Notes: generated from the letters alone by a model not told the origin. A stretch of 64,000 nt of DNA from a virus (IMGVR_UViG_3300021957_003133:51467-115466), one strand, 5' to 3'; positions 1 through 64,000 are shown, numbered from the stretch's first letter. Translations and numbers: made by a program.

Positions 1-1
1 C

Positions 2-1174
2 GGCACTACACAACCAGCAAGCCCAATTACTGGTGACTTATGGTATGACTCAGCTAATGCACAGTTAAAGGTGTGGAGCGGAAGTACTTTTATAACAGTT
101 GGACCTAGCTATACAACATCATCAGGTACATCAGGTGCAGTTGTTGAAACAATATTAGACAGCGGATCAGCAAGTCATGTAGTTGTTAAGTTTTTTATTA
201 GTAACACAGTCACAGCGATATTAAGTAAAGATGCAACATTTACTCCAGCTGTTGGAATTTCAGGATTTACTACAGTAGTTCCGGGCTTTAATTTAAGCTC
301 ATCAATATCGGGAGCGGTATTTACTGGTACAGTAACTAATGCATCAAGTTTGTCGGGTATTACAGCTAGTCAGTTTTTACGTAGCGATCAAGCGGCAAGT
401 ACTTCATATGCATTAACTGTTGGACAGTTGTTGGTCGGAAGTGATTTAACAATCTCTTCAAGCAGTGGCGATATTAACGCCGTTAACGGTACAAGTAATA
501 AAGATTTAAATTTATATGTTAATAAAGGTGGTGTAAGTACCAAAGCACTCGGTATTACAGGATCAACAGCTAAAGTTACAACATCAAATGATTTCCAAGT
601 TACAGGAGCAACCACATTAAGTGGTGCGACTACATGTAGTTCAACACTACAATTAAATGGAGTAACAACGATAGCGGCACAGGCTATCCCAACAGCTGGT
701 AACACTATTGAACTTGGCTCTAGTACTAACAATTTTGCCAACGTGTTTGCAACAACATTCCGTGGTACTGCTATTACTGCAGAATATGCGGATTTGGCTG
801 AGCGTTTTGAAGCAGATGATTCTTACTCACCAGGAACAGTTGTTGAACTTGGCGGAGTAAAAGAAATAACAGCGGCTATGAAAGATTTAAGTGATAAAGT
901 ATTTGGTGTAATTAGTACACGTGCTGGATTCTTAATGAATGGGGCAGCCGGTAATGATCAAACACATCCACCGATAGCAATGGGCGGACGAGTACCTGTC
1001 AGAGTAATTGGTACAGTAGAAAAAGGTGATAGATTAGTTTCAGCTGGTAACGGCTTAGCTAGATCAGCCACTAGAGATGAAGTTACAGCATTCAATGTTA
1101 TTGGTAGAGCACTAGGCAATAAAGACACAGAAGCAGAAGGTACAGTAGAAGCTATCGTTAAGATAAGCAGTTAA
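2..1174 (+). CDS. Tail fibre/baseplate-associated structural protein with C-terminal intramolecular-chaperone (peptidase G2-like) domain; 5'-truncated by window edge
   Basis: Frame is open from position 2 (GTTQPASPITGDLWYD...). Ser/Thr/Gly-rich beta region; C-terminal YADLAERFEAD..PGTVV..GG..E and GRVPVRVIG..KGDRLV motifs typical of phage fibre chaperone domains. Confidence 0.75.
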   Translation, partial: GTTQPASPITGDLWYDSANAQLKVWSGSTFITVGPSYTTSSGTSGAVVETILDSGSASHVVVKFFISNTVTAILSKDATFTPAVGISGFTTVVPGFNLSSSISGAVFTGTVTNASSLSGITASQFLRSDQAASTSYALTVGQLLVGSDLTISSSSGDINAVNGTSNKDLNLYVNKGGVSTKALGITGSTAKVTTSNDFQVTGATTLSGATTCSSTLQLNGVTTIAAQAIPTAGNTIELGSSTNNFANVFATTFRGTAITAEYADLAERFEADDSYSPGTVVELGGVKEITAAMKDLSDKVFGVISTRAGFLMNGAAGNDQTHPPIAMGGRVPVRVIGTVEKGDRLVSAGNGLARSATRDEVTAFNVIGRALGNKDTEAEGTVEAIVKISS

Positions 1175-1200
1175 TTAAATTCATTTAGGAATATAGAAAC

Positions 1201-2151
1201 ATGGCATACACATCCGGAGGAACTATACAGGCCCAGGACTACAACTGGCTGACATGGGGAGGTAACACCAGTGGTACTTACACTGAATCAGTTAATAACC
1301 TCGCTATAATTTGGGGTCAGGGTACAGGCCAAAAAGGATACGGGCAGGATGTTAGTGCATTCAGTACAGTTTCAGCAACCAATGAAGTAACAGCGGCACA
1401 GTGGAGTGGCTTTATCTATCACCTAAATAAATCATTAGGACACCAGTCCCAGACACAATTAGCAAATGGATCAAACATTGGTATCGTTGCTGGAGCAACT
1501 GTTGAAGCGTTTGCTAACGTACAAACAGCAGTTAACCAAATTAACAGTACTTATTTGACACATCACGCTGTGGGTACAAAAACAACAGGTAGTAACTTAG
1601 ACGAAACACTAAGTTCAACTACTGGACTAAGTATCGGAACAAACTATGACGTAACAGTGACATTTTCTTCAACAGACGCGGCCAGATACTTCTTTAACGC
1701 AGGTGGAGAACTACAATATAGATGTAGTACATACAATAGTGGCGGTAGTGGTAGTGAAAACTCAGTGACACGTATAGTTAACGGCATTGGTGGTGTTAAC
1801 TTTAGAACTACAGACAACGGTGGACGTACTGGTTCAGGTATTACACTAAACACCAATACTACATCGATTGGTTATTACGATCTTACTACCAGTGAACAAA
1901 CGTTAATTAAAGTAACTGATACTACTGCGGCATACACTGCCAGCAATGCTAATTTGAATGTATACTACGTAGGAGCCACAACCAGAGGTGCTAAAGGAAA
2001 TGTAGTTAGATTTAGATTAAATCTAGCAGTTTCCAACAAAACTTGGAACGACACTATCTCAATGGGCTTACGTCACAGAGTGGATATACAGTATCCTTCA
2101 ACAACTTATTTGGCTAATGCCGCAGGCACACCGACACCTGCGTTAGCATAA
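1201..2151 (+). CDS. Virion structural protein (tail/fibre-associated)
   Basis: Thr/Ser/Gly/Asn-rich 316 aa; GYGQ and ARYFFNAGG motifs; follows the fibre gene. Confidence 0.6.
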   Translation: MAYTSGGTIQAQDYNWLTWGGNTSGTYTESVNNLAIIWGQGTGQKGYGQDVSAFSTVSATNEVTAAQWSGFIYHLNKSLGHQSQTQLANGSNIGIVAGATVEAFANVQTAVNQINSTYLTHHAVGTKTTGSNLDETLSSTTGLSIGTNYDVTVTFSSTDAARYFFNAGGELQYRCSTYNSGGSGSENSVTRIVNGIGGVNFRTTDNGGRTGSGITLNTNTTSIGYYDLTTSEQTLIKVTDTTAAYTASNANLNVYYVGATTRGAKGNVVRFRLNLAVSNKTWNDTISMGLRHRVDIQYPSTTYLANAAGTPTPALA

Positions 2152-2164
2152 TAAAACGTATACT

Positions 2165-2192
2165 AAAAGCACCTTAAGGGGTGCTTTTTTTT
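2165..2192 (+). terminator. Rho-independent terminator
   Basis: AAAAGCACC-ttaagg-GGTGCTTTT followed by a T-run, just after the stop at 2151. Confidence 0.85.
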
Positions 2193-2210
2193 GACTCAAA
2201 CTAATGGCCG

Positions 2211-2217
2211 ATAAATA
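2211..2217 (+). promoter_or_regulatory. T4-like late promoter motif (ATAAATA), 5 nt before ATG
   Basis: ATAAATA-gtagt-ATG(2223); no Shine-Dalgarno; the motif recurs before other genes. Confidence 0.6.
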
Positions 2218-2222
2218 GTAGT

Positions 2223-2537
2223 ATGAGCGAAATCAATGAACTAGTAGAACAAATCAAGCAGGCAACAGATTTTCAGACTAATAAACAAATTTTACGTGAA
2301 AAGATTAAGACAGACTTACACGTAGCACACAACGGTGGTTTATTTTTAGTTTCTGTTGAACTGATAGCATTCCTTTCAACATGGAATGACGAAGAACTAT
2401 TTGTAGAAGATACATACAACAATCCAATCCCCGTCAATAGACAAGAGTTTCTAACTAAATGCCAAGAACATTATCACTCAGTGATGAATACGTGGCATAT
2501 TGAGTATGCAGAACTTAAACGACAACGCAAAGTCTAG
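2223..2537 (+). CDS. Hypothetical protein (possible tail-fibre assembly-like)
   Basis: 104 aa ORF, first gene of a tightly overlapping operon. Confidence 0.5.
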   Translation: MSEINELVEQIKQATDFQTNKQILREKIKTDLHVAHNGGLFLVSVELIAFLSTWNDEELFVEDTYNNPIPVNRQEFLTKCQEHYHSVMNTWHIEYAELKRQRKV

Positions 2538-3273
2538 AGGCGTTTTATTATTTGCCTACAACACTGACAGTGTTGACTACGTTAAAATCGCAGAACGTGC
2601 CGCACGATTGATTGAACACAATTTAAAATTACCTGTTACCATTATAACTGATATGCAGAGTCCTCAAACCAATGAGAGGATAGGGTATAAAAACGGTAGC
2701 CAATGGTTTAATGGTGATAGATATCGTGCTTATGAACTCAGTCCTTATGATGAAACTTTATTGTTAGACAGTGACTATTTGATATTTGATAACAGCTTGA
2801 TTAAGATCTTAGACACAGTTGACGATTATAAAATAATGTCAAACAACCAATCACCAACACATAGCCAAGACGGAGATATGGGTGCATTGAGTTTAGCATT
2901 TGTCTGGGCAACTGCGGTAGTATTTAAAAAAACTCAAAAAGCCAAACAGTTATTTGATTTAGTTGGTAGGATACAAAGGAACTACGAATACTACGTAAAG
3001 TTATACCACTTAAGAGAAAATAACTTCCGTAATGATTATGCTTTTGCTATAGCCGATAACATTCTTTCAGGATATCACGCCAGTTCAGGCATACCTTGGT
3101 GTATGTTAACCATCGACCATGCAGTTAAAAAGATTGAAACACAAAACAACAAACTGATAGTGAGAGAAGATAGCAAGGCATACATAATAACAAGACAGAA
3201 TTTACACATCATGGATAAAGATTATCTATTAGGCGATAGCCATCAAAAACTGTTGGATGAAATATGTCTATAG
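2500..3273 (+). CDS. Glycosyltransferase-like protein (GT-A fold)
   Basis: RGVLLFAYN...DYVKIA start; SPYDETLLLDSD (DxD) motif. Confidence 0.6.
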   Translation: MSMQNLNDNAKSRGVLLFAYNTDSVDYVKIAERAARLIEHNLKLPVTIITDMQSPQTNERIGYKNGSQWFNGDRYRAYELSPYDETLLLDSDYLIFDNSLIKILDTVDDYKIMSNNQSPTHSQDGDMGALSLAFVWATAVVFKKTQKAKQLFDLVGRIQRNYEYYVKLYHLRENNFRNDYAFAIADNILSGYHASSGIPWCMLTIDHAVKKIETQNNKLIVREDSKAYIITRQNLHIMDKDYLLGDSHQKLLDEICL

Positions 3274-4115
3274 ATAGGGGATTTTTAACTATAGCACAGA
3301 ACACAGACGGAGTAGACTATCTACGACTAGCATACGCACAGGCCATGAGTATTAAGTTAACTATGCCTGGTAGTCAATATTGTGTTATTGTTGATCAAGA
3401 CACTAACAAACAAATCACAGACGAGCAAAGACTAGTGTTTGATCATGTTCGAGTTCTAGACAAGGACTATGCCAAACAAGATCAGTGGAAGTTAGCTAAC
3501 GAATGGCAAGTGTTTAATCTAAGTCCTTACAAAGAAACAATAAAAGTAGAAAGCGATATCTTGTTTACACGCAGTATAGAACATTGGTGGCACGCATTTA
3601 GGCTACGCGACATAGTGTTAAGTCTAGGTACACGAAATTTTAAAGGCAAACAAGCCAAGTCGAGAGTGTATAGAAAAATATTTGATGCCAATCAATTGCC
3701 GGACGTTTACAACGGATTGATGTACTTTCGTTATAGCGAAACTGCTAGTGAATTTTTTGAGATAGCAGAACAAGTATTTAAACAATGGGAAACAGTTAAA
3801 GGAAATATATTAAAAGGGTTTAGTTATGAAGAAGCATCAACCGACGTAGTTTATGCCATCGCGGCAAAGACACTAGGAGTTGAACTATGTACATTGCCTG
3901 ATTGTGATTTTATCAACTTTACTCATATGAAAAATGCAATCAATGACTGGCCTGATGATAAATCTTGGACTGAAATGATAATGACAGAAGTAGATCTTCC
4001 AATGATACGTATTAACAATGTTAATCAATATCATCCTGTACACTATCAAGATAAAAACTGGCTCACCGATGAAATAATTGAAAGGTATAAAGAATGTTTA
4101 CACAACAAGAATTAG
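3264..4115 (+). CDS. Glycosyltransferase-like protein, paralog of 2500..3273
   Basis: RGFLTIAQN..DYLRLA and SPYKETIKVESD mirror the upstream paralog; FTHMK and HY motifs near the C-terminus. Confidence 0.6.
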   Translation: MSIDRGFLTIAQNTDGVDYLRLAYAQAMSIKLTMPGSQYCVIVDQDTNKQITDEQRLVFDHVRVLDKDYAKQDQWKLANEWQVFNLSPYKETIKVESDILFTRSIEHWWHAFRLRDIVLSLGTRNFKGKQAKSRVYRKIFDANQLPDVYNGLMYFRYSETASEFFEIAEQVFKQWETVKGNILKGFSYEEASTDVVYAIAAKTLGVELCTLPDCDFINFTHMKNAINDWPDDKSWTEMIMTEVDLPMIRINNVNQYHPVHYQDKNWLTDEIIERYKECLHNKN

Positions 4116-4441
4116 ATCAAGCTATGAAACAATGGCCAGAGATCAATGAAGAGACCGTTGAATATAGATTACACTATGACCATACTGGTTTTATCTACAT
4201 GCAGACGCTACAAAATCATCCAGAGAATACCCAGTATATTGTAGTAGACGAAACTGTTTATTTTGATACCCGAGACTATAAAATAGTTGACGGTAAGCCC
4301 AAAATCATTGACTTACCAACCGGATATCGTGTACAATTAAAGAGTAGCAATAAAGGATATCAAGTGGTCAAAAATCATGCAGGTATCTTGTTGGAAAAAG
4401 AAACATACAACAATGTGGAATACTATGAAGAAAATAGTTGA
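4094..4441 (+). CDS. Hypothetical protein
   Basis: 115 aa ORF overlapping both neighbours in the operon. Confidence 0.55.
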   Translation: MFTQQELDQAMKQWPEINEETVEYRLHYDHTGFIYMQTLQNHPENTQYIVVDETVYFDTRDYKIVDGKPKIIDLPTGYRVQLKSSNKGYQVVKNHAGILLEKETYNNVEYYEENS

Positions 4442-5318
4442 TATAGCTGATTTAGATTGTGTTTACCTCAGCTACGACGAACCTAAAAAAGAAGAGTTTT
4501 GGATTAAAATTTCCAATATGGTTCCTTGGGCAACTCGTGTCGACGGAGTTAAAGGCAGTGATGCCGCACATAAAGCCGCGGCTGATTCTAGCACTACAGA
4601 TAGATTTATTCTAATAGACGGTGATAACTTACCCGACACAGAGTTCTTTAATCAACAGTTGGTATTAGATGACAACAATCAAGATTGTGTATTCCGTTGG
4701 AAAGCCAAGAATAACATAAACGGATTACAGTACGGCAACGGTGGATTAAGTTGTTGGACAAAAGAGTTTATTTACAATATGAAAACTCACGAGAATACAG
4801 ATGGTGATGAAGCCAATGATATAGAGTTTTGCTTTTATGAAAACTATTGGGCAATGCACGACTGCTATTCAACTACATATCCAAATGCTACACCTTTTCA
4901 GGCTTGGCGAGCAGGATTCCGTGAAGGTGTTAAGATGTGTTTAGATAGAGGAACAAAACCTAGTCCAGCAGACTTTAAACAAAAAGCACATGACAGAAAT
5001 TTGGATCACCTCAGCGTATGGCATAATGTAGGTCGAGATGTTGAAAATGGTATATGGGCTATGGCAGGTGCAAGACAAGGCACAGTAATGACTATGTTGT
5101 CAGACTGGGATCATCGAGAAGTACAATGGTTTGACAACTTAGAAAAGATATGGAATGAAGTAGAGTCACAGGATGCTGAAACTATAGCACATGAGAACGG
5201 TACAGAACTCAGAAAATTAGAGTTACCTGCACTTAAATATGATAGCGAACAAAGTAAGTTTTTCAAACATCATTACAAAAGCGGATTTAACAATAAAGGA
5301 ATAATGGAACGTGAGTAA
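4425..5318 (+). CDS. Glycosyltransferase-like protein (GT-A, DGD motif)
   Basis: YLSYDEP, RVDGVKGSDAAHKAAA, FILIDGD, NGLQYGNGG, AWRAGFRE; start re-assigned to ATG 4425. Confidence 0.55.
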   Translation: MKKIVDIADLDCVYLSYDEPKKEEFWIKISNMVPWATRVDGVKGSDAAHKAAADSSTTDRFILIDGDNLPDTEFFNQQLVLDDNNQDCVFRWKAKNNINGLQYGNGGLSCWTKEFIYNMKTHENTDGDEANDIEFCFYENYWAMHDCYSTTYPNATPFQAWRAGFREGVKMCLDRGTKPSPADFKQKAHDRNLDHLSVWHNVGRDVENGIWAMAGARQGTVMTMLSDWDHREVQWFDNLEKIWNEVESQDAETIAHENGTELRKLELPALKYDSEQSKFFKHHYKSGFNNKGIMERE

Positions 5319-6705
5319 AAGTAAATTTATGAGCTCTGCAGAAGAGATGAAGGAAAAATTAGGGCCTAGTCTCTGCCTGGCAAAATGGCAACAGGTTAGT
5401 TTACATTTACCTACTGGACTCAATAATAGCTGTTATCATCCACCGTTGCATGAAATTGATGTAAAACCGCTAGAGTTCCATCCCAGTGCTTTGCATAATA
5501 CTGTTCATAAGAAAGAGCAACGGAAAAAAATGCTAGAGGGTGAGAAACCTAAAGAGTGTAACTACTGTTGGACTATGGAAGATGCTGGACATCTGAGCGA
5601 TAGACACTATCGTAGTGGTGAGCCCTGGGCCGCAGAACATTATGATAATATTGTTAACCAACCATGGGACAAAGATGTTACTCCAAGTTACGTGGAAGTA
5701 AATTTTAGTCACGGATGCAACCTTGCTTGTAGTTATTGTAGTCCACAGTTTTCAACTGAATGGAATAAAGACATAGAACGCTGGGGTGCTTACCCGACAA
5801 AAAGTCCACATAATGACCCTATGCATTTTAAAGGACGTCGACAACCTATACCAGTTAGAGAAAACAATCCTTATGTAGAAGCATTTTGGCAGTGGTGGCC
5901 CGAGCTATACCCTGAACTTAAACACTTCCGCATGACAGGTGGTGAGCCTCTCATGGACAAAAACACACATAGAGTATTTGACTACATATTAAGTAGTCCT
6001 AAACCAGACTTACACGTTGATGTTACTAGTAATTTTTCAGTAGAGCCAAAACTATTTAATCGCTATATTGACAAGGTGCAACAACTTTGTACTGGAGAAC
6101 GAATAGAACATTTTATGCAATATGTAAGTGTTGACACTGGAATAGCTGAACACGCTGAATATATAAGACATGGGTTAAACTTTAAAAGATTAGAAAACAA
6201 TGTGTATAGATATCTTGAAGAAGTGCCACATAGAAATAGTTTAACATTTATCTTAACCATGAACAATCTTAGCTTATTAGGACTACAAAGACAACTAGAA
6301 TGGATCCTAGAACTAAGACGAGTATATAATACAGACGGTTATCAAAAAATATGGTTTGATACACCGGTGTTAAGAACTCCGAGTTGGCAAAGTCTACAGA
6401 TACTTCCAGAAAGCTATGTAGGTATATTAGAGAATGTTATCAAATGGATGAAACTGCACAAGCTAGATGAAAACAGTGATAGATTTGACGGGTTCAAAGA
6501 TTACGAAATACAGAGAATGGAACGTGATTGTGCTTGGATGAAGAAAGGTAAAAAACTAAATGAAAAATATTTACACGAAACCCGTGCAGACTTTTATAAT
6601 TTTTTCAATGAATATGATAAGCGTAGGAAGATTGACTTTTTGACAGTGTTTCCACAGATGAAAGAGTTCTGGCAGGAGTGCAAATGGCATGCCGAAAATA
6701 GCTAA
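5311..6705 (+). CDS. Radical SAM protein with N-terminal twitch/SPASM-like domain (paralog 1)
   Basis: CNLACSYC motif; TGGEP; N-terminal CLAKW..SCYH..CNYCW. Confidence 0.9.
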   Translation: MSKSKFMSSAEEMKEKLGPSLCLAKWQQVSLHLPTGLNNSCYHPPLHEIDVKPLEFHPSALHNTVHKKEQRKKMLEGEKPKECNYCWTMEDAGHLSDRHYRSGEPWAAEHYDNIVNQPWDKDVTPSYVEVNFSHGCNLACSYCSPQFSTEWNKDIERWGAYPTKSPHNDPMHFKGRRQPIPVRENNPYVEAFWQWWPELYPELKHFRMTGGEPLMDKNTHRVFDYILSSPKPDLHVDVTSNFSVEPKLFNRYIDKVQQLCTGERIEHFMQYVSVDTGIAEHAEYIRHGLNFKRLENNVYRYLEEVPHRNSLTFILTMNNLSLLGLQRQLEWILELRRVYNTDGYQKIWFDTPVLRTPSWQSLQILPESYVGILENVIKWMKLHKLDENSDRFDGFKDYEIQRMERDCAWMKKGKKLNEKYLHETRADFYNFFNEYDKRRKIDFLTVFPQMKEFWQECKWHAENS

Positions 6706-8044
6706 GGAAACAGACTTAGAGTATAAGCATAGAGTAATTGACATTAAAAGTGAAAGTTTCTGTGCGGCTAAATGGTATAACGCTACTATATGGTTGGGAA
6801 GTGGTATGACTACTAGTTGCCATCATCCGTTGCCACACCCTATTGACATAGAAGCTATTAAAACTAATCCAAGTGCTTTACATAACACTGACAAGAAAAA
6901 ACAAGAACGAGAACAGATGCAGAAAGGTGAACGCCCTAGTGGATGTGAGTACTGCTGGAAAGTAGAAGACATGGGAACTGATGCTATATCAGATAGGGTT
7001 TATAAAACAGTTATATATGAGGACAAAGAAAATGATGAAGCTTTTAACACACCTTGTCAAGAAGATGTTAATCTTAAAACATTAGAGATTGCTTTTGATA
7101 GAACTTGTCAACTTGCTTGTAGTTATTGTAACCCTGCGTTTAGTAGTACTTGGGTTAAAGATGTTAAACGTAACGGAGCATATATTGATTTAGTTTCAGA
7201 TGGTAGGAATCATTTTACTCACACGCACGACAGTAGTCAGTTGTATACTTTTAGTGAAACTAATCCTTACATTGAAGCATTCTTCAAGTGGTGGGAAACA
7301 GACTTACACAAAACATTAAATGAATTACGTATCACTGGTGGCGAACCTCTTATGAGTGGACACACGTGGAAGTTGATTGAATGGTTTAAAACTAATCAAG
7401 GGAGATCAAAAACTAAATTAGCGATTAACAGTAACTTGGCTATCTCTCAAGAAAAGCTCGCAGAGTTTATAGACAGTATACAATCACTTCCACACTTAGA
7501 AGTGTATACCAGTAATGAAAGTGTTGGAGCACAGTCAGAGTATATAAGAGATGGTATAAATTATCTCGAATGGTGTCAAAATATCGAAACCTTAATGGAT
7601 TGTAGTTCTGTAAAAATACTACATGTGATGTTCACTATTAACAGTCTTTGTTTAGACAGCATAACTGATCTATTAGACTATCTTATGAAACTAAAACACC
7701 GGCATGGTAAGTTCAGTCTGAGTTTTAGCTTAAATATATTAAGATTCCCTAGTTTTCAAAGTGCTACAGTACTACCTGATGACATTAGAAATCAGTATAA
7801 AGAAAAATTACAGTCTTGGTTAGATCTAAATAAAGATGATCTAACATTACACGAGTACGAAGTAAATCATGTAGAAAGATTAGTTGATTATTTAGACATA
7901 GTTAAAACTCCGCATGCAGGTGCTGATGAAATAACAACTCTACAGAACGATTTTAAACAGTTTTACAAACAATATGATGAACGTAGAGGAAAGAACTTTA
8001 CAGAAACATTTCCTAGATTAACAGAATGGTATAATACATTATGA
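6689..8044 (+). CDS. Radical SAM protein with N-terminal twitch domain (paralog 2)
   Basis: CQLACSYC; TGGEP; N-terminal CAAKW..SCHH..CEYCW. Confidence 0.9.
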   Translation: MPKIAKETDLEYKHRVIDIKSESFCAAKWYNATIWLGSGMTTSCHHPLPHPIDIEAIKTNPSALHNTDKKKQEREQMQKGERPSGCEYCWKVEDMGTDAISDRVYKTVIYEDKENDEAFNTPCQEDVNLKTLEIAFDRTCQLACSYCNPAFSSTWVKDVKRNGAYIDLVSDGRNHFTHTHDSSQLYTFSETNPYIEAFFKWWETDLHKTLNELRITGGEPLMSGHTWKLIEWFKTNQGRSKTKLAINSNLAISQEKLAEFIDSIQSLPHLEVYTSNESVGAQSEYIRDGINYLEWCQNIETLMDCSSVKILHVMFTINSLCLDSITDLLDYLMKLKHRHGKFSLSFSLNILRFPSFQSATVLPDDIRNQYKEKLQSWLDLNKDDLTLHEYEVNHVERLVDYLDIVKTPHAGADEITTLQNDFKQFYKQYDERRGKNFTETFPRLTEWYNTL

Positions 8045-8208
8045 GTGAAGAAATAAGCACACAACGTATTGCAATAAGTACAGACGGCGTTGAAATAGAC
8101 AGCAGTCAAGGTGACTTATTGTCAGAAGCAGTCCTACTTGGCACCATTGTTATAGTAGTAGCTGTATTATACATAGGTAAGAAATGGATAGACAGGAAGT
8201 TTAAATGA
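8041..8208 (+). CDS. Small membrane protein, 55 aa (not in ORF track)
   Basis: MSEEISTQRIAISTDGVEIDSSQGDLLSEAVLLGTIVIVVAVLYIGKKWIDRKFK; ATGA overlaps at both ends; one hydrophobic helix. Confidence 0.7.
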   Translation: MSEEISTQRIAISTDGVEIDSSQGDLLSEAVLLGTIVIVVAVLYIGKKWIDRKFK

Positions 8209-9524
8209 GTGACAAAGAAACAGACGACTACTATAAAAATCACGAGTATCACGATCGTAAACCTGTGTACATTGATGAAAAAGATTTAAGGACAGATCAA
8301 TTAGATAGACTTACAAAGAGTGAAACATTCTGTATGATCCCTTGGATACACATGCATGCATTCCCCAATGGGCAAGCATTTCCTTGCTGTCTTGCTGACA
8401 GTGATCATCCTATAGGCGACTTACATAAGAATACTATTCGAGAAGTATGGAATGACACAGCATACAAAACAATGCGTAAGAATATGCTTGAAGAAAAGAG
8501 CTGTAAAGAATGTACTAAATGTTATGAACAAGAAGATATGGGTTTTGTTAGTATGCGTAATTCATCAAACAAATCTTTTGGACATAATATTGGAATAGTG
8601 GATGACACCAAACCAGATGGTACCTTTGATGATTTCAAACTACGTTACTATGATATTAGATTTAGTAACTTATGCAATATGAGTTGTCGTACCTGTGGTG
8701 GTTGGTTTTCTAGTTCGTGGCATGACGAAGAAACAGCATTATATGGTAAGCGTGAGTATCCTAAATTTATGTTTGCTGGCAAAGACAAAGAAGATATGTG
8801 GAATCAATTACAAGAACACATTCCTTATCTAGAACAAGTATACTTTGCTGGTGGTGAACCTTTGATAATGGAAGAACACTATCGCTTGTTAGATGAACTA
8901 GAAAGACAAGAGTTATTCAATGTTAGACTACAGTATAATACTAACTTTAGTAAGCTAAAACTAAAAACAAAACATGTGTTTGACTATTGGCAGAGATTTA
9001 AAAATGTGTCAGTGGGTGCTAGTTTAGATGCCATGGGAGCTAGAGCAGAATACATGCGTAAAGGCACAGTGTGGGCAGAAACTGTTAGTAATAGAGAACG
9101 GATGTTACAAGAATGTCCTAACACAGACTTTTATGTTAGTAGTACCGTTAGCATTTACAACGCACTACATGTCATGGACTTCCATCGTGACTGGGTTGAA
9201 CGTGGATTAATCAAAGCACAAGACTGGAACATCAATATATTACAGGGTCCTAACAGAGACAGGATTGATGTGCTACCAAAGATTTATAAAGAACAAGTAA
9301 AAGAAAAGATACTAGAACATATTGAATGGTTACGCCCACAGGATCATTTAAATCGTGCTGTTGTTGGTTATGAAAGCATATTGACATTTATGGAAAATCA
9401 AGACCAACAAAACTTGTTACAAGAGTTCTTAGAAGTAAATGATAGACACGACGACTATAGAAAAGAACAGTTTGAAACGGTGTTTCCTGAATACAAGGAG
9501 TTAAGAACATATGTCTCTACCTAA
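8205..9524 (+). CDS. Radical SAM protein with N-terminal twitch domain (paralog 3)
   Basis: CNMSCRTC; AGGEP; N-terminal CMIPW..PCC..CTKCY. Confidence 0.9.
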   Translation: MSDKETDDYYKNHEYHDRKPVYIDEKDLRTDQLDRLTKSETFCMIPWIHMHAFPNGQAFPCCLADSDHPIGDLHKNTIREVWNDTAYKTMRKNMLEEKSCKECTKCYEQEDMGFVSMRNSSNKSFGHNIGIVDDTKPDGTFDDFKLRYYDIRFSNLCNMSCRTCGGWFSSSWHDEETALYGKREYPKFMFAGKDKEDMWNQLQEHIPYLEQVYFAGGEPLIMEEHYRLLDELERQELFNVRLQYNTNFSKLKLKTKHVFDYWQRFKNVSVGASLDAMGARAEYMRKGTVWAETVSNRERMLQECPNTDFYVSSTVSIYNALHVMDFHRDWVERGLIKAQDWNINILQGPNRDRIDVLPKIYKEQVKEKILEHIEWLRPQDHLNRAVVGYESILTFMENQDQQNLLQEFLEVNDRHDDYRKEQFETVFPEYKELRTYVST

Positions 9525-10728
9525 GAAAATATGTATGCTACCCTGGATCAGTATCGAAACATCACCTACTGGTACAGCACGTCCTTGCTGTCTGGCTAAG
9601 GATGAAATAACAAAACCTAACGGTGAAAAATATAAGTTAAAAGAAAATACATTAGAAGAAATTTATCATTCAGACTATATGCAAAATCTAAGACAGGAGT
9701 TTTTAGATGGAAATAAACCAGAGACTTGTCAACGCTGTTGGGATGAAGAAGCCGCAGGGCGTACCAGCAAACGTGTTAACAGTCAACTACGTCTAGGACA
9801 ACACTACAAGAAGATTGATTTTCATAATACTGATCCTGATCAACTTTGGTTTTTAGATCTTAAACTAGGAAACATATGTAATTTAAAATGTCGTATATGC
9901 GGAAGTTGGTCAAGTTCAAAGTGGGCAAAAGAAGAAGTAGCATACGTTGACAAGATATGGAAAGGCGATCCTAACTATAGAAGGAAAGAACACCTAGCAT
10001 TTACATATCTCAAAGACGGTGCTTGGCCTCGCGAAAGTATTGACTTTTGGGACAACTTAAAAACACTACTACCTAATATCAAATACTTTGAATTTACTGG
10101 CGGAGAACCTTTCTTGATCAAACAACATTTTGATCTACTAGAATATGCTGTTGAAAAAGGCTATAGTAAAAACATTGAAATACATTACAATACCAATGGC
10201 ACACAGTTTCCTGAGTCTGCAGAGTTGTGGGACAATTTCAAACATGTAGAAATAGCATTCAGTATTGATAATACAAATGAACGTTTTGAGTATGAACGTT
10301 ATGGTGCCAATTGGCTAGAAGTACAAGAGAATATTAAAAAGTTTACAGCTATGCGTAGTAGTAAGATATCAACACAGCTCTGTACTACAATGAATATACA
10401 GAACGTCTACTATCTGCCAGAGCTGTGTGAATGGATCAATACACAGCAATTTGATTTCTTGTTCTTTAATATGTTGCACGATCCTTGGCACATGTGCGTC
10501 AGTAAGATGACCCCGCAAGCACAGAAATTAGTTATAGATAGATTGACTAATCATAACTTTGATCCTAGACACAAGATAGAAGTTATGCGTATAGTTAAGT
10601 TCATTGAACAAGGTGAAGGCAGTGACGGTATAGAGTTTTTAAGACAGATGCAGAGGACCGATGATTATAGAGAACAAAGTTTCATTGACACACATCAAGA
10701 GATAGCTAAGGCAATGGGCTATGAGTAA
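9511..10728 (+). CDS. Radical SAM protein with N-terminal twitch domain (paralog 4)
   Basis: CNLKCRIC; TGGEP; N-terminal CMLPW..PCC..CQRCW. Confidence 0.9.
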   Translation: MSLPKKICMLPWISIETSPTGTARPCCLAKDEITKPNGEKYKLKENTLEEIYHSDYMQNLRQEFLDGNKPETCQRCWDEEAAGRTSKRVNSQLRLGQHYKKIDFHNTDPDQLWFLDLKLGNICNLKCRICGSWSSSKWAKEEVAYVDKIWKGDPNYRRKEHLAFTYLKDGAWPRESIDFWDNLKTLLPNIKYFEFTGGEPFLIKQHFDLLEYAVEKGYSKNIEIHYNTNGTQFPESAELWDNFKHVEIAFSIDNTNERFEYERYGANWLEVQENIKKFTAMRSSKISTQLCTTMNIQNVYYLPELCEWINTQQFDFLFFNMLHDPWHMCVSKMTPQAQKLVIDRLTNHNFDPRHKIEVMRIVKFIEQGEGSDGIEFLRQMQRTDDYREQSFIDTHQEIAKAMGYE

Positions 10729-11212
10729 TATAGCATTAGGATGTAGCCATACCTACGGTGTAGGAGTAGAAAAAGATGAAGCTTGGCCTAATCTACTTGG
10801 GCTAGTAAATTATGGAGTTCCTGGGTGTAGTACTGATTTAATTTGTCGCACCCTGCCTAAGATTTTAGAGAAAGAACAACCAGACATTGTGTATATACTT
10901 TGGCCTGATTGGACAAGATTTGAATATCGTAAAGATGGAGAATGGATTCAATCACATCCAACAGACAGAAACAGAATTGAATTTATGGAAAGCCACCCAG
11001 AAGAATGGCTACGAGAAAATTTTAAACAGCAGGTAGCACGAGTAAACGAATTGTGTAAAGGTATAAAAGTTAACGCAATGACATTAGATGATTTGATCCC
11101 TTTCATTGACAATGCTGATATGTGGCCGCTCAGTAAATTAGGGCACCACTATGCTCCTGAATGGCACCATTGGGTGGCAGAGATATTTGAGAAACTGAAT
11201 GAAGCAACCTAA
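10721..11212 (+). CDS. SGNH/GDSL-like hydrolase or acyltransferase
   Basis: GCSHTYG block I, GVPGCS block II, C-terminal GHHY. Confidence 0.6.
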   Translation: MSNIALGCSHTYGVGVEKDEAWPNLLGLVNYGVPGCSTDLICRTLPKILEKEQPDIVYILWPDWTRFEYRKDGEWIQSHPTDRNRIEFMESHPEEWLRENFKQQVARVNELCKGIKVNAMTLDDLIPFIDNADMWPLSKLGHHYAPEWHHWVAEIFEKLNEAT

Positions 11213-12503
11213 GAATAGACCAGAAACGCTGTGTATGGCTCCGTGGACTCATACTTACCTATCGCCACAGACTGAACGTAGAATGTGCTGTGCTAGTCGT
11301 GAGGATGCACAATCATTTGAGCAGTATATAGATACCAAAGCTGGCACAGGCAAATACCAACCAATCACTTTAGAAAAACACTGGAATTCAGACCATATGA
11401 AATCAGTGCGTAAACGCATGATGGCTGGAGAAACCTTAAAGGAATGTGCCGTATGTAACGATAAGCTGTTGAATACTGATGTTTACCGTAGTTATTTCAA
11501 CCGAATGTTTAGCGATAAGTATGATAGTATATGGGACACTACAGATGATACGGGCTACACCACAACAAAGCCTGTAAGCTGGGATTATAGATTCAGCAAT
11601 CTCTGTAACTTTAAGTGTCGCACGTGCGGTGACATGTTGTCAAGTGCATGGGAGTCAGAGCAAAGACAGCATAACACTATCAATTGGGATAATCCTAGAA
11701 ACAATTGGATGAAACCCGACATTAGGAAACAGATATCTGAGTTTCAGGACAATCAAATTGAGAAAGAGTTCGCAGATGCTGTAGAATCTCATCAAATTGA
11801 GGAAGTATATTGGGTTGGTGGTGAGCCATTGATGTACGATCAACACTGGAGATACATGAAACGTATCGTTGATTTAGGAGATGGGAAAAATGTTTACGCT
11901 AGATACAACACAAATCTTAGTCGCATCAATTATCGCGGTATCAACCTCTATACTGATATTCTATCTAGGCTACAGGATTGGCAAATATGTGCAAGCCTTG
12001 ATGGTACAGGAAGAATTGGAGAATATATCAGGACAGGTCTCAACTATCAAACGTGGGTTGAAAACTTTAAGGAAGGTCTTAAGGGAGTTACTAACGATCG
12101 TCAAATGAGAATAGACTTTACACTTACCTTACCGGGTATGTTTGAGGTTAAAGAGATGGACAAGCTAGCTTATAATTTAGATAGTGAGATATTGGCCAAA
12201 GTAATATTCAGTTTCACACCAGACATCATTATGAGTCCGTTAGCACTGCCAAGGAAACTATTAGAAGAGTGGATTGATGATATATTAGAATCCAAGCTAT
12301 GTAAACCTGTACTGATAGATATGCTTACCCAACTAAAAACAAGACCTACGTTCGAAGAACAATGGCCTGATACCTATCAAGAAAGTCTTGCAAAAGGCAA
12401 GCGTCGTGTGTTACAATTAGAGAGTATACGTAAAGATGAATTTACTTTAGCGGATATTTTAAAATCAAGGAAAGAAGTATATGAGTGGTATCAATCAATC
12501 TAA
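11199..12503 (+). CDS. Radical SAM protein with N-terminal twitch domain (paralog 5)
   Basis: CNFKCRTC; VGGEP; N-terminal CMAPW..MCC..CAVC. Confidence 0.9.
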   Translation: MKQPKNRPETLCMAPWTHTYLSPQTERRMCCASREDAQSFEQYIDTKAGTGKYQPITLEKHWNSDHMKSVRKRMMAGETLKECAVCNDKLLNTDVYRSYFNRMFSDKYDSIWDTTDDTGYTTTKPVSWDYRFSNLCNFKCRTCGDMLSSAWESEQRQHNTINWDNPRNNWMKPDIRKQISEFQDNQIEKEFADAVESHQIEEVYWVGGEPLMYDQHWRYMKRIVDLGDGKNVYARYNTNLSRINYRGINLYTDILSRLQDWQICASLDGTGRIGEYIRTGLNYQTWVENFKEGLKGVTNDRQMRIDFTLTLPGMFEVKEMDKLAYNLDSEILAKVIFSFTPDIIMSPLALPRKLLEEWIDDILESKLCKPVLIDMLTQLKTRPTFEEQWPDTYQESLAKGKRRVLQLESIRKDEFTLADILKSRKEVYEWYQSI

Positions 12504-13563
12504 GGTTTCAGTAACACTAAGAAATCCTTTAGTTCGCGATGATCAAATAACATATGACATCATCCTGAATGATACCCAATTGGCTAAAGACTGGGTTGAT
12601 GCTCTTAAACAGATATTACAAAACAACAATCTATTAGAAAAGAACTTTTGTTTCTTAGGGTTTCCAGATACACAACGTAATATTAAATATCTCAGTAATG
12701 AACTTAAACAAGCTGTCGACACTATCAATCAATACTTCGACGATTACGAGATTACAGAAACGTACACACCTGAAACACTACGCAACGGCTTAGATCCTAA
12801 TCAAGATCTTATGAATCAATTACATAATCATTTTGAAGTACTGCAAGGAACTGTAGAGAATCTTAGTGATTACTATAGACGTGCTGACCACGAAACAAAG
12901 TATGCCATAAGACAGTTAAACATTATCTGTCACGAGTTAGAAAGTTTGATGTTAAGCTTACGTAAAAAAGTTAACGCTCCTGATTGGGTACGTAGCAGTC
13001 AAATAACTACATTTTTACAGTGTGAAAGATTCGAGTTAACACATGAACATAGACAAGGATTCTTAACCAACGGATATGATAGACAGTTTGGCGGTGTTTA
13101 TATGCACTGGACACAGATAGGTAAAACACTGTTTGAAGTATTCAATGATGAAGGCGCTCCAGAACTAACAGATGCAGTATGTGACGCTATAACACACCTA
13201 CAATACTATTCAGGTGAGTTTGATGTTGAATGGGGTAACACTGTTAACAGAGGAGACAGCACAGTGCCTTGGCATAATCAGGCACAAGATAAATTTGAAC
13301 AATGGTTACGAGATAATCAGTTGGATCCTACGAATACTCAATTGAGTTTAGGATATTTGCCGTTGGGCAATATTGATCTTACTACGTTTGGCACAGACGA
13401 TCCCAATGAGATAAGAGAAATACTAGGACGTTACCTTGATATCTATAAAATTAAAGTTGACGGAGTGTCGAATACTTTCGAATACTGCTGGACTGATGAT
13501 GATTACAAGCAACAACAAATTAATAGGATGATTCCAGGATATGATTTTAGTAGCAGGGGGTGA
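12481..13563 (+). CDS. Hypothetical protein with His/Glu-rich helical motifs
   Basis: 360 aa ORF in the operon; NQLHNHFE and LNIICHELE motifs. Confidence 0.55.
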   Translation: MSGINQSKVSVTLRNPLVRDDQITYDIILNDTQLAKDWVDALKQILQNNNLLEKNFCFLGFPDTQRNIKYLSNELKQAVDTINQYFDDYEITETYTPETLRNGLDPNQDLMNQLHNHFEVLQGTVENLSDYYRRADHETKYAIRQLNIICHELESLMLSLRKKVNAPDWVRSSQITTFLQCERFELTHEHRQGFLTNGYDRQFGGVYMHWTQIGKTLFEVFNDEGAPELTDAVCDAITHLQYYSGEFDVEWGNTVNRGDSTVPWHNQAQDKFEQWLRDNQLDPTNTQLSLGYLPLGNIDLTTFGTDDPNEIREILGRYLDIYKIKVDGVSNTFEYCWTDDDYKQQQINRMIPGYDFSSRG

Positions 13564-14359
13564 TAGTTTTGTTTGGGGCAGTGAGTTAGGAGACTGCAAC
13601 CATGATCATGTTGAGACTCTTGGTAGTTCTAGTGGACATAGTAGTCTTACATTTCCAGCTATTTTAGGACAAGACTACGAATACCAATGTTGTGCTTATC
13701 CAGGAAACGGTAATGATACTATTGCTAGAAATGTTATTATAGCATGCGAAAAAAATAAAGAACAAAATCAAGCACAAGTAGTTTCAGTAACATGGACTTT
13801 CCCAGGGAGATACGAATTTCATGTAGAAACTAGTCAAGGTGCTAAATGGGAAACTATTAATTCATGGACAGTAGGTAAGAAATATACTGAAGAATCTGAT
13901 CAACATTTAAATGAATTTGTCGAACAATTTAACGAACATGCTGAAAGTCTGGGTATAGTAAAATTTGCTAAATCTTATTTTGCTAATGTTGGACATTTAG
14001 AGTATTGGGAAACTTATACTGCTATTAAAGAAATAGTATATTTGCAAAATTATCTCAAAGCAAATAATATTCAGTATCTATTTACATGTGCAGATGTTGG
14101 GTTTCTTAATAATCACACAATAAAAGTCGCAGATGATACTATACGTTCGCTGTATAATCAAATTGATTTTGACCGTTGGTACTTGTTTCCTAAAGGTAGC
14201 AGAGCAAACGAAACCACAGTACCAAGAGGTTTTTACCAATGGGCATTGGAAAATAAGTATAGTATAGGCCCGATGAATCACCCGCTAGAGAAAGCACATC
14301 GAGATGCCGCTCTATTAATAAAGGATAAATTTAATGAATTGGTTCAAAAAAATAATTAA
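13541..14359 (+). CDS. SGNH/GDSL-like hydrolase or acyltransferase
   Basis: GGDSFVWG, YPGNGN, C-terminal NHP. Confidence 0.65.
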   Translation: MILVAGGDSFVWGSELGDCNHDHVETLGSSSGHSSLTFPAILGQDYEYQCCAYPGNGNDTIARNVIIACEKNKEQNQAQVVSVTWTFPGRYEFHVETSQGAKWETINSWTVGKKYTEESDQHLNEFVEQFNEHAESLGIVKFAKSYFANVGHLEYWETYTAIKEIVYLQNYLKANNIQYLFTCADVGFLNNHTIKVADDTIRSLYNQIDFDRWYLFPKGSRANETTVPRGFYQWALENKYSIGPMNHPLEKAHRDAALLIKDKFNELVQKNN

Positions 14360-14435
14360 TCGAATAAAGATGGAACTTCGATATCGTAAAAAGTTAAAAG
14401 AACTTAAAAAACGAGATCCGTTTATCTATAAATGA
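14334..14435 (+). CDS. 33-aa basic peptide ending RDPFIYK (not in ORF track)
   Basis: MNWFKKIINRIKMELRYRKKLKELKKRDPFIYK; fills the gap and its TGA overlaps the next ATG. Confidence 0.65.
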   Translation: MNWFKKIINRIKMELRYRKKLKELKKRDPFIYK

Positions 14436-15067
14436 AATTACTAACAGTAGGAGATAGTTTTACTTACGGTGAAGAGCTTGTAGATATAAACAATGCTTGG
14501 CCTTACCTACTAGGTAAACAGATAGACTACGAAGTTACTAATCTAGGAAGTCCAGGATGTAGTAATGCCCGTATGATTCGCAATGTTATAGAAAATGCAG
14601 ACAAGCATGATTTAATTATCATTGCCTGGAGTCATTTTGCTAGATTAGAAGTATCAGATGAGAATGGTACTTATGATCTTTGGCCAGGTGGGTCGGGAGT
14701 ATTCTTTACTGGAGAGTTGAAGTATAGGAAAGAACTAATAAACTATGTAAACAGACACCACAATGATGAATATTTGTATAATCAATACACAACTAATATT
14801 GTGCTAGTACAAAAATATTTAGAATCTAAAGGCAAGCGTTACATCATGATGGATACGTTTGGAAATCATCAAGACAAACAAAGACAGTCTAATGGTTTAA
14901 TCAGTCAAGTAAACGATCAGTATTATATTGGGTGGCCAACAGAAAGCATGATGGAATGGACCTATAAAACACCACAAGGTCCAGCAGGACATTTTTTAGA
15001 AGAAGGACATCAAAAAGTAGCAGAAAAAATCAATGAATATATTAGGAATATCGGCTGGGTTTCATGA
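14432..15067 (+). CDS. SGNH/GDSL-like hydrolase or acyltransferase
   Basis: VGDSFTYG, NLGSPGCSN, C-terminal GHFLEEGH. Confidence 0.7.
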   Translation: MKLLTVGDSFTYGEELVDINNAWPYLLGKQIDYEVTNLGSPGCSNARMIRNVIENADKHDLIIIAWSHFARLEVSDENGTYDLWPGGSGVFFTGELKYRKELINYVNRHHNDEYLYNQYTTNIVLVQKYLESKGKRYIMMDTFGNHQDKQRQSNGLISQVNDQYYIGWPTESMMEWTYKTPQGPAGHFLEEGHQKVAEKINEYIRNIGWVS

Positions 15068-16523
15068 TGCTGGCATGAGTTGTGTGAGTGATGGTGAAAT
15101 TTTATTTGCCGCACACAGCGAACGTTACAGTAGACAAAAACATGATAGCAAACTGTGCAGTGAAATGCTGTTTGATTGTTTGTCACGAACCGGCTTACCT
15201 GATGTTATTGCCTATTACGAAAGACCCTGGGTTAAAAAAACTAGACAACTGTATGCAGGGCAATGGAACTCTTTATGGTCAGATTGGTCAGTGCGTAGCA
15301 TGATCAATGAGATTGATATAGAAGGGGCTTTAAAACATGTACCCATAAAAACTTATAATCATCACCTGTCACATGCGGCCGCTGGCTTTCAAACATCACC
15401 ATACAAAGACAGCACAGTTGTAGTCATTGATGCCATTGGGGAATGGGACACTATTAGTATATGGGACGCAAGATACGATAGTCAAGGGCAAGCAACATAT
15501 AAAAAATTATGGGGCCAAAAGTATCCACATTCAATTGGGTTAATGTATTCAGCGTTTACTAAAGAAGTTGGACTACGTCCTTTAGATGAAGAATACATTT
15601 TAATGGGAATGGCCGCATACGGGCAAAGTCATTTTAAAGACGCATTTAAAACAGTGTTGTTAGATGAACCCACCAGTTTAACATTTAGACATAATCTACA
15701 TCTTGGGTTACCAGATGGTGGTGAAGGTGGCTATGGAGAAAACTTTGATGTAGCCGCTGGGGCACAAGAACTGGTAGAAGAACTTATCAATGAAGTAATA
15801 CGCATATCTAAAAAATTAGGTATAAGCAAGAACTTAACTTATATGGGTGGTGTGGCTCTAAATTGTTCAGCCAATAGAGACCTAGGACAGTATTATAATA
15901 ATATATGGATTATGCCTAATCCAGGAGATGCTGGCTCAAGTTTAGGTGCCGCGGCATTAACATACGGAAAACAATTAAATTGGAAAGATGCTTATTTAGG
16001 ATATGATATCAAAGGTGAATACCCAGTTAAAGATTTGTTAACAGAATTATTAGAAAACAAGATAGTAGGTGTTGCTAACGGACCTGCAGAGTTTGGTCCT
16101 AGAGCTTTAGGCAACAGAAGTTTACTAGCAGATCCAAGAGGGCCAGAAATAAAAGATCAAGTAAACGAAATTAAACGTAGACAAAAGTTTAGACCATTTG
16201 CTCCTGTTATCTTAGAAGAATACGCCAACGAGTATTTTCAAATGCCTTCGGGTTTTCCTACTAGCGATTATATGCAGGTAACAGCCTTATGCAATTTTCC
16301 TAAACAATTCCCAGCAATTATCCATCACGACGGAACTAGTCGTGTACAAACAGTACCTAAAAATTCACGCAGTGGTATAAGACAATTACTAGAAGCTTGG
16401 CATGTATGGACAGGATGTCCTATGTTACTTAATACTAGCCTTAATATTAGAGGAGAACCAATGGTAAACAGTCGCAGTGACGCAGAAAGATTCCAAGAAC
16501 ATTATGGGATTCGTGTGTTATGA
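15033..16523 (+). CDS. Carbamoyltransferase (NodU/CmcH family)
   Basis: GISAGFHDA, ERYSRQKH, HHLSHAA, DAIGE, GGVALN, EFGPRALGNRS, RPFAP, LLNTSLN. Confidence 0.95.
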   Translation: MNILGISAGFHDAGMSCVSDGEILFAAHSERYSRQKHDSKLCSEMLFDCLSRTGLPDVIAYYERPWVKKTRQLYAGQWNSLWSDWSVRSMINEIDIEGALKHVPIKTYNHHLSHAAAGFQTSPYKDSTVVVIDAIGEWDTISIWDARYDSQGQATYKKLWGQKYPHSIGLMYSAFTKEVGLRPLDEEYILMGMAAYGQSHFKDAFKTVLLDEPTSLTFRHNLHLGLPDGGEGGYGENFDVAAGAQELVEELINEVIRISKKLGISKNLTYMGGVALNCSANRDLGQYYNNIWIMPNPGDAGSSLGAAALTYGKQLNWKDAYLGYDIKGEYPVKDLLTELLENKIVGVANGPAEFGPRALGNRSLLADPRGPEIKDQVNEIKRRQKFRPFAPVILEEYANEYFQMPSGFPTSDYMQVTALCNFPKQFPAIIHHDGTSRVQTVPKNSRSGIRQLLEAWHVWTGCPMLLNTSLNIRGEPMVNSRSDAERFQEHYGIRVL

Positions 16524-16942
16524 AAATATTAATATGCGGATTACCAGGAAGTGGTAAAACAACTTTAGCAAAACCATTTGCGGAACTGTTAGGTGGTGTC
16601 TGGATAAATGCTGATAGTATTAGAAAACAATATGATGATTGGGACTTCAGTGATGAGGGCAGATTACGTCAAGCTGAACGAATGCGTTTACTAGCAGACG
16701 GTGTTGAACTAGCAGGTAAAGTTGCTGTGTGTGATTTTGTTTGCCCTACAGAACAAACACGACAAGCACTTGATGCTGATTATGTAGTATGGATGGATAC
16801 TATTAAGGAAGGACGTTTTAATGATACTAATTTAATATTTAAAAATCCTGATGTTGTCGACTATCGTGTAAGTGCTTGGTTTGACGACACTGATAAGGAA
16901 TTAGTTAAAGTAGTATCAAACTATATAGAGAAAAGTAAATAA
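16520..16942 (+). CDS. cysC: Adenylyl-sulfate kinase-like P-loop kinase
   Basis: GLPGSGKTT, NADSIR, DFSDEGRLRQA, DFVCP. Confidence 0.75.
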   Translation: MKILICGLPGSGKTTLAKPFAELLGGVWINADSIRKQYDDWDFSDEGRLRQAERMRLLADGVELAGKVAVCDFVCPTEQTRQALDADYVVWMDTIKEGRFNDTNLIFKNPDVVDYRVSAWFDDTDKELVKVVSNYIEKSK

Positions 16943-18234
16943 TGTACGACATATTCATCATGGATATGGGCGGTCACGACGACAACGTTAAGAGTCTTGT
17001 ACAACGTTTCCCTCACGCTAAGGTGGTAAGATACTACGATAATCATTTAGACACTGTAAAACGCTGTATTTCGCGTTGTAGGACCACATATGCTTGGGTA
17101 ATTTCAAGTTGTTGCGACTATGCTAACTTTGATTTTGACTATCGACCTATACATCATCAAGCCTATCAAATACACTGTTGGGCTAGTGGCAATCAACAGT
17201 TCGGCGACACATTTCTAATACCAAAAGATGAATTCTTAAAGCAACAAGATATAGAACTGTTAGAATGGTATAAAGACATCAATTGGCACCAAGATGGTGT
17301 TCCAAGACTAGCTTGGCCTGTGTTAGAGTGTGAAACAGAAGATATCACCCAGCATTTAAAAGACTGCGAGTTCGATAGCAGTTATGTATGGGTCAACCAA
17401 CGCACAGACTATGATCCTTCACTGTGGAAAGATAGATGTTTTTACAGTTTTAACAAATCCGGTGATGTATCGTTAGCACCGCGTGAAATTCAGACACATT
17501 TAAGCACACAAATCTATGATTATCCATACATTATCAAGCAAAAAGAAGCGTTTTTACCTTCTAAAACGTTGGATATTATCTACATCAGCAATGGCGAGAT
17601 TGAAAGTGATCGTTGGTATGATCATGCAGTATCAACATCGGGTAAAACAATCAAAAGAGTGCAAGATGTTAACGGAAGAGATCTTGCGATCAAACAGGCG
17701 GCCTATTTGAGTACAACACCATGGTTCTTTACTGTGTGGGCTAAGTTAGAAGTCGACACAGATTTTGATTGGCAATGGCAACCAGATTGTCTACAACAAC
17801 CAAAACATTATATATTCCATGCACGTAATCCTGTTAACGGATTACAGTATGGGCACATGGCAATGGTAGCCTATAATCGTGAGTTAGTACTAGAAACACG
17901 TAAGTGGGGATTAGATTTTACCATGAGTAAATTACACGGTGTTGTTCCTATTGTAAGCGGAACTGCTCACTATAATCGTGATCCATTGATGACTTGGCGT
18001 ACAGCATTTCGTGAAGTAGTTAAATTAAAACAAGACAGTGAAACAGGCAACATTGAAAGTCTACATAGACTACAGGTTTGGTTAACTAAAGCTGTTGGTG
18101 AAAATGCAGAATGGAGTCTACGTGGAGCAAAAGATGCTGTTGAATATTATGAAAGCGTTAACGGTATTTTTAATAAGTTAATGTTATCGTTTGATTGGGA
18201 TTGGTTAAAAAGTTATTACGACAAGCGTTACTAA
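16942..18234 (+). CDS. Glycosyltransferase-like protein; C-terminal half paralogous to 4425..5318
   Basis: DIIYISNGE, RVQDVNG, NPVNGLQYG and TWRTAFRE mirror motifs of 4425..5318. Confidence 0.5.
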   Translation: MYDIFIMDMGGHDDNVKSLVQRFPHAKVVRYYDNHLDTVKRCISRCRTTYAWVISSCCDYANFDFDYRPIHHQAYQIHCWASGNQQFGDTFLIPKDEFLKQQDIELLEWYKDINWHQDGVPRLAWPVLECETEDITQHLKDCEFDSSYVWVNQRTDYDPSLWKDRCFYSFNKSGDVSLAPREIQTHLSTQIYDYPYIIKQKEAFLPSKTLDIIYISNGEIESDRWYDHAVSTSGKTIKRVQDVNGRDLAIKQAAYLSTTPWFFTVWAKLEVDTDFDWQWQPDCLQQPKHYIFHARNPVNGLQYGHMAMVAYNRELVLETRKWGLDFTMSKLHGVVPIVSGTAHYNRDPLMTWRTAFREVVKLKQDSETGNIESLHRLQVWLTKAVGENAEWSLRGAKDAVEYYESVNGIFNKLMLSFDWDWLKSYYDKRY

Positions 18235-18238
18235 ATCG

Positions 18239-19207
18239 CTACTTCCATTCGTGTTCTTTCCACAGTGAAGGATGTTGTTGATACCATTCATAATACTTTA
18301 CTAGACCCTGTTCAAAATTAACTTGGGGATTGTAACCTAATTCTTTCTTAGCTAGTTCTGAACTAAGTCTACCACGTTTAGGAAATGCTAGGTCACGTTG
18401 ATTTATTTTAATAGTTCCTTTACCTGCGATAGAGATAGCAAGTTCGGCGGCCATTTTCAGTGTCCATAGTTTATCGCTTGAACGTGTTATGTTGTATATT
18501 TTATTTCGAGCTTGTTCACTGGTACTAGCTAGTGCGATTCCTTTTGCTGTGTCTTCTACATAGGTAAAGTCTAAGACTTCATCAGCACCATTTACCTGTA
18601 AGCATTCTCCACGCATTGCTTGAGTTATAAATTTACCAACCACACGATCCTCAACGTCCCATTCACCGTAGACAGCACTTGGACGTACAATGGTATAATC
18701 AAAATGCTTGCTATAATCTTCTACTAACTTTTCTCCAGCATACTTTAAGATAGCATAACTGCCACGAGGGTCGCAGACTGCTGTTTCTGTTACATCATTG
18801 TCGAAGTCACCATAGACCATTGAGCTTGATATATAAACAAATTTTTTAATTGTATATCTCTTACTGGCTTCTAGTAAATTCATTAGGCCCGATGACATCA
18901 CATCACTTGCTAGTACAGGATTTTGATTTGCTATCTTTTGTCTTGGAAAACTTGCTAGGTGTATGACTACATCTGGATTGAATTTCTTAAACACAGTATT
19001 AACAGCAGGGTCTCTGATATCTCCGATGTTTTGTTCACAGTCAACTCGTTTAAGTCTGTGATTGGCAAGATAAACTATTTCCTGCTCTGGAATAATTCCA
19101 TACCCAGTCAAGCTGTCTAAGATCGAACATTGATGTCCTTGTTGTTCAAGTTCTCGGACTACATTGTGTCCTATAAACCCAGCACCACCTGTTAACAGTA
19201 TTCTCAA
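18239..19207 (-). CDS. NAD-dependent epimerase/dehydratase (extended SDR)
   Basis: TGGAGFIG, ISSSMVYG, YAILK (YxxxK), DFTYVED. Confidence 0.92.
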   Translation of the reverse strand: MRILLTGGAGFIGHNVVRELEQQGHQCSILDSLTGYGIIPEQEIVYLANHRLKRVDCEQNIGDIRDPAVNTVFKKFNPDVVIHLASFPRQKIANQNPVLASDVMSSGLMNLLEASKRYTIKKFVYISSSMVYGDFDNDVTETAVCDPRGSYAILKYAGEKLVEDYSKHFDYTIVRPSAVYGEWDVEDRVVGKFITQAMRGECLQVNGADEVLDFTYVEDTAKGIALASTSEQARNKIYNITRSSDKLWTLKMAAELAISIAGKGTIKINQRDLAFPKRGRLSSELAKKELGYNPQVNFEQGLVKYYEWYQQHPSLWKEHEWK

Positions 19208-19569
19208 TCTTGTGTTTTTATGAAAGGTTTAAGATTAGGCCCAACCCATCCTTCAGGTTTAAGAACTTTGCCATCTTCACGTTTTGTAACTTTGCCTGTA
19301 TTGGGATCGATCTTAGCAAAGTTTGTGTCCATTACTTCTTTCCAGGCACCTTGTCCATCAAAGCCGCCTGCTCTGATAGCACCCATAGTAACAACTAAGA
19401 TATCTACTAGTGCATCTAACTGCTCTACTTTATCTTGTGCCATCAATGCTTCAGCAAGTTCTCCAATTTCTTCATTAATGAGACCTAAATACATTTGATA
19501 GTTTTGATCGTTTGCTGGTTGATCGCATGCTTCAGCGAATCGATTAATGTCATTAAATACATCAGTCAT
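19204..19569 (-). CDS. MazG-like/PRA-PH nucleotide pyrophosphohydrolase
   Basis: LINEEIGEL, LDALVDILVV, NFAK, REDGKVLKP; start re-assigned to ATG 19569. Confidence 0.85.
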   Translation of the reverse strand: MTDVFNDINRFAEACDQPANDQNYQMYLGLINEEIGELAEALMAQDKVEQLDALVDILVVTMGAIRAGGFDGQGAWKEVMDTNFAKIDPNTGKVTKREDGKVLKPEGWVGPNLKPFIKTQD

Positions 19570-19693
19570 TGTTTGGGTCCTCTTTACAATTTGAAAAGTC
19601 ACTTATAAGTTGTAGTAAACGTTTACGTGTAGCTTCGTCATCGATACTGTAAATTGCTGTACGTAAGTTTACAAGAAATGATTGTAGTTTCAT
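19562..19693 (-). CDS. Small hypothetical protein, 43 aa (not in ORF track)
   Basis: MKLQSFLVNLRTAIYSIDDEATRKRLLQLISDFSNCKEDPNND with AGGAG RBS. Confidence 0.5.
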   Translation of the reverse strand: MKLQSFLVNLRTAIYSIDDEATRKRLLQLISDFSNCKEDPNND

Positions 19694-19705
19694 TGATAAT
19701 ATCTC

Positions 19706-20530
19706 CTATACCGCCATAGGGGCTTTTATTGAATCCATTGGATTGTAGTTGTCTAATTTAAAGTCGGTCATAGTAAATTCGTTAATATTTTTAATCTTAG
19801 TATTCATAATTAATGTCGGAGCAGGTAATGGTTCACGTTGGAGTTGTTCTTTTACCTGCCCTAAATGGTTCAAATATATGTGAGCGTCTCCTAACACGTG
19901 AACGAGCTCGCCTACCCGAAGGTCACACACCTGTGCAATCATGTGTGTGAATAAGGCATAAGATGCTATGTTAAAAGGTACTCCTAAAAACATATCACAG
20001 GATCGCTGATATATTTGACACGACAACTTTTGATCACTGCTAACATAAAATTGTGCAAAGCAATGACATGGCGGCAAAGCCATTTGATCTAATTCGCCTG
20101 GATTCCACGCAGTTAAGATATGTCTGCGGCTTTCAGGATTTGTTTTTATTGATTCTATTAGTTCTTGTAGTTGATCTATAACCAAACGATCAGTTTCCCA
20201 CTCTCTCCATTGCTTGCCATACACAGGACCTAGGTCATTGCTACCAAAGTCTTTGGCATTAGCTGTCCATATAGTTTTCTTTTCTTCGTCTCTTGTACCA
20301 TGTAGTATTTCTGCTAGTCTACGTTCGTCTGTTGATCCTTCTATAAACCATAACAGTTCACTTAAACAACTTTTGAATGCTAATTTTTTTGTAGTTACTG
20401 CTGGGAATGATTTAGATAGATCATAGCGTTGTTGCATGCCAAATACTGACAATGTACCCACACCCGTTCTATCAGTACGAGTTTCACCGTTGTCTAAGAT
20501 ATGTTGTAAAGAATCGAGGTAGGTTTTCAT
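19706..20530 (-). CDS. thyA: Thymidylate synthase
   Basis: DRTGVGT, ELLWF, MALPPCH, QRSCDMFLGVPFNIASY, GDAHIY. Confidence 0.97.
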   Translation of the reverse strand: MKTYLDSLQHILDNGETRTDRTGVGTLSVFGMQQRYDLSKSFPAVTTKKLAFKSCLSELLWFIEGSTDERRLAEILHGTRDEEKKTIWTANAKDFGSNDLGPVYGKQWREWETDRLVIDQLQELIESIKTNPESRRHILTAWNPGELDQMALPPCHCFAQFYVSSDQKLSCQIYQRSCDMFLGVPFNIASYALFTHMIAQVCDLRVGELVHVLGDAHIYLNHLGQVKEQLQREPLPAPTLIMNTKIKNINEFTMTDFKLDNYNPMDSIKAPMAV

Positions 20531-20536
20531 AGTATT

Positions 20537-20565
20537 AGTATACTAAAGATCTGTCATCCTGTCAA
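20537..20565 (-). promoter_or_regulatory. Sigma70-type promoter of thyA (apparently leaderless)
   Basis: TTGACA-N17-TATACT-aatact-ATG. Confidence 0.75.
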
Positions 20566-21053
20566 TTAAAAGATATTCGATTCCATGTTTCGTAGGTACA
20601 GTTATGTCCAGGACGTACTGAATAAAGTCTAAAATCTAATAGATATTGCTCTAGATCAATCCGTGTATCACTGAACCAAGCACCTTTTATTCTAGTCAAG
20701 TAAACACGCTCAACTATGTTTTGTGTAGCTTCGTATATTGATTTACCGCCAATAACAAATACTTTCTTGTCTGGAAATCTTTCTTTTATCTCTGTTACTT
20801 CTTGACTGATGTCACCATTGATAGTACGTGCCTGTATAACATTAAGTTTACGATTAGTAACTACAAAATTAGCCCTATTAGGTAATGGATTCGGCATCAT
20901 TGGGTCGTCCCAAGTGTTACGACCCATGACTACAATTTGATTTTCTGTGTGTTTTTTAAACTGATATAAATCTTCGCTGTTCTTAGGCCACGGCAGTGTT
21001 CCGTTATTACCAATACCGCCTTGACTCGTTGATGCTAATATACTACAGATCAT
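20562..21053 (-). CDS. folA: Dihydrofolate reductase
   Basis: GIGNNGTLPW, VVMGRNTW, PLPNR, VIGGKSIY. Confidence 0.93.
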   Translation of the reverse strand: MICSILASTSQGGIGNNGTLPWPKNSEDLYQFKKHTENQIVVMGRNTWDDPMMPNPLPNRANFVVTNRKLNVIQARTINGDISQEVTEIKERFPDKKVFVIGGKSIYEATQNIVERVYLTRIKGAWFSDTRIDLEQYLLDFRLYSVRPGHNCTYETWNRISFN

Positions 21054-21403
21054 AATCCTTTAAGTGCCTTGTCTGTAGCAGGTTGTACTTCATGTTGTAC
21101 CTTGTCGATATCAACAAAAAAGTCAACATTCTTAATGTAAATATCAAGTTCGTTGAACTTTTCGTCGAGCATTGACTCGATATCATCTGGATCTTGCCCA
21201 TCAGATATCAAATCTTTAACATTAATAGTAATTTGAGTTCCATCAACCAATGATACCAATATTTTTTGTAGTATACTTATTGGTACTTCTTTCTTGTCAA
21301 CTCCGTTAACTATGTCCTGCCAGCTCTTTCTTTTATTGATATTGAGCTTTTTAGCTTTACTGCGTTTACGCGGTTGCTTTGGTTTTTTTGGATTTTCCGA
21401 CAT
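21050..21403 (-). CDS. Hypothetical protein
   Basis: 117 aa; basic N-terminus, acidic core. Confidence 0.55.
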   Translation of the reverse strand: MSENPKKPKQPRKRSKAKKLNINKRKSWQDIVNGVDKKEVPISILQKILVSLVDGTQITINVKDLISDGQDPDDIESMLDEKFNELDIYIKNVDFFVDIDKVQHEVQPATDKALKGL

Positions 21404-22055
21404 TTTTAGCCTTTTTTGCTTTTGGTTTTAAAGATTTCGCCTCACTTTTTAAACGTGTTGCTTCTGCTAACAATGTCTTAGCCTGAGCCTCCATCTGTTT
21501 AGCTTGTGATAGGCTCATTTCAGCTAAGTCAGAATCTGATAATGCTTTATCTCGACCAGCAGGTTGATTACCACCAACACTACTATTTACCGGCGGAGGA
21601 GTTTGTCTATACGCTTCACCCACCTCACGACCTTGATTTTTATCTGGGTCTGCCATTCCACGACCTGCATCAATCTCAGCCATCTTTTTAATAGCTTCAT
21701 CACCACCTGCCATCTGATCTAAGATTTTATTTAATTCGTCTAAACGAACGCTAGATTTAGCATTAGGTGTTAATATAACTTGTTTAGTCTGTACTTTTTT
21801 AAAAAATCCACCACCGTGTATTGATCCAAGAAGATTTTGACCATCTGGCATAATATGTCTAAATAAGGCATCAGCTAGTTGTTGTGCTTGCTGTCCTTCT
21901 TGACCTTCTACAACTTTCATTACTTCGTCATGTATCATTGAAGGTAGCATGTCGCTATACATAACCAACGCCATGTGATCTTCTCCTGGTACTTTATTAT
22001 ATGCCACGATAACTTTTTTCTCTCCGTGTCTTCCAATATGTTTTAATATAGCCAT
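21366..22055 (-). CDS. Hypothetical protein with C-terminal coiled coil and basic tail
   Basis: 229 aa ORF in the operon. Confidence 0.6.
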   Translation of the reverse strand: MAILKHIGRHGEKKVIVAYNKVPGEDHMALVMYSDMLPSMIHDEVMKVVEGQEGQQAQQLADALFRHIMPDGQNLLGSIHGGGFFKKVQTKQVILTPNAKSSVRLDELNKILDQMAGGDEAIKKMAEIDAGRGMADPDKNQGREVGEAYRQTPPPVNSSVGGNQPAGRDKALSDSDLAEMSLSQAKQMEAQAKTLLAEATRLKSEAKSLKPKAKKAKNVGKSKKTKATA

Positions 22056-22357
22056 TACTTTTTCTCCGTAGTTTTTGCTTGTTCGGGTGCTGTTTGATTT
22101 GGTGTTATAGCACCAACACTTGTTAAAAATTTAATTAATTTATTATATAATTCACCAACCTGTGCCAGCTCGTCTGCTTGGAATGCACCTCTTTGTGACG
22201 TTAAGTTTATTATCTGAGCAACTGTAACTAAGTCTGTTAGTGTTAGTCCTATTGCATTTTCTGGTGTTACATTCTGTTGAGTAGTACTTGGTTTAGCCTT
22301 AGGCTTACTTTTTGTAGTAACCTTTGCTTTTGATTTTACTTCTTTCTTTGTAGCCAT
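22055..22357 (-). CDS. Hypothetical protein
   Basis: AAGGAG RBS; QRGAFQADEL motif. Confidence 0.6.
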   Translation of the reverse strand: MATKKEVKSKAKVTTKSKPKAKPSTTQQNVTPENAIGLTLTDLVTVAQIINLTSQRGAFQADELAQVGELYNKLIKFLTSVGAITPNQTAPEQAKTTEKK

Positions 22358-22420
22358 TGTTATAATTCTCCTTAAGGAACAATTATATTTAACAGCATAG
22401 CGATGGATGGAAAAATTTTC

Positions 22421-22711
22421 TTATGACGGTAAATTTTTATCTAGTGAAGGAAGTACAAGACTAAAGTAAGTAGCTTCGCCATGCAACTCAAAGCCTACTA
22501 TTTGCTTTCGATCAACTTTACCAGAGTCTGCAACTACATCAATGTTTCCTACATAAAAACGCCCTCGGAGATTCTCGTAAAGCCAATCTGATATTTGCTT
22601 ATTTGTTACTCCAGATAAGTTAATTATAACTTGTTCGAAGTGTGGAGGTAGGTGGGCTAATTCTCTAAGCTGATGTACATTGAGTGGATTTGGAGTACCA
22701 TCTTTAAGCAC
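22421..22711 (-). CDS. Hypothetical protein
   Basis: 96 aa, overlaps the VWA gene stop. Confidence 0.55.
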   Translation of the reverse strand: MLKDGTPNPLNVHQLRELAHLPPHFEQVIINLSGVTNKQISDWLYENLRGRFYVGNIDVVADSGKVDRKQIVGFELHGEATYFSLVLPSLDKNLPS

Positions 22712-23996
22712 TATCTTTTCCTAAATCATAATATGTAGTAATACCAAACGGTGCTTCGATTGTAGTTGATCCGTGTATCACAAACAGTGTATCACAGTAG
22801 TTAGGATCTCCCCATGAATCCCATGGATAACCATCTGTAAACATCACAAACTTTTTAGGTTCGAGACCTTCGGATTTCATGTATTCCCAATTACTGTCAA
22901 AGTCAGTACCACCACCACCGATACATTCATAATCTAACAGTTCGTCGATGTTATCTTCTGTGAATATTTGTGGATTATGTACGGCTGTATCGAAGCACCA
23001 TATATGTAAATTAAAACTACCAAATGCCTCCATGATGCCTTTAACTTCGCTTTTAATGTTATGCAGTGTTTCATCACTCATCGAACCAGATGTATCAATT
23101 GAAAGTGCGATGTCAATCTTTTGTTCTAAATCGTTGCCCGGCAGTATAGCATCCATGTGCCATCCTCTACGACTAGGACGGGCAAATGTATAGTCTGCTT
23201 TGATAGTACTTAATAACTGCTGTTGTAGCAACTCGTTCCAATTTAATTGTGGTGCAGTTAAATCTTTAATCATTTTCCTTACACCACTAGGTAGATTATC
23301 AGCACCCGAGCTTTGTGCGGCTGTCATCACAGCTTCTTTCATTTCGTCTCTGATCTCTTTTCTCTCAGCCGCTGATATTTTCGGCTTAGCACTGCTTTTA
23401 TCTTTGCCATCTCCATCCCCGTCTTTACCTTTACCGGAATCACCTTCGCCATTTTCTTCTCCATCCAAATGTTCATCTATTAATTGATCTAATAGATCAT
23501 CTACATTAATTTTCTCAGCATTTTCGTATAAGTCATCATACACTTCCTCAGCACTCATATTACGATACTTTGTATCAAACAAACCAATTGGAATCTTTTC
23601 ACCAATACGTTGATCTACTAGGTCTTGATTTACACAATAGTCGTCAGCTATGTTCCATAACCTAGGATCTCTGTCTCCACGTCTTCCCATATGATCATAG
23701 ACGCAGTGTAACACTTCGTGACCAATAAGAAACTCTAATTGTTTACTTGGTAATGTTTTAATAAATTCTGAATTGTAGTAAAACTTACGACCGTCTGTTG
23801 CGGCTGTTCCACACCATGCATCAGCGTTAACGATTTCTAAACGTGTAGCTAGATTACCAAAGAAAGGTGCTTTTAGTAATAGTGCGATACGAGCACCAAT
23901 GATTTTCTCACGTGCATCAGCATCAGTTTTTGGATTTGTTTTACAACCTACGAAGTTTTTAAATTCTTCTTTGTTTGCTGTGGTGTCTTTACTCAT
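22704..23996 (-). CDS. Metallopeptidase-like + VWA domain protein (DUF2201-type), MoxR partner
   Basis: TAATDG, HEVLH (HExxH), WNIADD; MIDAS DTSGS, GGGTDF, FTDG. Confidence 0.88.
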   Translation of the reverse strand: MSKDTTANKEEFKNFVGCKTNPKTDADAREKIIGARIALLLKAPFFGNLATRLEIVNADAWCGTAATDGRKFYYNSEFIKTLPSKQLEFLIGHEVLHCVYDHMGRRGDRDPRLWNIADDYCVNQDLVDQRIGEKIPIGLFDTKYRNMSAEEVYDDLYENAEKINVDDLLDQLIDEHLDGEENGEGDSGKGKDGDGDGKDKSSAKPKISAAERKEIRDEMKEAVMTAAQSSGADNLPSGVRKMIKDLTAPQLNWNELLQQQLLSTIKADYTFARPSRRGWHMDAILPGNDLEQKIDIALSIDTSGSMSDETLHNIKSEVKGIMEAFGSFNLHIWCFDTAVHNPQIFTEDNIDELLDYECIGGGGTDFDSNWEYMKSEGLEPKKFVMFTDGYPWDSWGDPNYCDTLFVIHGSTTIEAPFGITTYYDLGKDSA

Positions 23997-24026
23997 TGTC
24001 GGCTCATTCCTTTATTGTATATATGT

Positions 24027-24055
24027 ATTATACTGTCAATCTAACCAAAAGTCAA
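24027..24055 (-). promoter_or_regulatory. Sigma70-type promoter
   Basis: TTGACT-N17-TATAAT; shares TTGACTTTTGGTTA with the promoter at 26632-26660. Confidence 0.8.
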
Positions 24056-24056
24056 C

Positions 24057-24129
24057 TAAAAAGGAGGAAGGATGCTCTAGGTCCAGCTTGTAAGTTAGGA
24101 GCAGTTGGACCGATTGAAACACCCTTCCT
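24057..24129 (-). ncRNA. Long imperfect hairpin/terminator in the MoxR 3'-UTR with an anti-Shine-Dalgarno loop (candidate regulatory RNA)
   Basis: AGGAAGGGUGUUU/GAGCAUCCUUCCU outer stem (G-U pairs only on the minus strand), GGUCCA/UGGACC inner stem, apical region containing UGCUCCUAACU, then CCUUUUU. Confidence 0.6.
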
Positions 24130-24134
24130 GTGAA

Positions 24135-25226
24135 CTATGCTACTGCTTGAACGATATACTTACCAAAGCGTTTATGAAACTCATCAAATGATTTTACTTT
24201 GTTTGGAATAAATGGCAAGTTGTAAACAGTTAGAGCTACTCTCACTCCCATAACAGTAAGCTCTGTTGTAAAGTTGTCCATCATAAATCTAAAGAAATTA
24301 TCTACCATGGTATGCCATACTTCATCTTTCTTATCGGTTTTCTTATTATAGGCCTTGAGCTCATAGCACATCGACACAGTCAGAGAATACATAGCTGATA
24401 CTTCTTTTACTTCTAAAGTCTTTACTTTTCCCTCTAAGATCTCAGTGGGATTAGGCATCTTACCTGCAATCTTTCTATGAGCCATAAACTTAATAGCAGT
24501 ACCATCTCCAACAGTACCACTTACTAGATCAGTTTCGACATCAGTAGGAAGATCGTCCCCTAATAGATCACTAACAAATGTCCATGAACGAGGCGTAGCA
24601 AAAGCACGTGAGCTTGATTTAGGATCAAAGTCAAATAAATCTTGTTTAGCAAACGACACGTACCCTACAACATCTTTATGTATGCCATTACTAACTGCCC
24701 ACTTCTGCCACGACTCAAAATCTACTCTCATTTCTAAATGCACAAAACGATTACTTAGTGGTGCTGGCATTTTATAAGTAACACCTTTATCACCTTCTCT
24801 GTTACCAGCGGCAACAATAACAACGTTATCTGGAAGTTCGTACTTACCAATACGTCTGTTTAACACTAGCTGATAAGCCGCGGCCTGTACACTAGGAGCC
24901 GCTGAGTTCATCTCATCAAAGAATAATACTACGATAGGATATTTTGCGGCTAACTCTTTGCTTGGAAGATCAATTGGAGGTGCCCAATCCATTAGACCGT
25001 TGTCTTTGTTATAAAATGGAATACCTCTGATATCTGTTGGATCCATCTGACCTAAACGTAGATCAATCATATGACCTTTCATTTCGTCAGTAATACTTTG
25101 CACTAATTCTGATTTACCTATACCTGGAGGCCCCCAAAGAAAGATTGGACGCTTACGATCAAAACATCTACTTATTGCTACTTGTGCTTCTTCACTTGTG
25201 ACTGTTCTATTCTCTGTTGCTGACAT
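24135..25226 (-). CDS. MoxR-family AAA+ ATPase
   Basis: Walker A GPPGIGKS, Walker B LFFDE, AAGNR, PLSNRF, TPRSW. Confidence 0.9.
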   Translation of the reverse strand: MSATENRTVTSEEAQVAISRCFDRKRPIFLWGPPGIGKSELVQSITDEMKGHMIDLRLGQMDPTDIRGIPFYNKDNGLMDWAPPIDLPSKELAAKYPIVVLFFDEMNSAAPSVQAAAYQLVLNRRIGKYELPDNVVIVAAGNREGDKGVTYKMPAPLSNRFVHLEMRVDFESWQKWAVSNGIHKDVVGYVSFAKQDLFDFDPKSSSRAFATPRSWTFVSDLLGDDLPTDVETDLVSGTVGDGTAIKFMAHRKIAGKMPNPTEILEGKVKTLEVKEVSAMYSLTVSMCYELKAYNKKTDKKDEVWHTMVDNFFRFMMDNFTTELTVMGVRVALTVYNLPFIPNKVKSFDEFHKRFGKYIVQAVA

Positions 25227-25271
25227 ATTTTGCTCCTAACTAAATTTGTCTAAATTTTAACTTACAAAAAC

Positions 25272-25300
25272 AGTATAGCACCAAATTGACTATTTGTCAA
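25272..25300 (-). promoter_or_regulatory. Sigma70-type promoter
   Basis: TTGACA-N17-TATACT upstream of MoxR. Confidence 0.8.
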
Positions 25301-25307
25301 TCACTCT

Positions 25308-25511
25308 TTAATGTAACCCGATCGGTGCATCATACACCACAGTCAATCCTTGATCTGACTTTCTCCTCATATATTCAGCCATCATTATTACGCCATTGAC
25401 AATATGTTCGACTTCTTCCTGGGTTTCTATTGGTTCTCGATCTCCCCAAATAGCTTTTACGATACGTTCTTGTTCTTCAGTCATATTAATCCTCTTTTTC
25501 AAATAATTCAA
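25308..25511 (-). CDS. Small hypothetical protein
   Basis: ORF track; the real start may be the internal MTEEQ. Confidence 0.5.
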   Translation of the reverse strand: MNYLKKRINMTEEQERIVKAIWGDREPIETQEEVEHIVNGVIMMAEYMRRKSDQGLTVVYDAPIGLH

Positions 25512-25734
25512 ACTGTTCAGGTAAACTATATACTTTTACCATCTCAACCAATGGATCGTTAAAGTCTGTTTCAATTAATTCTGGGTCGTCATAGTAGTCA
25601 TAAAAGTCACCAGTGTCACTGTCCTCAATATCACCACTGTTAACTTTTTCCCAAGCTTCTTTCTCAGAGTCTGCCTTGACATATTCGTATTCAGTATAAA
25701 TTACTCTACGTTCAAATGTATAATTATTAGCCAT
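25486..25734 (-). CDS. Small acidic hypothetical protein
   Basis: MANNYTFERR...VKADSEKEAWEKV; start re-assigned to 25734. Confidence 0.55.
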   Translation of the reverse strand: MANNYTFERRVIYTEYEYVKADSEKEAWEKVNSGDIEDSDTGDFYDYYDDPELIETDFNDPLVEMVKVYSLPEQFELFEKED

Positions 25735-25880
25735 TAAAAAATAATAATTCCTTTTAAACTTAAATATACTGCGGACAAATACCATAATAACACAGTTCCA
25801 GATCCTACGAATACTATTATAAATCCCAAACTACATTGAGTATCTAAGGCGTCTTCTTTATCTTGTTTACAGTCTCTCAT
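25734..25880 (-). CDS. Small membrane protein, 48 aa (not in ORF track)
   Basis: MRDCKQDKEDALDTQCSLGFIIVFVGSGTVLLWYLSAVYLSLKGIIIF; ATGA and TAATG overlaps with neighbours. Confidence 0.5.
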   Translation of the reverse strand: MRDCKQDKEDALDTQCSLGFIIVFVGSGTVLLWYLSAVYLSLKGIIIF

Positions 25881-26146
25881 TTTTTAAACAATCTGGTAAC
25901 CAGATCGATAGCCTCTTGTTTAGTTGTAGTTTCTGAAGAATTAAGTTCATCTAGTTCCTTTAATAGTTTTTTTCTTTCTTCACTGCTTAACTCCTTCAAC
26001 CTTGGCAGTATCACCTGATCATAGAATTCGCGTCGTTCATTTTCTTTTTTAAGTGTTGTATGTTTTTCAGTTCCAATAAGATCCCAAACGACAAAAGCCA
26101 AAATACATAAACCAAGCCACTCGTACCAAGTAAAGTTAAATTCCAT
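25877..26146 (-). CDS. Hypothetical membrane-anchored protein
   Basis: N-terminal hydrophobic helix. Confidence 0.55.
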   Translation of the reverse strand: MEFNFTWYEWLGLCILAFVVWDLIGTEKHTTLKKENERREFYDQVILPRLKELSSEERKKLLKELDELNSSETTTKQEAIDLVTRLFKK

Positions 26147-26580
26147 TATGATATCACCTTGCCAGTGAAAACATCAACAACTTCTTCATCACCAAACTCA
26201 GCACGCATTTCCATTTGCTCTTCTTCTGAGTAACCATGTTTCTCACGCATAGCTTGATAACGTCCAAGAAACTCTTGAGTTTCAATTGAGTTTTGTTTAG
26301 TTGAACGCTCAAACATTTCCCAAGTAATTGTACCGTCAACCACAGCCATTTCTAAGATGTCTGTTGGAGGAATGTTATTTGATGATATCCAACGAACTTC
26401 ACCTTGTTTACCAAGTTTCCATTCCTTGTTACCTAACACAGCAACACCGTCACGGTGCCATTCACCTTCTGTTACAGAACCACCTCTGATTGCTTCGCCT
26501 TTGTAGTTTAATTTTAGTGCAGTAGAGTTGTATTTTTCTTGTAGTATTTCTAGTGTTGGATTTTCAGTTGTGTGTGTCAT
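26146..26580 (-). CDS. Hypothetical early protein
   Basis: TTAGGAG RBS; upstream sigma70 promoter; C-terminal EMRAEFG..VVDVFTG. Confidence 0.65.
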   Translation of the reverse strand: MTHTTENPTLEILQEKYNSTALKLNYKGEAIRGGSVTEGEWHRDGVAVLGNKEWKLGKQGEVRWISSNNIPPTDILEMAVVDGTITWEMFERSTKQNSIETQEFLGRYQAMREKHGYSEEEQMEMRAEFGDEEVVDVFTGKVIS

Positions 26581-26631
26581 TTTGTCTGCTCCTAAGTAAT
26601 AAAAAATGTCTTTTCCTTATTTCTTACTTAC

Positions 26632-26660
26632 AGTATATGACAAATTTAACCAAAAGTCAA
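26632..26660 (-). promoter_or_regulatory. Sigma70-type promoter
   Basis: TTGACT-N17-TATACT with AT-rich upstream region. Confidence 0.8.
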
Positions 26661-26767
26661 CCAAAATATTGATTTATTTTAAAAGAATAAGTACCAAGCT
26701 AGGACAAGGACAGCTATTTGTGCAGATATTAGTAATACACCAAAAATCCAATGTAAGAATTTCTCCA

Positions 26768-27016
26768 TTAGCCGAACAGATGTCTTGCAACACCGAAGCC
26801 GTATATGACAGTCATTAAGATATTAATAGTTATGAGACTCCATTCTTTCCATTTCCAGGCTACCCAAGTCCACCCAAAACCAGCAAGCCAACCAAACCAT
26901 ACGTTTAACGGATATATATCCATAGCACTCATAGCGGCACATCCTACTGCTAGTGCAGTAGATATCCATTTGGTCCACCATATCAGTCTTTCTTCGTAGT
27001 CTATAATTTCATTCAT
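26768..27016 (-). CDS. Small multi-pass membrane protein (DUF6552-like)
   Basis: KWIST..DIYPLNVW..GWTWVAWKWKEWSL; three hydrophobic segments; TTGACA-N17-TATACT at 27025-27053 ends 8 nt before the ATG. Confidence 0.6.
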   Translation of the reverse strand: MNEIIDYEERLIWWTKWISTALAVGCAAMSAMDIYPLNVWFGWLAGFGWTWVAWKWKEWSLITINILMTVIYGFGVARHLFG

Positions 27017-27033
27017 AGTGTTTTAGTATATTA

Positions 27034-27429
27034 TCATTTTTCCTGATTGTCAAGATACTGCTGTAGGTTGTTTCCATGTAGTGCCATCATCATTGCTTCA
27101 CTTTCACCAAACAATACTATAGTTTGTGCATTCAGCAAGTAGTACGGACTAGTGACAAATCTTTCAAGTTGAACAAATGTTTTAGGTCTATACTTTTCTG
27201 TTGTTTTAAATTTAAACACAGGCACTTTAGCTTGAATCAACATTCGATATGCCATTTTAGTCAATCGAAGACTGTCTGGATTTACTGGATTAAACCACCA
27301 AGTTTTCGGCTCATCCAAGCTGTTGTAGTGCAACTTATCACGTCCTAAGGACTGAAATGGATTTAGTATATAATCTTTTTGGAATTTAGTTTGCCAAATA
27401 ACCTGCAATGACTCGCTAGTTCGTGCCAT
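27034..27429 (-). CDS. Hypothetical protein
   Basis: WWFNP..SLRLT..SPYY motifs; 131 aa. Confidence 0.6.
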   Translation of the reverse strand: MARTSESLQVIWQTKFQKDYILNPFQSLGRDKLHYNSLDEPKTWWFNPVNPDSLRLTKMAYRMLIQAKVPVFKFKTTEKYRPKTFVQLERFVTSPYYLLNAQTIVLFGESEAMMMALHGNNLQQYLDNQEK

Positions 27430-27717
27430 TTAGGCGACCACTACAGTCCCGCTATTTAATAGCACCACAGTGAATAAGTCACATTTAAATAATGCGTTTA
27501 ATTTTTTAGCTAGGTTGTGTGCATGCCCAGGATTACTGAATGAAACTTTTTTATATTTTGGTCCAGGATACTGCACTAGGATATTCTGAGTCTTAAGATT
27601 GATAGGTTTGCCGTCATAGAAAACTGCCCAAATACCATCTGAGCTTAAAATTTGATCACTCTTATAGGTTGTTTTGTTTACGTGTTCTAAAAGTACATTG
27701 GGTTTAGGTCTTGACAT
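27430..27717 (-). CDS. Hypothetical protein
   Basis: MSRPKP..WAVFY..GPKYKKVSFSNPGHA; ATAAATA motif upstream at 27745-27751. Confidence 0.65.
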   Translation of the reverse strand: MSRPKPNVLLEHVNKTTYKSDQILSSDGIWAVFYDGKPINLKTQNILVQYPGPKYKKVSFSNPGHAHNLAKKLNALFKCDLFTVVLLNSGTVVVA

Positions 27718-27772
27718 TACTTACTCTCTAATATTAACTACTATTATTTATGCCTATTATCAGAGTATTTAA

Positions 27773-27988
27773 TTAGAAATCGCCACCATCAAAATCCACA
27801 TTTACTGCTTGATTATCTTCTTTTTGTATGTTGGTAAGGTCGTTGATTTTAGTAAGTAATGCAAAAAGATCACTATGTATGTTACGTGCATCCGTTGGAG
27901 TTAACACTAATTCTTTAGCGTTAGTCTGATTCATAGCCTTAATTTTCTCGTTAAACTTCTTCAGATGCAGACTTAATTGTTGTTCCAT
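27773..27988 (-). CDS. Hypothetical protein
   Basis: Start re-assigned to MEQQLSLH; ends DGGDF. Confidence 0.55.
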   Translation of the reverse strand: MEQQLSLHLKKFNEKIKAMNQTNAKELVLTPTDARNIHSDLFALLTKINDLTNIQKEDNQAVNVDFDGGDF

Positions 27989-28454
27989 GTAGGGCTCCGT
28001 TAGCAATACGCAAATTTTCTTGCATTTCTTCCAATGACTGATATGGACCAGCATAAGCGTATCGATTTAATGTAATTAGTTTTGGGCAGTAACTTTTAAC
28101 CCACCCATTGTTAAATTTAAGTATATAATATCCAGCACAGAAAAAACTTTTACTTTTTTTTCCTTTAGTAAATACTGGCAATTTTCTAGGAACGTCCCAA
28201 AGAATATTTTGTGCTTTGTAGTCACACGGAAATCCGTAGATACCATGCGATTCTTTTGGTTTGTTTTTGATCGTTGTTTCTACAACAATGTTGTATCTGT
28301 CACTGAGACGTTTTAAACTAGTAAACTGTTCCCTTTCGTCATCGTGCGTGTAAACAACACCTTTTTGGTTAGCTAATATAGTCCCTATTTTATTGCCGTT
28401 ATCTTCAACTACCCAACATTTATTTTTAACTATTGCTTTTGCTAGTAAGCTCAT
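27951..28454 (-). CDS. Hypothetical protein
   Basis: Start re-assigned to MSLLAKA (GGAGG RBS); SKSFFCAGYY..CPKLITL motif. Confidence 0.6.
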   Translation of the reverse strand: MSLLAKAIVKNKCWVVEDNGNKIGTILANQKGVVYTHDDEREQFTSLKRLSDRYNIVVETTIKNKPKESHGIYGFPCDYKAQNILWDVPRKLPVFTKGKKSKSFFCAGYYILKFNNGWVKSYCPKLITLNRYAYAGPYQSLEEMQENLRIANGALHGTTIKSASEEV

Positions 28455-28455
28455 C

Positions 28456-28908
28456 TTACCCTCCTTGATATATCGCTGAGTTAGCACCATGCTCTGCACA
28501 CTCTACTGAATGTACCCAGCAACGATCGTTTGTTTGTTCTCTAATTAATTTGTCTGCAAACACAAATGCGTGTTCTGCAAACTTCTCTGCACCAACTCCG
28601 TCCATTACTACAATCTCTGCTAGGTCAAACAGTTCAAGTTCTTTAAATTTTTCTAAGAAAGGGTCATTCTTATCAATCGCTGTCTTATGATCAAAGTGAT
28701 CTTCTAACCATTTCTTAACCTGTTTAAGTCCACCAAAGTCTACTGCCCAGTTTTTATTATCTAGTTCACTACAAGCAAACGTAAATTTAAATTGTAAACT
28801 GTAGCCATGTAATAAATGACAGTGTGAATGATCAGCATTAGGTTGCCTAAAGCAGGCTGATAAACCAATGTTGTGTCCGTACGTTTTAGTTGAATAATAT
28901 GTTGCCAT
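28456..28908 (-). CDS. queD: 6-carboxy-5,6,7,8-tetrahydropterin synthase
   Basis: CHLLHGY, VDFGGLK, FDH, GAEKFA, ECAEHGANSA. Confidence 0.88.
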   Translation of the reverse strand: MATYYSTKTYGHNIGLSACFRQPNADHSHCHLLHGYSLQFKFTFACSELDNKNWAVDFGGLKQVKKWLEDHFDHKTAIDKNDPFLEKFKELELFDLAEIVVMDGVGAEKFAEHAFVFADKLIREQTNDRCWVHSVECAEHGANSAIYQGG

Positions 28909-28929
28909 CGCTTTCTCCTAGTCTAATAA

Positions 28930-28973
28930 GCGGCAGAGTATTTAAAGAGGGTTGACACTGATAAGTCCTCTGT
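28930..28973 (-). promoter_or_regulatory. Candidate preQ1-I-like riboswitch variant in the queD leader
   Basis: AGAGG-ACUUAUCAGUGUCAAC-CCUCU-UUAAAUACUCUG directly after a TTGACT-N17-TATAAT promoter (28980-29008). Confidence 0.45.
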
Positions 28974-29004
28974 AGTAATATTATATTGTCATTTGTGGCC
29001 GAAG

Positions 29005-29568
29005 TCAAAATAAATTTTCAACTATCTGATTTTGTTTTTTCATCATACTAAAATAAAACTTTAATGTATTAAAAGCATCTTGATCTGCTCTGTGTTGCTC
29101 ACCATCAAAAGGTATGCTAAACTTTGCCATTGCTTCTGACAATCCACCTTTAGGATCTGAATTACTACTGAACATCATAAAGTTAAAGATAGTTTTAAGA
29201 TCAATGATACGACCACCTAGATGTTCAAATGCTACATTACGTTCCTGGAACTCTTTGCGTAGTACTGAAACATCATCAAACCCCCATACCACACAGTTTA
29301 ACCAAGGTCTATGTTCTTTTATTAAAGCTTCAAGTTCTTGTGCTATGTATTCGTGACTATAACTTTCAGTACGAATATCGTGATCAGTGATACCTGTTAA
29401 TCTTGTTATGTAAGGGTCAATGGGTTCTTTTGGATCTACATACCATTTGGTTGTTACATAGTTTTCAGGTTTTTGACAAGCATTGCCGATAGCAACACCT
29501 ACTTGTATAATCTTATTGCTGGGTTGATTTAATTCTAAATCGATTGATATAAAGTTTTGTTTATTCAC
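29005..29568 (-). CDS. DEDDh 3'-5' exonuclease
   Basis: IDLE, ITRLTGI, WGFDD, HRADQDA. Confidence 0.85.
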   Translation of the reverse strand: MNKQNFISIDLELNQPSNKIIQVGVAIGNACQKPENYVTTKWYVDPKEPIDPYITRLTGITDHDIRTESYSHEYIAQELEALIKEHRPWLNCVVWGFDDVSVLRKEFQERNVAFEHLGGRIIDLKTIFNFMMFSSNSDPKGGLSEAMAKFSIPFDGEQHRADQDAFNTLKFYFSMMKKQNQIVENLF

Positions 29569-30566
29569 ACCATTTCTAAATCTGGATAACTAGCACTCAT
29601 CCAGTGAGCCATAGCGGCCGCATTATCTCCCAATTTAACTAAATTATATTTTCCACAGAATTTAAGAAACTGTGCTCCAATCATTTGTTTTTGCTTGACA
29701 TTCATCCCTACAGCTATAGTTTCGGCTATCTGTACTTTAACATCTTCAGGCTGTGCTGTAAGATCTACTAGAGTGCAATTACGGTTGTAGTCATCTAGCA
29801 CACGGTGTTCAACTTCGTTATGATCTACCCATCGCTGTAACATTAAGTTGTTCCAATTAAACCCTTTTTTCTTCTTATCTGCAAATGCTTCTAATAGTCC
29901 AACTTTATTTTTACTTCCTTTCTCTCTAACACCTGGATAAGCTGAAAACACATTATCACTTGAGTCTCCTCTCATACATTTTTTAAACAAGAGATACTCT
30001 GGATCTGGTACTACCTTGGGCTCTTTAGTTTTCTTATCTATCACACGCTCACCTTTTTTATTAAAAATACCTTCAATGGTGTGTAGTTCATCTGATATAC
30101 CGTTGTACTGTTTAACATTGCCTGCCAGTAACTGATAAAAGTCAGAGTCTGAACTTACAATAACGTGTTCATCCTTAGGATGACTCTGTATCCATCCTGC
30201 TATCAAATCATCAGCTTCTAGATTAGGATGTTGTAAAGTAGTACAATTAGTTTTTTCTCTAATAAACTCGTTTATATTATCAAAGGCTTCCCAAAACAGT
30301 TTATCTTCTTCAGCTTCTGTTTCTGTTAGTGCTTGTCTAGCCACTGATCTATTCTTTTTGTAAGGCTCATAAAAGTCTTTACGCCATGAGCGGCCTTCTA
30401 AACAAAATATAACATGATTGGCCTGTTGATCTCTCCAAGCTTTGTTTATGCTAGCTAGTGTAACATGCATCGCAAAGGCTACTTTTTCTTCTGGACTAGC
30501 GGCTCTATAGGCAGAGTGTCTAGCTCTAAAGAATGTGTTTGCAGTGTCTATTAATAAATATTTCAA
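29565..30566 (-). CDS. rnh: T4 RNase H-like 5'-3' exonuclease
   Basis: LIDTAN, WRKDFYEPYKKNR, EADDLIA, SSDSDFYQL, GDSSDNV. Confidence 0.88.
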   Translation of the reverse strand: MKYLLIDTANTFFRARHSAYRAASPEEKVAFAMHVTLASINKAWRDQQANHVIFCLEGRSWRKDFYEPYKKNRSVARQALTETEAEEDKLFWEAFDNINEFIREKTNCTTLQHPNLEADDLIAGWIQSHPKDEHVIVSSDSDFYQLLAGNVKQYNGISDELHTIEGIFNKKGERVIDKKTKEPKVVPDPEYLLFKKCMRGDSSDNVFSAYPGVREKGSKNKVGLLEAFADKKKKGFNWNNLMLQRWVDHNEVEHRVLDDYNRNCTLVDLTAQPEDVKVQIAETIAVGMNVKQKQMIGAQFLKFCGKYNLVKLGDNAAAMAHWMSASYPDLEMV

Positions 30567-30931
30567 CTAATCTCCGATCTACCATTGCCAAGATCACGTT
30601 TGTTTGTCTGTGCTTGACGTATTTCTGGATCTGCTTGCTCTTGTTCAAAATTCTCCATTACTACATTACGACATACTGATTGGAACCAGTTGTCGACAAT
30701 GTCGTTGTCAGTTTTACCTTGATACCCAGCTTTCATTAATCTAGCTACAAAGATATCGTTCCAGTCTAGTTCAAATGCTCCGTCACTAGGATTATCTGGG
30801 TCAATTTCCATACTAAGAACAGTAATATAAGGCTCTTTATTTTTGTCTGCTAGTTCCTTATCTGACAGTTTCTTTTTATTTTTCTTAGGCTCTTCTTTCT
30901 TACCTATTAGTTTCTTAAGTTTATCTAACAT
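30563..30931 (-). CDS. Hypothetical protein
   Basis: FELDWN..F...L..AGY.G..D..IVD.WF motif. Confidence 0.6.
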   Translation of the reverse strand: MLDKLKKLIGKKEEPKKNKKKLSDKELADKNKEPYITVLSMEIDPDNPSDGAFELDWNDIFVARLMKAGYQGKTDNDIVDNWFQSVCRNVVMENFEQEQADPEIRQAQTNKRDLGNGRSEIS

Positions 30932-30932
30932 A

Positions 30933-32015
30933 TTATTCCCATCCTATTTTCTCCCAGGGTACGTTTTTATTACCAAAGTGTCCGTAAACACAGTTCTCAC
31001 TATAGTTATTATACTTGAATAAATCAAATCTGTCAATGATTCCTAACGGTGTTAAATCAACATTGGATCTAATAAACTTTTCTATAGAACGATTATGCCC
31101 ATTTGATTCTATGTATATTGATGTAGGTTCTTTAACACCAATAGCATAACTTAACTGTATTTGACACCAGTCAGCCATTTCACTAGCTACTACATTTTTT
31201 GCTAGCCAACGAGACATATAAGCCGCCGAACGATCTACTTTAGTTGGATCCTTACCGCTAAATGCGCCTCCACCGTGTGGTGCCCAACCTCCATAAGTAT
31301 CTACGATAATTTTTCTACCTGTTAATCCCGAATCTCCATCTGGACCACCTACTACAAAGTTACCAGTAGGATTGAGATGCCATACAGTATCATCATCTAC
31401 CAGATGCCCTAACACTGATTGTGCAATCAGTTTTGTTTCTTTTCTAGCCTCTTCACAATCGCCTTCAGTGTGTTGAGTGCTTATTACCACTTGGTCGATA
31501 CGCTGTATTTGATCACCTCTATATTCAACACTGACTTGACTTTTAGCATCTGGCAAGAATATATCATTGTTTTGTCTTGCTTGCTTTAGTCGTTTAAGTA
31601 TCTCATGGCTGTAATAGATAGGTGCAGGCAAGTATGCTTCATTATCTCTATTAGCATATCCAAACATAATACCTTGATCACCTGCCCCAAAATCGTCTGT
31701 ACCTAAGGCAATGTCAGCTGATTGGCTATGTATATGATTGTCTATTTCTAATGTATTCCAATGGAATCCTTCTTGTTCATAACCAATCTTTTTTACTGTA
31801 TCTCTAACTATTTGATTAACATCAACAACATTAAAGTTTTTAACTTCACCAGCTAGTGTTACGTGATTTGTTGCTACTAATGTTTCAATCGCTACTCTTG
31901 TTGTGCGATCACCTTCTGTTAACCCAGCATCTACTAAGGCATCGGATATCTGATCTGCTACTTTATCTGGATGTCCGTCTGATACTGATTCACTTGTAAA
32001 TATATATTTGTCCAA
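30933..32015 (-). CDS. metK: S-adenosylmethionine synthetase
   Basis: FTSESVSDGHPDK, GAGDQG, GLTGRKIIVDTYGG, GGGAFSGKDPTKVDRS. Confidence 0.97.
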   Translation of the reverse strand: MDKYIFTSESVSDGHPDKVADQISDALVDAGLTEGDRTTRVAIETLVATNHVTLAGEVKNFNVVDVNQIVRDTVKKIGYEQEGFHWNTLEIDNHIHSQSADIALGTDDFGAGDQGIMFGYANRDNEAYLPAPIYYSHEILKRLKQARQNNDIFLPDAKSQVSVEYRGDQIQRIDQVVISTQHTEGDCEEARKETKLIAQSVLGHLVDDDTVWHLNPTGNFVVGGPDGDSGLTGRKIIVDTYGGWAPHGGGAFSGKDPTKVDRSAAYMSRWLAKNVVASEMADWCQIQLSYAIGVKEPTSIYIESNGHNRSIEKFIRSNVDLTPLGIIDRFDLFKYNNYSENCVYGHFGNKNVPWEKIGWE

Positions 32016-32879
32016 TTATTTTCCCCAACTGTTTCCCCAAAGATCAACGTGTAATCTTGGGCTATAATTGTAGCCACGTTTCATACACTCGTCTGCTACA
32101 TTAAATTTATTATTTTCATATACTGATACAACACCACCTACAGGCATAATATATACTACACCTTTAAGTCCGGCTTCTCTATATGCTTTGACAGCACGAT
32201 CAACTTCGTCAAAGTCCTTAGGATTTTCAACTACAAACTTGAGATAGGTTGTGCCATACTGCTCATAGTCAGCAACAATCTCAGGCTTAACAGCATCTTC
32301 CCACTTCTCGCCACTAGCACTTAACTTAGCACTAACTGAAAATGTTATATCGCTGTGATAACTATCACCTCGTGCCTTACTCCAAGATTTCATATACTCA
32401 CCAAACTCTGGATGTATCTTTTGTGTGCCGTTAGTTTCAAATGTTATATTAATCAAATCTTTCATCTTGTCATTTTCTAATAACTCAGGAAAAGCACGTT
32501 GCCAGCCTAGTAAAGGTTCGCCGCCTGTAATTACTAAGTGTACATCATTACCGTTAGATTGTACCCATTTATTGTTTGGTGTTAGTTGTGTTAATCTATC
32601 TGCTACTGCTTCTGTCTGTAACATAGGTGACAAATGTTTGAATCTTGGATCCCATGATGCATAACTATCGCACCCTGTATCTACTAAAGGTAATCCTTCG
32701 TATTGATTAAATAGTTCTACTTTAACTTCGTCACGCTCTGTTGACAGTTCGCCTCTATTCATACCAAAGCCGCCACATGTGAAGTTACAACCAAATGTAC
32801 GCAAGAATATACTAGGAACGCCTACAAAACGTCCTTCGCCTTGTGCTGAATAAAATATTTCACTAATTTTAAGTTTCAT
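32016..32879 (-). CDS. queE: 7-carboxy-7-deazaguanine synthase (radical SAM)
   Basis: EIFYSAQGEG, FLRTFGCNFTC..CDS, ITGGEP, ETNGT, SPRLH. Confidence 0.9.
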   Translation of the reverse strand: MKLKISEIFYSAQGEGRFVGVPSIFLRTFGCNFTCGGFGMNRGELSTERDEVKVELFNQYEGLPLVDTGCDSYASWDPRFKHLSPMLQTEAVADRLTQLTPNNKWVQSNGNDVHLVITGGEPLLGWQRAFPELLENDKMKDLINITFETNGTQKIHPEFGEYMKSWSKARGDSYHSDITFSVSAKLSASGEKWEDAVKPEIVADYEQYGTTYLKFVVENPKDFDEVDRAVKAYREAGLKGVVYIMPVGGVVSVYENNKFNVADECMKRGYNYSPRLHVDLWGNSWGK

Positions 32880-32901
32880 TTACGCCTTTCGTTAATAGTT
32901 T

Positions 32902-32930
32902 ATTATACACTTATTTAGGTCGTATGTCAA
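32902..32930 (-). promoter_or_regulatory. Composite sigma70 + late-type promoter of queE
   Basis: TTGACA-N17-TATAAT with CCTAAATAA inside the spacer. Confidence 0.65.
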
Positions 32931-33388
32931 TGTTCCCATGGAAAAACTATCCATTCATCTTTTTCTGATTTGTCTATTTCAGTAGCACAATAGTCTACTT
33001 CCTGACAGAAACCACTGGACAAGTTGTCAAATAATACAGCAAACTTAACATTATGTTGCGGAGTTTGATTTAACTTCCAATCATTGACGATCCAGTTAAG
33101 TGTTGCTCCAGTATCATTAATGTCATCTAACACTAATATTTTTTTGCCTTCACGTGCATCATCTTGCATCCATAGATTATCATCTGTGTCTATGTGATCT
33201 CTAAGACTAACCTTTAGTGCGTGCATCGGTATATCCAATCTATGACTCATATATACTGCTGGCATTAATCCTCCGCGAGTCAACCCAACTATATAATCGG
33301 GTCTAAAGTTATCTTTATACATTTCAAAGCTCACTCGATTGACATAGTCATCAATAGTGGGCCATCCTACGTAACGTTTATTATCCAC
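32927..33388 (-). CDS. Purine phosphoribosyltransferase (xanthine-guanine PRT-like)
   Basis: VGLTRGG, PRPP loop VLDDINDTGATL, WIVFPWE. Confidence 0.88.
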   Translation of the reverse strand: MDNKRYVGWPTIDDYVNRVSFEMYKDNFRPDYIVGLTRGGLMPAVYMSHRLDIPMHALKVSLRDHIDTDDNLWMQDDAREGKKILVLDDINDTGATLNWIVNDWKLNQTPQHNVKFAVLFDNLSSGFCQEVDYCATEIDKSEKDEWIVFPWEH

Positions 33389-33707
33389 GGTATGCCCTTA
33401 TGTTTGATATTTTACCATCAACAAATGTAATTACATCAACCACTAACAGTGTATCTGTGTCGTCTATTAAAACACTGAGTTCAGCAGTTATAGTATCCAT
33501 TTCTTGGTATATTGCCAATGGAGTTACTTCGATAGTTTCTACTGCATCAAATATTGTTTGATTGGCCGCTAGTACATCTGTACGACCTTCTGCACTTGTT
33601 TCCCAATCACGTAAGACAACATCGTCTGTAAACATTGCATCAAGCCCATTGATATCTTTACTACTGAATGTAGTAAAATACTGTGTTGCTAACTCTTTTA
33701 ATTCCAT
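33381..33707 (-). CDS. SnoaL/NTF2-like protein
   Basis: YFTTFSSKD..MFTDDVVLRDW..VVDVITF.DGKISNIRAY. Confidence 0.8.
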   Translation of the reverse strand: MELKELATQYFTTFSSKDINGLDAMFTDDVVLRDWETSAEGRTDVLAANQTIFDAVETIEVTPLAIYQEMDTITAELSVLIDDTDTLLVVDVITFVDGKISNIRAYRG

Positions 33708-33708
33708 A

Positions 33709-36700
33709 TTAAAAACTCCATTGTAAAGAAACTCCGACGATGTTATTAGTTTCGCCTTCTTGATTTAAGTAATTCAATTGATGTTCCCCATAAGTTACTA
33801 GTTCTAAATCACTATCATCACTTTTAAATTTATAATACATACCTACATTATATGCATTTACATCTGGTGACATATCAACTGAACTTCTATCATATGCTAT
33901 GCTACCATCTCTATAGTACCCAACTGGTACACTAACATCAACAGTACCTTCGTGTATAGTAACGGGCTGACTAAATGTAGTACCAATACTGTGTTCATCC
34001 ACAGTGTAGTCTAATCCTACATTCCAGCTGTATGATTGTGTGTCACTGACGTCAGTTACTAGTCCTGTTTTATTCATACCACTTTGTGTGTATCCATACC
34101 ACACACCCCCAAACATGCTTAGTCTCTTATTTAACTTCTGGGTACCAGTTATGTTAGTGTATGTGGTATAACTGTCTTCCATTTCACCTAAGGCACCATT
34201 AATTTCGTTACCCATCCAAGCTTGATCTTCGTTTAGCATACCAAAACCAACTCTTACTGATAAATCATTGGTATACTTTGTGGTGTGCCCAAATTCAAAG
34301 TTACCGACACCAGTGTCTTGATTCATTTTCATAGTCATATCAATAAATGATGTACCATCTTGATCTGTTGCTAAACTAACCTTGCTACTTGAAGTATAAT
34401 AATTTAGATTATCATATGGATTATGGTCTGTAAAGAACTGGCCTTTGCTTATTGGATTAAATGGTGTAGCTTTCTTTTTCTTAGTGTTACTTCCGTAACT
34501 CATGTCAACATAATAATCACGACCAAACTCATCAGTAACCATAACACTGCTTAACGCACCTACATCTGATAATCCGTCTGAACCACTTGCTAAAAATGAT
34601 CCACTTATAGGAATAGTTTTTCCATATCTACCATCTACAGGAATACCAACAACACCATATGGTCTGGTAGCCGCTTCTAAATCTAGCAGTCCAGCACCCA
34701 TTATGTCCTTATCATACCCTGGTAAATCTTTATTAGCAGTAGCAGTTAATAATTTAACGATATTACTACCGGTCATTAACGGCCATTGTTGATGTATAAT
34801 AGCAACAGCACCCGAAACAACTGCGGCCGCTTCTGATGTTCCTGTACCTATTACATACCCATCTCCACTGGTATGTCCTGGACTGTACATGTTGCCTGGT
34901 GCTAGTATATAAAAATCACTCATTCTATATGTGTCATTACAATTACCATCACTGGTAACATTGAACCCTTGGCATATATGTCCGGCCTTGTTACTGTAAC
35001 TAGCAACAGTACCTGCGTCAATATCATATGCACCAACTACTAGCATTTGTCCGTTCATATACAGTGAACCGTCTTCTCGGGTAGCATAGGCCATTGGAGC
35101 TGGATTTTCAGGAAATGCTAGCCCCGAGTTACCAGCCGAGACAACAACAACCATTTCACTATTGCCTAAAGCTGAAGACCATCTTTTAGGATCCTCGTTA
35201 TTATAAAATCCTGTGCTTCTTCTTCCGGTATGGTAATATTCTATGTATTTAGGATCACTGTTGCTCCAACTTCCATCTTTTAGTTGTACCCACTTACTTT
35301 GATAGTTATTAGAGTATCCTGCGTTGGCACTTATATTTGCTACAGTAGCATCTATACTAGCACCCCAAGCAATAGCATCTCTGGCTTGACTGAATCCGAT
35401 CCTACTACTATTAGTTACTTTGGCTATAGCTAGATCAGCGTCAGGGGCAACACCAACCATGCCAACACCATCTCTACTTGCTCCTGCGATACCAGCCATT
35501 TTAGTACCATGGCCGACATTGTCGATGATGTCCGTTTCCCCTCTAAGGAAGTTCTTTTTATCTGTTATCCTTCCTTTGAATTCATTATGTTCTTCATTGA
35601 TACCACTGTCAATGATAAGAATTTTACTGCCCTTACCTGTATACCCTCTATCCCAAGCGGATTGAGCTTTAATTGCACTTAAAAAGTTGTCATTTGTTTT
35701 ACCAGGAGCAAGATCATCAGCAATATATTCTCGTTCAAAATCTGTCCTAGTATCTACAACCTCTTCTTCAACAGGCTCTTCTACTGTAGTTTCTTCTTCA
35801 ACAAGCTCTTCTGTATCACCGTATACTGAAGCTAATAATCGAGCCTCCTCAGCTAACCTTGCATCTTCTTCTGCTTTTAATTCGGCTTCTCTGGCCGCTT
35901 TAGCATCTGCAACTTCTTTGGCCGCAATTTCTTCTGCTGTACGTACAGATTCTAATTCATCAGCAATACGTTTAGCCTCGGCTTCATCAGCAATACGTTT
36001 AGCTTCTAATTCATCAGCTATTCTTTTAGCTTCAGCGGCATCGGCTATTCTTTTTGCTTCTAGTTCGTCAGCAATACGTTTAGCTTCTAATCTATCGGAT
36101 TCTTCTTTAGCGATTCGAATTGCTTCGGCTTCGTCAGCTAGTCTTTTAGCTTCGGCTTCGTCAGCTAGTCTTTTAGCTTCTAATTCATCAGCTAGTCTTT
36201 TAGCTTCAACGGCATCAGCTAACCTTTTTGCTTCTAATTCATCAGCTATTCTTTTTGCTTCTTCTGCTAATCTAGCAACTTCTGCCAACCTTGCTATTTC
36301 TGCAAGTGCTAGTTCATCAGCTATTCTTTTAGCTTCAGCTTCTTCTGCTAATCTTTTAGCTTCGGCTTCTAACCTGGCAACTTCAGCTAATCTAGCCTCT
36401 TCAGCTATTCTTGCAAGCTCAGCTAATCTAGCCACTTCTGCTAAACGTGCTTCTTCAGCTACCCTTGCGATTTCAGCTAATCTAGCAACTTCAGCTAATC
36501 TAGCAATTTCATCTAAACGAGCAACCTCGGCCAATCTAGCAACCTCTGCTAACCGTGCTTCTTCAGCTAATCTGGCTTCTTCAGCTACCCTTGCAACTTC
36601 TGCTAACCGTGCTTCTTCAGCTACCCTTGCGATTTCAGCTAATCTAGCAACTTCTGCTAAACGTGTTTCCTCAGCTTTCAATCGGGCAATTTCAGCTAAT

Positions 36701-37056
36701 CTGGCTTCTTCTGCTAATCTAGCAACTTCGGCTTTTTCTAGTTCTTGTGCTATTTTTTCTGCTTTGGCTATGTCAGCTAGACGTTTGGCTTCAATGGCTT
36801 CTGAAGAGCGTAATATGCCTGGACTACTATAAGGATTGGGTATACCGTAGACTCTTTCAAGTTCTGCAGATTGATCATATTTAATTTGATCATCTTGTGC
36901 TTTTATTCTGGCTCGATACGCCTCTTTAGCGTCAATGACTTCCTGTTTGGCTTTGGCTATACGTTCAGCTTTAGTTAAAGCCTCTGCCTGTGACGGAAAG
37001 CTAGTTACGATACCAGCGGCTACTAAAACTGCTATTATCTGCTTGATTTTCATCAA
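33709..37056 (-). CDS. Secreted S8 (subtilisin) protease with Ala/Glu/Arg-rich helical stalk and autotransporter-like beta-barrel C-terminus
   Basis: Signal peptide; catalytic IIDSG / HGTKMAG / GTSEAA; oxyanion SAGN; C-terminal amphipathic strands ending QWSF. Confidence 0.85.
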   Translation of the reverse strand: MMKIKQIIAVLVAAGIVTSFPSQAEALTKAERIAKAKQEVIDAKEAYRARIKAQDDQIKYDQSAELERVYGIPNPYSSPGILRSSEAIEAKRLADIAKAEKIAQELEKAEVARLAEEARLAEIARLKAEETRLAEVARLAEIARVAEEARLAEVARVAEEARLAEEARLAEVARLAEVARLDEIARLAEVARLAEIARVAEEARLAEVARLAELARIAEEARLAEVARLEAEAKRLAEEAEAKRIADELALAEIARLAEVARLAEEAKRIADELEAKRLADAVEAKRLADELEAKRLADEAEAKRLADEAEAIRIAKEESDRLEAKRIADELEAKRIADAAEAKRIADELEAKRIADEAEAKRIADELESVRTAEEIAAKEVADAKAAREAELKAEEDARLAEEARLLASVYGDTEELVEEETTVEEPVEEEVVDTRTDFEREYIADDLAPGKTNDNFLSAIKAQSAWDRGYTGKGSKILIIDSGINEEHNEFKGRITDKKNFLRGETDIIDNVGHGTKMAGIAGASRDGVGMVGVAPDADLAIAKVTNSSRIGFSQARDAIAWGASIDATVANISANAGYSNNYQSKWVQLKDGSWSNSDPKYIEYYHTGRRSTGFYNNEDPKRWSSALGNSEMVVVVSAGNSGLAFPENPAPMAYATREDGSLYMNGQMLVVGAYDIDAGTVASYSNKAGHICQGFNVTSDGNCNDTYRMSDFYILAPGNMYSPGHTSGDGYVIGTGTSEAAAVVSGAVAIIHQQWPLMTGSNIVKLLTATANKDLPGYDKDIMGAGLLDLEAATRPYGVVGIPVDGRYGKTIPISGSFLASGSDGLSDVGALSSVMVTDEFGRDYYVDMSYGSNTKKKKATPFNPISKGQFFTDHNPYDNLNYYTSSSKVSLATDQDGTSFIDMTMKMNQDTGVGNFEFGHTTKYTNDLSVRVGFGMLNEDQAWMGNEINGALGEMEDSYTTYTNITGTQKLNKRLSMFGGVWYGYTQSGMNKTGLVTDVSDTQSYSWNVGLDYTVDEHSIGTTFSQPVTIHEGTVDVSVPVGYYRDGSIAYDRSSVDMSPDVNAYNVGMYYKFKSDDSDLELVTYGEHQLNYLNQEGETNNIVGVSLQWSF
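35850..36790 (-). repeat. Degenerate coding tandem repeats (AEVARL/AEEARL 6-mers, then EAKRIADEL 9-mers)
   Basis: Repeats visible in protein and DNA (tcagctaatctagcaact, tcagcaatacgtttagc). Boundaries approximate. Confidence 0.85.
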
Positions 37057-37120
37057 ATACCCTTTGATTAATTAAGATACTAGTATATTATAACACCAAA
37101 CTGTTATAAAATCAAGTATT

Positions 37121-37855
37121 TTATCTAGGAGCAAATTCTTGTTGTAGTTTAATATTATCCATAAACTCTTTCTTAGTAGCTGGATCGTCTTTGAATGCAC
37201 CTTTGAGTACAGTAGTCTGTGTTAGACTTGAATGTGCCATAACACCTCTATTTTCAACACAACCGTGTGTTGCTTGTACATAAACACCTAGGTGTTCTGC
37301 ACCTGTTGCTTTCTGTATCTCACGTACAATATCGTTTGCAAGTTCTTCTTGTAGTGTACCTCTGCTAGCACACCATTGTGCTATTCTTGTGTACTTTGAT
37401 AAGCCAATAAGTTTATCACTAGCAATAATACCAATGTACGCAGTACCTTTTACAGTCTGATGATGATGTGAACACATGCTTGTGAGTTCACTTCTGACTA
37501 CCAACATACCCTCATAACGATCATCGCTATCATTAGGAAATGCAGTTGCGTCTGGCATAGGTTCATATCTACCTGACATTATTTCATTGATATACATTTT
37601 AGCTAAACGTTTAGCTGTACCTTTTGAGTTTGGATCGTTGTGTCTATCAATCAATAATGAATCAAGTACACCTTCAAACTTGTTTGCGAGTTCATCTATT
37701 AGTATTTCTTTCTCACCATGATGAATGTGTTTTGAAATATTGTCACCTGCCCAATATCTGTCACCTGCTTTTTTAATTCTTTCTCTAATATCTTTACTGA
37801 CTGGTTGAGTACGTTGCTCAAGCTCTGACCAATCTATTCTGTTTTCTACTGACAT
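37121..37855 (-). CDS. folE: GTP cyclohydrolase I
   Basis: TAKRLAKMY, SMCSHHH, IGLSKYTR, LQEEL, HGCVENRGV. Confidence 0.95.
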   Translation of the reverse strand: MSVENRIDWSELEQRTQPVSKDIRERIKKAGDRYWAGDNISKHIHHGEKEILIDELANKFEGVLDSLLIDRHNDPNSKGTAKRLAKMYINEIMSGRYEPMPDATAFPNDSDDRYEGMLVVRSELTSMCSHHHQTVKGTAYIGIIASDKLIGLSKYTRIAQWCASRGTLQEELANDIVREIQKATGAEHLGVYVQATHGCVENRGVMAHSSLTQTTVLKGAFKDDPATKKEFMDNIKLQQEFAPR

Positions 37856-37863
37856 GTTTCTTT

Positions 37864-37894
37864 CTCCGAGTTATTGACGACGAGGATGTCGTTG
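37864..37894 (-). promoter_or_regulatory. Candidate SD-sequestering pseudoknot in the folE leader
   Basis: ACGAC-AUCCUC-GUCGU-CAAUAACUC-GGAG; promoter TTGACT-N17-TATAAT at 37911-37939. Confidence 0.4.
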
Positions 37895-37961
37895 TTTATT
37901 ATTACATACTATTATATAGGCCTAGTATAGTAAAGTCAAATCTTTTTGGTAGTATTACTTA

Positions 37962-39842
37962 TTAGTTGGTGATTTCGATTGAAAGTTTTTCTAATTTAGA
38001 TCTAGCTGTAGGTATTTCTGTAAATGTGTTTACTAACTCATGTCGTTCGTGTAAGAGGGAAAATGATCCACTACCTTTCCAATATTTCTTAATAAATTCT
38101 TTTTTAGCTAGTTTCTGAGTAATTTGATACTTTACCTCTTTCTGAACAAATGTAACTATATCAAATTGACTAGTAAATTCAATACTACTATTTAAAGAGA
38201 CATCAAATATATAGTTTTTTTGTAACTCTTGCACAGCATCTGCAGTTTGATTATTGCATTTTGTAAGTTTTCTAAAGGCTTCTATAGCCAATTGCATAAT
38301 CTTATTTTTTAGTTTAAAGAAAGGCTGGTAACTAAGGTAATCAAGTCTTCCGGTATCCCTATACTTAGGATCTTTTATCCTACCAGTATTAAATACCTCA
38401 TATAACAACGACTTAATAAGATTCAGTTGTACACTTGCATCAGGATCAGCATACATAAGTCTTTCCATCTCTAAATAGAAATCTAGCATAGATACTTTGA
38501 ACTGTTTATTTGCAATTTGGCTAATAATATAGCTGTATCCGGTACTGTGTATATGATTTATTATTTGACTGAACAAATAACAATCAATTATTTCATCTGA
38601 TGACATCGTTGATGTTCCGGTTACAATTTCACTATTTTCTAATATTTGAAAGTCACTTTCAGAGGACGGAGCAACGGAATTAAGATCCGGAGTCAGCACC
38701 GATGTAATTTTATATTTTTCTCTGTAAACAACATTGGCCATCTCAGTATTTGGTAGTATGCTACACATAAATACATCAAATATTTTATGCTTGCCTTCGT
38801 CTAATCTGCCGGTCATTGCCTCATACCAAGACTCTTTAGTTTCCAATGGTAGGCCAACGATGTATTCCTGCTCATGAGATATATTATTTTCATCAGCAAA
38901 TTTGATTAAATTTGCAATATCTTTTTCTGGAAGATTTTTTCTCTTGATAGCTTTAAGTGTATCCACATTATCTGATTGTAGGCTTATATTAAATCCTGTG
39001 TCTTGATTCAAGAGCAGAACTATGTCGTCCATCTCTTTGTTATATTTTTTAGCATATGACACCCAAATTGATTCTACATACCCATGATCAATTCCTTCTC
39101 TAATAATCTTTGCGGCGGCGAGGTCTCTTTGTTTGAAGATACCAAAATTAGCATCAGCAACATTAACATGTATTAATGTCTTTTTATTTTTGGTCCAATC
39201 AATATCATCCTGTAGTCGGTCTAATCCCATGTTATACACTTTACTAGCTGTTAGACTGCCCCAATCACAGAAAGAACAAGAGTACGGACAACCACGATTG
39301 GTTTCTATCGTCGCGGCCCAATAAAGTTCGGGGTTGTCATCTAGTAGTTGATTAAATACTCCACTGCCATATGGACTAGGTAATATAGTAAGATCATTGA
39401 TTCGTTCTCTTTGGTATATTTTCTGCAGATTTTTATTTATGAAATCTTCAAGTAATTGCTTAAAATTAATTTCACCTTCTGCAATGATTATTGAATCAAT
39501 ATGCGTGTGTTGGTCTATGGTTTGTTTATTGATATGCGGACCACCAAATACTATCTTACAATTAGGGTATCTTAGTTTAATTTTTTTGCTTAGTGCTATA
39601 TTATAATTAAAATTCCAAACGTAACAACTAAAACCGACCATATCAGGGTCGTCTAATCTATCAGTTAGTTCGTCGATTGGCTCTTTGACCGCTAGTATTT
39701 CTTTAAGATTAATGTGATTAGTTATTTCTTTAAATTGAATTACATATGCCCACAAACATCCAATACTATAGGGTAGCCAGGCAAGAAGTCTGCCGTCAAC
39801 ACCTTCAAGATTGCTAGGCTGGATAAGATATATATTCTTCAT
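37962..39842 (-). CDS. Cobalamin-binding radical SAM protein
   Basis: LPYSIG, GFSCYVWN, VFGGP, ETNRGCPYSCSFCDWG, DANFG, GLPLET. Confidence 0.9.
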   Translation of the reverse strand: MKNIYLIQPSNLEGVDGRLLAWLPYSIGCLWAYVIQFKEITNHINLKEILAVKEPIDELTDRLDDPDMVGFSCYVWNFNYNIALSKKIKLRYPNCKIVFGGPHINKQTIDQHTHIDSIIIAEGEINFKQLLEDFINKNLQKIYQRERINDLTILPSPYGSGVFNQLLDDNPELYWAATIETNRGCPYSCSFCDWGSLTASKVYNMGLDRLQDDIDWTKNKKTLIHVNVADANFGIFKQRDLAAAKIIREGIDHGYVESIWVSYAKKYNKEMDDIVLLLNQDTGFNISLQSDNVDTLKAIKRKNLPEKDIANLIKFADENNISHEQEYIVGLPLETKESWYEAMTGRLDEGKHKIFDVFMCSILPNTEMANVVYREKYKITSVLTPDLNSVAPSSESDFQILENSEIVTGTSTMSSDEIIDCYLFSQIINHIHSTGYSYIISQIANKQFKVSMLDFYLEMERLMYADPDASVQLNLIKSLLYEVFNTGRIKDPKYRDTGRLDYLSYQPFFKLKNKIMQLAIEAFRKLTKCNNQTADAVQELQKNYIFDVSLNSSIEFTSQFDIVTFVQKEVKYQITQKLAKKEFIKKYWKGSGSFSLLHERHELVNTFTEIPTARSKLEKLSIEITN

Positions 39843-39866
39843 GATATAGTATTTATTGGTTAGTGA

Positions 39867-40442
39867 TTAACCTAAAATAATAGGTTCGTGCTGATCTAAG
39901 AAAGCAGATACTTCCTTATAACTGCGGCGAAACTTAAATTGTAGTGCTTCTCTCGAACCGTTACATTGAATCTCATGAGGTAAGCTTGGGTCTATTAACC
40001 AAGCAGTGTTTACTATAGACGGGTATGAGTAAGGAACATCATTGTCCCAGCTGGTAGTAACAGCATCGGGGTCTTCACAGCTAATAACGAAATTTATATT
40101 GCATACGTCCGATGAGTCTTTGTAATCCGTATGTTTTTTTACATTTTGTAAAGATTTATGATAAAGTATAATAGGATCAAAGTCTGCAAAAAGATCTATT
40201 GCTTGTTTGGCCCACGGAAGTTTAGAAAGCAATAGATCACCACTTAAAAATCCCCAATTTTTTGAATGGATGCCGGTATGATCAACAGCTAAGGTAGTGT
40301 TCCCAAAAAGATATCGTTTTGCATAATCAGTATCATAATCAACATCGGGCGTACAATGTTTACTTTTTTCATATATGATATCATGTATTTTTCTTACATC
40401 AGCCCAATCTTGATGTATGGTTATGTCTACTGATCTTATCAT
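39867..40442 (-). CDS. Cupin/2OG-Fe(II) oxygenase-like protein
   Basis: KHTD (HxD), INF, distal PHEI and R.ALQF; start re-assigned to 40442. Confidence 0.5.
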   Translation of the reverse strand: MIRSVDITIHQDWADVRKIHDIIYEKSKHCTPDVDYDTDYAKRYLFGNTTLAVDHTGIHSKNWGFLSGDLLLSKLPWAKQAIDLFADFDPIILYHKSLQNVKKHTDYKDSSDVCNINFVISCEDPDAVTTSWDNDVPYSYPSIVNTAWLIDPSLPHEIQCNGSREALQFKFRRSYKEVSAFLDQHEPIILG

Positions 40443-40573
40443 ATTAGTACAAATATCACTAGGAATACTGCGACTACATACAAAGCCCATTTCTCAGGTC
40501 CTTCTATGTTACCGCGTTTTTTAGATTCGTTACGTGCTTGTCTCCAAACGTCTTTCCAATCGATCTTCTTCAT
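40439..40573 (-). CDS. Small membrane protein, 44 aa (not in ORF track)
   Basis: MKKIDWKDVWRQARNESKKRGNIEGPEKWALYVVAVFLVIFVLI; ATAAATA 7 nt upstream. Confidence 0.6.
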   Translation of the reverse strand: MKKIDWKDVWRQARNESKKRGNIEGPEKWALYVVAVFLVIFVLI

Positions 40574-40591
40574 AGTAAAGTATTTATGAAC

Positions 40592-41179
40592 TTACCAGAT
40601 ACTAAGTTTTCTTAAATCAGGATATTGTTTGAATTTATATTGTTCTTGATGAGAGCCTAGTAGTTCTAGCCCTCTTTTAGCTTCTTCAGGTGTAGGACGA
40701 TAATGATATCCCATTTGGAATGTTTTTTGTTTGGACCAAGGAGTTATTGATAAGTCTCTACCATCGTAACACATAAGCTTTAATTTTTTGTGAAGCTCTT
40801 GATCATCTAGTAGGATAGCACCACCACGCCCAATAGTCATTGGTTTATCATAACCAAAACTCAAACACATTATCTGCCCAGCTTTGTACATATTTTCATA
40901 TAAAGCTCTAGCACTATCCCATATGTTTGTATGCCAAAAGTAATACATACCATTCCAGTTGATGTTATCGTTAAACTCATATTCAACATCAATCTTTTTA
41001 AGCATCATTGGTATTGAAATATAAGTGTGGGGAGTAAGCTGAGTTCTTTTGTAACCTGTTGCTAGAAATGATAGCTCAAGTGCGTGTGTACAACAATCAG
41101 TCATTACTGCGTACTTGGCACCCGTGTATTCTGCTAGTGCTTGTTCAAATTCTGTTATGAGATCAAATGGATTACTCAA
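40592..41179 (-). CDS. Short DegT/DnrJ/EryC1-like PLP-dependent aminotransferase
   Basis: FEQALAEYTGAKYAV..CCTHAL, DSA, CLSFGYDKP..GRGGAIL; only 195 aa. Confidence 0.8.
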   Translation of the reverse strand: MSNPFDLITEFEQALAEYTGAKYAVMTDCCTHALELSFLATGYKRTQLTPHTYISIPMMLKKIDVEYEFNDNINWNGMYYFWHTNIWDSARALYENMYKAGQIMCLSFGYDKPMTIGRGGAILLDDQELHKKLKLMCYDGRDLSITPWSKQKTFQMGYHYRPTPEEAKRGLELLGSHQEQYKFKQYPDLRKLSIW

Positions 41180-42260
41180 TGTTGTCTAGCAATTCTTGTG
41201 CTGAAAAGAATTTTTCAGTAAGACTGTGTGCCTGTGCTTTAACTAGATGTATATTAGTATCATAGTTTTCTACAAACCAACGAACAGTTTCTACGATAAA
41301 CGTTTTGTTCTTTTGATAGCTGTCCCAACTTTCAGTCCATTCGCTTGGATACTTAAACTTATTAGTATACATTTCACTATAACTTAATCTATCAGGAACA
41401 AATGGTACACTATCGACTACTGCTCCTTCGTAACAGCTGATACCTAGTGTTTCCTGCAAGTTAGCACTAAAAACCATTTTACTTTCGCCAAGTAATTTAT
41501 GATATTCATCTTTACTCAATGACTGCTCTTGACATATTACCCAGTCAAATTGTGGCAAACTTTTAGCTAAGTCTTTAAATATATCTACCTGTTTCTCTGG
41601 TGCTATACGATGTGGAAATAATACAAGATCTCGTTTAGCAAGACCTTTGTATTCGTTGAGTGTATCACTCATATACTCCATAGGCCAACCTGTACGCACA
41701 ATCTTTTTCTGATACTTCCATATAGCTAGTTGCCCATCTCTTTCTTTAGCAAGATCCATACCTAACAAGTTCTCGCAGAACATATCAATATGAAAGTCTG
41801 TGGCAAAGTAGTTATGATCAATTGATTCAAAGAAAGCGTGCTCAGTGTGTCTTACCCAATTAGCATCACCTATCAGTCTACCTAAGAAGTCCTGCGGGTC
41901 ATATGATCCAGCGTGCCATAGTGCATGTATAGTTACTTTTATTCCAAGTAACTCACTCATATACTTTAGGTTAATGATACCAGGATGCCAAGCGTCAGTA
42001 AAGATAACGTGATCCCCACTGTGTACTTTACCACTAGTGAACAAGCGACTGAGTTCCTCAACTTGTCTAGCCTTGTATATGTTAGTACCACCAAAGTTAA
42101 GAAAAGCGCCAGGAGTAGTGGCATTGGGAATATCACTAGGTCCTTCAATAATTGTAACATTGTGTCCGTTGTCCTTTAATAGTTTAGGTACGTGAGTTTT
42201 CCATTGTCCAGTGTATCTGGATTCAACTGCTTCTAGATCAACTAAGAACACATTGCTCAC
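41172..42260 (-). CDS. Glycosyltransferase (GT-B, GT4-like)
   Basis: FPHRIAPEKQ, ETLGISCYEG, PDRLSYSE. Confidence 0.75.
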   Translation of the reverse strand: MSNVFLVDLEAVESRYTGQWKTHVPKLLKDNGHNVTIIEGPSDIPNATTPGAFLNFGGTNIYKARQVEELSRLFTSGKVHSGDHVIFTDAWHPGIINLKYMSELLGIKVTIHALWHAGSYDPQDFLGRLIGDANWVRHTEHAFFESIDHNYFATDFHIDMFCENLLGMDLAKERDGQLAIWKYQKKIVRTGWPMEYMSDTLNEYKGLAKRDLVLFPHRIAPEKQVDIFKDLAKSLPQFDWVICQEQSLSKDEYHKLLGESKMVFSANLQETLGISCYEGAVVDSVPFVPDRLSYSEMYTNKFKYPSEWTESWDSYQKNKTFIVETVRWFVENYDTNIHLVKAQAHSLTEKFFSAQELLDNIE

Positions 42261-42688
42261 AGTGTTATTCTCTGTGAAGGTCTTGTAGTATTGTATTCAG
42301 TTTCACTACCATTTTCGTTATCTTCTGCAACTGAAATTTTAACATCTCTAGCTGGATACTTTTCAGCAATCTTCAAGTAAAGTGCATCTGATATCATTTC
42401 ACAGCTTTGATAGTCAAGTTCTAATTCACCACCTGTTTGATATAAACTTTCACACCAGCGTTTGAACTGTATAAACTCTAGATCTCTGTCATCGTGGAAT
42501 ACTTGTATCCAAACACGGAAATGGAATATGTGTCTGTGAGGATGACCTAAGAAACTAACGTCTGCTAGTTTAGGATCATCAAGTGCGGCTGGATAATAGT
42601 GAATACCTTCACGCTGGAAAGTAACCCATATCATCTTTCTAGCATCAGCCATGATTTTGTCTACACGTTCTCTTTGTTCTTGGTTCAT
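42257..42688 (-). CDS. QueD-like T-fold protein, DpdL-like (candidate CDG decarboxylase)
   Basis: EGIH..P, LGHPHRHIF (LxxxHRHxF), RDLEFI, SCEM, VAEDNENG. Confidence 0.65.
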   Translation of the reverse strand: MNQEQRERVDKIMADARKMIWVTFQREGIHYYPAALDDPKLADVSFLGHPHRHIFHFRVWIQVFHDDRDLEFIQFKRWCESLYQTGGELELDYQSCEMISDALYLKIAEKYPARDVKISVAEDNENGSETEYNTTRPSQRITL

Positions 42689-42882
42689 AGTTCGTCTAAT
42701 GCCTCTAACATGTCATGTGCATGTGCAATTTTTTCTAATTCTTTCTCTACTGTTTCTGAATAATCAATATGCTCTGCAACACCTTGTGGATTATTTATAA
42801 ACAGTGTGATATTAGTTTTGCTAATTTCAATTTGATTCTCATACTTTGCTCTAAGATTATTAAGTATCACTGATGTTGCCAT
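42685..42882 (-). CDS. Small hypothetical protein
   Basis: NPQGVAEH motif; GGAGG RBS. Confidence 0.6.
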   Translation of the reverse strand: MATSVILNNLRAKYENQIEISKTNITLFINNPQGVAEHIDYSETVEKELEKIAHAHDMLEALDEL

Positions 42883-43406
42883 TATTCTTCCTCCTTAATG
42901 ATTTCGTCTTTTCCATATTCTGACCATATAGTCATTCGATCGTAACTTTTTAATTTGTCTAATGAATGACACCACACACCGTCATTGGTTGCATTAAAGT
43001 CTATGTCATCTATCTTAATAGTAGTGTTATCGTTATACTGCTCAATGTTAGGTAGTTTAACTGATATCTGTGTTATGAAACCTTCAAACTCATTGAGTTG
43101 TTCTAACCATTTACACTTCTTTTGAACGTGCTTAATGTCTAAGTCCAATGTTACTTTATAACCTAAACGTAAGACATGTTCAATTTGACGTACCCACTCA
43201 CCAATGTTCTCTCCATCAAATGATTGGTTGGCTCCGAAGTATACATGATCGCATTCATGTTTTGTGGCGATATCGGTAATTTGCTCCGGAGCCATAACTC
43301 CAACAACAAACAGTGTGCGTAAATTAAATGCAGGCGTAACTTCTACTTCATCACCCACAAAATATTTTACGTCTGTTGCACTACCTGTTGCGTAATCTCT
43401 TTTCAT
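42882..43406 (-). CDS. Hypothetical protein within the deazaguanine locus
   Basis: Start re-assigned to MKRDY, 6 nt after TTGACT-N17-TATAAT (43413-43441); HVYFGANQSF, KIDDIDFNATNDGVWCH. Confidence 0.6.
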   Translation of the reverse strand: MKRDYATGSATDVKYFVGDEVEVTPAFNLRTLFVVGVMAPEQITDIATKHECDHVYFGANQSFDGENIGEWVRQIEHVLRLGYKVTLDLDIKHVQKKCKWLEQLNEFEGFITQISVKLPNIEQYNDNTTIKIDDIDFNATNDGVWCHSLDKLKSYDRMTIWSEYGKDEIIKEEE

Positions 43407-43437
43407 AATAGTATTATACAGTATATTATGTTCAAAG

Positions 43438-43785
43438 TCAATACTTCTGTTTCTCAGCAATAACACCACGTACACCGCCTCTAGGATCTGCACAATCGCC
43501 GTCTGTGCGTGGAATCATGTGTATATGAGGATACATAACAGTCTGTCCTGCTGACTCGCCTATGTTTTGTCCTATGTTAAATCCAGTGCAATATTCTTTT
43601 TGAAATAGATCTATACCCCATTCGTATGCGGCCAAGTATGTGATCATAAAACAGTTAGGAGTATCTTGCTTAGGAACAAACAGCAAGTGTCCTTTGGTTA
43701 CAGGATACTTGTCTTCAAACACTAGATAATCTTTATTCTCTACTAAAGGTGTTGATTCGTACCAGGGAGTGTCTTCTAGTTTCAT
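43438..43785 (-). CDS. HIT-family nucleotide hydrolase
   Basis: DKYPVTKGHLLFVP, GFNIGQN.G..AGQTV.YPHIHMIPR. Confidence 0.92.
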   Translation of the reverse strand: MKLEDTPWYESTPLVENKDYLVFEDKYPVTKGHLLFVPKQDTPNCFMITYLAAYEWGIDLFQKEYCTGFNIGQNIGESAGQTVMYPHIHMIPRTDGDCADPRGGVRGVIAEKQKY

Positions 43786-43904
43786 ATCTTTTTGTTAATC
43801 CATCTAATGATTGCGTAAACAACGAGACCAAGTATTATATACATAATCCCATCGAACCAACTAATGTCGTTTAATAAATCTGCTGTAATAAATGATAAGT
43901 CCAT
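43782..43904 (-). CDS. Small membrane protein, 40 aa (not in ORF track)
   Basis: MDLSFITADLLNDISWFDGIMYIILGLVVYAIIRWINKKI; ATGA overlap with the HIT gene. Confidence 0.6.
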   Translation of the reverse strand: MDLSFITADLLNDISWFDGIMYIILGLVVYAIIRWINKKI

Positions 43905-43905
43905 T

Positions 43906-44088
43906 TTATACTATTCCTTTTTCGAGGTCTTGTTCTATCTTTTGTATGTGTGCTTTGACCTGTGCTTTTTCCATCTTCATCTTATTAAGACTAACATCAT
44001 CTAGGTAATCAGTGTACCCTTGTGAGCACTTTTGGTCAAGTTCTCGGTGTTTAATTTTAAGTGCTTCTAAATGATCTAAATTGCTCAT
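43906..44088 (-). CDS. DUF465/YdcH-like small coiled-coil protein
   Basis: LEALKIKHRELD...KMKMEKAQVK pattern. Confidence 0.55.
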   Translation of the reverse strand: MSNLDHLEALKIKHRELDQKCSQGYTDYLDDVSLNKMKMEKAQVKAHIQKIEQDLEKGIV

Positions 44089-45656
44089 GTTTCCTCCATT
44101 TCGAGTTTGTCTAATTTATCTTCATCTAATTCAACTTCTTGGTCTGTGGTTTCCTCCTCTGCTTCTTGTTCAAACAAATTACTAAACATAGCACTAGCGT
44201 TAACAGTTTTCTTGCCAATGGCACCTCTGGTACCTATAATCGACATCCAAAACTTACTGAATTCTTCAATGATTGCCAATGCTTCACTTTTGTCTGCTGT
44301 AGCAAATATTGCGTCAACAATGTCTTTAAAGTATAAACGATCAAAACTTTCTTGAACTAACATCTTAGGAACTATACCGTTATCATACTTGATGTTTGCT
44401 TGTTGCACGGCATTCAAATGACTCCAAACATTATGCCCCATCTGTAATGCGTAGCTAAATGAGTCCCATGATGTTTTACCTTCTTTACCTATTTTATTTA
44501 GGTCACCTGGAGCATAGTGACAAATATCATTTATCTGCAATCTAGCACTTATAGGAGATTCAGTAAAGTTTTCAAATATTTTATCTTGTAGTACAGCATC
44601 TCTCAAACGTCTAGTATCTGTTGCATATTTCTTATCATCAACACTAGGCACCATTCTGTAAGTCCATTTTGCTCTGTCTTCAGTTTCTGTTTGTATATAC
44701 ACCTGCCCGTTGGCACTAGCTAAGAAAGGTGACGCACAATCAAATGATATAGTAAAGTTAGGATTAACGTATTTCCTAACTGCACGTTGTACATCAGTTA
44801 ATAAACATGCCCACTCTAGTTTCGATGTTCCTAAAAAGTGCATCCAATCATGTAAGCCTTCTTGTAACAGATTATCATGCCTTAGTTCAACTAGTCTGCG
44901 TAAGACTAAATGTATATCACACATATTCTGTCCACCCATTGCCCAACCATTGAATGGTTTTTCATATTGCGTAGGATCACAGTATTTTTTCATCCTATCA
45001 TACCAATCATCTGCTTCTGCGTGATTCTCACCTTGTAATACATTTAAGAACTTACACGCACCAGTACGGTTAGCCATAAAGTAGTCGTTGTTTATATAAG
45101 TTCCTTCAACGGCCTCAATATATGAAGTTATGCCTGTTTTCTCACGTCCATTAGGACTACGACATACCCATGCTGGAATATCTAATATCATACCATAGTC
45201 CATATAAGCATCCATCCACGCTAGCACTTGCTCACGTTTCTTTTGTGCTTTAGGACACGCAGGGTTTTTCCAATCACCTTCCCATACACCTTTACCTATC
45301 TGGAACCCGCCACTGTCACCTAATACAAAACTATTAGCTCGATCTCTATTACGTATCATATCTTCTTTTGGTGCATGCTTGTTAATATCTAATTCAGCAT
45401 GTCCTGCTGAGTACAAAGCCCATTTATAAGGGAAGTATGCTTCATCTTTATTAAGCCAATTTAATCCTTCTACGCCATTTTCGAAATCTTTAGGAACACG
45501 TCCCATTGGAACATAATTACCATTGTCGTACTTTTTGTTGTCAGGTTCTTTATGCCTTTGCTTACCTATATACGTAGCATAAAATCCACTAAGTGCTGGT
45601 AAGAATACTGCATAGTCCTTTTGTTTTGCTGTTAAGTTGTCTATTTCAAATGTCAT
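44085..45656 (-). CDS. tRNA-guanine transglycosylase-fold protein, divergent DpdA-like (DpdA3-type)
   Basis: DSGGFQ, MILDIP, LNVLQG, GWAMGG, HFLG and SFDCAS follow the TGT/DpdA motif order; FolE/QueD/QueE are nearby. Confidence 0.75.
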   Translation of the reverse strand: MTFEIDNLTAKQKDYAVFLPALSGFYATYIGKQRHKEPDNKKYDNGNYVPMGRVPKDFENGVEGLNWLNKDEAYFPYKWALYSAGHAELDINKHAPKEDMIRNRDRANSFVLGDSGGFQIGKGVWEGDWKNPACPKAQKKREQVLAWMDAYMDYGMILDIPAWVCRSPNGREKTGITSYIEAVEGTYINNDYFMANRTGACKFLNVLQGENHAEADDWYDRMKKYCDPTQYEKPFNGWAMGGQNMCDIHLVLRRLVELRHDNLLQEGLHDWMHFLGTSKLEWACLLTDVQRAVRKYVNPNFTISFDCASPFLASANGQVYIQTETEDRAKWTYRMVPSVDDKKYATDTRRLRDAVLQDKIFENFTESPISARLQINDICHYAPGDLNKIGKEGKTSWDSFSYALQMGHNVWSHLNAVQQANIKYDNGIVPKMLVQESFDRLYFKDIVDAIFATADKSEALAIIEEFSKFWMSIIGTRGAIGKKTVNASAMFSNLFEQEAEEETTDQEVELDEDKLDKLEMEET

Positions 45657-46387
45657 TATTTGCTTTGTGCTGGTAATATATAATTGTAAGTTGCTAATCC
45701 ACTGTTTACAGTAATCTGTGCCGCTCCTTCATCTGATATACTAAATGTTTTATCGCCCGATAAACCTAAGATTGCTATCACAGCATTTACTGGCCATGCC
45801 CATGCTTTTGTCAATGTCCCAGTAATATCACCTTGGAACACAAAGTTGCCTGCATGACTTGAATGATCACCAAAGAATAATTTAAGATCTGTTCCTTCAG
45901 TTTTAGCTGTAAAGTTAAGTTCCTCAGCATTAGCCTGAGCCATGAACTTTAATCTTTGTATGTTTGCAACACTAGGTTCAAACTCTACATTCCACGATAC
46001 CTGTCTCATTTTTACAGTTTTAAGTTTATCATTGACAATTTCTTGACTCATAAAACGATAGTTATTTTTAAAGTCTCCGTTTGCATTTTCAAAATTAAGT
46101 CCAACTGCTACATTTTCACCGTTGCGTTCTTGTGTAGCAAGTTCTATTTTAGCATTATCTTTATATTCTGAAATACCTAAAATAGTGCTTAGTTTACCAA
46201 GATTGGGCATACCAAATGTACCTTTAAATTCTGGCACTGCGTTGTTTAATTTTGCTTGTACAATAACACTACGATCTTCTGCTAATGCTTCGATCGCTGT
46301 TTCTGTATCTGTTCCTGTAATTTTAACTAGGTCAATTATACCTAGTCCATATGTGTTCTTAACAATGTCTAATAGATGATCTTTCAT
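45656..46387 (-). CDS. Probable DNA polymerase sliding clamp (gp45-like)
   Basis: 243 aa alpha/beta pattern ending YNYILPAQ; near the DNA polymerase; composite promoter at 46409-46437. Confidence 0.6.
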   Translation of the reverse strand: MKDHLLDIVKNTYGLGIIDLVKITGTDTETAIEALAEDRSVIVQAKLNNAVPEFKGTFGMPNLGKLSTILGISEYKDNAKIELATQERNGENVAVGLNFENANGDFKNNYRFMSQEIVNDKLKTVKMRQVSWNVEFEPSVANIQRLKFMAQANAEELNFTAKTEGTDLKLFFGDHSSHAGNFVFQGDITGTLTKAWAWPVNAVIAILGLSGDKTFSISDEGAAQITVNSGLATYNYILPAQSK

Positions 46388-46451
46388 TTAGTTCTCCTTT
46401 GATATATTATTATATACATATTATTTAGGTTTTGCAAGTAGTTTGATAAAT

Positions 46452-47387
46452 TTAATTTGGCGACTTTAATACTACCTTTCCTAGAGCTTGATGTAACTTT
46501 GATGTAGTTAGTTTACCAGGTTTTTTAATCTCTGCAAAACTACCAAATTCATCATAATCTGTTAACGCCACAATCTCGTATCCTATTTTTTCAACTAGTT
46601 GTTTAAGTTTGTTTGCGTTATAGTAACTAATTTTTTGATCTTCGCAGTGATCTATTAGATTACTAGTTATGCAGTCGTTAAACCCAAACATCAAAACTCC
46701 TCCTGGTCTTAACAAATCAAATATCCTAGTAATTGCAAGTTCTACATAATCACTATGCAAATATTTAAATGCCCACAAACAAAACACTAGACTAAATTGT
46801 CCTTGCGGAAAACTTCGGAAATTTAAATTTCTAAGTTCATACGATCTTAATCTATTCTGGTATCCACGTGGGTACTCTTCTACGATATCATTCAATGCAC
46901 TTAAAGAAGTTCCTGTAATATACAACGGATCCATGGTTGTCATCGGTTTAATCCATTCAGCATCATTGGGGAATATTTGCAATCCTGGATACCGCCAGTT
47001 ACTACCGTAGAGTCTGACTTTATTTTTTATGTCTTCTTTAACTTTATCTGGTATTTGTAATTTCAATAAATGTTGATATACGATATCAACCGTAAAGATT
47101 TCTTTATATTCTTCAAACATTTCGTCTGACCATTTGTTAATATCATTATCAACTTCGACAATGAGCTCTTGTAATTGATCAGTAACTTTATCGTATTCTT
47201 TTGCTAATGTTTCACACTGCTGATGCATTGATAATAAGCTGTCTGAGTATTGGTTGAAGGTTTCTCTTGTAGTTACTAGTGTTCTATCTAGTAATCCGAT
47301 GTTATCAGATAGAGGAGTACGAGTTAATCTACTGTTGATTAAATCTAGTAAAAGTTTTCGATAGAGACATAAGTCTCTCAGTTTCAT
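46452..47387 (-). CDS. Coiled-coil + degenerate class I SAM-methyltransferase-like protein
   Basis: FPQGQFSLVF and LLRPGGVLMF motifs; glycine-rich motif I degenerate; start re-assigned to MKLRDL. Confidence 0.55.
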   Translation of the reverse strand: MKLRDLCLYRKLLLDLINSRLTRTPLSDNIGLLDRTLVTTRETFNQYSDSLLSMHQQCETLAKEYDKVTDQLQELIVEVDNDINKWSDEMFEEYKEIFTVDIVYQHLLKLQIPDKVKEDIKNKVRLYGSNWRYPGLQIFPNDAEWIKPMTTMDPLYITGTSLSALNDIVEEYPRGYQNRLRSYELRNLNFRSFPQGQFSLVFCLWAFKYLHSDYVELAITRIFDLLRPGGVLMFGFNDCITSNLIDHCEDQKISYYNANKLKQLVEKIGYEIVALTDYDEFGSFAEIKKPGKLTTSKLHQALGKVVLKSPN

Positions 47388-47400
47388 AGTCGGGTTCGTA

Positions 47401-50067
47401 TTATTCAAATGTAAACAGGTCGTCAAATGTTGTTGAAATCTGTGTATTTTCACTTATCTTCCAGTTCAATACACCTAATAAGTTTTCTACTTTTTGATCT
47501 ACGATACCAGTCTCCATGGCGGCATCATCAAATGGAAGTTCTTTAAACCAATCGGGTATATGTGTTTCATCAATTGGATATCCAACACTGGTATATCCTA
47601 AAGGATTGTCTTTGAGTTTACACACAATAGTTTTCATTCCATCAACTATGCTCATTGAATAGTTGTCACTGTGCATACGTCTTAGATTATTCCAGTTCAT
47701 TGCGGCTCTAACGTGTCCAGGCATATTTGCTTTACCTAGTCGTTCTTCTTCTTTACTATATTTTGTTAGGTTGTTGACACGCTTAGGAGTTCCTTTTTCC
47801 CAAGCTGGGCGTTCTGTAAACAGTAGCTTAAACTCTCTTACTTTGGCAATTAGCCGTTCTCTATCAGCACCAGTCAGTGTTTCTAACAGTACTTCACTCA
47901 AGAAGTCCTGTACTACCTTAGGTGTATCTGAACGCTTTAAGTCCAAGCCCATAGCTTTTACTTTGCCAGGTGAACCGTGACTGTCTAATCTGTTACCTTC
48001 CATATCATAGATAAGCACAGCATAACGTTTCTTCTTGATAAACAGTCCTTTCAATGCTACTAGTTCTCTACCACCTCTAATTAGCTCGCCCTGTTTGCGT
48101 GTAACGTGGAATGCTTTTTCACAGAATGCTGGAAAGCTGGCATTGACTTGATCTGAAATTGAATCATATAGTTGAACTGCGATGTCTTTGTTCCATTCCA
48201 TCTTGCCTGCTTCAACATCATCTTTGACAGCGGGCCACGCAGTAAAATAACAACTATCAGTATCACCATACACTATACTTTCTCCAACGTGATCATATTC
48301 GCCCATGATACATTCATTAATATAAGCATCCATATGGCGTGCAATAACACGTCCAGTCAGTGTTGTTGATTGACCAATACGATGATCAAAGAATCTACAA
48401 CCTGGATTAAGCAGTGCACCATACAAACTATTTAGGTTAATCTTCTTAACTAGCTGTCGCTTATCCCAGAATGCTGTGTCTTCTTTGTTTTCAGTTTTGA
48501 TGCTTTCACGCATCTTACTTTGCATTTCCTTACGTTCTGCGTACCATCGTTCCAATAGTCCTGGAATGATACCTTTTGTTTCGTTGTTAAAGATGGTTCC
48601 GTTAGCACTCAGTATCCAAGGTTTGTTACTATCAAATATTAGCCTCCATACATCCGCGGCACTTAATACATCACTTTCACCGTTCTTCCAGTCGATAGTT
48701 ATTTCAGTGCCTGGCTCACCATTCATAACAGCAGTGTATTCCATACTACCAAACACATTCTCCCAAGCATCAGCAAATGACTTGCCTTCTTGTTGTTTAG
48801 TTTTAATATGATGTTCAGTCATAGTAGGTCTTAGCTGTCCTATAATAGTTTCTGGACCCATATTCAAAGCACGAATAGCCGACGGATAAAGTGAATTAAT
48901 ATCAATAGCACCTATGTAGTCATGCATACCTTTCTTAGGAAACGCCACATAAGCACCTGCGGCCTGTGTAGTGCCTTCATCGCCAAATTTTCTATTAGGA
49001 ACTATCATACCTAACTGATGTGCTTCGTTGATAATAGCTTGTTCAGTAACAGCAACAGCACCCATTGTTGTTTGTAGTAGTACTGTGTTGTCATGTGCTA
49101 ATTCATTAGCAAGATCAATAAATCTTAATTTCTTGTCTAATTTATCTAATAGAGCAGTATCTTGTCTATTATACTCAATGAACTTTTCAAAATCTTTATT
49201 ATATAGTTGATCTAGGGTACCTTCATATGGAGTTTTTGTTTCTGCTAGTTCAAACTCAGCAATAGCATCCAACGAGTAACTATGTCTTTCTTCGTATGTA
49301 TATTTTCTATACAGTTGCATATAATCTAAATGCACACGACCAATCAAATCAAATGTTAAGTTGCTGGCTCCAAAGCGTTCAAACTCACGTTTCTTAGGAA
49401 ATTGATTCCATAAACAAAAACGTCTGGTATCATCTTTTGACAGCACACGATTAGTTCTCATTACCATGTAGGGAATATCAAATCCTTCTGAGTTCCACCC
49501 ACTCAATATATCAGCATCTTCAATTATATCTAAGAAAGTTTTTATAAGATCTTCTTCACGTTCCATTAAAAAGCAATTATCATACTTGCTAGCAATTTCT
49601 TCGGCAGTTTCCCAACTCATTGACTTAGGTGGGATCACCATAGTAACTAGTTTTTCCATCCAATCAAGATATACTGATACTGCTGTAATTGGATTAAAAG
49701 GATCATCGGGCTTACTAAATCCTCTTACTGGATCAAAGTCAACCTCAATATCAAAAAATGCTGTTTGTAGTTTAGGTGACGGCTTGCCTAGATAATTATT
49801 CTCTAAGCAACGGAATACAGGATTAATATCACTTTCCCAAGTCTGCTTGCCTGAGTTTACTTTTAATTCTCTGTGAAACTCTTTTGAATTTTTAGTTTGG
49901 AATCGATCTACAGGAGTACCATATATGGTACGGTGTTTACCCTTAGGAGCATCATAATAAAATACATACTCTGCTGGGTATTCTACATATTCTCTTTGGC
50001 CATTGTTGCGTTCAACAATGTATATACGATCTTTTTGCCTGTCAAACAGGGCATCTACGTAACTCAT
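47401..50067 (-). CDS. Family B DNA polymerase (T4 gp43-like)
   Basis: Exo DIE, GWNSEGFD; Pol DINSLYPS, KINLNSLYG, YGDTDS, KKRY. Confidence 0.97.
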   Translation of the reverse strand: MSYVDALFDRQKDRIYIVERNNGQREYVEYPAEYVFYYDAPKGKHRTIYGTPVDRFQTKNSKEFHRELKVNSGKQTWESDINPVFRCLENNYLGKPSPKLQTAFFDIEVDFDPVRGFSKPDDPFNPITAVSVYLDWMEKLVTMVIPPKSMSWETAEEIASKYDNCFLMEREEDLIKTFLDIIEDADILSGWNSEGFDIPYMVMRTNRVLSKDDTRRFCLWNQFPKKREFERFGASNLTFDLIGRVHLDYMQLYRKYTYEERHSYSLDAIAEFELAETKTPYEGTLDQLYNKDFEKFIEYNRQDTALLDKLDKKLRFIDLANELAHDNTVLLQTTMGAVAVTEQAIINEAHQLGMIVPNRKFGDEGTTQAAGAYVAFPKKGMHDYIGAIDINSLYPSAIRALNMGPETIIGQLRPTMTEHHIKTKQQEGKSFADAWENVFGSMEYTAVMNGEPGTEITIDWKNGESDVLSAADVWRLIFDSNKPWILSANGTIFNNETKGIIPGLLERWYAERKEMQSKMRESIKTENKEDTAFWDKRQLVKKINLNSLYGALLNPGCRFFDHRIGQSTTLTGRVIARHMDAYINECIMGEYDHVGESIVYGDTDSCYFTAWPAVKDDVEAGKMEWNKDIAVQLYDSISDQVNASFPAFCEKAFHVTRKQGELIRGGRELVALKGLFIKKKRYAVLIYDMEGNRLDSHGSPGKVKAMGLDLKRSDTPKVVQDFLSEVLLETLTGADRERLIAKVREFKLLFTERPAWEKGTPKRVNNLTKYSKEEERLGKANMPGHVRAAMNWNNLRRMHSDNYSMSIVDGMKTIVCKLKDNPLGYTSVGYPIDETHIPDWFKELPFDDAAMETGIVDQKVENLLGVLNWKISENTQISTTFDDLFTFE

Positions 50068-50140
50068 TTATACTCCTTTTTGTGCGACTTCTAGCTCACA
50101 CACACTCTTCATGCCCACTGTGGGCGTAACTCTTACTATT

Positions 50141-50169
50141 ATTATACTTTACTTCAACAACTAAGTCAA
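50141..50169 (-). promoter_or_regulatory. Sigma70-type promoter of the DNA polymerase, followed by a structured leader
   Basis: TTGACT-N17-TATAAT; leader has a GCCCA/UGGGC hairpin before AAGGAG. Confidence 0.75.
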
Positions 50170-50427
50170 CTATAAAGTTCGACCAGCAGTTTCTAACACA
50201 GTTGTTAGTGTTTCGTGATCTGTGTTTGTGTCTGTAAATGAGGATTTTTGTGCAATTTTAATTGCTTTTTTAAGAATACTTGGTTTAACTTGTAGTTCTT
50301 CAGCTACAGCTTTTACAGTATCACTAAGCCCAGCATTCAAATCTTCTACTTCTGAAAGTACTTGAATCCCTTCGTTAATTAACTGAACCAGCTTTGCTTT
50401 TTGTTCTGAATTGAATACTTCTGACAT
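50170..50427 (-). CDS. Small dsDNA-binding protein (T4 DsbA/GapR-like)
   Basis: EVEDLNAGLSDTVKAVAEELQVKPSILKKAIKIA pattern; AGGAGG RBS. Confidence 0.55.
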   Translation of the reverse strand: MSEVFNSEQKAKLVQLINEGIQVLSEVEDLNAGLSDTVKAVAEELQVKPSILKKAIKIAQKSSFTDTNTDHETLTTVLETAGRTL

Positions 50428-50475
50428 ATTAATGCCTCCTTGATTTATAGTTATAAAATATTATACTATAATTAC

Positions 50476-50895
50476 TTATTGTTTGCAACAACTTTGTAGA
50501 ATTTTTGATACAGTAGTGAACTCAACAGCTAATTCATCATACAATGTTTCAGGTGGGCGTCTTAGGAATGCTCTAGTAACATAGGCTGTTTGCCCCATTT
50601 CTTGATAATAACTTTCTGTGGGCCATTTTGACTTACCCCAACCCAATGAATGTACCAGAAGACATTCATCCCCTACTTCTTTTAGAATCGGTATTCGTTC
50701 TCTAATTGGTTTGTGTGTGCTTTCTAGTAATTTAATACAGACGGGTTCTGTATTAATCTGTGGCTTGTCCATGTAGTTAGCAAACAGGTGTACAAGGTAC
50801 GCTTCGAGATCGTCTTCGAGGTCGATTAACAACATGTCTTCTGCTCTTTTAACAGCATCATAGCTGTGTTTCAGATAATGCTCGTAGTTTGTCAT
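50476..50895 (-). CDS. Hypothetical protein
   Basis: Start re-assigned to MTNYEH; EAYLVHLF..LKEVGDECL..YYQEMGQTAY. Confidence 0.55.
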   Translation of the reverse strand: MTNYEHYLKHSYDAVKRAEDMLLIDLEDDLEAYLVHLFANYMDKPQINTEPVCIKLLESTHKPIRERIPILKEVGDECLLVHSLGWGKSKWPTESYYQEMGQTAYVTRAFLRRPPETLYDELAVEFTTVSKILQSCCKQ

Positions 50896-50896
50896 T

Positions 50897-51322
50897 TTAC
50901 CACTTACGACATGACCAATATCTTGCTTTAGTTTTTGGCCCAGGACTATCGCAATTATGTCTAGCACGGAAACTTTTACGTGCCGCAGGGTTATTTTTTC
51001 TAATACGCATTGTTTTGCCTTTTACACTTGACCCACCGTGTCCAAAATTTACTTTTTTAATGTTACCTGTTTTAGGATCCTTAACATAAACTTTAAACTT
51101 CTTAACATCACCTTGCATAGGTTTGTTTAGTTGGACTTTACGTCCTTGATATTCTGCTTCTTCAAGAGTTTCTTCTACGTCTCCGTAAGCTTCAAAGAAT
51201 TTGTCATCATCTTCGTAAGTTTCTTCTGATTCAGCATGCATTGCCGCCATATGTTTTTTGTACTTTTCGGTACCTTTCTTATGTGGGCTCTTGCCTTCGT
51301 TTAAGATTTCATTAATTTTCAT
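50897..51322 (-). CDS. Tagged putative internal head protein (basic module + DUF6321-like domain)
   Basis: N-terminus MKINEILNE; KKFKVYV..VNFG..RKSFRARHNC..ARYWSC. Confidence 0.6.
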   Translation of the reverse strand: MKINEILNEGKSPHKKGTEKYKKHMAAMHAESEETYEDDDKFFEAYGDVEETLEEAEYQGRKVQLNKPMQGDVKKFKVYVKDPKTGNIKKVNFGHGGSSVKGKTMRIRKNNPAARKSFRARHNCDSPGPKTKARYWSCRKW

Positions 51323-51326
51323 GATA

Positions 51327-51569
51327 TTAGCCTTCTATTGTTTCTAATGTTATTGTTTCTGATATCGGTTCTTTTTCAGGAACTGCATGTGGTGTAGCTT
51401 TGTTTTTTGCTCCGCAATCAAGTTTTAAAAGTAGTATAGCACATAGTAAAGGATTTGGTTTCTTTTTATCTTGTGTTTGCACTTGTTCAGTGTCAACAGT
51501 GTCTTGTACAGTTGTACACCCAGATTGAAGCATTAATATTACTACTAATACAAAAAATAATATTTTCAT
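51327..51569 (-). CDS. Putative lipoprotein
   Basis: Hydrophobic signal peptide with LQSGC lipobox. Confidence 0.6.
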   Translation of the reverse strand: MKILFFVLVVILMLQSGCTTVQDTVDTEQVQTQDKKKPNPLLCAILLLKLDCGAKNKATPHAVPEKEPISETITLETIEG

Positions 51570-51712
51570 CTATTTGGCTCCACATGTAAGGTGCATATAG
51601 TACCTGGCTCTGTACATTTTAGTATTGTGTCATAGTCTATTAGATAACCATTAGCTATATGACTAAGTCCTAGTATTACAGACGCAATAATAATTGCCTT
51701 ACTTGTTGTCAT
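51566..51712 (-). CDS. Small hypothetical protein, 48 aa (not in ORF track)
   Basis: MTTSKAIIIASVILGLSHIANGYLIDYDTILKCTEPGTICTLHVEPNR; ATGA overlaps on both sides. Confidence 0.5.
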   Translation of the reverse strand: MTTSKAIIIASVILGLSHIANGYLIDYDTILKCTEPGTICTLHVEPNR

Positions 51713-52284
51713 TTCTTCTTACCACTTTTCATATTAGCACACCAGTGATACATTTTTGCTTTTTCACCAGATGCTTTTTTTGCCTTTGCTCTTAAGTCTG
51801 TTACTGAACCTTTACAACTAGCACCAGCCTTTTTTACTCTACCTGGACGACTTTTACCTTTTTTTTTACCGTCGGCGAAGTTTTCGTTCATACTAGCACG
51901 TTTGCCCCAATCTAAACTTATTTTGTCATCTGTGATTGGACCACCTGCGGCCCATGTTTCACATGTACGTGCTGAATGACATTTAAAATGATGCATCCAA
52001 CAGTACCCAAGTTTACCGTAGTCATCGGATGTTTTACCAGGCATACATTTTTCCATCCTTGGTGATACATCAAACGCTACACAGTTACCACATAGGCTTT
52101 CTTTAGCTGATTCTTCTGTAGTGTCCCAAAGTTTAGCGGCCTTCTTCCAATAGTCAGCTGGGTTTTTAAAGTTCAATGGTCCATACATATAATTCTTGAT
52201 TGTTGAATTTCTATTGTCTGTATTAATAGCTATGTCCTGTGTAGCTGGCGGACATTTTGCTTCAAGTATTTCCTGGACTTTCAC
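51709..52284 (-). CDS. Tagged Cys-rich protein with basic C-terminal module
   Basis: GTG start (MKVQEILE) with GGAG RBS; CGNC..GYC..FKCHSARTC; C-terminal ENFADGKK...HWCANMKSG. Confidence 0.6.
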   Translation of the reverse strand: MKVQEILEAKCPPATQDIAINTDNRNSTIKNYMYGPLNFKNPADYWKKAAKLWDTTEESAKESLCGNCVAFDVSPRMEKCMPGKTSDDYGKLGYCWMHHFKCHSARTCETWAAGGPITDDKISLDWGKRASMNENFADGKKKGKSRPGRVKKAGASCKGSVTDLRAKAKKASGEKAKMYHWCANMKSGKKK

Positions 52285-52793
52285 TGATTTTCTCCAATTA
52301 TTGGTTTTACTTCCATAAACTCTGGACACTGTTTGTTGAACAATCGCATAATAATACCAGCTTCACTGTTAGCTTCGTTTTCAGCATCGCTACCAGTCAT
52401 CCAACTATCGTCGACAAGTTTGCTATCACAGTCTTGTTTATAGTGTACCATTTCGTGTGCGAGTGTTCTAAGAATATCAACAGGATGTCTGTCAGAAATA
52501 CTTAGATGTATATTCTTGTTGTTTGGATCATAGCCGCCAAAGCTGGCTTGATGTGTACCTGTTTGTTTTTTGCAAAGATGTATTTTAGGAAGTTTTGTTA
52601 TATTTAGATGCTTACAAGCGATAGGCAGTAGTTGTCGAAATCCTTCCATGAGATCTAGATCGTGTTTTTGTTCTTCGTTTGTTTTTTTCTTACCGTCGCA
52701 ATGAGCTTGCTGACTAAACCCTTTTGGGTTTGAACAGTCGATTGAACGCTTATATTTCTCCGTCCATTTTTCAAATAAGTCTAAAGCTAGCAT
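52281..52793 (-). CDS. Tagged protein: small Cys module + zincin-like metallopeptidase domain
   Basis: MLALDLFE; IDCSNPKGFSQQAHC; TLAHEMVH..ENEAN; ATAAATA at 52801-52807. Confidence 0.7.
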   Translation of the reverse strand: MLALDLFEKWTEKYKRSIDCSNPKGFSQQAHCDGKKKTNEEQKHDLDLMEGFRQLLPIACKHLNITKLPKIHLCKKQTGTHQASFGGYDPNNKNIHLSISDRHPVDILRTLAHEMVHYKQDCDSKLVDDSWMTGSDAENEANSEAGIIMRLFNKQCPEFMEVKPIIGENQ

Positions 52794-52803
52794 GATATAG
52801 TAT

Positions 52804-53370
52804 TTATTTCAGACCAATCTTCATAAAACGATTGTATTGGGTACCTTCCACACATTCTAAAGGCATTTGTTTAAGGCAGTAAGTTTCAACTAACGGATAA
52901 GCTTCATCAAATACTGTCAGTGTTTGATATAAATTTTCTTTGTTCCCCCGTTGTTGGTCTCTACCTTGTAATGCTACTATGGTTCCATTAGGGATATTGT
53001 CAAACCATTCTTGACCTTCGATATCATTGGTGCTGGTATTAATTACTAACGAATCGTTGTCTTTGAATTTGGTATTATTGCAGTCCTGCGTAACTGGCAC
53101 GACTTTTTCGCAACAAGCGTTTTGTTTGGCATATTCGGTATTTTTAGGGTCAATATCTATCAAAAATAGCTTATTACATACAATATTTCGGTCTAATATG
53201 TACTGTGCTATACTTCCGTACCAACTACCTAAAGCATATACATTGTCAAATTTATCATGCCCTAATCGTTTAAGAGTCCGACATAACCATAGCTTACCTA
53301 GATTGAGATCTTGACTCATGCTACCGGCTGGGGTGTTCGGAGAACTTTCAAAGAGTTCAATAGCTATCAT
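52804..53370 (-). CDS. Tagged SAM-dependent methyltransferase-like protein
   Basis: MIAIELFE; GKLWL, ALGSWYG, IDID, VINTS, RFMKIG. Confidence 0.6.
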   Translation of the reverse strand: MIAIELFESSPNTPAGSMSQDLNLGKLWLCRTLKRLGHDKFDNVYALGSWYGSIAQYILDRNIVCNKLFLIDIDPKNTEYAKQNACCEKVVPVTQDCNNTKFKDNDSLVINTSTNDIEGQEWFDNIPNGTIVALQGRDQQRGNKENLYQTLTVFDEAYPLVETYCLKQMPLECVEGTQYNRFMKIGLK

Positions 53371-53744
53371 TTGGTTCCCTTTGTTTTTATCTGTCGTATC
53401 CTTCCTGGAGTACGTACTCTTACTGGTTTAGTTACTTTCCTTTTAAATCTTTTAGGAGTTTCGCCTCTCCATTTATTTAATTTTTTAACTGTTCTACTAG
53501 CACGTGATCTTGTTTTAGTACGATTACTTTTAAAAGCCTGCATTTTGTGTGTTCTAGCTCTAACTTTCTTAAATCTATTTGACTTTGCTACATCTAATGC
53601 TTGGTTACAGTTACTGACATCCGGTACCGTTCTTCCTTTACGTTGCCCAGTTTCACATCTCCAAAAGAGGTTGATATGCCCTGTGTTAGGATTACGCCTA
53701 AACACAGCTCTATGCTCTTTAACTATAAACTCTTTTGCTCTCAT
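53367..53744 (-). CDS. Tagged, highly basic protein
   Basis: MRAKEFIVKE; Arg/Lys-rich; RCETGQRKGR..C. Confidence 0.6.
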   Translation of the reverse strand: MRAKEFIVKEHRAVFRRNPNTGHINLFWRCETGQRKGRTVPDVSNCNQALDVAKSNRFKKVRARTHKMQAFKSNRTKTRSRASRTVKKLNKWRGETPKRFKRKVTKPVRVRTPGRIRQIKTKGTK

Positions 53745-54415
53745 AATTTAAAGTAATCAATGAATAACCTAGCTATTCTTTTATGTCCTAGTTCATTTGG
53801 ATGTGTTCTGCATCCTTCAAAATACTGTCCTTGGAAGTCTTCCTCGGCTGGTCCGTCCCACAGATCAGCATTGTATGTTTGGAACAACCTTAAAAACTTA
53901 TTTCTTTCGGTTAGTATTTCTGTTAAGCTTTTACTATCTAAAAACTTTTTTCTATCAATGGCTAATCCGAATTCATGTATTTTATCAATCTGACCGTAGT
54001 TATGTATCATACTATACCGACACCCTTGATCATTTAATATCTTTTGTATGGTATAAACAAACACAGCGTGGTGATATTCAAACCACCTCAAACTTTTATT
54101 ACCTAAGAACTCTTTATACCGTTTAGTTAAGTTGCCGGTCCCTTCCATACTATACATATTATGGAATCCGTCTTCTTCACTTTCATCATACCATCTTACA
54201 TCTGGCGGAATAATTACAGTAACTATGTCATCGTTTTCTATTTGCTTAACATTTGCTACAATAGTTTGTAACACATTGCCAAGACTAAATCCTTCTACTC
54301 CATAATTACTATATTCTACACCTAACTGCTGAGCCATCCAGTGCGGATACGGTTTTTCACCTTCATTTAATTCAGCTCCGTATGCCCAACTATCTCCAAA
54401 TGCTATTATTTTCAT
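53741..54415 (-). CDS. SGNH/GDSL-like hydrolase
   Basis: FGDSWAYG, NYGVEGFS, THPNELGH. Confidence 0.7.
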   Translation of the reverse strand: MKIIAFGDSWAYGAELNEGEKPYPHWMAQQLGVEYSNYGVEGFSLGNVLQTIVANVKQIENDDIVTVIIPPDVRWYDESEEDGFHNMYSMEGTGNLTKRYKEFLGNKSLRWFEYHHAVFVYTIQKILNDQGCRYSMIHNYGQIDKIHEFGLAIDRKKFLDSKSLTEILTERNKFLRLFQTYNADLWDGPAEEDFQGQYFEGCRTHPNELGHKRIARLFIDYFKL

Positions 54416-54421
54416 ATTATT

Positions 54422-54490
54422 GTATGCCCACTTCGGTGTTTTAATCCTAGGCAGGAGCCTCCTAACATAACGGTCCTATGGCTATGTTCT
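54422..54490 (-). ncRNA. Candidate structured RNA downstream of a late-promoter motif
   Basis: AACAUAGC-CAUAGGACC-GUUAUGUU hairpin, GGC-UCCU-GCC, CAC-CGAA-GUG; ATAAATA at 54497-54503. Confidence 0.35.
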
Positions 54491-54499
54491 TTTATATAT

Positions 54500-55717
54500 T
54501 TATTGCTCTTTAGGTGGCGGAACGTACTCTACAGTTATTTTACCGTCTTTGAGTGTTACCTGTATCTGTCTGTATATTGTAGTTGGTAATCCATCTTGTC
54601 TATCTATTGCGTTTTCTACACTAATACTAAACACATTTTCTAAATCGCCTATGTATTGATTACGTCCGTCATCTTCCTCAATTTGTCTAGCTAGTTCACG
54701 CACTTCATCTACAGTTATATCAAGGGCACCGTAAACATTACCATAATATGCACTAGCAGAATCATTGTATTCTGTGTATGAAGGATAATCATCTTTGTAT
54801 TCACCTTCTTCATCAACGTAACCCTCGTCTCGAAGATACTCATAATACCCGTCATCGCTCATTTCCCAATCCATCATAACTTCATTTAAGAATTCTAAAC
54901 TCATCTGTTTAATTTCTTCACAGGCTTTCCTAAGTTCATCTTCATTAGGGAAAAATATTATACGTCCACCCAAGTCTGGGTCAACAGTTAGCCACCACTC
55001 TCTAAAGTCTTCACCGAAGCGTTCTATTAAATCTCCTGCGTCTACGTCACGATCCTGTTCGTCCATGTACTGTCCAGACTCTGGATGTACCTGATACTTT
55101 TCACCTTCGTATTGGGCTTTGGTAGGAAGTAAGATGTACATTGGGCCATCTCGATTGTATCTATCAAACATATTGTTACTGTCTGCGGCTGTACACCAGC
55201 GTGTGCCTTGTCCATAGTAGCAAGCGGCACTGGTATCTTCAGGCTGTATGACACGCACACCTGCGTCTTTATAAATTTCTTTTGCTTGACCTTTATCTCG
55301 CTGTTCCTTGCCTTCAGGTTCTTCATATTGATCAACTGCATCATAGAATGATTTTAAATCTTTAAATCTATTAAAGTCTGAGTGTTCAGGTTTAAGTAAT
55401 TTTTTAACTGCTAGAGTAGCAAACTTGGTTAGATAGTCACGCATTGTACTACCTATGTCTTCCCATTTGAGTAAACCGTTGGCATACATACGAGCAAGTG
55501 CCTGTGTATACTTTTTCTGTTTAGTAGGATCGCCCACTTCAATTTGATTTTTAAGTATCATCTCAGCGGCTTCTACAGGAGTTAAGTTGTCCTGTATATT
55601 TTTTCTAACAGCACCCGGAACAGTGTTATCAGCCATAGCAGTATTAACTAGCTTGGCGGCAAATGCCTGTGCTGTTTTTGATCTATCGTATTCTATTATA
55701 AAGTGTCTTGCTCTCAT
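54500..55717 (-). CDS. Tagged protein with PcfJ-like core and acidic C-terminus (paralog A)
   Basis: MRARHFIIE; GDPTK, AACYYGQGTRWCTAA, EKYQ.H..SGQYMDEQD. Confidence 0.6.
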   Translation of the reverse strand: MRARHFIIEYDRSKTAQAFAAKLVNTAMADNTVPGAVRKNIQDNLTPVEAAEMILKNQIEVGDPTKQKKYTQALARMYANGLLKWEDIGSTMRDYLTKFATLAVKKLLKPEHSDFNRFKDLKSFYDAVDQYEEPEGKEQRDKGQAKEIYKDAGVRVIQPEDTSAACYYGQGTRWCTAADSNNMFDRYNRDGPMYILLPTKAQYEGEKYQVHPESGQYMDEQDRDVDAGDLIERFGEDFREWWLTVDPDLGGRIIFFPNEDELRKACEEIKQMSLEFLNEVMMDWEMSDDGYYEYLRDEGYVDEEGEYKDDYPSYTEYNDSASAYYGNVYGALDITVDEVRELARQIEEDDGRNQYIGDLENVFSISVENAIDRQDGLPTTIYRQIQVTLKDGKITVEYVPPPKEQ

Positions 55718-55718
55718 T

Positions 55719-56573
55719 TTACTTCCTAAATATTGATACTACGATTGGGTATTCACCGTCACCCGCTATTAATTGTTCGTATGCTTTCTTACCTTGACGT
55801 TGTTCGTGATCACGCCATACTTCATCAATCACTGCATCTGGATCCTCACAGTAATCTTCGTCTGATTGACAATCATCAGTAAAGCCTTCAACGTGTACTA
55901 CCCAAGTGTTGCCTTTACTATCTTTAATCTCATCAACTGAAACGTCTTCTGGTGATCTTCCTTCAATCCACCTTTCTACTTCAGGTGGCAACGGCTTTTC
56001 TTCATCTTCATTTACTTGTTCATCCCAAGGTGTAACTAGTCCCCAACTGTCTGGATTTCTTTGTAGCGTATCTATGTTAATAAGACCATAGGGCTTAAAA
56101 TCTAAATCTATTAGATGACGTTCAAACCATAGTACTTCATCACCATAGCCTTCTGCGTTTTGTTCATCATTAGTAACATTAATAACTGCTGTTCCTTCGA
56201 CTTCTTTCTGTAGTTCCCATGCTTCTTCATCATCAATACCTAAGTAATCCATTACTTCATTGTCCATTGGTATTGGAACAGCACTAGGCTTAGGTAATCC
56301 ACCTCGTCTAATGTTATCAGCTTCTTGTTTACTAATGCCACGATACCAGCCAGCATCGTCCTCACCTTCTGCAACTACTTTTTTTAAATCGTGTTCAACA
56401 CCCTTAGATAAATCTTTTGTGTGATGCTTGTGTGGCAACGCAAATGTTTCACCGGTATCATCATTCTTATATACTTCGTGACTACCGTGTGCTCTTTCTT
56501 TATGAAAGTTATTCTTTTTTAATATCTTTTCTGCCTCACGATGTGACATTTCTTTAAATTCTTGATATCTCAT
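55719..56573 (-). CDS. Tagged multi-domain protein: HicA-like + ART-like (WYRG) + acidic domain
   Basis: MRYQEFKE; AEKILKKNNF..RAHGSHEVY..ALPH..KDLSKG (HicA pattern); WYRGIS. Confidence 0.6.
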   Translation of the reverse strand: MRYQEFKEMSHREAEKILKKNNFHKERAHGSHEVYKNDDTGETFALPHKHHTKDLSKGVEHDLKKVVAEGEDDAGWYRGISKQEADNIRRGGLPKPSAVPIPMDNEVMDYLGIDDEEAWELQKEVEGTAVINVTNDEQNAEGYGDEVLWFERHLIDLDFKPYGLINIDTLQRNPDSWGLVTPWDEQVNEDEEKPLPPEVERWIEGRSPEDVSVDEIKDSKGNTWVVHVEGFTDDCQSDEDYCEDPDAVIDEVWRDHEQRQGKKAYEQLIAGDGEYPIVVSIFRK

Positions 56574-57895
56574 TATGCTCTCTCCGGCTCCCCACCTACG
56601 TATCCTGTTACTGACATTGGATAACCATAACTATCTAACAGTTGGTTAATCGCTTTCTCATACTGTTCTTCAGCTAAACTACTCGTTTGAGCTTCATCTT
56701 CTATTCGTACCATACCTTTTAAGAATTTTTCTAATTTCTCAACTTCAGGCTCATTACTTAATTCCTCAGCCTTTTCAAAATCAACACTACTAACTGTAAG
56801 AACTGCTGATTCTGGTTCTTCGCCTAGTTCAGCATATGTTAAACCTAAACAATCATCACTTGTTGCGTCAAACCAACCGTAGGCTATGTATTCTGTACCT
56901 GCTAGATTTGCCCAACTGTTGCCTTTCATCATGTTCTTTTCAACTAACATGTCAATGGTACTACGACTAATCTCCCAGGTGTCTAATGAAGTTCCAGGTT
57001 GATTTAGACTTAGAGTATACATATCACCGTGCATTACACGATTATTAATTATCTTTGCATCAGTCTCTTTTTTCCACTCAGCATAATCTTCATCAGTCAT
57101 TAGTGCTGGTATAGTTTTACGTTTAGCCCAATCAGTTATTGTTTTAATATTACGTATTGAAGGATACTGTTCTAGTACCTTGTACATATCTACTTCACGA
57201 TCTTGCTCGTCCATAAACTGTCCACTTTGGAAATGGAACTGATACTTTTCACCCTCATACTTGGGTTTAGTAGGCATTATGATATACATGTCGCCCATCT
57301 TGTGATACTGATCAAACATATTGTTACTACGTGCCGCAGTACACCATTTAGTACCTTGCCCATAATAACAAGCCGCCGCTTTGTCTTTAGGCACTATAAC
57401 TCTAATCTCACTGTCACGATATATTTCACGACTGCTACCTCTGTCTGTAACAGGTGCTTCTAAGTCTTCTTCACTGTAATCTGCCATTGCTGTTAATAGA
57501 TTAACAGGCTGTTTCATTTGATTAATGTCTTTGTGTTCAGGCTTTAGTTTCTTTCTTAACTTGAGAGTCACATACTTTTCTAGTGCATCTCTCATTTTAC
57601 TCTTAATGTCTTCTAATGGAATAATTTCTTTTGAATACATACGGGCCAACCATTGACTGTATTCTTTATTTTTTGTAGGATCTCCCATTTCAATCTGAGT
57701 AAACACTTTGTTTAATAAATCTTGTTTGTCGTTAGGATGTAGTTCTTTCCAACTACCGCTACGTGAGTGTAAGTTCCATATATCTAAATCGGCACGAGGT
57801 TGCTTATCTCTCTGTAGTGCTTGTATGATTTTTTCACCATGCACCTGCTGAGTTTTTTCTCTGGAGTACTCTAAGATAAATTGTTTTGCTCTCAT
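56573..57895 (-). CDS. Tagged protein with PcfJ-like core (paralog B)
   Basis: MRAKQFILE; GDPTK, AACYYGQGTKWCTAA, EKYQFHFQSGQFMDEQD. Confidence 0.6.
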   Translation of the reverse strand: MRAKQFILEYSREKTQQVHGEKIIQALQRDKQPRADLDIWNLHSRSGSWKELHPNDKQDLLNKVFTQIEMGDPTKNKEYSQWLARMYSKEIIPLEDIKSKMRDALEKYVTLKLRKKLKPEHKDINQMKQPVNLLTAMADYSEEDLEAPVTDRGSSREIYRDSEIRVIVPKDKAAACYYGQGTKWCTAARSNNMFDQYHKMGDMYIIMPTKPKYEGEKYQFHFQSGQFMDEQDREVDMYKVLEQYPSIRNIKTITDWAKRKTIPALMTDEDYAEWKKETDAKIINNRVMHGDMYTLSLNQPGTSLDTWEISRSTIDMLVEKNMMKGNSWANLAGTEYIAYGWFDATSDDCLGLTYAELGEEPESAVLTVSSVDFEKAEELSNEPEVEKLEKFLKGMVRIEDEAQTSSLAEEQYEKAINQLLDSYGYPMSVTGYVGGEPERA

Positions 57896-58626
57896 TTTTT
57901 AAATATATTTCCTTTTGTATCTTCGGCTATAACATGTACTTTGCCGTCGTATTTAAATTTTATATATGGATCCTGTGATATAGATATCTTAGTATCTGCT
58001 TGCATAATAATATATTCTTCTTCGTCAACCCAAGTAATAGTTTTAATAATCCATTCTGGTATATAACCGCCTGACTCTAAATCTTTCTGTAGTCCACTAA
58101 ACATTGGATGTTTAATTCTAGTTGTTTTATAACCTTCTTTATCTTTAAACAATATCTTACCTAGGTCTTTTGTCAATGCCGGATCATGTACATCCATGTA
58201 ACCTGAACAACCACCACTAGCTCTAATACCAGTTTTGTGTGTAAACAAGTCACCCATAGCTGTTTCTCCAACTATACGAACATAACTATCTGTTTCCATT
58301 CTAACACGTGTTGATATTTCAGTGTTTTGTGTTCTGTCTGTTAATTTAAATGTTGCTACATGTTGTACTGGATTAGCATCAATGACCAAGTAAAGTTTAA
58401 CAAAACGATCAGTATTAACAGTAATAGTTACAGGTACCTGAGCACCACTGGCCGCTCTTTTAGGACCCGATATTGTTAACTCATCATTTTTATCTAGTTC
58501 AACTGCTGTTCTAACACCAAACATTCTTTCTTGTATGTAAGGCCATAGATCAGGATTAAAATGTTTGTCGTCATACGCAAACACCTGACTTGTAAACAAC
58601 ATTAACGCTATTAGTAATAGTTTCAT
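57892..58626 (-). CDS. SoxY-SoxZ-like fusion (quinoprotein dehydrogenase-associated SoxYZ-like carrier)
   Basis: Signal peptide; GAQVPV, IDANP, TRVRM, ASGGCS, then SoxZ-like IKHPMFSGLQ, SISQDP. Confidence 0.8.
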   Translation of the reverse strand: MKLLLIALMLFTSQVFAYDDKHFNPDLWPYIQERMFGVRTAVELDKNDELTISGPKRAASGAQVPVTITVNTDRFVKLYLVIDANPVQHVATFKLTDRTQNTEISTRVRMETDSYVRIVGETAMGDLFTHKTGIRASGGCSGYMDVHDPALTKDLGKILFKDKEGYKTTRIKHPMFSGLQKDLESGGYIPEWIIKTITWVDEEEYIIMQADTKISISQDPYIKFKYDGKVHVIAEDTKGNIFKK

Positions 58627-58627
58627 A

Positions 58628-58963
58628 TTATGACTTTGCCTTATCAAATAGCATGGCTAATATCATAGCACCAATACCTGTGACTAATGCTTCTGTCCAC
58701 CACGCACCAAAGTGACTAGATACAAAGATTAAATCAGCGCCTGCTGTTGCAACTCCTGTAAGCCAAACTATAGTCCATTTGTTATCCAATTTTGGTATAA
58801 AACTTGCTAATAGGACAACTAGTCCTGCTATTGCTCCTGTCTTAGAAGCAACTCCAGCATGATATAAACTTAGTACACTCAAGTCACCTTGAACCATACA
58901 AACCATACAAGCTGTCCAAGCTTCACTAAACTTTTGAAACCATAGCTTAAATTTAATTTTCAT
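58628..58963 (-). CDS. Hypothetical membrane protein
   Basis: Hydrophobic; AWTACMVCMVQGD. Confidence 0.6.
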   Translation of the reverse strand: MKIKFKLWFQKFSEAWTACMVCMVQGDLSVLSLYHAGVASKTGAIAGLVVLLASFIPKLDNKWTIVWLTGVATAGADLIFVSSHFGAWWTEALVTGIGAMILAMLFDKAKS

Positions 58964-58966
58964 ATG

Positions 58967-59338
58967 TTACTCCTTAACAGGATAGTATGCTGGTATTTGT
59001 TGCATACCTAACTGTTTTGCTTTAAAAGCACGGTGGTTCCCATCTATTATAACACCATTATGGTCAATTACAATAGGTCTTGCTAGTATTTCTTCTTTAC
59101 TGATTCTATCAATTGTGTCATCATCAAAGTCTTGTATACGATTATATGGATCCGATGTTTCATCATCATCATAGTCTTTTACTTTGACCATTGACATAGG
59201 TACTCGATCCATGTCCCAATCTGGATGATCAGTTACTGCGTGATCTAAATGATCTGACCAATCGTGATGTTGTTGCTTAACGTATTTTAAAACATCAGTA
59301 TTCAGATAACTTTCAATTATGAACTCAGTTGCTCGCAT
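58967..59338 (-). CDS. Tagged ParB/sulfiredoxin-like domain protein
   Basis: MRATEFIIE; PIVID..IIDGNHR..A..LG...IPA. Confidence 0.75.
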   Translation of the reverse strand: MRATEFIIESYLNTDVLKYVKQQHHDWSDHLDHAVTDHPDWDMDRVPMSMVKVKDYDDDETSDPYNRIQDFDDDTIDRISKEEILARPIVIDHNGVIIDGNHRAFKAKQLGMQQIPAYYPVKE

Positions 59339-59676
59339 TATATCGTTTTATCCTTGAGCATATCTTTTACTATTGGGTACGTCTTACTCTGATTTGGCAT
59401 ACCTTGTAAAAATCTTAATATATTATTAAACTCCACTCTTGCTTCTTCTTTCATTCCTGCACTGCTTAATTCTTTGATATTTTTTATTGCTCGAAATATG
59501 CTTAAAGCTATACCACCAGCTTTTTTAGCTTGCTCTTGAGATTGTGGTTCAGATTTTTGCATTGGATTATCTGTCATCGATGCCATAGCTGGATCGTACG
59601 TCAATGCGGCTAACAAAGCGGCTATTGCCGCATTAGTTCTTATACCTTCGTTTACTATGATTTCTTCAGCTTTCAT
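59338..59676 (-). CDS. Tagged hypothetical protein
   Basis: Start re-assigned to MKAEEIIVNE; hydrophobic AAIAALLAAL segment follows. Confidence 0.55.
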   Translation of the reverse strand: MKAEEIIVNEGIRTNAAIAALLAALTYDPAMASMTDNPMQKSEPQSQEQAKKAGGIALSIFRAIKNIKELSSAGMKEEARVEFNNILRFLQGMPNQSKTYPIVKDMLKDKTI

Positions 59677-59683
59677 AACTTTA

Positions 59684-60418
59684 TTATACACTCTTTGTTA
59701 ATATTTGTCTAAACCATTCACCAGTACCAGGCAAACATGCTCGATCCTCTGGAAGTACCAGTTGTGCTTTTTCAAATGATTCTTTAGCATCCTTAACTAA
59801 TTGTTCATAGTTAGGATCGTTTTTAATTTTCCTAATAATACTTTCAACTGATTGCATATCTTTCACAGTACCACCTAAAAGTTTATCTGCTATTTCTTGA
59901 GGGTCTTTAGTAATTACCTCATTACTGGCACGGCTTATTAAGCCATACTTTTGACTCCATTTTAATCCGTAGAACTTAGCAATACTTGATAATAAAATAT
60001 GTCTATGCAATCCCTTATAAGGCGACCCTTCCGGAGAACCTGTTAGACTAAATTTCTGCCATTCTGGATCACCAAACATAAAGTCTACTTGTACGTAACC
60101 ATTAGCTTCATCGCCTAAGATAGGTGCTTTATAATGTACTGAGTCTCCACTCTTACGTAGGTCTTCTGCTTTAACTTTCTTACCTAGCAATTGATTAATT
60201 AGTGTTTGCTTATCTATTTTGGTTTCATCAACACCTAGATCCAAATCACCTGATGTTTCCTTGCGTCCAGTTGATCCTAACATGTTGTCTACAAGATTGA
60301 GTCCTGTTAATCGTTCTAACCACTGTACTGTAGGAACAACATTATCACGTGTAATACGTTGTGTTAAAGGTTCACCCTTTTCATTTTTAAAAACATTACC
60401 GCCTTCTAGTAATATCAT
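59684..60418 (-). CDS. Tagged Pol-beta-superfamily nucleotidyltransferase
   Basis: MILLEGGNVF; LGSTG..SGDLDL (GS..DxD); VQVDFM. Confidence 0.7.
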   Translation of the reverse strand: MILLEGGNVFKNEKGEPLTQRITRDNVVPTVQWLERLTGLNLVDNMLGSTGRKETSGDLDLGVDETKIDKQTLINQLLGKKVKAEDLRKSGDSVHYKAPILGDEANGYVQVDFMFGDPEWQKFSLTGSPEGSPYKGLHRHILLSSIAKFYGLKWSQKYGLISRASNEVITKDPQEIADKLLGGTVKDMQSVESIIRKIKNDPNYEQLVKDAKESFEKAQLVLPEDRACLPGTGEWFRQILTKSV

Positions 60419-61386
60419 TTTTTCGTCCTTTTACTAACGTATTTTGCATGCGGAACTTTAAGATTCTTTTTACCGTACACTTTACCAATTTTATGTCTAT
60501 AACTTAGATTGTTTGGATCTAATCCATAAAAATGATCCATTGATTCATCCATTTCTTTAATCACATACTGCTCGTCCCACATTTTGTTCAATGTTCTTTC
60601 AGGATACTTAGTTTCCGCATTAGGATCGAATTGACTAGCACTTGGATCCAGCACAGTTGTTCCCATCTTAACTACATAGTGTTTCCAATATTTTTTAGGT
60701 ATTTCTTTCCATCGCTCATCTGCTTTACTGTCATCACCTTGATAACCTGCTACCTGTATCAGTTTAGCATCTAGTCCTTTTTGTTTAGCACGAGTGTATA
60801 ATTGTTCAGCATAGTCGTAGCACTTGTTGAACTCATCTTCTTTTAATGCAACTGTGCTATATGCTTGATCTAACTGATCTTTAACTATTTGTAGACTGTC
60901 CTCATCAGCTTGATATTTAATTCCAATACCACCAGCTTTCCTCCAGGCATCTATGTTTGTTCCTTTGTCATCTATTAGTATGTTAGGTGTCTGCCCATTG
61001 GTTGCAAATTGTGCCTTATTGCTAGTAATCTGTATTGTTTGAGGTTGAGGGTTAAGATGTTCTTTGATCCAAATCTTTTTCCATTTTTCACTGTTAGCAT
61101 AGTCGTTACGCAATGGAGAACTACAAATACTGTAACTGCCGGCATAACTGATTGCAAGATTTACTAATTGGTCTGCTGTAGGGAATTTAGGTAGTCTAGC
61201 AAAGAAGTCCGTTCCTATTAGGCTATCTAATATCGGATCAACTTTGGCCGCTGGTATGTCTCTATATGATTCTACATCTGCTAGTTTAGCGTACTCAGCA
61301 AAAAAGTTCGCAAGAACACCATCCATATCTAGATAGATTATAGTGTCCTTAGTTGCTTTAATTTTTACTAGTTCACTTGCTCTCAT
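60415..61386 (-). CDS. Tagged HAD 5'(3')-deoxyribonucleotidase-like domain + Cys-His-Asp (papain/transglutaminase-like) domain
   Basis: MRASEL; YLDMDGVLA, ICSSP, LIDDK..N...W...GG; then NKCYDY..HYVV..VLDPSASQF; ATAAATA at 61393-61399. Confidence 0.75.
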   Translation of the reverse strand: MRASELVKIKATKDTIIYLDMDGVLANFFAEYAKLADVESYRDIPAAKVDPILDSLIGTDFFARLPKFPTADQLVNLAISYAGSYSICSSPLRNDYANSEKWKKIWIKEHLNPQPQTIQITSNKAQFATNGQTPNILIDDKGTNIDAWRKAGGIGIKYQADEDSLQIVKDQLDQAYSTVALKEDEFNKCYDYAEQLYTRAKQKGLDAKLIQVAGYQGDDSKADERWKEIPKKYWKHYVVKMGTTVLDPSASQFDPNAETKYPERTLNKMWDEQYVIKEMDESMDHFYGLDPNNLSYRHKIGKVYGKKNLKVPHAKYVSKRTKK

Positions 61387-61410
61387 AACTAGTATTTATC
61401 GTGGTTTGAA

Positions 61411-61779
61411 CTATCCGGCTTGTCTAGTGAGATAGTTAATTCTGGTTTTTGTTGGTCTGAAAAACTCATCAACAGTATCATTCACAGTCTCAACATCAAA
61501 CTGTTTACACGAAAATACGTCTAGATATAGGTCACCAGTCGAATCAATAAAGTGAGCTACGATAGTTGATGTAACAATAATCTGTACAGCAGTTAGTCCA
61601 GCTTTATCTGGAAATTCTGCCGCGGTGTATTCTATGTGTGTATCGCCGATAGGTTTCATATCAATACGTACCAATAACGCATCAATAAAGTCTTTAACTA
61701 CTGTAGCATCTTTGATATTATCTCGATTGCAATCGTGGCAATCTAAAGTGAGGTGATACCCCCAATACAATGAACTCAT
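61411..61779 (-). CDS. speD: S-adenosylmethionine decarboxylase proenzyme-like
   Basis: GYHLTLDC, GLTAVQIIVTSTIVAH, YLDVFSCKQFD. Confidence 0.8.
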   Translation of the reverse strand: MSSLYWGYHLTLDCHDCNRDNIKDATVVKDFIDALLVRIDMKPIGDTHIEYTAAEFPDKAGLTAVQIIVTSTIVAHFIDSTGDLYLDVFSCKQFDVETVNDTVDEFFRPTKTRINYLTRQAG

Positions 61780-61805
61780 TGAACTCTCCTAATTGAAATA
61801 TTATA

Positions 61806-62261
61806 TTACTTACCTTCCATTAGTTTAACAGCTTTGTTATACGCTGTCAAGTTAATGGCGCCTTCACGCAAAAGTTTTTCTCTATTAACTAAATGTTTTG
61901 CTTCAACTTCATCTTTTGATCCACCAAAGTATGCTACACAATGTCCTGATTCAATCATTACATCTGTTGCCATTTTGCCGTCATTGGTTATAAAGTCACC
62001 TAATATACGTCCAAACTTACCTTTGGCATCATACTTCTTACATTTTAGAACTGATTTTTTACCTAGCAATGATTTAAGTTTATCCTTTGCGGCTAACCCA
62101 AATACTTTTTCTACTTTGTCTCTTGTGCGACTTTCTGGTGTGTCAATGCCCATTATGCGAACACGTTCTTTAACTAATACTACGCCAAAGCCTAGGTCAA
62201 TGTCTACATCGACAGTGTCGCCATCTACTACTCTTTTAATTGTTACTGCATATTCGTACAT
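61806..62261 (-). CDS. Thermonuclease (SNase-like)
   Basis: RVVDGDTVD, RIMGIDTPESR, KFGRILG. Confidence 0.9.
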   Translation of the reverse strand: MYEYAVTIKRVVDGDTVDVDIDLGFGVVLVKERVRIMGIDTPESRTRDKVEKVFGLAAKDKLKSLLGKKSVLKCKKYDAKGKFGRILGDFITNDGKMATDVMIESGHCVAYFGGSKDEVEAKHLVNREKLLREGAINLTAYNKAVKLMEGK

Positions 62262-62297
62262 GTTTAATCATCCCCAGTTTAACTGTTAATGATATAT

Positions 62298-62906
62298 TTA
62301 TATCACAGGAATCCAAGTATTAAGGAGGTAAGGAGTAGATTGTATGTAGTGCATAGGAACGAAATCCATTGAAACACCTATCCTTGGTTCGTCTTGTTGC
62401 CATTCATTGACCATATGTGTATCACCTTCATCTTCGTATATGCTGAATGTATTATTTTCAGCGTGGTGATCAAATATTTTTCCATCTGCCCACTTGTATC
62501 TGGTAACAGAGGGTTCAGTATTAATGTAGTATGAAGCAACATAAGTTTCGTCTAAGTCACTGAGTGCTTTCCAATGATTATGCCAAGGTATGCTTTCACC
62601 TTTTTGTTGATAGTTTAACCAAGCGTGTACATAATATTTGTTGTCGTAGGTATTAATCTTATTAAATTCACTACAGACTTTTCGATACAGTTCGTTGATA
62701 CTGGTGTAAGGGAACGTAAACACATTATAGAAATCGTGTAGTCGTGAACTGGTAGGTGCCTGTTCTAACTGTTTGCTCAGTGCGTTCTCATACTTTTTAG
62801 CGTGGGGGACTTCTTGTTTGCCGTATGCTTTTGTGACTTTGTTGTTTATTCTACGACAATCTTTTGTTAGTTGTTTGAGGTCTAGATCAAATTCTATGAT
62901 CTTCAT
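62298..62906 (-). CDS. 2OG-Fe(II) oxygenase-like protein
   Basis: AWLNY..PWHNH..YY..THMV..PRIGVSMD. Confidence 0.6.
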   Translation of the reverse strand: MKIIEFDLDLKQLTKDCRRINNKVTKAYGKQEVPHAKKYENALSKQLEQAPTSSRLHDFYNVFTFPYTSINELYRKVCSEFNKINTYDNKYYVHAWLNYQQKGESIPWHNHWKALSDLDETYVASYYINTEPSVTRYKWADGKIFDHHAENNTFSIYEDEGDTHMVNEWQQDEPRIGVSMDFVPMHYIQSTPYLLNTWIPVI

Positions 62907-63652
62907 TTACTTAATATCCTAGTTATTTCGTATGTTATATCACGTTCACCAGAATCGCTGTGAATGTCTAAGCTTGGATTATCGTGATGATTTTTATGCC
63001 ACGTTTCTCCAAAGCTGAACCACATATAGTTTTTAGTATTGCTTGGCCCTAGGCTATCGTGTTGTAGTAATAACACCAAAGCCACAGCCCATAAAGTTAA
63101 GCTGGCTGGTATAGCCCAAGCAAATAAAAATAATTCCCAACTGATTAGATACATTATAAAAGCATTACCAAATACAAATAGCCAATAGTATTCGTGTACC
63201 CAATGATACTGTCTCATTAATCCAATTAAGTTTTTACTAAACACGATGTCATTGCCGTGTATAAATTTGTGATAGCAAAAGAAAACACTACGCCATCCTC
63301 TAGTTCTACCGTGTGGATCGTTTGCTTGATCTGAATGCCTATGATGTATATTGTGTACAGCAACAAAACTCAATGGTGAACCTAGTCCAGGCATAAAAGC
63401 ACACCAAGCCACGAACCATTCAACAGGTTTACGCATTTCAAAGTACCTATGACTAAAGTACCTGTGCATTCCTATGTTGTTGCCTATACAGAGATATAAG
63501 AAATAAAATACAAAACTAACTAACCACCAATACCAATCTGCTCCTACACCTAGTACGAGGAATACAGGTAACAATAACTGTATCATTGTCATCCATACAT
63601 AGTTAGGTTTTAATAGATACTTAATCACGGTTAGGTTGCCCTTGCCAATCAA
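62903..63652 (-). CDS. Membrane fatty-acid desaturase (delta-9-like)
   Basis: His boxes HRYFSH, HNIHHRHSD..DPH, GETWHKNHH. Confidence 0.9.
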   Translation of the reverse strand: MIGKGNLTVIKYLLKPNYVWMTMIQLLLPVFLVLGVGADWYWWLVSFVFYFLYLCIGNNIGMHRYFSHRYFEMRKPVEWFVAWCAFMPGLGSPLSFVAVHNIHHRHSDQANDPHGRTRGWRSVFFCYHKFIHGNDIVFSKNLIGLMRQYHWVHEYYWLFVFGNAFIMYLISWELFLFAWAIPASLTLWAVALVLLLQHDSLGPSNTKNYMWFSFGETWHKNHHDNPSLDIHSDSGERDITYEITRILSK

Positions 63653-64000
63653 ATTCAGGTTTAAATAATTTACTAGTTTGATATGTCCAATCTATTTCGC
63701 CTGGATTAATTGCTGTGTCAGGAGCCGCTGGGTGTAAATGATGATTCAAATGTAATCCTTCGTATAGGTAGTCCCAACGATGTAACGGTGAGTTGTTAGC
63801 TTCTAAGTGCCAATGCTGTCTCCATACTGCCCAACCTATTCCCCAACAGGCCGCACTAGCAGGAATCAACCATACAAATAAAAATAACTTGTAATCAATC
63901 CACCACAATATACCTGCGTTGATTAAAAGAAATGGTATGTAAAATTTATGTAGTAGAGCATATTTTCTGCCTAGTCTAGCGATATGTTTACTAAACACAG
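63621..64000 (-). CDS. Second fatty-acid desaturase, 5'-truncated by window edge
   Basis: EGLHLNHH box, FVWLIP, GEIDW; frame runs off the window. Confidence 0.75.
   Translation of the reverse strand, partial: VFSKHIARLGRKYALLHKFYIPFLLINAGILWWIDYKLFLFVWLIPASAACWGIGWAVWRQHWHLEANNSPLHRWDYLYEGLHLNHHLHPAAPDTAINPGEIDWTYQTSKLFKPEFDWQGQPNRD

Follow-up and report, generated by a model that had tools for sequence, protein, structure and literature searches.

An N-terminal tag shared by unrelated proteins

What does a short N-terminal peptide do when it recurs on otherwise unrelated proteins encoded in one block of a phage genome? We addressed this for a gene block (50897-61386, 17 genes) in a window of 64,000 nucleotides, the whole stretch of DNA analyzed. 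The window is part of a 115-kb record of an uncultured giant phage, a jumbo myovirus resembling PA5oct that encodes a gp21-type prohead protease. The original prediction held that about 12 unrelated proteins of this block carry a tag resembling the capsid-targeting sequence (CTS) of T4. All twelve predicted N-termini were found at their coordinates on the minus strand, and ten of them are strong. The tagged genes, with a slash after the Glu of a candidate cleavage site, encode the following candidate cargo proteins.

50897-51322, minus strand: 141 aa, MKINEILNE/G; basic, net charge +13; candidate internal site LEE/A (Glu55, codon 51158-51160) ahead of the C-terminal phrog_7595 module
51709-52284, minus strand: 191 aa, GTG start, MKVQEILE/A; basic C-terminal module of about 57 aa (NFADGK...) after a candidate site, MNE/N (Glu134, codon 51883-51885)
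52281-52793, minus strand: 170 aa, MLALDLFE/K; HExxH metallopeptidase-like, weak profile matches
52804-53370, minus strand: 188 aa, MIAIELFE/S
53367-53744, minus strand: 125 aa, MRAKEFIVKE/H; extremely basic (net +32), as T4 internal proteins
54500-55717, minus strand: 405 aa, MRARHFIIE/Y
55719-56573, minus strand: 284 aa, three modules, net charge -34; MRYQEFKE/ HicA (9-69) VAE/ modA (70-189) VNE/ modC (190-284); candidate internal sites at codons 56367-56369 and 56007-56009
56573-57895, minus strand: 440 aa, MRAKQFILE/Y; paralogous to 54500-55717 but differing in the C-terminal part
58967-59338, minus strand: 123 aa, MRATEFIIE/S; ParB/Srx-like C-terminal part (PHROG 2.6e-7)
59338-59676, minus strand: 112 aa, MKAEEIIVNE/G
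59684-60418, minus strand: 244 aa, MILLE/GG; Pol-beta/Pol X-type nucleotidyltransferase fold
60415-61386, minus strand: 323 aa, degenerate tag MRASELVK; 5'-deoxyribonucleotidase (residues 12-167) and modB; candidate internal site LKE/D (Glu183, codon 60838-60840)

The tags are 8-10 residues long, contain two or three acidic residues and have the consensus M-R/K-x-x-E/Q-F/I-I/L-x-E. The pattern proposed originally matches 7 of the 17 block genes, 0 of the 101 other genes of the 115-kb record and 0 of 662 internal Met positions. A slightly wider pattern (M-[RK]-x-x-[EQH]-[FIL]-h-x-E type) matches 10/17 block genes versus 2/101 others (Fisher 1e-8), and 3/662 internal Met. The tag is portable, heading bodies that are unrelated as predicted except for a single homologous pair, 55717 and 57895 (E 6e-67). 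The count of twelve is reduced to about ten strong tags in nine independent families, with one paralogue pair. As for the two looser tags, the one at 60418 (MILLE) is ambiguous because the N-terminal site is itself a conserved family feature, and the one at 61386 (MRASELVK) lacks the final Glu and looks decayed because an IMG/VR homologue starts with MRAREFIIE. An alternative GTG start five codons upstream of the 59338-59676 gene is possible and would give a propeptide of 15 aa. Residues 1-7 are disordered in both AF2 models, including that of the 54500-55717 protein.

Three genes within the block were predicted to be untagged, which was confirmed:

53741-54415, minus strand: SGNH/GDSL-like hydrolase
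57892-58626, minus strand: SoxY-SoxZ fusion with a classical signal peptide
58628-58963, minus strand: small membrane protein

Unlike this SoxYZ signal peptide, the tags have no positive n-region followed by an uninterrupted hydrophobic h-region, and a Sec/Tat signal peptide was rejected as their identity.

Spread of the tag among relatives

The tag is spread clade-wide. Its exact form, MRAxEFIhE, starts ORFs on at least 119 IMG/VR contigs, versus 4 for a control of equal composition in permuted order, which is at least 30-fold rarer than the real tag. The complete tagged ORFs (n=110) form 29 clusters, and the protease is encoded by 5/5 large tag-bearing contigs at 54-78% identity. The complete relatives G001 and G002 have only about 6-7 tags per genome. 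Cargo content turns over fast between relatives, and the tag is retained in homologues down to 36% identity. Nearly all of the 120 homologues listed (of 450 found) of the 54500-55717 protein keep it, and h-h-E-GGNV is conserved throughout the 120 homologues listed (of 1980 found) of the 59684-60418 protein. In these two families the motif is conserved together with the next residues and therefore could belong to the domain.

These data bear on whether the motif is a nucleotide-level or translation-initiation constraint, or a result of common descent of gene starts, with no function of the peptide. ATG-[AC]GA-GCA-A is common to five genes, and A-rich second codons are frequent in AT-rich phages. 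However, synonymous codon differences lie behind the common start, and the motif is missing from 99 other genes of the record and rare at internal Met. Retention of the tag at 36% identity and rarity of the permuted control also argue against this explanation, which we regard as extremely improbable.

The tag ends in a prohead-protease site

Prohead protease gp21 of T4 cleaves the CTS off the internal proteins IPII/IPIII (and IPI) (Mullaney and Black 1996; PMC9026906, PMC3012670, PMC8442874). Residues important for targeting and processing in T4 are listed in PMC9026906. In the T4 record NC_000866, ipII/ipIII (MKTYQEFIAE), gp24, gp22, gp21 and alt all show the hydrophobic-x-Glu ending; among 269 T4 genes, a loose pattern picks up about 10 false positives. 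In the block, all ten strong tags finish in [LIVF]-x-E, and 11/12 listed tags have a hydrophobic-x-Glu end, with 61386 as the sole failure. The record encodes a head maturation protease of the gp21 family (phrog_207, 1.7e-57), a T4-type capsid protein (PHROG profile match to phrog_138, 9e-100) and a portal (phrog_213, 3.5e-105). The only two matches of the wider pattern outside the block are the major capsid protein and a 74-aa small head/core protein adjoining the portal, which start with the tag-type sites MTTQLLE/G and MNILEFFE/T, respectively. The N-terminus of the putative scaffold reads MNKYEQLIE, and the start of the 59684-60418 protein shares LLE/G with the capsid protein. The predicted likeness to the T4 CTS is borne out, as the tag follows the gp21-type rule and the same site is found on the phage's own capsid and core proteins. 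We conclude, with a probability of roughly 0.72, that the N-terminal peptide is a T4-type capsid-targeting and processing signal. By analogy with T4, which treats a few internal proteins in this way, the tagged proteins most probably enter the capsid and are cut there.

The peptide might instead be no capsid address but a leader for another partner, such as a modifying enzyme (e.g., radical-SAM), a chaperone or a degradation system. Radical-SAM genes are numerous in the record and its aquatic relatives, yet PA5oct and Vibrio phage 2.275.O encode tag-like proteins and neither has a PF04055 gene. Furthermore, the capsid and core proteins start with the same site and obey the gp21 rule, and the rule found at module junctions (see below) fits a protease. 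A leader role is therefore highly unlikely.

Cargo identities and module junctions

Several predicted identities of the cargo held. HicA was confirmed by PF07927 (34.9 bits versus a gathering cut-off of 27, residues 12-59), the nucleotidase is a deoxyribonucleotidase (PHROG 1.9e-22), and the nucleotidyltransferase has a Pol-beta-type fold by Foldseek. Support for the ParB-like and metallopeptidase (HExxH) labels is weak. The methyltransferase label, which concerns the 52804-53370 protein, found a match in no library. The ART-like label is also unsupported: no ART profile was found for 54500-55717 and 56573-57895 in Pfam, PHROG or NCBIfam, and fold comparison gave a best E of 0.2 with Foldseek and a best Z of 5.5 with VIA (GNAT-like, weak). 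The AF2 model of 54500-55717 had no match in a PDB fold comparison, and a PcfJ-like identity is a lead only. Family and structure searches gave no match for the 52804-53370 protein. No HicB family was found in any protein neighboring the HicA gene, and the HicA domain here is joined to acidic modules. Among other proteins with the tag, GH19, GNAT, SLT and amidoligase domains are found.

We also found, as a new observation, that the block modules are recombined in relatives across Glu-ending joints. Related phages combine HicA, nucleotidase, metallopeptidase and the basic module in single polypeptides of 2-4 modules each, and homologues of the 52281-52793 protein are fused to HicA and the basic module. 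The tag stays N-terminal through this shuffling. Before six recurrent modules in relatives, Glu precedes 59/59 junctions and hydrophobic-x-Glu precedes 52/59 (background, 1.5% per position), and the junction sequence is often the tag itself; the junction Glu could belong to the modules themselves.

Packaging and expression of the tagged proteins

Virion data are available as a proxy for PA5oct, a 67%-identity relative, as ESI-MS/MS notes, which speak to virion presence and not to cleavage. The strict tag-like PA5oct proteins gp333, gp246, gp105 and gp104 are annotated with such notes. These are 4/6 tag-like proteins versus 93/461 overall (p 0.017; small numbers), and the other two of the six were undetected in virions. 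Both PA5oct homologues of block proteins, gp279 (of 54500-55717) and gp253 (of 59684-60418), are virion proteins.

Would such proteins act in the next host or only inside the head, as scaffold-like core or DNA-condensing proteins that are substrates of the prohead protease? Some of the cargo is extremely basic (+32, +17, +13), as T4 internal proteins are, and some very acidic, as scaffold is. The Pol-beta-fold family is also highly conserved (120 homologues listed of 1980 found, 66-98% identical), which suits structure better than an arms race. On the other hand, it is hard to see what HicA RNase, deoxyribonucleotidase, peptidase and ParB-like domains would do inside a capsid. The GH19, GNAT, SLT and amidoligase domains of other tag bearers and the rapid content turnover between relatives also speak against a head-only role, which we consider unlikely.

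The prediction also named ATAAATA as a late motif, and its copies at 52801 and 61393 were confirmed:

52799-52807, minus strand: ATAAATACT, motif resembling a late promoter, 5 nt before the start codon (ATG, 52793)
61391-61399, minus strand: ATAAATACT, motif resembling a late promoter, 4 nt before the start codon (ATG, 61386)

Of the 24 ATAAATA copies in the record, 14 are found no more than 40 nt upstream of a gene start (p 5e-18). The genes that follow these copies are those for the portal, baseplate and virion proteins, as well as 61386 and 52793. ATAAATA behaves like a late promoter here, linked to structural-gene starts. Timing of block expression is uncertain because the block adjoins DNA polymerase and auxiliary genes, with the head module about 90 kb away, has only two late-promoter-like motifs, and gave no terminators when searched.

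Proposed mechanism and comparison with known systems

For core binding, cleavage, head retention, ejection and the roles of the cargo, we infer the following scheme. Late in infection, the tag would bind the tagged proteins to the prohead scaffolding core. The gp21-family prohead protease would cut after the Glu of hydrophobic-x-Glu and remove the tag, and in multi-module cargo the same protease would split the modules at internal hydrophobic-x-Glu linkers. The freed proteins would remain in the head and exit with the DNA at the next infection. This set would consist of very basic, internal-protein-like proteins and enzymes, namely a HicA RNase domain, a deoxyribonucleotidase, a Pol-beta-type nucleotidyltransferase, a HExxH peptidase and a ParB-like protein.

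As with the T4 CTS, an N-terminal tag of roughly 10 residues is found on otherwise unrelated proteins whose genes lie in a plastic region. It has an acidic-aromatic/hydrophobic core (...YQEFIAE in T4; MRYQEFKE and MRATEFIIE here) and a hydrophobic-x-Glu end, accompanied by a gp21-family protease and the same site on head proteins. The tag here is, however, one residue shorter (consensus MRAxEFIxE), and the lineage is that of PA5oct-like jumbo phages and not Straboviridae. About ten bearers lie in one 10.5-kb island, whereas two T4 genes have the exact CTS. Unlike T4 internal proteins, the candidate cargo, predicted from sequence, comprises folded enzymes as well as multi-module proteins that contain candidate internal sites. 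We read this as a T4-type system that operates on a larger scale and whose multi-module cargo would be cleavable. T4 Alt, a packaged, gp21-processed and injected ADP-ribosyltransferase, is likewise an enzyme cargo that starts with a short h-x-E propeptide; its N-terminus in the T4 record is MELITE/, and processing has been reported at both of its termini (PMC9026906). No ADP-ribosyltransferase fold was found in the block.

Polyvalent proteins (Iyer et al. 2017, PMC5512222), for which delivery with the DNA was predicted, also have zincin-like peptidase, Pol-beta nucleotidyltransferase, ParB-like, GNAT and peptidoglycan hydrolase domains and shuffle modules combinatorially, as in the three-module 55719-56573 protein and the 2-4-module proteins of related phages. 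HicA is absent from the text of PMC5512222. In contrast to polyvalent proteins, the modules here are often separate small genes with one tag each, a prohead-protease-type site and not an embedded peptidase is found at the junctions, and the block lies far from the head module and not among structural and packaging genes. In the phiKZ-like jumbo phage SPN3US, many head and ejection proteins are substrates of prohead protease gp245, with cleavage after x-x-Glu. The SPN3US motif is A-x-E, most propeptides are 111-254 residues long, and no short shared portable tag such as that found here was described (PMC10052503).

Significance

If the tag works as that of T4 does, a 9-residue address and a joint rule would make packaged and injected proteins readable from sequence. 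Candidate first-minute effectors would then be listed for a large, mostly uncultured jumbo-phage clade, with candidate roles in anti-defence, host shut-off and cell-wall breaching. The tag could also serve to load foreign proteins into jumbo-phage heads. The module-junction rule links the biology of the T4 CTS with polyvalent proteins, which were predicted computationally, and the idea is checkable in the cultured relatives PA5oct and Vibrio phage 2.275.O. More tentatively, an aquatic jumbo-phage clade may possess combinatorial injected effectors with one 9-residue address to the prohead, hydrophobic-x-Glu joints split by the head protease inside the capsid, and delivery with the DNA. The modules shuffled would be HicA RNase, nucleotidase, zincin-like peptidase, Pol-beta nucleotidyltransferase, acidic modules and a small basic module that binds DNA. 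In that case, a toxin-type RNase would be injected and would strike host mRNA ahead of phage gene expression, and phages would have, with a defined address code, a counterpart to the systems of polymorphic toxins and polyvalent proteins.

Tagged genes of the block

The IMG/VR record (115,466 bases, 33% complete per CheckV, the window being its final 64 kb) carries head genes for a T4-type major capsid protein, a portal and a gp21-like head maturation protease, the last at genome 8358-8999. By capsid protein identity, its closest cultured relatives are jumbo myoviruses with genomes of 287-358 kb: Vibrio phage 2.275.O (68%), Pseudomonas phage PA5oct (67%) and the Serratia BF, Yersinia fHe-Yen9-04 and Erwinia Eneladusvirus phages (65%). 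When phage records were searched with the block by Megablast, no match was obtained. In G001, a 99%-complete IMG/VR relative, the capsid-protein ORF (C1:193560-194465, minus strand) was called at 301 residues, compared with 391 in this record, and may be split or interrupted.

The feature under study is the following; its genes are named by one window coordinate.

Window 50897-61386, minus strand: block of 17 genes, many beginning with a tag of 8-10 residues (M-R/K-x-x-E/Q-F/I-I/L-x-E)

All twelve tagged N-termini of the original prediction were confirmed on the minus strand, ten of them strong and two, at 60418 and 61386, weak. The pattern as first written matched 7/17 genes of the block, 0/101 other genes of the record and 0/662 internal methionines. 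A slightly wider pattern matched 10/17 block genes versus 2/101 others (Fisher 1e-8) and 3/662 internal methionines. The two outside matches were the capsid protein (MTTQLLE/G, the slash marking the putative cut) and a protein of 74 residues encoded next to the portal (MNILEFFE/T), both being of the kinds processed by gp21, the T4 prohead protease. The SGNH hydrolase, SoxYZ fusion and small membrane proteins of the block lack the tag, as predicted. That the tagged bodies are unrelated holds for every pair but one: when the first 12 residues were removed, 54500-55717 and 56573-57895 were the sole homologous pair (6e-67).

At 60418, MILLE/GG obeys the gp21 rule (hydrophobic-x-Glu) and mirrors LLE/G of the capsid protein. 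It may belong to the domain, because h-h-E-GGNV is kept throughout the 120 listed of 1980 homologues of this protein. The start at 61386, MRASELVK, has no Glu and looks decayed, since a homologue of this nucleotidase in IMG/VR begins MRAREFIIE. Outside the block, a further tag-like start has Asp in place of Glu.

Window 62298-62906, minus strand: 2OG-Fe(II)-oxygenase-like protein (phrog_81, 2e-7), beginning MKIIEFDLD

In the T4 capsid-targeting sequence (CTS), Asp at position 10 blocks processing and still allows targeting (PMC9026906).

Likeness to T4

The T4 record (NC_000866) served as a positive control. All strong block tags end in [LIVF]-x-E, the same as the T4 N-termini.

N-termini of T4 proteins
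ipII and ipIII: MKTYQEFIAE
gp24: MAKINELLRE
gp22: MLKEQLIAE
gp21: MNEPQLLIE
alt: MELITE

The narrower pattern missed the CTS of T4 itself, because this is one residue longer. A loose pattern recovered ipII, ipIII, gp21, gp22, gp24 and alt, at the price of about 10 false positives, among them vs.6, 61.1 and alc. Gene 61.1 (18966-19130, minus strand) encodes a 54-residue hypothetical protein whose start, MKTFKEFIKE, is very near the ipII/ipIII CTS. Targeting by the T4 CTS depends chiefly on residues 4 and 7, and processing on residues 8 and 10 (PMC9026906). The internal proteins of T-even phages are diverse and have the CTS alone in common (PMC3012670).

Spread across the clade

The tag strings were not found in the literature searched. 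A back-translated MRAxEFIhE pattern was found in at least 119 IMG/VR contigs, compared with 4 for a control that had these residues permuted. Of the 86 matches at the first 80 loci analysed, 79 begin ORFs of at least 60 residues; the 110 complete tagged ORFs form 29 clusters, whose cargo includes GH19 plus GNAT, amidoligase, NT5C and a weak SLT match. Synonymous codon differences were seen behind the shared start. An origin of the tag at the level of translation or by chance is contradicted by these codons, the other genes, the internal methionines and the permuted pattern. The protease of this phage is present in 5/5 large tag-bearing contigs (259-519 kb), with 54-78% identity.

Tagged genes are also present in G001 and in G002, another complete IMG/VR relative, where they lie in the island upstream of the polymerase gene for DNA. 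Its content differs and tags are fewer (6-7 per genome), which makes it a plastic cargo island; the expectation that complete relatives would match this phage in tag number was dropped. PA5oct and Vibrio phage 2.275.O have about 5-6 tags. Radical-SAM (PF04055) matches number 11-22 each in three IMG/VR relatives of 344-519 kb, G001, G002 and G004, and 0 in PA5oct and Vibrio phage 2.275.O. It is unlikely that the tag serves a maturase, radical-SAM or other, as its leader, because the latter two phages have tag-like proteins and none of these genes.

The PA5oct RefSeq record annotates proteins detected in virions by ESI-MS/MS. Strict tag-like proteins were so marked in 4/6 cases (gp333, beginning MKINDIITE, gp246, gp105 and gp104) versus 93/461 overall (p 0.017). 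Two block proteins have homologues in PA5oct, gp279 for the 54500 family and gp253 for 59684, and both of these are virion proteins. N-terminal processing is not discussed in the main text of the PA5oct paper. The capsid protein of phage RaK2 migrates slightly under the mass predicted for it (PMC3622015), in line with a short propeptide.

Modules and junctions

Homologues of the HicA protein revealed that parts of the block recombine inside single polypeptides of related phages.

Architectures in relatives
Tag directly on modA, without HicA
Tag, modB (C-terminal half of the nucleotidase protein), HicA
Nucleotidase, HicA
Metallopeptidase, HicA, basic module (same as the end of 51709-52284)
Tag, HicA, basic module

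We tabulated the residues preceding six recurrent modules (HicA, modA, modB, modC, the basic NFADGK module and the phrog_7595 module). P1 was Glu in 59/59 distinct junctions, and P3 was V, I, L, M or F in 52/59 (background 1.5% per position). Since the junctions follow Glu and 14 of them are the N-terminal tag itself, the last Glu of the tag is a module boundary. Residues 1-7 are disordered before the fold in both AF2 models.

Candidate internal sites
Window 50897-51322, minus strand: LEE/A
Window 51709-52284, minus strand: MNE/N
Window 55719-56573, minus strand: VAE/G and VNE/D, at E69 and E189, behind the tag Glu at E8
Window 60415-61386, minus strand: LKE/D

In 55719-56573, a HicA toxin domain without a HicB neighbour shares its polypeptide with two strongly acidic modules (net charge -34). 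These might neutralise HicA until cleavage, or mimic nucleic acid.

Cargo functions

Several predicted labels stood: HicA has a Pfam match above cut-off, and the nucleotidyltransferase has a Pol X/Pol-beta fold by Foldseek (1.3e-4, probability 1.0). The deoxyribonucleotidase has a PHROG match (1.9e-22). The ParB-like and HExxH peptidase labels are weak. 'ART-like' failed for the 54500 family: neither Foldseek nor VIA-align matched its confident AF2 model (pLDDT 86) to a PDB structure, and the sole lead from the Atlas is PcfJ-like, at 0.89. 'Methyltransferase' for 52804 found no match in profile searches or a PDB sequence search. Pfam, PHROG and NCBIfam gave no match for 51709, 52804, 53367 and 59338; the matches of 54500 and 56573 were limited to two function-unknown PHROGs, with no family of named function. 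The cargo shares part of its repertoire with polyvalent proteins (PMC5512222). Two members of the island are described here.

Window 59684-60418, minus strand: Pol-beta-fold protein; the 120 listed of its 1980 homologues are 66-98% identical, so that this very large family is more conserved than is usual for an accessory gene of a phage
Window 57892-58626, minus strand: SoxY-SoxZ fusion with a classical signal peptide (Pfam 4e-25, 1.5e-16), a sulfur-oxidation auxiliary gene

Timing and interpretation

The record has 24 copies of ATAAATA, compared with 28-70 for seven listed same-letter permutations, and 14 of them stand at most 40 nt ahead of a gene start on the same strand (p 5e-18). This scarcity and placement are as expected for a promoter that is avoided elsewhere. 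The genes that it precedes include those for the portal, baseplate wedge and hub and virion proteins; 61386 and 52793 are also among them. The 14/24 placement backs the predicted late-promoter role without proving that the whole block is expressed late. A scan of the block for sigma-70 promoters and terminators did no better than shuffles and gave no terminators. Just upstream lie two further genes.

Window 61411-62261, minus strand: AdoMet decarboxylase (Pfam 1.6e-17) and a staphylococcal-nuclease homologue (1.8e-12), the gene of the latter behind a full TATAAATA motif

The very basic and very acidic members of the cargo may play a purely internal, structural role. Taken together, we infer that the tag belongs to a real, clade-wide capsid-targeting and processing system of T4 type with an enlarged and modular cargo set, whose members would be packaged, cleaved and ejected.
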